DNA from: a virus
Reading direction: 5' to 3' (one strand)
IMG/VR virus record: IMGVR_UViG_3300045988_043402
DNA length: 11,654 bases
The position numbers and the translations under genes were made by a program. Positions 1-11,654 of this stretch are shown here, piece after piece. The notes beneath the pieces are model-generated. The model made no database searches, was not told where the DNA came from, and worked only from the letters and a program-made list of their open reading frames with translations. Numbering within the stretch: position 1 is the first letter of the stretch; each line of letters starts with the position of its first letter.

Positions 1-13
1 GCTCTTCCGATCT
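1..13. other. Illumina adapter remnant, not biological
   Basis: GCTCTTCCGATCT is the reverse complement of the TruSeq read-through adapter AGATCGGAAGAGC. It is mirrored at the other end of the window. Confidence 0.95.
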
Positions 14-78
14 AAAGGTACACAAGGCACGTAGATTTAACATTTCCCAACGCATATTTAACCGTTGTTAACACACTT

Positions 79-94
79 TGGCACGCTTTTTGCC
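79..94 (+). promoter_or_regulatory. Sigma54-like -24/-12 element (TGGCACG-N4-TTGC) overlapping a TGGCAC/GTGCCA inverted repeat (79..84 / 96..101)
   Basis: TGGCACGCTTTTTGCC has GG and GC separated by 10 nt, as in the RpoN consensus TGGCAC-N5-TTGC. It points inward. It could instead be a protein-binding palindrome. Confidence 0.3.
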
Positions 95-183
95 TGTGCC
101 ACAATTACGATTATTTAACACTTTTAACACATCGTAACAAAGTTAATTTTTCTTAAACTTTGCTATCGCCCTGTTAACAAAAA

Positions 184-265
184 TGTTTCACGTGGAACGG
201 TGGCAAAGTGATTGTTTCACGTGGAACAAATGAGGGTAATGAACAAAAATGTTTCACGTGGAACA
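184..265 (+). promoter_or_regulatory. Three copies of a near-palindromic 15-16 bp site TGTTTCACGTGGAAC(A), operator-like
   Basis: Exact copies lie at 184..198, 213..228 and 250..265. TGTTnCACGTGnAACA is palindromic at 14 of 16 positions, which suggests a dimeric DNA-binding protein site. Confidence 0.6.
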
Positions 266-319
266 AATAAGTGTTAACAACAGTTAATTTTATTCTTTAA
301 GACTTTTTAACTAAAATAA

Positions 320-351
320 TTTGGTGGTTTCGCAAAATCGTTGTATCTTTG
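320..351 (+). promoter_or_regulatory. Bacteroidota-type promoter (-33 TTTG, -7 TAtcTTTG) at the inner edge of the left ITR
   Basis: TTTG at 320..323 and TATCTTTG at 344..351 are separated by exactly 20 nt. This matches the Bacteroides primary sigma consensus TTTG / TAnnTTTG. It drives the plus-strand genes. Confidence 0.7.
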
Positions 352-353
352 CA

Positions 354-469
354 ACAAGTTTGGAAAAGATGCAAGTTCATTCTTGCGACTGATTCAAACA
401 AGTAAGAGAATAGGTAAATGTTTAACCGCCTGTAAGGTTCACCCATTACAGGCTTAAAATAATTGATAT
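354..469 (+). ncRNA. Structured untranslated leader or candidate small RNA downstream of the left ITR promoter
   Basis: About 110 nt with no credible ORF. It contains nested pairings: GTTTGGA 358..364 with TTCAAAC 393..399, enclosing GCAAG 371..375 with CTTGC 382..386. An 8-bp hairpin follows, GCCTGTAA 428..435 with TTACAGGC 446..453. No function has been shown. Confidence 0.25.
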
Positions 470-673
470 ATGGAATATTCATATTTTAGAATCACATTGA
501 AACAAACCGACAAAGTTACGGTTTTTATGGTACGTTCTGACAAAGTAAGTGAGTTCTTTAATAATAAGATTGATTACGTACAGAGCGATTGTTCAATAAC
601 AGTTAAGGGGCGTTTTTCAACGCATAAAGAGTCTCGCAAATGGTTTATTGTTTCACCAACAGAAAATAAATAA
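470..673 (+). CDS. Hypothetical protein, 67 aa
   Basis: First ORF after the left promoter. Its stop is 5 nt before the endolysin start. I recognise no motif. An alternative start is ATG 527. Confidence 0.5.
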   Translation: MEYSYFRITLKQTDKVTVFMVRSDKVSEFFNNKIDYVQSDCSITVKGRFSTHKESRKWFIVSPTENK

Positions 674-678
674 CTGAT

Positions 679-1104
679 ATGAAAAGAATTAAGTATTTCA
701 GTTTAGCAGAATTTATTCATTCTACAACCGCCAAACGTTTAAACATTGACAATACGCCAACGTTTGAAATAGTTGATAACTTGAATCGTTTGGCTGATTA
801 TTTGGATAACATTCGTGAAAAGTTGGGCAAACCAATTTTAGTTAATAGTGGCTATCGTTGCCCCGTGTTAAACAAAGCCGTTGGTGGTGTGGCTAACAGT
901 CAACACCAAAAAGGTTTAGCGGCTGATTTGGTTTGCGCTGATATGACAAAACTTGAATCGGTGTTAAGAGAAACAGGCGGTTTTGACCAACTTATTAAAG
1001 AACACCGCAAAGGTTTCCCGAACTCATTTTGGTTTCACGTTTCAGTTTGCCAACGTAACGGCAAACCCCGTAACCAAATTATAATGAATTTGGAAAAGAA
1101 ATAG
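679..1104 (+). CDS. Endolysin, peptidase M15 (zinc D-Ala-D-Ala carboxypeptidase / L-Ala-D-Glu peptidase fold)
   Basis: Carries SGYRCPVLN, SQHQKGLAAD and WFHVS, the SxHxxGxAxD...H zinc-ligand pattern of M15 phage lysins. It is a single domain of 141 aa with no cell-wall-binding domain, as is typical for Gram-negative hosts. Confidence 0.85.
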   Translation: MKRIKYFSLAEFIHSTTAKRLNIDNTPTFEIVDNLNRLADYLDNIREKLGKPILVNSGYRCPVLNKAVGGVANSQHQKGLAADLVCADMTKLESVLRETGGFDQLIKEHRKGFPNSFWFHVSVCQRNGKPRNQIIMNLEKK

Positions 1105-1106
1105 TT

Positions 1107-1355
1107 ATGGATAAAGCAATAAAAGTTTTGTTGAAATCGGTCAAAGGTACAACAGAATCTTTGAAGTATATAGCAGAAAATACAACAGGTACAAACGGTA
1201 TGTTATTAAGTTCTGTTATTGATACACTAAAAGCACAAGAACTAGTAATAAAAACTATTTCGTGCAAACTTGATGAAGAAACGGCAAAGAAAAACCGTGC
1301 TTTGGATTTTATTTGCAGCAAAAATTTAGCCTACGAATTTACTAACAAAAAATAA
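1107..1355 (+). CDS. Hypothetical protein, 82 aa
   Basis: Starts 2 nt after the lysin stop and ends just before the bidirectional terminator. It has no transmembrane segment or lipobox, so it is not an obvious holin or spanin. Confidence 0.55.
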   Translation: MDKAIKVLLKSVKGTTESLKYIAENTTGTNGMLLSSVIDTLKAQELVIKTISCKLDEETAKKNRALDFICSKNLAYEFTNKK

Positions 1356-1394
1356 GAAAAACAGGTAGCATTTATTTGCTACCTGTTTTCTTTT
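1356..1394. terminator. Bidirectional intrinsic terminator between the convergent arms
   Basis: A perfect 13-bp stem, AAAACAGGTAGCA 1358..1370 with TGCTACCTGTTTT 1377..1389, has a 6-nt loop. An A-run lies on one side and a T-run on the other. Confidence 0.85.
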
Positions 1395-2922
1395 ATAAAT
1401 AAACGCCTGTTTCAAGTTGTGAAACAATTTCGTTATATTCATCTACCAGCAAATTAACAGTGTTCAAATCAATGTTTTTGAACTGTGCAAACCCTGTTAC
1501 GTCCCCAATAGTTACGTTTTCTTGCGTGTTGTTAATAGGTACGTTTACGGTCAAATTTTCGGTAATTAAAACGTAAGGTTCTAAACCGTACAAAATTTGT
1601 TCGTTCCATTGTTCACCGCCAACAACGTTTAAATCTGTGCCCAAACGGTAAATAACATCACGTGACAAAGAAAAACTTTCAATTTGAAATGTTACACCAT
1701 CGCACGACAACAACGCCACGGCATCACCTGTAATTACGTTAACTTTGATAGATAAATTAACCGTTTTACCGATGTAATTACTATCAATAGAAACAACGCC
1801 ACGGCACGGGATAAACATTTGAATCTGTGCGTTATAGTCTTCATTATTACCGTTTACCCCTGTTAGTTCAACGTTGCCGAAATCTAGTAACATAACATCA
1901 CTATCGGGATATTTAACCTTTATCCCTGTGTTGTGGTTACCGCATTTCAAAACATCGTCACCACCAACGGGAACGGCTGCAAATATTCTTTTGATACGGT
2001 TTACATAAGCACCCAAATTAACCTCAGAATAAGTTGTGCCCGTGTCACTTTCGCCCGTTGGTTTAAAGAAACGTTTCTTTGAAAATTCGTTCAAATTTTC
2101 CAACGTAACAATATAAACATTTATTGCACCGTAATTTTTAATCGTTGGAGGTTGCACTACATCGGCATTTGCATAAACTGTAAACTGCGATGCACCCGAT
2201 GTTAAATTAATCGTTACTGTGCCCGTTTGCTTATCTTCCGAAATCGTGCCTTTACTTACAATAGGGTCACCCGAATCGTTTATGAAATCTGCCTGTATCT
2301 CTGTTAATTCTGCATTCGGTTTCGCTTTGAAATTAAACGTGTAACTTTGCCCTGTCTTTACCTTTACAGGTTTTTCGCCAACAATTTCGCAATTTGTTAG
2401 ACTGTAATCAACTACAATAAAATCGCCCAAAAGATACTCACCGTTTATTATAACGGATTCCGTTGCAATAGGAACAATAATTGTTGCAGTTTGGTTTGTT
2501 ACGGTCATTTCGTAAGTTTCGCCACCGTATGTTATTGTAGGCGTACCGTTAAACATTCCCCGTGCCGTTCCCTCAACTGTAACGGTGTAATTTGTTTCAC
2601 TTGCCACCGCTTTTGCAGTTGTGTTTGCAATATTGTTAGTTATTTGCAGTTCCTTTACACCCGAAATAAATTCACCTGTTATAGAAATTTCGGCACCTCT
2701 AGAGCAATAAACCGTAAGTGTACCAACGTTGCCCGAAACATTAAACGGGTCTTCCACCCAATCACCGTCCCAATCTTGATAACTAGCAATTAAATCGGTA
2801 AACGTACCGTCACCGTTGCCCGTCACTGTTATAATAAAATGGTGTGAATCATCACCCTGTTTGTCGGTTATTGTAACGTCACCCGTGAGATTCGATGTAT
2901 CGTAAGTTAATAAATTTGCCAT
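1393..2922 (-). CDS. Tail / receptor-binding protein, 509 aa
   Basis: Last and largest gene of the structural operon. The N-terminal ~250 aa is rich in beta-strand-like T/V/I repeats (ITVTGNG, YTVTVEG, TVTINLT), consistent with Ig-like domains. The function is assigned from position and composition only. Confidence 0.55.
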   Translation of the reverse strand: MANLLTYDTSNLTGDVTITDKQGDDSHHFIITVTGNGDGTFTDLIASYQDWDGDWVEDPFNVSGNVGTLTVYCSRGAEISITGEFISGVKELQITNNIANTTAKAVASETNYTVTVEGTARGMFNGTPTITYGGETYEMTVTNQTATIIVPIATESVIINGEYLLGDFIVVDYSLTNCEIVGEKPVKVKTGQSYTFNFKAKPNAELTEIQADFINDSGDPIVSKGTISEDKQTGTVTINLTSGASQFTVYANADVVQPPTIKNYGAINVYIVTLENLNEFSKKRFFKPTGESDTGTTYSEVNLGAYVNRIKRIFAAVPVGGDDVLKCGNHNTGIKVKYPDSDVMLLDFGNVELTGVNGNNEDYNAQIQMFIPCRGVVSIDSNYIGKTVNLSIKVNVITGDAVALLSCDGVTFQIESFSLSRDVIYRLGTDLNVVGGEQWNEQILYGLEPYVLITENLTVNVPINNTQENVTIGDVTGFAQFKNIDLNTVNLLVDEYNEIVSQLETGVYL

Positions 2923-2924
2923 AA

Positions 2925-3368
2925 TTAAACGTTACCTTTAATAGTTACCATAATAATACTACCTGTTTCGTTCAACAACCCTTTATTTGGAAAATCTATT
3001 TTTCTGATATTAGGGCGAACATCCACCACGTTTGCACGGTTTGAAAGATATTGGTTACCGTTTTCACTTTTTGTTAACGTTGCAGTACTGTTTAAGATAA
3101 TATCCTTATAAGTAAACAGAACGTCAACACGCAAACGAACTGTGCAAATATCCCCGTCGTGATTCAATTCTGAAACAAAATAATAACGGTTCAAACTTTC
3201 TATAAAAACATAATTGAAACTTACAGGTGTGCGAGTTCTGAAACGAACAACAGGCGTTAACACGTTAAACGTTGCATTCAATTCGCCCGTGTATTCTTCG
3301 TTTTCCTGTAAGGTCTTGTTAACGGCATTCGGTTTACCGTCATAAATAAACGTTTTAATTTTAATCAT
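2925..3368 (-). CDS. Tail tube/knob N-terminal-domain-like structural protein, 147 aa from ATG 3368
   Basis: FNYVFIESLNRYYFVSEL...VRLRVDVLFTY resembles, from memory, the N-terminal domain of phi29 gp9-type tail knob proteins (SYIMFQN...KWFYAFVTEL...FEIDVLQTW). The ORF-track start at 3407 lies inside the loop of the upstream terminator hairpin, so ATG 3368 is preferred. Confidence 0.55.
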   Translation of the reverse strand: MIKIKTFIYDGKPNAVNKTLQENEEYTGELNATFNVLTPVVRFRTRTPVSFNYVFIESLNRYYFVSELNHDGDICTVRLRVDVLFTYKDIILNSTATLTKSENGNQYLSNRANVVDVRPNIRKIDFPNKGLLNETGSIIMVTIKGNV

Positions 3369-3374
3369 ACCGCT

Positions 3375-3424
3375 AAAATTTAAAAGGGCGTGTCCCTGCG
3401 CTATCATCTACAGGAAACACGCCC
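3375..3424 (-). terminator. Intrinsic terminator / attenuator immediately after the capsid gene
   Basis: The minus strand reads GGGCGTGTTTCCTG-loop-CAGGGACACGCCC followed by TTTTAAATTTT. It lies 19 nt downstream of the capsid gene stop. Confidence 0.7.
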
Positions 3425-3442
3425 CAACAGTTAAACAACCAA

Positions 3443-4627
3443 TTAGGCTATAAAGAACACTACAAAGTTTTCGTTTGTGTCGTTGAAGTAGCCCGCATCG
3501 AATTTATAATAATTGTTGAAAAATTCTGCTTTGGCGTTGTAGTTGGTTGTTACTCGCTTATCCAAGTTTGTAACACCCAAAGCGTCACGGTCAAACATCA
3601 CACCCAACACGCCACTTATAGAAACCGTTGCACCGCTTGCAGATTTTACATCTATCTTTGAAACGTTGGCAAAAGCGTAATCTTTGCCCGTTGCTTGCCA
3701 ACTTGCCACGGTTTCAGCCTGTGGTAATAATACGTTTTCATTGTGGAACGTATCGGCATACAGATAAGTTTTTGCGGCAGCTGCAAAGTCACTCAACAAA
3801 ACGGCGTGTAACACGTCCTTTGGTGTGAAACGTTCTTTTCCACCCACGTTAAACAGGGTTGAAATGGTCTGCAAACGGTCTGAGTACAAACCCATAATAT
3901 ACGCTGCAAAGCGGATAAAATCGGGTGTGGTAATTGCCGTATCTACTGTAATCTGTGCACCTGTTTTTTCTTTGTAAAGTTTCAACAGGTTGACACAACG
4001 AACAGTTGATGCACTTGAATAATCTACTGTTCCTTGTGTTGATGCATCGAAGCCGAAAGCTTTTTTGTCAGCGTCCAAAGTTTCTGCAATCATATTGTTA
4101 ATTGTACGCATAATAAGCGCATCGGTCTTAATAGTCATTGACTTTTCAACAGCGTTGTAAATCATTGACAGAAAACCGTTCAACTGTTCCGCACTGCTGA
4201 AAGATTCTTTAACCTGTCTTTCTGTGATAGATACGGGAACTTCAAAAGTTACCTTTGAGTTAAAGAATTTAGCGGAAACAGTCGGTTTGTGAAATACGTC
4301 CTGTTTGTACTCTTTGCCGTCCTGTAAGTTCCACGTGTCATTCTCTTCAGCATTTGGAACGTCAGCGGAAATCTTTTCCAATACCGAACCAAATTCCCAC
4401 GCATCCATAAGAACGGACGGAACTTTACCCGAATAAGGACGGTTAACAAACACTACTTTACCGATATGGTTAACCAACGATTTAACGTAATTATCAACGG
4501 CATTCTGATTAAACACCTCATTACCCAAATCGACAATACCTGTAAGGTCTTCTTTAACCAAATCGCTTTTGCCTAATACTTCATCTGAAACGCTATTAAT
4601 AAGCGTGTAAATCTGTTTTACTTCCAT
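3443..4627 (-). CDS. Major capsid protein, phi29 gp8-like (HK97 fold)
   Basis: 394 aa. DNYVKSLVNHIGKVVF and LNGFLSMIYNAVEKS resemble, from memory, the phi29 gp8 segments NDFITSLVDRIGLVV and FESFVSSIINAIYNSAE. It lies downstream of the portal and is followed by its own terminator. Confidence 0.8.
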   Translation of the reverse strand: MEVKQIYTLINSVSDEVLGKSDLVKEDLTGIVDLGNEVFNQNAVDNYVKSLVNHIGKVVFVNRPYSGKVPSVLMDAWEFGSVLEKISADVPNAEENDTWNLQDGKEYKQDVFHKPTVSAKFFNSKVTFEVPVSITERQVKESFSSAEQLNGFLSMIYNAVEKSMTIKTDALIMRTINNMIAETLDADKKAFGFDASTQGTVDYSSASTVRCVNLLKLYKEKTGAQITVDTAITTPDFIRFAAYIMGLYSDRLQTISTLFNVGGKERFTPKDVLHAVLLSDFAAAAKTYLYADTFHNENVLLPQAETVASWQATGKDYAFANVSKIDVKSASGATVSISGVLGVMFDRDALGVTNLDKRVTTNYNAKAEFFNNYYKFDAGYFNDTNENFVVFFIA

Positions 4628-4645
4628 TTTTATAAAATTTAAGCA

Positions 4646-5215
4646 TTAATAAATATCTATTGTTAACTCTTTTGCAAGTTCTGCAATAACTTGCGTTTTA
4701 AAATTTGTTCTTCTAAGAATCATTTCTTTTTGAACAATTTCACTAACAGGAACACCATTCGGCAAACTGTTCTTAACAGTTGTTTTCGTGCCCGTTTCTT
4801 GTCGGTTTCCTGTGGAATCTCTTTGCTGCTTTGTGTCATTTCCGAAATCTCCATTATTAAATGTTACACTTGAATCGACCGTGTTATTATTGCCTGTTTC
4901 ATCAACGGTGTTATTTGTTGTTTCCGTCAACTTTTCAGTAACAGGGTTTAACGGGTCATATTCGTTATTAAACACTTGAATCTGTTTTTGCCATTCGTCA
5001 AACTTCACCGTGATAATGCTTTTAACAATATCGCTTGCAGTTTCGGGCGTAACGGCATTTACTAGCGTTCTGTTTCCATATTTGAAACGAAAATCAATAT
5101 CAATTAAAACGGGGTCATCTTCATTAAATATTGATTTGTACAAAACAGGAAACAGGGGTTTAAAGATTTTTTCAAACAAACCATTTTCACCCGTGAAAAG
5201 TTCATTAATTTTCAT
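4646..5215 (-). CDS. Hypothetical structural protein, 189 aa (scaffold or head-tail adaptor candidate)
   Basis: Lies between the portal and capsid genes, the usual scaffold position. It has a central N/T/D/G-rich low-complexity segment. Its start overlaps the portal stop by 11 nt. Confidence 0.4.
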   Translation of the reverse strand: MKINELFTGENGLFEKIFKPLFPVLYKSIFNEDDPVLIDIDFRFKYGNRTLVNAVTPETASDIVKSIITVKFDEWQKQIQVFNNEYDPLNPVTEKLTETTNNTVDETGNNNTVDSSVTFNNGDFGNDTKQQRDSTGNRQETGTKTTVKNSLPNGVPVSEIVQKEMILRRTNFKTQVIAELAKELTIDIY

Positions 5216-6242
5216 CTTTGTTTTCTTTTTCTTCTGTTTCCGTTTCTGTTTCTTCTGTTTCTTGCGTTTCTTCTGTTTCTGTTTCCGTTTCTTCTGTTTC
5301 TTGCGTTTCTTCTGTTTCGTTTTCGTTTACGGGGTCAACGTCTTCTGTGTCGGTGTGTTCGTGCCTGTCTTCTGTGGCTTTGAGTAACGATAAATAGTTT
5401 TCGTGCTCAATTTTCCAACTTGAACCCAACGTTACGGCTATTTCCGTACCAAACATTTCGTTAACACGTTTAACGCCCTCAACACGTTCATTTAACATTG
5501 AATCAACAAACGGCATTAAAGCGTCTATATTCATCGAAACTTCTTGCGTGTTCAAACGTTCACGTTTCATATTATAATTTGCGTTCAAACCCAAATCGTT
5601 AAACAGTGACGCTTTGTAGTACTGCAAAAGTTCAATCATTTGCGTTATCTGTTGGTTACTTTGCGTTGGCGGTGTTTGCATATTTACACCTTTGAAAAAC
5701 GCATTTTCACCAACAACCGAGAAATCACCGTCCAGAATCTTTTGCAGAAACGATTCTGCACTTTGTTTGGTCTTATCATCACTAGCAGAAATAAGCATTG
5801 TTATTCTAGTTAAAATGCTAGTCATATTCAACGTTATAACTGCATCGGTGTAAAGTACGCCGTATTTTCCGATAATTGGCAAAATTGAATCTGCAAACGG
5901 TGTGTTGTTGATAACTACAATATTATCACCGATTTTGAAAGTTTTATCCAACTTTAACCACGGGTTTGCGACAACGAAATCTTTGCCCCAATAATACGCA
6001 TCACATTCGCCACCACGTGAACCCTGTAAGGCGTACAAATCACCGTTAACTTTGGCGATTCCAACATTACCGCTAGTTTGCAGAATCTTTTCAAGTTCTA
6101 CAGGTGGCATTGTTTCGGGCGTTCCTGTATATTCAAACATTTTTGAAGTCATGCAAAGAACACGTTGCATAAAAGTATTTAATGCAGAATCTTTGTTTTT
6201 AACTTCTGTTTGATACAGGTTATATAAATTTTCTTTCTTCAT
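5205..6242 (-). CDS. Portal (connector) protein, phi29 gp10-like
   Basis: FEYTGTPETMPPVELEKIL, NIVVINNTPFADS and FNDLGLNANYNMKRERLNTQEVSMN parallel, from memory, phi29 gp10 FEWENLPPTINPSFLEKSI, VVIYNNDMAFPT and [24 protein letters not shown]. At 345 aa the size is comparable. Confidence 0.85.
   Translation of the reverse strand: MKKENLYNLYQTEVKNKDSALNTFMQRVLCMTSKMFEYTGTPETMPPVELEKILQTSGNVGIAKVNGDLYALQGSRGGECDAYYWGKDFVVANPWLKLDKTFKIGDNIVVINNTPFADSILPIIGKYGVLYTDAVITLNMTSILTRITMLISASDDKTKQSAESFLQKILDGDFSVVGENAFFKGVNMQTPPTQSNQQITQMIELLQYYKASLFNDLGLNANYNMKRERLNTQEVSMNIDALMPFVDSMLNERVEGVKRVNEMFGTEIAVTLGSSWKIEHENYLSLLKATEDRHEHTDTEDVDPVNENETEETQETEETETETEETQETEETETETEEKENKDEN
5229..5318 (-). repeat. 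39-nt tandem repeat (2.3 copies) encoding the Glu/Thr-rich C-terminal tail of the portal
   Basis: Units 5280..5318 and 5241..5279 are identical at 37 of 39 nt. A 12-nt partial unit lies at 5229..5240. Each unit encodes ETEETQETEETET. Confidence 0.9.
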
Positions 6243-6436
6243 TACTTGATAAGCGTTTTAATTAACGTACAAAGTTCTGTTAACACTTTCGTGTTACTTT
6301 GTACTGTTTCGTTTAACTTGTCGGTTTCGTTTTGGTGGCGTTCGTTCTGTTTCTCCATATAGAAGAAAAGGGCGATACAAACCGAAACAGGAAAACCAAC
6401 GTTACTAATTAAAGATACGATTCCGTTTAAATCCAT
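6242..6436 (-). CDS. Small single-pass membrane protein, 64 aa (holin candidate, YvrJ-like N-terminus)
   Basis: One hydrophobic helix (IVSLISNVGFPVSVCIALFFYM) is followed by a charged helical tail. It is the first gene after the central promoter, and its stop overlaps the portal start (TAATG). Confidence 0.5.
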   Translation of the reverse strand: MDLNGIVSLISNVGFPVSVCIALFFYMEKQNERHQNETDKLNETVQSNTKVLTELCTLIKTLIK

Positions 6437-6468
6437 ATAGTAAATTTTAACTTTGTTATTTTACGTTG

Positions 6469-6500
6469 CAAAGATAGTATTATTTTCTGAAAACACCAAA
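6469..6500 (-). promoter_or_regulatory. Bacteroidota-type promoter for the structural operon
   Basis: The minus strand reads TTTG (6500..6497), then 20 nt, then TATCTTTG (6476..6469). The extended TATCTTTGCAAC is identical to the left ITR promoter. Confidence 0.7.
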
Positions 6501-6547
6501 TAAAACGGGGGAAAATGCTTCACATGAAACACTTTTTATCCCCGTTT
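6501..6547 (-). terminator. Terminator ending the replication/packaging operon
   Basis: The minus strand reads AAACGGGG ... CCCCGTTT (6547..6540 pairing with 6510..6503), with an internally pairing loop, followed by TATTTGG. It starts 9 nt after the ATPase stop. Confidence 0.6.
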
Positions 6548-6555
6548 AACAGATT

Positions 6556-7695
6556 TTAAGTAATAATGTTACTTCTAGCACTTGCCATTAAATAATTTCT
6601 TACAATTTCCCCAATTTCGTTATTTTGATAAAATACCTTATCGGTGGCGAAATACTTTGTTATCTGTGATTCCAGATAACTTGCAGTACTCAACAACTTG
6701 CGTTTATAATTCGGTTTGCCGTTCATTTGCAGCGAATAAATTAAACTGTTGTCTGTGTCTTTTATCGGGGTTGTTTTGTTATGGATATAAACAAAGTTGT
6801 TAACCCCTGTTTCTTCGTCTTCTACCTGTATAACGTTGCCCTGTAAGGTCATTTCATTAAACTGAATATAGAAGACAAATAACACATCATTCGGGCGATA
6901 TTTAACAGGCAAATGCGGATAAACTGCAAGTTCCCATTTACCGCCCGTAATCATCTGCAAATTTTGATTGTCGAAACAGAAATATTTGTTACTGGCTTTC
7001 TGTTTAACAATCGTGCTGCAATATTCTACTGCAACCGTTGCCCCGTGTTCACCGAATTTATAAATATCTATTGTTCCCTGTTCCATTACTCGCACTTGTT
7101 TCAATCCCATTTCGGTAAAATACGGGCAAAACTGATTTACCGTGTTACCCAACATAAAAACTTTAACATCATTTCTTTGTCGAATAATCGTGCTTAACAG
7201 GTTCATATATAACATAAATTCATCGGGCAAATAATAACGTCTTGTCAAGAATTCATCAAATACAATCGTGGTTATATTCGGGTAACTACTACTTTTTTCG
7301 TGTTCCTGTTCTGAAAGACAAAACCCGAAACAAAACGGCACGTTGTCGGGTACACGTTTTTTGGTTTCGGGGTCATAAGACGAAAGAAACCATTTACCCG
7401 ATATATAAAACACTTCGTTAAACTTGCCGTTTGTTAATTCTTGAATCAAACCGTTTGCAACGTGATTTGAAAATAAACTTTCGGCACGTTTGCCCCTTAA
7501 ATCTTCACGCCAACGTCTAATATACGCCATTTGTTTACCCGTCTTCAAATATTCTTTGATTCCATACAACAACGTGGCGTATGTTTTACCGTTGGAACGT
7601 TCACCGAATATTACGTTATAATCGGCATTCTTTGCCAAAATTCGTGAAAGACTGTAAAACTTTGGCGTTTCTACTTTTTCTTTCTTCTGTTTCAT
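6556..7695 (-). CDS. DNA encapsidation ATPase, phi29 gp16-like
   Basis: Walker A is FGERSNGKTYA and Walker B is YPNITTIVFDEF. These, together with KQMAYIRRW and LGNTVNQFCPYF, parallel, from memory, phi29 gp16 IGARGIGKSYA, YPNVSTIVFDEF, EQFIYVRRY and LSNAVSVVNPYF. Confidence 0.9.
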   Translation of the reverse strand: MKQKKEKVETPKFYSLSRILAKNADYNVIFGERSNGKTYATLLYGIKEYLKTGKQMAYIRRWREDLRGKRAESLFSNHVANGLIQELTNGKFNEVFYISGKWFLSSYDPETKKRVPDNVPFCFGFCLSEQEHEKSSSYPNITTIVFDEFLTRRYYLPDEFMLYMNLLSTIIRQRNDVKVFMLGNTVNQFCPYFTEMGLKQVRVMEQGTIDIYKFGEHGATVAVEYCSTIVKQKASNKYFCFDNQNLQMITGGKWELAVYPHLPVKYRPNDVLFVFYIQFNEMTLQGNVIQVEDEETGVNNFVYIHNKTTPIKDTDNSLIYSLQMNGKPNYKRKLLSTASYLESQITKYFATDKVFYQNNEIGEIVRNYLMASARSNIIT

Positions 7696-7696
7696 A

Positions 7697-9907
7697 TTAT
7701 TCTTTCTTTAATCTGATACCCATTAAATAATTTATATAAAGAACTGAAAGACTTAAAGTGTACCCTGTTGGTTCTAAGTGTACGCCCGTTTTCGTGTCGT
7801 AACTTGAAACCGTGCCTAAATAGTCTTTTATCGTTCCCGTCTGCTCGTAATCTACATACGTATGTATGTTTTTACCTGTTGCCGCTGGCGGTATATCTAA
7901 ATAGTTCGTGAAAGCGTCAAAGATTCCGTTTTCCCCGTATGTTTCCAACATATACGGGATAGCAGATTTTTTGTTAACGCCCGATACCGTCAAACTGAAA
8001 TCGTAACTTTTCCCGTCAACTGTTAGGGCGTTTTCTTCTTGTACCATATAACGTTTTGCGCCCAAAGTTTTAAAGCGTGTGTAGCGTCCCTCGTAATCCC
8101 AAACGCCCAAAGGTTTTGCTATTCCCTTAATTGTTACGGGTTCAACCTTTTCAAACGGTATTTTGTGGAATCTACAGGCTGCACGTAGTTTTTGTTGTGC
8201 TAAATCGTTGTACGCTTTGAAATATACTTTGTGTTCGTCACCATTCATTATTTTAACAGAATCGGTATCACTATAAATGTAATCGTCACCACATTCAGAA
8301 ATACCCGTGAATAAATTTCTTCGCGCGTAGGCGGTAACATAAATACCCCACGGGTAAAACAAGAAACGATTTTTACTATCGTTGTATTTGTTCAACATTT
8401 CCAACTGTTTTTCGCCTGTAAGGTGTTCCACGTCCCACGATTCACCATCACACAAAATTTCATCACGCAACGGGTTTGTAACACACATACCGTAACAGGA
8501 ATTAAGCATTTCTTTTGAATTTAAATATTCTACTTCTTTTCCTTTTACGCCTTTTAGTTTCGTTTTCATTTCGTACAAATGCAGAATCGAATTAATAAAT
8601 TCCGTTGGCAAATATTCTTTGCGATAACAAATCATTCGCCCGATTCTTATTTGTTCCCACGTGTAAAACTGTGAAAAAACCCTGTAATCTATTTCGGTAA
8701 TAGTCATACAAATTTTCTTTGCACAAACCAAACGCCCGTTATTTTCTGAAACGTTTTCTTTTACGAAACACTTACTAACAGAAATTGGGTTTTCGTTTTC
8801 TGATTTGGCGAAAATGTTAGTAATTTCAACGTCAAACACGCAACAGTATTTTGAAATCATAAATTCAAACTGTTTCATTGACTTAACAGGAACTACTACG
8901 CCCGTACTCATTGGGAACTTCTCGGATACCATAACATACGGGTAACTGCTAGTAAAATCGTACGAATCAACGTCCGTTATTACTTCGTCCGTGTACTTTG
9001 CATTTGCGTGCGTGAAACCTCCCGAAAACGCCCTTTGTAACATTTCAAATTCTTCAATACCCGTTATGTTTAAGTTATGAATTTTATCCAAATACTTAAA
9101 GTTTGGTACGGTTTTTCCTGTTTCGGGATCTGTTGTCTTGAAACATACAGAACGGCAATATTTGCGCACAAAACCCGTTTTTGTAATCGGTAAACGTGTT
9201 ATTCCTTTGTACTGCTCGATTAATTCCTGTATATAGCACATTACCACTTTTATATCATTCAAACAGTAACCAACTTCTTTCGGGGTCAACGGGGTTAAAC
9301 TGTGACGCAACAGGCTATAATCTAAATCACCCACTAACTTTGTACATTTGTATGTGTGAAGTTGTTCGCCCAATTTCGCCAACGAATAACCCGACAATAA
9401 ATAACTGCAACGGAACTCTAAACCGCTTTTTGTTATTCCGTAAATTGGCTTGCGTAGGTCTATTGAAAAAACCTTTTCCCATTTCAACAGTTCTCGAAAA
9501 AATTGGAACTCGTACGCCAAATTGTGAACGTATATAATAATACGTTTCTTTGGGCAAAGTTCTAACAGGGTGCAAATATCATCAAGCATTTTCAAAAATT
9601 CGTCCCACGTGCGCCCCATTATGCAGAAACCATTGATTCCAAATTGCCAAACATACATTAAAGAACACTTTTCCATTTTGGTTTCTTTTCCACCTAATTT
9701 TATATAACGTTCATAACTGTATGTTTCCCCGTTTACGTCCCTGTAAAAAGACGTTGTTTCAATATCGAAAGATACAGGCACGTTTAAGAACTTTTCGCCC
9801 TTATTATTGCCTGTAAAATTCTTTTCGTTCACCGCCAAAGAAAGAACTTTTGCAATATCTTTCGGGGTGTAAATTTCGTTATGTAGTTCAAAGGGAATCT
9901 TTTTCAT
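7697..9907 (-). CDS. Protein-primed family B DNA polymerase
   Basis: Exo I is FDIETTS, Exo II is HNLAYEFQF and Exo III is YCLNDIKV. Motif A is DFTSSYPYV, motif B is KEMLNSCYG and motif C is YSDTDS, and a KxY motif (GAKRY) is present. The genome has ITRs and encodes no primase or helicase. Confidence 0.95.
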   Translation of the reverse strand: MKKIPFELHNEIYTPKDIAKVLSLAVNEKNFTGNNKGEKFLNVPVSFDIETTSFYRDVNGETYSYERYIKLGGKETKMEKCSLMYVWQFGINGFCIMGRTWDEFLKMLDDICTLLELCPKKRIIIYVHNLAYEFQFFRELLKWEKVFSIDLRKPIYGITKSGLEFRCSYLLSGYSLAKLGEQLHTYKCTKLVGDLDYSLLRHSLTPLTPKEVGYCLNDIKVVMCYIQELIEQYKGITRLPITKTGFVRKYCRSVCFKTTDPETGKTVPNFKYLDKIHNLNITGIEEFEMLQRAFSGGFTHANAKYTDEVITDVDSYDFTSSYPYVMVSEKFPMSTGVVVPVKSMKQFEFMISKYCCVFDVEITNIFAKSENENPISVSKCFVKENVSENNGRLVCAKKICMTITEIDYRVFSQFYTWEQIRIGRMICYRKEYLPTEFINSILHLYEMKTKLKGVKGKEVEYLNSKEMLNSCYGMCVTNPLRDEILCDGESWDVEHLTGEKQLEMLNKYNDSKNRFLFYPWGIYVTAYARRNLFTGISECGDDYIYSDTDSVKIMNGDEHKVYFKAYNDLAQQKLRAACRFHKIPFEKVEPVTIKGIAKPLGVWDYEGRYTRFKTLGAKRYMVQEENALTVDGKSYDFSLTVSGVNKKSAIPYMLETYGENGIFDAFTNYLDIPPAATGKNIHTYVDYEQTGTIKDYLGTVSSYDTKTGVHLEPTGYTLSLSVLYINYLMGIRLKKE

Positions 9908-10578
9908 TATAAACCGAATTTTTCAAATTCTGATAGAATCTTTTTCAACGGTGCATCATCATTAAAATGGTCAACACCATTTACAAACGCTTCTGATGTT
10001 GGCGAACTTGAAATTTGTTCCATTGCGTCATCTAAGGCGTTTTCAATTTTAATTGCGTCATCTTCGATTTGGTCTGATACGTCCCGTGATTCCTGTTCAA
10101 GTTCACCCGTGAAATCTTTGTACTGCATCAAATAGTTTTCTAAGAAACGGGTATCTGAAACGCTTGCGATTTTACCTATCAATTTATCTTGCATCAATTT
10201 AAACTCTTTATCGTTCAAATCATAAGAGTTTTTTAAATGGTTTGCATATTCACGTGTACCACTTGCAGTTGATGTTGGTTGTTGCAAGAAAGAAACCGCT
10301 TTGGCGTACTCAATCTTTAAATCGTTCCAATCATGTTTCATTGAAAATTTTGTAAATCCTTTTATGTCACCTTTGTTTAATGCAACAACTGCGGGCGAAA
10401 TGATTCCCGAATTTTCAACGTTTTGAATGCGTCTGTTTGCCTGTTGAAACACACGGGCGATTTCTCTACGCAAATATCCACGTGATTCAATAGCGTTTAA
10501 AATTTGCATATCAACGTGTATTTTGCCCGTTGCTGCAAATGTCCTTTTAGAAAAACCTATAGGGTTCAATTTTGCCAT
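9907..10578 (-). CDS. Putative terminal protein, 223 aa
   Basis: Lies immediately upstream of the polymerase and overlaps it by 1 nt (TAATG), matching the phi29 gene 3 - gene 2 synteny. The N-terminal half is basic and the C-terminal half strongly acidic, as in the phi29 terminal protein priming domain. I recognise no sequence motif. Confidence 0.5.
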   Translation of the reverse strand: MAKLNPIGFSKRTFAATGKIHVDMQILNAIESRGYLRREIARVFQQANRRIQNVENSGIISPAVVALNKGDIKGFTKFSMKHDWNDLKIEYAKAVSFLQQPTSTASGTREYANHLKNSYDLNDKEFKLMQDKLIGKIASVSDTRFLENYLMQYKDFTGELEQESRDVSDQIEDDAIKIENALDDAMEQISSSPTSEAFVNGVDHFNDDAPLKKILSEFEKFGL

Positions 10579-10600
10579 AACTTTACTAATTTTAAATGAA

Positions 10601-10643
10601 ACAAAAACAGGGGTAACAATAACTAAGTACTGTTTACCCCTGT
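10601..10643 (-). terminator. Intrinsic terminator / attenuator between the small early genes and the terminal protein-polymerase genes
   Basis: A 10-bp perfect stem, ACAGGGGTAA 10607..10616 with TTACCCCTGT 10634..10643, is followed on the minus strand by TTTTGTTT. Confidence 0.65.
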
Positions 10644-10670
10644 AACGTTATCCACCTTTTACCTACAAAA

Positions 10671-11036
10671 CTACTTATCTACAAAGGTAATACCGTAACA
10701 CTTCTTGGCATGCGATTCATATTCATAAATCGTGTAACCAACTTTGTTCGCTTTGATAGCGTCTACAGCATCGGGATTCGCTAAAATTTCTCGCACCGTG
10801 TCACCTGTGAACTGTGGCAAATTAACAAGACGCTTATTTTCTGCGTCAATGATAACGGGTGAATCACCCAACTGTGATTTGTGAACGTACATACCATTAA
10901 TAGGGTGTACCACATCACCGCCACCGTCTTTATTATCGTTAAAAATGTCGGTCAACTTCACAAATGGAAAATCTGTAGTATCAATACCGAAACTAGTCTT
11001 ATTAAAAGTACTAGCAAAACTAAAACCTTTTGGCAT
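10671..11036 (-). CDS. Hypothetical early protein, 121 aa (SSB or DNA-binding protein candidate by synteny)
   Basis: Occupies the position and size class of phi29 p5/p6 upstream of the terminal protein. An attenuator follows it, implying higher expression than the polymerase. I recognise no motif. Confidence 0.6.
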   Translation of the reverse strand: MPKGFSFASTFNKTSFGIDTTDFPFVKLTDIFNDNKDGGGDVVHPINGMYVHKSQLGDSPVIIDAENKRLVNLPQFTGDTVREILANPDAVDAIKANKVGYTIYEYESHAKKCYGITFVDK

Positions 11037-11087
11037 AACTTTAAACTTTAAAACATTAAACTTTCTGTTACCTGTGAACGCCTGTTA

Positions 11088-11255
11088 TTACTTAACTTCA
11101 TTCATACCGTTTGCTGCTGCAAACTCATTCAACCACTTCTTAAAGCGGTTCAACTTAATAACCGCCTTATCGTCTTTTGCAACCTCGTTGCTAGTCATAA
11201 GGGCGTTAACACTTGTAATACAGTTAAAAACGGTCTCATTAAAATTTTCGTTCAT
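11088..11255 (-). CDS. Hypothetical early protein, 55 aa (absent from the supplied ORF track)
   Basis: Hand translation gives MNENFNETVFNCITSVNALMTSNEVAKDDKAVIKLNRFKKWLNEFAAANGMNEVK, with ATG at 11255 and TAA at 11090..11088. An in-frame stop lies 2 codons upstream. It is the first ORF after the right ITR promoter and is on the same strand as the whole arm. Confidence 0.5.
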   Translation of the reverse strand: MNENFNETVFNCITSVNALMTSNEVAKDDKAVIKLNRFKKWLNEFAAANGMNEVK

Positions 11256-11303
11256 AATTACCTAATTTAAATTGTTAAACTTATTTGTTTCTTAAACACG
11301 GTG

Positions 11304-11335
11304 CAAAGATACAACGATTTTGCGAAACCACCAAA
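11304..11335 (-). promoter_or_regulatory. Identical Bacteroidota-type promoter at the inner edge of the right ITR
   Basis: Reverse complement of 320..351. It points into the minus-strand replication operon. Confidence 0.7.
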
Positions 11336-11389
11336 TTATTTTAGTTAAAAAGTCTTAAAGAATAAAATTAACTGTTGTTAACACTTATT

Positions 11390-11471
11390 TGTTCCACGTG
11401 AAACATTTTTGTTCATTACCCTCATTTGTTCCACGTGAAACAATCACTTTGCCACCGTTCCACGTGAAACA
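11390..11471 (-). promoter_or_regulatory. Mirror set of the three operator-like palindromes in the right ITR
   Basis: TGTTCCACGTGAAACA copies within the right ITR are the reverse complement of 184..265. Confidence 0.6.
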
Positions 11472-11560
11472 TTTTTGTTAACAGGGCGATAGCAAAGTTT
11501 AAGAAAAATTAACTTTGTTACGATGTGTTAAAAGTGTTAAATAATCGTAATTGTGGCACA

Positions 11561-11576
11561 GGCAAAAAGCGTGCCA
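11561..11576 (-). promoter_or_regulatory. Mirror copy of the sigma54-like element in the right ITR
   Basis: GGCAAAAAGCGTGCCA is the reverse complement of 79..94. Confidence 0.3.
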
Positions 11577-11641
11577 AAGTGTGTTAACAACGGTTAAATA
11601 TGCGTTGGGAAATGTTAAATCTACGTGCCTTGTGTACCTTT

Positions 11642-11654
11642 AGATCGGAAGAGC
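11642..11654. other. Illumina adapter remnant, not biological
   Basis: Exact AGATCGGAAGAGC at the 3' end of the window. Confidence 0.95.

Follow-up and report, generated by a model that had tools for sequence, protein, structure and literature searches.

The window analysed here is the whole 11,654-nucleotide stretch of IMG/VR virus record IMGVR_UViG_3300045988_043402. Its outermost 13 bases on either side were read directly as Illumina adapter, and because both flanks are adapter, the genome itself spans positions 14-11641 (11,628 bp; GC content, 36.7%). The features are:

1-13, no strand: Illumina adapter remnant (GCTCTTCCGATCT), non-phage
14-353, plus strand: left inverted terminal repeat (ITR), holding AAAGGTACAC, the conserved first ~80 nt, three operator-like palindromes and P_L
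184-198, 213-227 and 250-264, no strand: three copies of the near-palindrome TGTTTCACGTGGAAC, mirrored at 11391-11471
320-351, plus strand: promoter P_L, TTTG-N20-TATCTTTG, Bacteroidota -33/-7 type, predicted to drive the 67-aa ORF, lysin and 82-aa ORF
470-673, plus strand: 67-aa protein, kept in 77 of 80 IMG/VR relatives (70-94%)
679-1104, plus strand: endolysin, single-domain Peptidase_M15_3 (Pfam, 2.1e-21; phrog_894 endolysin, 1.9e-36)
1107-1355, plus strand: 82-aa protein, variable among relatives (30-96% identity)
1357-1390, no strand: bidirectional intrinsic terminator between convergent operons (14-bp stem, T-runs on both strands, -20.9 kcal/mol)
1393-2922, minus strand: putative large tail-knob protein, 509 aa (Astrid ORF10, 5e-4; DU_PP_III, 2e-7)
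2925-3407, minus strand: small tail-knob protein, 160 aa (Astrid ORF9, 1.3e-8; Phanie gp9, 4e-8)
3443-4627, minus strand: major capsid protein (MCP), phi29 type (Phi29_MCP PF25622, 2.1e-56; 59.7% identity to Astrid MCP)
4646-5215, minus strand: structural protein, 189 aa, syntenic with Phanie gp7 (weak homology, 0.003)
5205-6242, minus strand: portal (upper collar), gp10 type (Phage_connector PF05352, 2.6e-12; phrog_2038, 4.4e-37)
6242-6436, minus strand: probable holin, 64-aa single-pass membrane protein (phrog_4898 holin, 4.6e-8)
6469-6500, minus strand: promoter P_mid, TTTG-N20-TATCTTTG, for the holin, portal, capsid and tail operon; conserved in alignment A9
6503-6547, minus strand: terminator hairpin ending the replication/packaging operon and abutting P_mid (-20 kcal/mol)
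6556-7695, minus strand: DNA packaging ATPase, gp16 type (Podovirus_Gp16 PF05894, 2.9e-23)
7697-9907, minus strand: protein-primed PolB (DNA_pol_B_2 PF03175, 7.5e-14; phrog_1907, 1.4e-70)
9907-10578, minus strand: probable terminal protein, 223 aa, directly upstream of PolB and overlapping it
10671-11036, minus strand: early protein, 121 aa (79-99% identity among relatives)
11088-11255, minus strand: early protein, 55 aa (78-100% identity among relatives)
11302-11641, minus strand: right ITR
11304-11335, minus strand: promoter P_R, identical to P_L, for the early operon
11642-11654, no strand: Illumina adapter remnant

The original prediction described a complete linear genome at 14-11641, at the bottom of the size range of tailed phages and with about 14 genes. 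The coordinates and size hold, with adapter and a perfect 340-bp ITR at both ends, and the gene count is correct, since each of the 14 ORFs recurs across a set of about 80 related contigs. The phi29-type core that it proposed was likewise recovered, Pfam and PHROGs agreeing on PolB, gp16-type ATPase, gp10-type portal and Phi29_MCP. In PDB sequence searches, PolB matched phi29 DNA polymerase (1XHX; 6e-11), with an alignment spanning YxxNDI, DxxSxYP, KxxLNSxYG, YxDTDS and KxY, and the ATPase matched phi29 gp16 (5HD9; 5e-20). The 223-aa protein had no direct Pfam or PDB match and is homologous to Astrid ORF2 (1e-6) and Phanie gp2, a type assigned as the p3 counterpart (PMC11476376); synteny and this weak homology make it the probable terminal protein. 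Searches of families and the PDB found no match for the 121-aa early protein, which from its position is possibly a DNA-binding protein or SSB. The first ~80 nt of the left ITR are highly conserved in a 24-genome alignment (A4) and are the presumed replication origin. By homology, the terminal protein and PolB would initiate replication at both ends, from the conserved terminal ~80 nt of the repeats, where the 5'-AAA reiteration would permit sliding-back as in phi29. Packaging would be carried out by the ATPase acting on the portal.

The tail appears to be reduced to the portal, a short collar and a two-piece knob bearing Ig-like domains. The portal itself ends in acidic, E/T-rich repeats (repeat families D1/D2). 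Synteny and weak homology suggest that the 189-aa protein is probably a shortened lower collar (tail tube); its AF2 model, of low confidence, shows helices separated by a long beta-hairpin, and P68 and Andhra tail entries were among its top, non-significant Foldseek matches. The profile of the small knob protein weakly matches the phage C1 knob 4EO2 (0.014) and phi29 gp9 5FB4 (0.041), and on sequence grounds we take the protein to correspond to the N-terminal portion of phi29 gp9. The 509-aa protein is assigned as the distal knob by synteny and by weak homology, its C-terminal ~280 aa matching the distal knob proteins in Astrid and DU_PP_III. Its N-terminal half is predicted to form three Ig-like beta-sandwich domains (AF2 pLDDT ~90, residues 1-255) with Foldseek matches to tandem Ig adhesins. 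No other structural gene varies as much among relatives (31-92% identity here), and its Ig-like modules are gained or lost; one relative has a CBM_4_9 domain. Genes for a tail fibre, a tail spike or a tail-associated lysin were not found in the genome by Pfam, PHROGs and family searches.

Lysis would rely on the small holin, which has orthologs in Astrid and Phanie, and on the M15 peptidase, a single-domain enzyme as anticipated. The best phage matches of the endolysin are Bacteroides fragilis siphophages (46-49%), although the margin is slight: lysins of Bacteroides phages match at about 48% and 110 bits, those of Achromobacter phages at 44% and 99 bits. Family searches gave no match for the 67-aa protein of the same operon.

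Both expression signals that had been proposed, three Bacteroidota-type promoters and the absence of Shine-Dalgarno (SD) sequences, were borne out. There are exactly three copies of TTTG-N20-TATCTTTG, at 320-351 (+), 6469-6500 (-) and 11304-11335 (-), each time in non-coding DNA at the head of one operon. The looser TTTG-N18-22-TAnnTTTG has four matches against 1.06 +/- 0.94 expected, and none of 200 shuffles had four or more. Eighty relatives have 2-6 promoter matches each (mean, 3.7), which lie at the same three map positions in the 42 relatives listed, and in the 24-genome alignment the -33 and -7 boxes of P_L are invariant or near-invariant and the spacer varies. GGAG, GAGG or AGGA precedes the start codon of none of the 14 genes, the sole SD-like trace being a weak AGGT ahead of ORF 11088-11255; SD-like motifs occur at 3% of genes in the 80 relatives versus 64-83% in Astrid and Phanie. 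Bacteroidetes characteristically have a -33/-7 TTTG/TANNTTTG consensus and lack SD sequences (PMC6847099).

These conserved signals suggest that a host RNA polymerase of the sigma-ABfr type would read all three promoters, two of them identical and placed at the inner edges of the terminal repeats. The right promoter would serve the early proteins, terminal protein, PolB and ATPase, the left one the lysin operon, and the mid-genome one the holin, portal, collar, capsid and tail knob, with translation proceeding without SD pairing. The 6503-6547 hairpin would part the early from the late unit, and the bidirectional terminator would close the convergent operons. The hairpin contains a variant of the operator palindrome, and its stem shows compensatory changes across relatives (GGGGG/CCCCC versus CAGGG/CCCTG). 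The near-palindromes are candidate regulator binding sites: the middle copy (213-227) is invariant in 24 of 24 aligned genomes, most relatives have two or three copies (range, 1-3), and the 15-nt palindrome lies upstream of all three promoters, where it is probably a site for a phage regulator.

We consider it likely that positions 14-11641 are a complete, minimal phi29-like podophage from an uncultured, abundant gut clade related to Astrithrvirus, with expression adapted to a Bacteroidota host. It is very hard to credit that the ITR was made by the assembler or the adapter, or that the molecule is a non-viral linear plasmid. Adapter does lie at both ends, with the same remnant ahead of the same terminus in contigs L001 and L003, and ITR contigs from metagenomes are sometimes artefacts (PMC9610469). 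However, the terminus AAAGGTACAC, with which the genome opens, recurs in many independent contigs, dozens of which share the termini and ITR architecture at 70-92% sequence identity; cultured relatives also have ITRs (Astrid, 83 bp; DU_PP_III, 219 bp; this genome, 340 bp), and the gene set for capsid, portal, packaging and lysis is complete. Somewhat less improbable, but still doubtful, is a gut host outside the Bacteroidota with weak SD usage (Melainabacteria/Gastranaerophilales or a Firmicute), the promoter matches being fortuitous. A close relative, L081 (MCP, 93%), is in a Melainabacteria MAG and others are in Firmicutes MAGs, T-rich motifs arise by chance more readily at this low GC content, and more distant relatives use SD sequences and are therefore not Bacteroidota phages. 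Against this, the bins holding relatives (Melainabacteria, Prevotella, Staphylococcaceae, Clostridia and others) contradict one another across phyla, and their host labels are uninformative and probably reflect misbinning. The full motif also outdid all 200 shuffles and keeps its place at the three operon heads, with invariant boxes around variable spacers, whereas neither Astrid nor Phanie has TTTG-N19-21-TAnnTTTG. The TAHHTTTG -7 element suits the divergent primary sigma factor of Bacteroidetes rather than sigma-70 (PMC6847099), and the very high abundance of the clade in gut metagenomes fits a dominant host group. In neighbor-joining trees of MCP and PolB, built without bootstrap, the genomes lacking SD sequences group into a single clade, with SD-using relatives branching around it. 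These signals support a Bacteroidota host well, but do not prove it.

A more serious contender, though we still think it the less probable course, keeps the same genome and host but makes the phage a satellite whose own short, fibre-less tail is unable to infect, its virions becoming infectious only once docked on the tail of an unrelated helper phage co-infecting the same Bacteroidota cell. Phanie, the best-studied close relative, is such a helper-dependent satellite and needs the tail of a helper myophage (PMC11476376, summarising Pourcel et al.), and other phi29-like phages of Gram-negative hosts with a split tail knob may act likewise (PMC11476376). The split knob module is present here, its 160-aa and 509-aa Ig-like proteins being homologous to Phanie gp9/gp10 and Astrid ORF9/10, and the failure of the searches to find a fibre, spike or tail-lysin gene points the same way. 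Astrid-type Salmonella phages, however, were obtained as plaque-forming isolates, and a preprint terms them non-satellite; the variability of the large knob, with its module turnover and single CBM_4_9, is also the pattern of a receptor-binding protein. Adaptation to different helper tails could equally give rise to that variability.

As a podophage of this clade, the genome has many uncultured relatives. A related MCP turns up in at least 302 IMG/VR contigs, and the 90% protein clusters of MCP and PolB have 4,373 and 4,681 members, gut metagenome samples included. The suggestion of an undescribed lineage therefore stands in that the clade is unnamed and uncultured, but not in view of these numbers. 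IMG/VR relatives of the clade share the termini, promoters and absence of SD sequences, and crude neighbor-joining trees of MCP and PolB, without bootstrap, place the clade as monophyletic inside the Astrid-like group. IMGVR_UViG_3300045988_047704 (L021), itself uncultured and unannotated, matches 99% of the window at 91% nucleotide identity, which is under the 95% species threshold, and shares its 14 genes along with the termini, promoters and operators. The contig itself is already present in NCBI, JGI and ENA.

The original prediction held that such phages infect Firmicutes and took Mycoplasma phage P1 as its size comparator. A restriction to Firmicutes is not supported, and the right comparator is the Astrithrvirus group, reviewed with its relatives as phi29-like phages of Gram-negative hosts (PMC11476376); the closest known phages are those of Salmonella, Acinetobacter, Pectobacterium, Enterobacter, Shigella and Vibrio (11.2-11.9 kb). 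The nearest cultured ones, Salmonella Astrid/astrithr, Acinetobacter Phanie and Pectobacterium DU_PP_III, have linear genomes of 11.5-11.9 kb with ITRs, collinear with this one; Salmonella phage assan and Enterobacter phage Entb_47 also belong to the group (cluster 23, PMC11476376). Ten of the 14 genes have orthologs in Astrid and Phanie at collinear positions, in the shared order small early ORFs, terminal protein, PolB, ATPase, small membrane protein, portal, ~185-aa protein, MCP, small knob and large knob, and the group is also without tail fibre or spike genes. Identity to the group is 58-60% for MCP, 51-54% for ATPase, 45-46% for PolB and 36-39% for the portal. No classified phage gave a match at the nucleotide level, the similarity being about 8-10% for the group (about 10% for Astrid), far under the genus threshold of 70%. 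The group further differs in its Proteobacteria hosts, SD sequences at 64-83% of genes and lack of the TTTG-N19-21-TAnnTTTG promoter, and in a CHAP or amidase lysin gene that ends the structural operon, whereas the M15_3 peptidase here lies in a separate opposite-strand operon.

The likeness to Bacillus phage phi29 (Salasmaviridae, Picovirinae) extends to the protein-primed PolB, the gp16-type ATPase without nuclease domain, the gp10 portal, the MCP fold family, the gp9-related knob, the terminal 5'-AAAG... sequence, the early/late operons and the linear genome; phi29 MCP, too distant, was absent from the tblastn matches. Phi29 itself has 19.3 kb, a 6-bp ITR, a Gram-positive host, sigma-A promoters and SD sequences, along with pRNA, scaffold, head fibres, gp12 appendages and the gp13 tail lysin, none of which five were detected in this genome by Pfam, PHROGs and further searches. 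Bacteriophage sp. isolate 2692_55609, a phi29-like genome from a human faecal metagenome for which a Bacteroidales host has been proposed, resembles the present genome in size (about 12 kb) and split tail knob (PMC11476376). At 12,148 bp and 42.5% GC, that isolate (cluster 30) has a singleton MCP cluster apart from that of Astrid and groups with Amedibacillus phage AD70P2 (PMC11476376). The MCP of the genome described here is 59% identical to that of Astrid versus only about 30% to those of Amedibacillus phages. The genome thus founds no new kind and extends a known one, the Astrithrvirus mini-phages of Gram-negative bacteria.

The window belongs to a new, genus-or-higher member of an already known kind of phage. 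The closest phages are those of the Astrithrvirus group, which infect Salmonella, Acinetobacter, Pectobacterium, Enterobacter, Shigella and Vibrio and have genomes of 11.2-11.9 kb. The premise of the original prediction that such phages have Firmicutes hosts only is thus outdated, since these closest phages infect Gram-negative bacteria. Membership in the genus requires, by the ICTV criterion, a genome-wide nucleotide similarity of 70% or more to Astrithrvirus astrithr. No megablast match to the window was obtained, and blastn coverage of 15% at 68% identity corresponds to a similarity of about 10% to Salmonella phage Astrid. A nucleotide search of 50,697 phage records returned no match, so that the check for more than 70% identity to a classified phage, which had been proposed together with the prediction, found none. 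Based upon these results, the phage is not an Astrithrvirus. Its nearest relative (IMGVR_UViG_3300045988_047704) is 91% identical over 99% of the window length. The clade comprises at least 302 IMG/VR contigs, and the clusters of its major capsid protein (MCP) and DNA polymerase (PolB) at 90% each have more than 4,000 members; the lineage is very abundant and entirely uncultured. The window contig is already present in NCBI, JGI and ENA, with its products recorded as hypothetical proteins, and no paper describing its clade was found in the literature searched. Vibrio phage K58 g2 (10,390 bp) was considered as a smaller genome and rejected, as its record is permuted and its PolB incomplete.

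The extent of the genome was predicted as 14-11641, and these limits do enclose the real sequence, because 13 bases of Illumina adapter stand at either end. The following features were located in the window:

1-13 and 11642-11654, no strand assigned: remnant of Illumina adapter GCTCTTCCGATCT, read from the window sequence
14-353 and 11302-11641, inverted: inverted terminal repeats (ITRs), perfect over 340 bp
184-198, 213-227 and 250-264, mirrored at 11391-11471: 15-nt near-palindrome TGTTTCACGTGGAAC, identified at sequence level
320-351, plus strand: promoter P_L
1357-1390, between the convergent operons: bidirectional terminator, 14 bp
6469-6500, minus strand: promoter P_mid
6503-6547, minus strand: hairpin ending the replication and packaging operon, -20 kcal/mol
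6518-6533: variant of palindrome TGTTTCACGTGGAAC, inside this early-operon terminator hairpin
11304-11335, minus strand: promoter P_R

Without adapter the genome has 11,628 bp and 36.7% GC. It is linear with ITRs, a phi29-like trait, and its termini are identical in independent contigs. Because the start sequence AAAGGTACAC is exactly common to many independently assembled relatives, some of them with the same adapter remnant (L001 and L003 among the relatives' contigs), we infer that the genome termini are those at which a linear molecule physically ends. Adapter at both ends of a publicly deposited contig marks true linear ends, yet should be trimmed. Each ITR is laid out as a conserved terminal stretch of about 80 nt, followed by the palindrome copies and then the promoter, with the repeat stopping just past the -7 box. 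The terminal stretch (14-95) is almost invariant across the clade and rich in TTAACA repeats, and is presumably the replication origin. It also holds a conserved GGCACGC-TTTTT-GC..GTGCC inverted repeat.

The genome carries 14 ORFs, which take up 90% of it and agree with the predicted number of about 14 genes; every one of them is conserved across some 80 related contigs. The core set of phi29-like phages has been given as p2, p8, p9, p10, p11 and p16 (PMC11476376). In the window, a protein-primed family B polymerase was identified through PF03175 (7.5e-14, above the cut-off) and phrog_1907 (1.4e-70), and it matches the phi29 polymerase structure 1XHX at 6e-11 with both exonuclease and polymerase catalytic motifs aligned. 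A gp16-type packaging ATPase (PF05894, 2.9e-23) aligns on the ASCE domain of phi29 gp16 (5HD9, 5e-20), and a gp10-type portal (PF05352, 2.6e-12) and a phi29-type MCP (PF25622, 2.1e-56) were likewise recognized; for this set the PHROGs matches, too, were significant. The portal C-terminus (5208-5350) is an acidic, E/T-rich tail (TEETQETEETETETEE...) underlain by imperfect tandem repeats in the DNA. The window showed no separate gene for a scaffold. A 223-aa ORF (9910-10578) reaches into the start of PolB and has homology to Astrid ORF2 (1e-6) and to gp2 of the Acinetobacter phage Phanie; it is presumed to encode the terminal protein (TP). In the alignment that includes Astrid and Phanie, the motif S61-P62-A63 and residue T102 do not vary and Y149 is near-invariant; S61, T102 and Y149 are candidate priming residues. 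Pfam and PHROGs searches gave no match for the 160-, 189-, 223- and 509-aa proteins or for those of 55, 67, 82 and 121 aa, and PDB profile searches with the 121-, 189-, 223- and 509-aa proteins returned chance-level matches only. A tRNA scan of the window found none, and an Rfam scan (E<=5) found no pRNA or other RNA, chance matches aside. A divergent pRNA is possible; pRNA is known only for Bacillus phi29 relatives and is not required of the wider phi29-like group.

Lysis genes consist of a single-domain M15_3 peptidase with significant Pfam and PHROGs matches and a 64-aa single-pass membrane protein that matches a holin family. The best phage matches of the lysin are Bacteroides fragilis siphophages (46-49%), with Achromobacter phages only slightly behind. 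Within the Astrithrvirus-like group the lysin is an exchangeable cassette; its types include CHAP in Astrid, amidase in Phanie, L-Ala-D-Glu peptidase in the Enterobacter phage Entb_47 and M15_3 in the window. When 679-1104 was compared with the relatives L093, L094 and L098, a separate opposite-strand lysin operon whose promoter is also that of the early genes was seen only in the window.

All three promoters are exact matches to TTTG-N20-TATCTTTG and lie in non-coding DNA at the heads of co-directional gene blocks; their predicted start sites are close to 358 (plus strand), 6462 (minus) and 11297 (minus). A fourth match (511-544, minus strand), to a looser form of the pattern, is antisense within an ORF and was taken as chance. 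Among 80 IMG/VR relatives, 2-6 promoter matches occur per genome (mean 3.7), at the same three map positions in the genomes listed, and aligned relatives show little or no variation in the -33 and -7 boxes and a drifting spacer. A sigma-70 promoter scan was weakly enriched, and nothing in it coincides with the three operon-head promoters; the nearest match (6444-6472) overlaps P_mid at its -7 box and start site. A canonical Shine-Dalgarno (SD) motif precedes the start codon of none of the 14 genes in the window and 3% of genes in relatives. Among collinear genes in Astrid and Phanie, 64-83% have GGAG, GAGG or AGGAG, and the promoter type of the window is absent there. The -33/-7 promoter TTTG/TANNTTTG, refined to TAHHTTTG, and the absence of SD motifs have been described as hallmarks of Bacteroidetes (PMC6847099), and TATCTTTG conforms to the refined consensus.

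From these expression signals, the host is very probably a member of the Bacteroidota. Crude neighbor-joining trees of MCP and PolB place the SD-less genomes together in a single clade inside a set of SD-using relatives; the SD-less trait therefore looks derived, as a host shift would predict, and the shift to a new host phylum is well-supported but unproven. The uncultured relatives L086, L089 and L092 (MCP 59-66% identical, GC 30-32%) use SD and have no promoter motif, and the Astrid-like group therefore spans further hosts. A scan of genome collections for the host yielded 12 relatives, all in metagenome-assembled genomes of mutually inconsistent phyla; the GTDB contigs L081-L092 were binned with Melainabacteria, Prevotella, Scatosoma, Tissierella, Staphylococcaceae and Clostridia. 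As these phyla contradict one another, the bins were rejected as host evidence, and the placements probably reflect misbinning of small, high-coverage phage contigs.

The palindrome TGTTTCACGTGGAAC occurs in two or three copies per ITR in most relatives, with one copy invariant in all 24 aligned. The palindrome or its variant lies upstream of all three promoters, which suggests that it is the operator of a single phage regulator with a role like that of phi29 p4. The stem of the 6503-6547 hairpin displays compensatory substitutions across relatives (GGGGG/CCCCC versus CAGGG/CCCTG), and the late promoter follows directly. The hairpin, the enclosed operator variant and the adjoining late promoter would form a compact early/late switch region.

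Like the presumed TP, the tail genes can be recognized only by way of relatives. The 160-aa ORF has homologs in Astrid (ORF9) and Phanie (gp9), and its profile weakly matches the N-termini of the knob proteins of phages C1 and phi29 (0.014 and 0.041). The 189-aa ORF between portal and MCP is probably a shortened lower collar; its AF2 model has a pLDDT of 52, and phage P68 and Andhra tail entries rank first and fourth in Foldseek, with E>1. Homology to the large knob protein of Astrid and of the Pectobacterium phage DU_PP_III was seen in the 509-aa ORF (1393-2922) over its C-terminal ~280 residues. The link of this part to the knob runs through these homologs only, and AF2 gave no confident model of it; the N-terminal 255 residues of the ORF are confidently modeled as three Ig-like beta-sandwiches. 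Compared with relatives P0001-P0120, the N-terminal Ig-like module of about 100 aa is single in the window and repeated in relatives of 600-820 aa, and the large knob protein of one relative carries a CBM_4_9 domain just over the Pfam cut-off.

Phanie is a satellite whose virions become infectious only once bound to the helper myophage Aci01-1's contractile tail (PMC11476376). Because the window shares the tail-module architecture of Phanie, and no tail fibre, spike or tail-lysin gene was found in it, helper dependence is a live possibility for this phage as well, albeit an unlikely one. Against it, the large knob protein varies strongly among relatives and is built of modules, which would fit a role in receptor binding. 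It is doubtful that the clade, encountered thousands of times in gut metagenomes, is a Bacteroidota counterpart of Phanie that would replicate and package itself, have no working adsorption device and borrow the tail of an unrelated helper. If it were, viruses of the human gut would practice tail piracy widely. The genome provides a concrete target for isolating the clade and for probing how general helper-tail dependence is in the group.

Among the Gram-negative phyla in the human gut, Bacteroidota dominate. If the host assignment is right, phi29-like phages, and specifically Astrithrvirus-like mini-phages of ~11.6 kb, extend into this phylum, and the genome would be a compact, fully mapped case in which promoters and translation starts were rewired for a new phylum and the core of replication and morphogenesis was kept. 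Its three promoters, two terminators and single operator motif could also make it a natural minimal chassis for Bacteroidota genetics. A Bacteroidales host has been proposed for one other, more distant faecal genome, and a 2024 review counts the Astrithrvirus group among the phi29-like phages, with Gram-negative hosts, a shortened collar, a tail knob made by two genes and a lack of fibre genes (PMC11476376). Compared with this group, the window has the same gene order, with MCP 56-60% and PolB 41-46% identical. Like the Astrithrvirus-like mini-phages, an informal group at family level, it is a collinear genome of 11-12 kb without fibre genes that carries an orthologous presumed TP and orthologous PolB, ATPase, portal and MCP and a split knob.

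Follow-up and report, generated by a model that had tools for sequence, protein, structure and literature searches.

Seven sites in the genome studied here, three in each inverted terminal repeat (ITR) and one at the early/late junction, are, judged by their sequence, canonical chromosomal parS sequences, and we consider it probable that the phage uses them to recruit the ParB of its inferred host, coupling its DNA to the segregation and positioning machinery of that host. The window, i.e., the whole stretch of 11,654 nucleotides that was analyzed, is the complete linear genome of a phi29-like, protein-primed podovirus, for which Pfam recognizes a type B_2 DNA polymerase (PolB; PF03175), a Gp16 packaging ATPase (PF05894), a phi29-type major capsid protein (PF25622) and a connector (PF05352). 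The phage, of 11.6 kb, is integrase-less and apparently virulent. A megablast of the whole window against GenBank phages gave no match, relatives being detected at the protein level only, and an exact-protein look-up of PolB returned no identical record; the closest cultured relatives are the Astrithrvirus phages of Enterobacteria, which have 46% PolB identity and share the gene order.

The two genome ends form a 353-nt identical inverted repeat. At both ends (1-13 and 11642-11654) an Illumina adapter tail, GCTCTTCCGATCT, is present, and in many relatives adapter sequence is likewise followed by AAAGGTAC, so that the adapter-genome junction can be used here, and in many of the relatives, as a marker of physical DNA ends. 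Since the outermost 13 nt are adapter, the phage ITR measures approximately 340 nt and the physical end AAAGGTACAC is at position 14. The terminus AAAGGTA resembles the AAAGTA of phi29. The positions of genes, repeats, parS sites and transcription signals are listed in Table 1.

Table 1. Genes, terminal repeats, parS sites and transcription signals located in the window.
Feature	Position	Strand	Basis or remark
Left ITR proper	14..353		Physical end AAAGGTACAC
Left ITR parS copy 1, TGTTTCACGTGGAACG	184..199		15/16 to TGTTNCACGTGAAACA
Left ITR parS copy 2, TGTTTCACGTGGAACA	213..228		16/16 to TGTTNCACGTGAAACA
Left ITR parS copy 3, TGTTTCACGTGGAACA	250..265		16/16 to TGTTNCACGTGAAACA
Bacteroidota-type promoter within left ITR, drives genes 470-1355	320..351	+	Pattern match
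M15 peptidase	679-1104	+	Pfam
phi29-type major capsid protein	3443-4627	-	Pfam
phi29-type connector	5205-6242	-	Pfam
Structural-operon promoter, Bacteroidota-type, TTTG-N20-TATCTTTG	6469..6500	-	Pattern match
Early-operon terminator hairpin, parS at apex, then U tract	6503..6547	-	RNA fold -21 kcal/mol, z = -4.1
Mid-genome parS, degenerate TGCTTCACATGAAACA	6516..6531		14/16 to consensus
Gp16 packaging ATPase	6556-7695	-	Pfam
Type-B_2 DNA polymerase (PolB)	7697-9907	-	Pfam
Right ITR proper	11302..11641		Inverted-repeat match of ends
Right-ITR copy of promoter, drives early operon (55 aa, 121 aa, 223 aa, PolB, ATPase)	11304..11335	-	Pattern match
Right ITR parS, mirror of copy 3	11390..11405		+ strand reads TGTTCCACGTGAAACA, 16/16
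Right ITR parS, mirror of copy 2	11427..11442		16/16
Right ITR parS, mirror of copy 1	11456..11471		15/16

A first-pass annotation of this DNA had reported a palindromic motif, with 14 of 16 positions symmetric, three times per ITR and had suggested a dimeric protein as its binder. The exact 15-mer TGTTTCACGTGGAAC is indeed found at 184-198, 213-227 and 250-264 and is mirrored in the right ITR at 11391-11405, 11428-11442 and 11457-11471; at up to three mismatches, about 0.7 matches to it would be expected by chance. As 16-mers, copies 2 and 3 (TGTTTCACGTGGAACA) show the 14/16 palindromicity, and copy 1 ends in G. The complement of the ITR site reads TGTTCCACGTGAAACA, which agrees at 16/16 with TGTTNCACGTGAAACA, the consensus of chromosomal parS. 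Agreement with this consensus is 16/16 for four ITR copies, 15/16 for the other two, and 14/16 for the junction copy of the window. The lone asymmetric base pair, which limits the palindrome to 14/16, sits on the N of the consensus. The chance of a single perfect parS in 12 kb is approximately 1e-5. Table 1 of PMC7022226 gives TGTTNCACGTGAAACA as the chromosomal parS consensus, the ParB/Spo0J site in most bacterial phyla. The expectation of a dimeric binding protein agrees with the apparent identity of the motif, parS being the site of a ParB dimer.

Other repeated elements accompany the sites in the ITR. TTAACA occurs nine times per ITR (37-279 and mirror) and 49 times genome-wide, versus 23.6 expected, and the palindromes TGTTAACA at 172-179 and 272-279, which correspond to the outer arms of parS without the core, flank the array. 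Further outward, TGGCACGCTTTTTGC at 79-93 (+) and 11562-11576 (-) faces inward and fits the sigma-54 -24/-12 consensus (TGGCAC-N5-TTGC). This sigma-54-like element is present at 98 of 98 complete genome ends from clades A, B and C and L111 (defined below), the same genomes having four internal matches; it is better conserved than the parS sites and could be a promoter or origin element.

Among the IMG/VR relatives, of which at least 569 stretches were confirmed, we distinguish clade A (PolB at least 89% identical), clade B (79%), clade C (68%) and the single genome L111 (65%). The clade-A consensus, derived from 309 terminal instances in 80 relatives, is TGTTTCACGTG[G/A]AAC[A/G]; save for the consensus N and the last base, conservation of the site positions is 96-100%, compared with 35-76% for the flanks. 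All 76 complete clade-A ends hold one to three sites of at least 15/16, with a spacing of 26-29 or 35-39 bp and an orientation relative to the genome end that is fixed in the clade; the terminus and the first site are 133-219 nt apart, and the last site is 90-127 nt upstream of the -7 box. Helical phasing between the sites was considered and rejected, these spacings not being multiples of a helical turn. In clade C, which has a GC content of 44% and a diverged ITR, each ITR contains two perfect sites 42 bp apart and the junction site is absent, and L111 has a pair of perfect sites, separated by 25 bp, in an intergenic gap; they occur solely near the early end, at a distance of 726-751 nt. The 16-mer is thus conserved in preference to its flanks, and the site is retained in clades with 65-68% PolB identity and diverged ITRs.

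Clade B departs from this pattern: parS is absent from its ITR, three direct repeats of GCATAAATATRCGC occur in its place, and its junction site is the doubly changed yet palindromic TGTTCCACGTGGAACA. Comparison of the ITRs of related phages, the check that had been put forward with the original observation, was the appropriate test. In two clade-B genomes the three GCATAAATATRCGC repeats are accompanied by a CACGCACG-rich stretch (L219:140-190 and L220:165-215) within an ITR of 400-417 nt, and these repeats may be a swapped-in alternative binding-site module. Some relatives carry the core variants CATGTG, CACGCG and CATATG, which may bind ParB poorly. Thus, parS is recurrent and strongly maintained, but modular, with no one position being indispensable, and this makes it less likely that the sites are essential for replication initiation or packaging. 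An essential origin role is also at odds with clade B, which lacks the ITR sites, and with L111, which carries them at one end.

The fourth site, previously described as a related sequence in the terminator/promoter junction, belongs to the same family and does lie between the terminator of the ATPase gene and the structural-operon promoter, although its coordinates are 6516-6531 and not 6517-6532. In clade-A relatives it matches the consensus at 15/16 or better in 80 of 90 cases and is a perfect 16/16 palindrome in 61 of 90. It also serves as the upper part of the stem in the terminator hairpin of the early operon, which begins 9 nt past the stop codon of the ATPase gene and has the structure GGGG(G)-AAAAA-parS-TTTT-CCCC(C), in the window AAACGGGG...CCCCGUUUUAUUU. 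A GC-clamped stem-loop followed by a U tract is the form of an intrinsic terminator, and this architecture is kept in 80 relatives. The pattern TTTG-N18-21-TAnnTTTG has exactly three matches in the window, all on the correct strand and one upstream of each of the three operons; the spacer is N20 in all three promoters. Upstream of the structural-operon promoter, about 23 bp separate the centre of the junction parS from the -33 TTTG box, a distance that is fixed in all 80 relatives; upstream of the left-ITR promoter, the closest parS is about 55 bp away from the -33 box. Another strong hairpin, a bidirectional terminator of 14 bp with T tracts on both strands, occurs at 1357-1390, where it separates the structural operon from the convergent genes of the lysis side.

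The first-pass annotation had also proposed that the CACGTG core is enriched genome-wide. The 13 copies are present, in number and position as reported, against 3.56 +/- 1.8 in dinucleotide shuffles. However, six of the 13 are the ITR sites, i.e., three independent copies, which leaves a weak genome-wide enrichment, and CACGTG ranks only fourth of the 64 six-base palindromes. The seven copies in coding sequence exceed the 2.7 expected by synonymous-codon shuffling (P = 0.004) more clearly than the approximately 3.3 expected by Markov models (Poisson P about 0.05). They match the full site at 12/16 at most, the unique region contains no more matches of 12/16 or better than chance would give (7 versus 6.0), and the coding copies are kept in only 27-88% of close relatives; the possibility that they represent weak ParB sites was rejected on these grounds. 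Across the relatives, CACGTG outside parS averages 4.4 versus 2.8 expected in clade A, 0 versus 2.3 in clade B and 3.6 versus 2.1-3.5 in clade C, an excess that differs from clade to clade. In L017, L019, L026, L032, L049 and others, two extra CACGTG cores, 21 bp apart, are located approximately 375-415 nt from the lysis-side end; they lie beyond the ITR and are not full GTTTCACGTGRAAC sites. A different, non-parS context of the core, CGGTACACGTGTAAAA, is found near the genome ends of some relatives.

Searches of Pfam and PHROGs with every ORF of the window gave no match to ParB, to HTH proteins or to any other DNA-binding protein. The 55-aa early protein is modeled with confidence as a helical hairpin, for which no significant match was found in the PDB, and the single-sequence model of the 121-aa early protein is unreliable (pLDDT 45). 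Homologues of every window protein are present in clade B, which is devoid of ITR sites, and no phage protein co-varies with the presence of these sites. Since the window encodes no ParB-like protein, the ParB of the host is the most likely binder.

The Shine-Dalgarno motif is found before none of the 14 genes. Promoters of the TTTG/TAnnTTTG type and a missing Shine-Dalgarno motif are hallmarks of the Bacteroidota, and together they point to a host that looks like a non-sporulating member of this phylum. In a 2024 review, a related phage assembled from a fecal metagenome is entered as 'Bacteroidales (suggested)'. Homologues of ParABS, together with sites of the parS consensus, are reported for all twelve OMM12 gut bacteria, including Bacteroides caecimuris and Muribaculum intestinale (PMC10197239). 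A contig scan with one genome per species recovered relatives only in two MAG bins and in no isolate, and provided no support for stable carriage; the labels of the MAGs, Melainabacteria and Clostridia, were set aside as unreliable for host assignment.

The parS of phi29 was reportedly described by Meijer et al. in 2005 in connection with spore entrapment that depends on the Spo0J/ParB of the host. Both phi29 and the phage studied here are protein-primed podoviruses with several copies of a host-type parS (here seven) and without a ParB gene, and the window, like phi29, contains no partition genes. Our scan of reference phages revealed four copies of the identical 16-mer TGTTTCACGTGGAACA in phi29, at 10445, 15903, 17243 and 18760, and two perfect parS sites in Nf. 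PMC2731898 speaks of five parS sites in phi29 and of an involvement of host Spo0J in the segregation of its genome into the prespore. The phi29 site at 17243-17258 starts directly after the stop codon of gene 16, which encodes the ATPase, and before terminator TD1, and the site at 6516-6531 likewise follows the Gp16-type ATPase gene. At the place equivalent to phi29 17243-17258, Nf has a degenerate site of 13/16. However, the sites of phi29 are scattered over the right half of the genome, mostly in genes, and its ITR is only 6 bp, whereas here two to three sites with a spacing of 26-42 bp occur per 340-nt ITR, in addition to one in a terminator stem.

The likeness extends to the centromeres of chromosomes and plasmids. 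Chromosomal parS/ParB centromeres have the same consensus and are clustered next to replication origins, which in this phage are the genome ends; they differ in that the sites described here are on a virus without parA and parB and have a tandem spacing of tens of base pairs, not kilobases. The partition sites of F (sopC, with 43-bp repeats), P1 and N15 are tandem 16-bp inverted repeats on small extrachromosomal replicons. The phage sites are similarly short tandem 16-bp inverted repeats, and the 42-bp spacing in clade C is reminiscent of sopC; in contrast, plasmids and plasmid-prophages have their own ParA and ParB and private sites, whereas this phage has the universal host site and neither protein.

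Among the other reference phages scanned, GA-1, Salmonella phage Astrid, Acinetobacter phage Phanie and Vibrio phage K58 g2 have no parS, and Astrid contains no CACGTG whatsoever. To our knowledge, the host family of Astrid, which represents the group of closest cultured relatives, lacks a chromosomal ParABS, in line with a site that serves host ParB. The hosts of Phanie and K58 g2, however, do have ParABS, and since these two phages nevertheless lack the site, carriage of parS is, on the sequences compared, an optional trait. A perfect parS, with the identical 16-mer, is also present in the human-fecal phage MT836125 (PolB 33%), and L107, a distant phi29-like genome (PolB 21%), has two perfect sites, at 5573 and 10998. 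An exact-match scan of IMG/VR found the same 16-18-mer in multiple copies in unrelated contigs, one of them of high GC content, and the site is, therefore, not a phage-specific operator; only multi-copy contigs were counted, single exact 15-mer matches being, by estimate, about as numerous as chance predicts for a collection of this size.

We propose that, after injection, dimers of the host ParB (Spo0J family) would bind the seven parS sites, load as CTP-dependent clamps and then spread, so that partition complexes would form on both ends and in the middle of the linear genome, which is capped by terminal proteins. Phage DNA would thereby be coupled to the ParA/ParB segregation and positioning machinery of the host. 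ParB clamps slide off free DNA ends, which speaks against this proposal unless the terminal-protein cap, here 130-250 bp from the sites, would retain them. To the best of our knowledge, Bacteroidota do not sporulate, and with a non-sporulating host of this kind the purpose would have to differ from the prespore entrapment of phi29; most likely the sites would ensure that phage genomes which are dormant, or which develop slowly, are faithfully inherited or positioned in dividing cells, i.e., a carrier state. A side effect on the three promoters, each of which lies downstream of a parS, is possible. We would go only tentatively as far as a phage that persists as a segregating linear episome by means of a ParABS borrowed through the arrays in its ITRs, with the parS in the terminator enabling ParB to sense copy number and to gate late expression.

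The sites may also be parS that bind host ParB, with transcription as their main task, nucleation and spreading of ParB serving to dampen or time phage genes; the structural-operon promoter, for example, might be kept low until the pool of ParB has been titrated by replicated genomes, a mechanism that would act as a copy-number timer. Spreading of ParB-family proteins such as P1 ParB and KorB silences adjacent genes, a precedent that favors this option. Every parS group is, moreover, upstream of a consensus promoter, with the ITR arrays at the 90-127 nt from the -7 box given above and a junction site whose distance of about 23 bp to the -33 box is constant in 80 relatives, and the three near-identical host-type promoters come with no recognizable phage regulator to order them in time. 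However, clade C without the junction site and clade B without the ITR sites have the same promoters, the ITR sites are remote from the promoters, at about -100 to -170 and a variable distance, and the sites of phi29 are mostly intragenic. We consider a mainly transcriptional function unlikely, and clearly less probable than the coupling of phage DNA to host segregation. Quite improbable, in our view, is a role as decoys, by which hundreds of genomes with seven parS each would titrate ParB from the origin region and, to the benefit of the phage, disturb host chromosome segregation, SMC loading or replication control. Perfect sites that are dense on a multicopy replicon and conserved across clades would suit such decoys, but at high copy number one or two sites would suffice and the conserved placement at ends and junction is left unexplained. 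Moreover, in Table 1 of PMC7022226 the loss of parB is mild in many bacteria.

Slightly less probable still is that the palindromes are operators or origin-organizing sites of a phage-encoded, dimeric small early protein comparable to p4 or p6 of phi29. This agrees with palindromic sites arrayed near replication origins and promoters, where the p4/p6 sites of phi29 are also located (near genome ends and at the early/late promoter junction), with several small early proteins without known function, and with the predicted helical hairpin of 55 aa, which could dimerize. However, the 16-mer is the universal host parS and is unchanged in phi29, Nf, L107 and L155, which have differing early proteins, the proteins of the window have neither a DNA-binding domain nor a fold match, and clade B combines the same protein set with an ITR that lacks the sites. 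The p4 and p6 proteins are phage-encoded, with a different or no sequence specificity, and no homologue or analogous DNA-binding protein was detected here. Binding of p6 is not sequence-specific, whereas the present sites are sequence-specific and irregularly spaced at 26-29 or 35-39 bp, unlike a p6-type complex. Of the functions suggested by the first-pass annotation, operators of a phage regulator are thus not supported, given the missing DNA-binding domain (Pfam/PHROG) and a site that is neither private to the lineage nor co-varying with a phage protein, and origin organizers of the p6/p4 type are contradicted by clade B (no ITR sites) and L111 (sites at approximately 730 nt, at one end); enhancers bound by small early proteins find no support in a 16-mer that is, to all appearance, the canonical chromosomal parS.

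The least probable option is that the palindromes act as nucleic-acid structures, i.e., as hairpins in an inward ITR RNA or in the ssDNA displaced during protein-primed replication: the junction copy truly is the apex of a terminator hairpin, pairing between neighboring palindromes gives the RNA of 170-280 a strong fold (-36 kcal/mol, z = -5.4), the fixed orientation yields a U-G wobble and not a C-A mismatch on the inward-reading strand, and a sigma-54-like promoter element is upstream, but the constraint is on the exact sequence rather than on pairing (the ITR sites hardly vary, and compensatory substitutions were not observed among them), that sequence is precisely parS, which no structure requires, an Rfam search detected no RNA family, pRNA included, and the ITR sites are upstream of recognizable promoters.

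The site family itself and a phi29-family phage that carries host parS were already known. Our literature search gave nothing relevant on phage hijack of host ParB or on parS-linked pseudolysogeny, and, to the best of our knowledge, the exploitation of sporulation by phi29 is the sole documented use of host parS by a virulent phage. What is new is the occurrence in a huge family of Bacteroidota-type phages; the arrangement as tandem arrays within long ITRs, together with a copy built into a terminator beside the late promoter; and the implication that the strategy serves something besides spore entrapment. This suggests that small protein-primed phages more generally hijack host ParB as a strategy for persistence or positioning. 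It would provide a concrete mechanism for the inheritance of lytic-looking phages in dividing cells, which bears on the coexistence of phages and hosts in the gut, and a natural system for the behavior of ParB-CTP clamps on short linear DNA capped by terminal proteins. We recommend that these sites are annotated as parS and not as novel operators.

On the tentative reading of a borrowed ParABS, the use of a host centromere would appear to be repeated among several phi29-like lineages that are unrelated, as well as in other phages (L155 and L094). L155, a 116-kb viral contig of high GC content, has 12 copies of ATGTTTCACGTGGAACAT within 5 kb (8900-13892), in short intergenic gaps just upstream of the ribosome-binding sites of minus-strand genes and with an HU-like gene nearby. 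In the 77-kb contig L094, three perfect parS are found at 6638-6895 in the vicinity of a Bacteroidota-like promoter, and two of the three directly adjoin each other head to tail. In the stretches examined with Pfam, ParB was absent among the neighbors of the parS clusters of L094 and L155. L081 has two perfect parS, at 6246 and 7226, beside tRNA genes.

Two further features of the window were noted. Between 354 and 11301, TTCGAA is missing, versus 5.9 copies expected from a first-order and 3.4 from a third-order model, as is CAATTG, versus 5.6 (first-order) and 2.7 (third-order); this may reflect restriction-site avoidance, for which the statistics are weak. At 5215-5334, where the connector gene overlaps the gene of a 189-aa protein, imperfect tandem repeats of approximately 9-21 nt and of the TCTGTTTC type occur, which presumably represent a repetitive acidic coding stretch on the minus strand.
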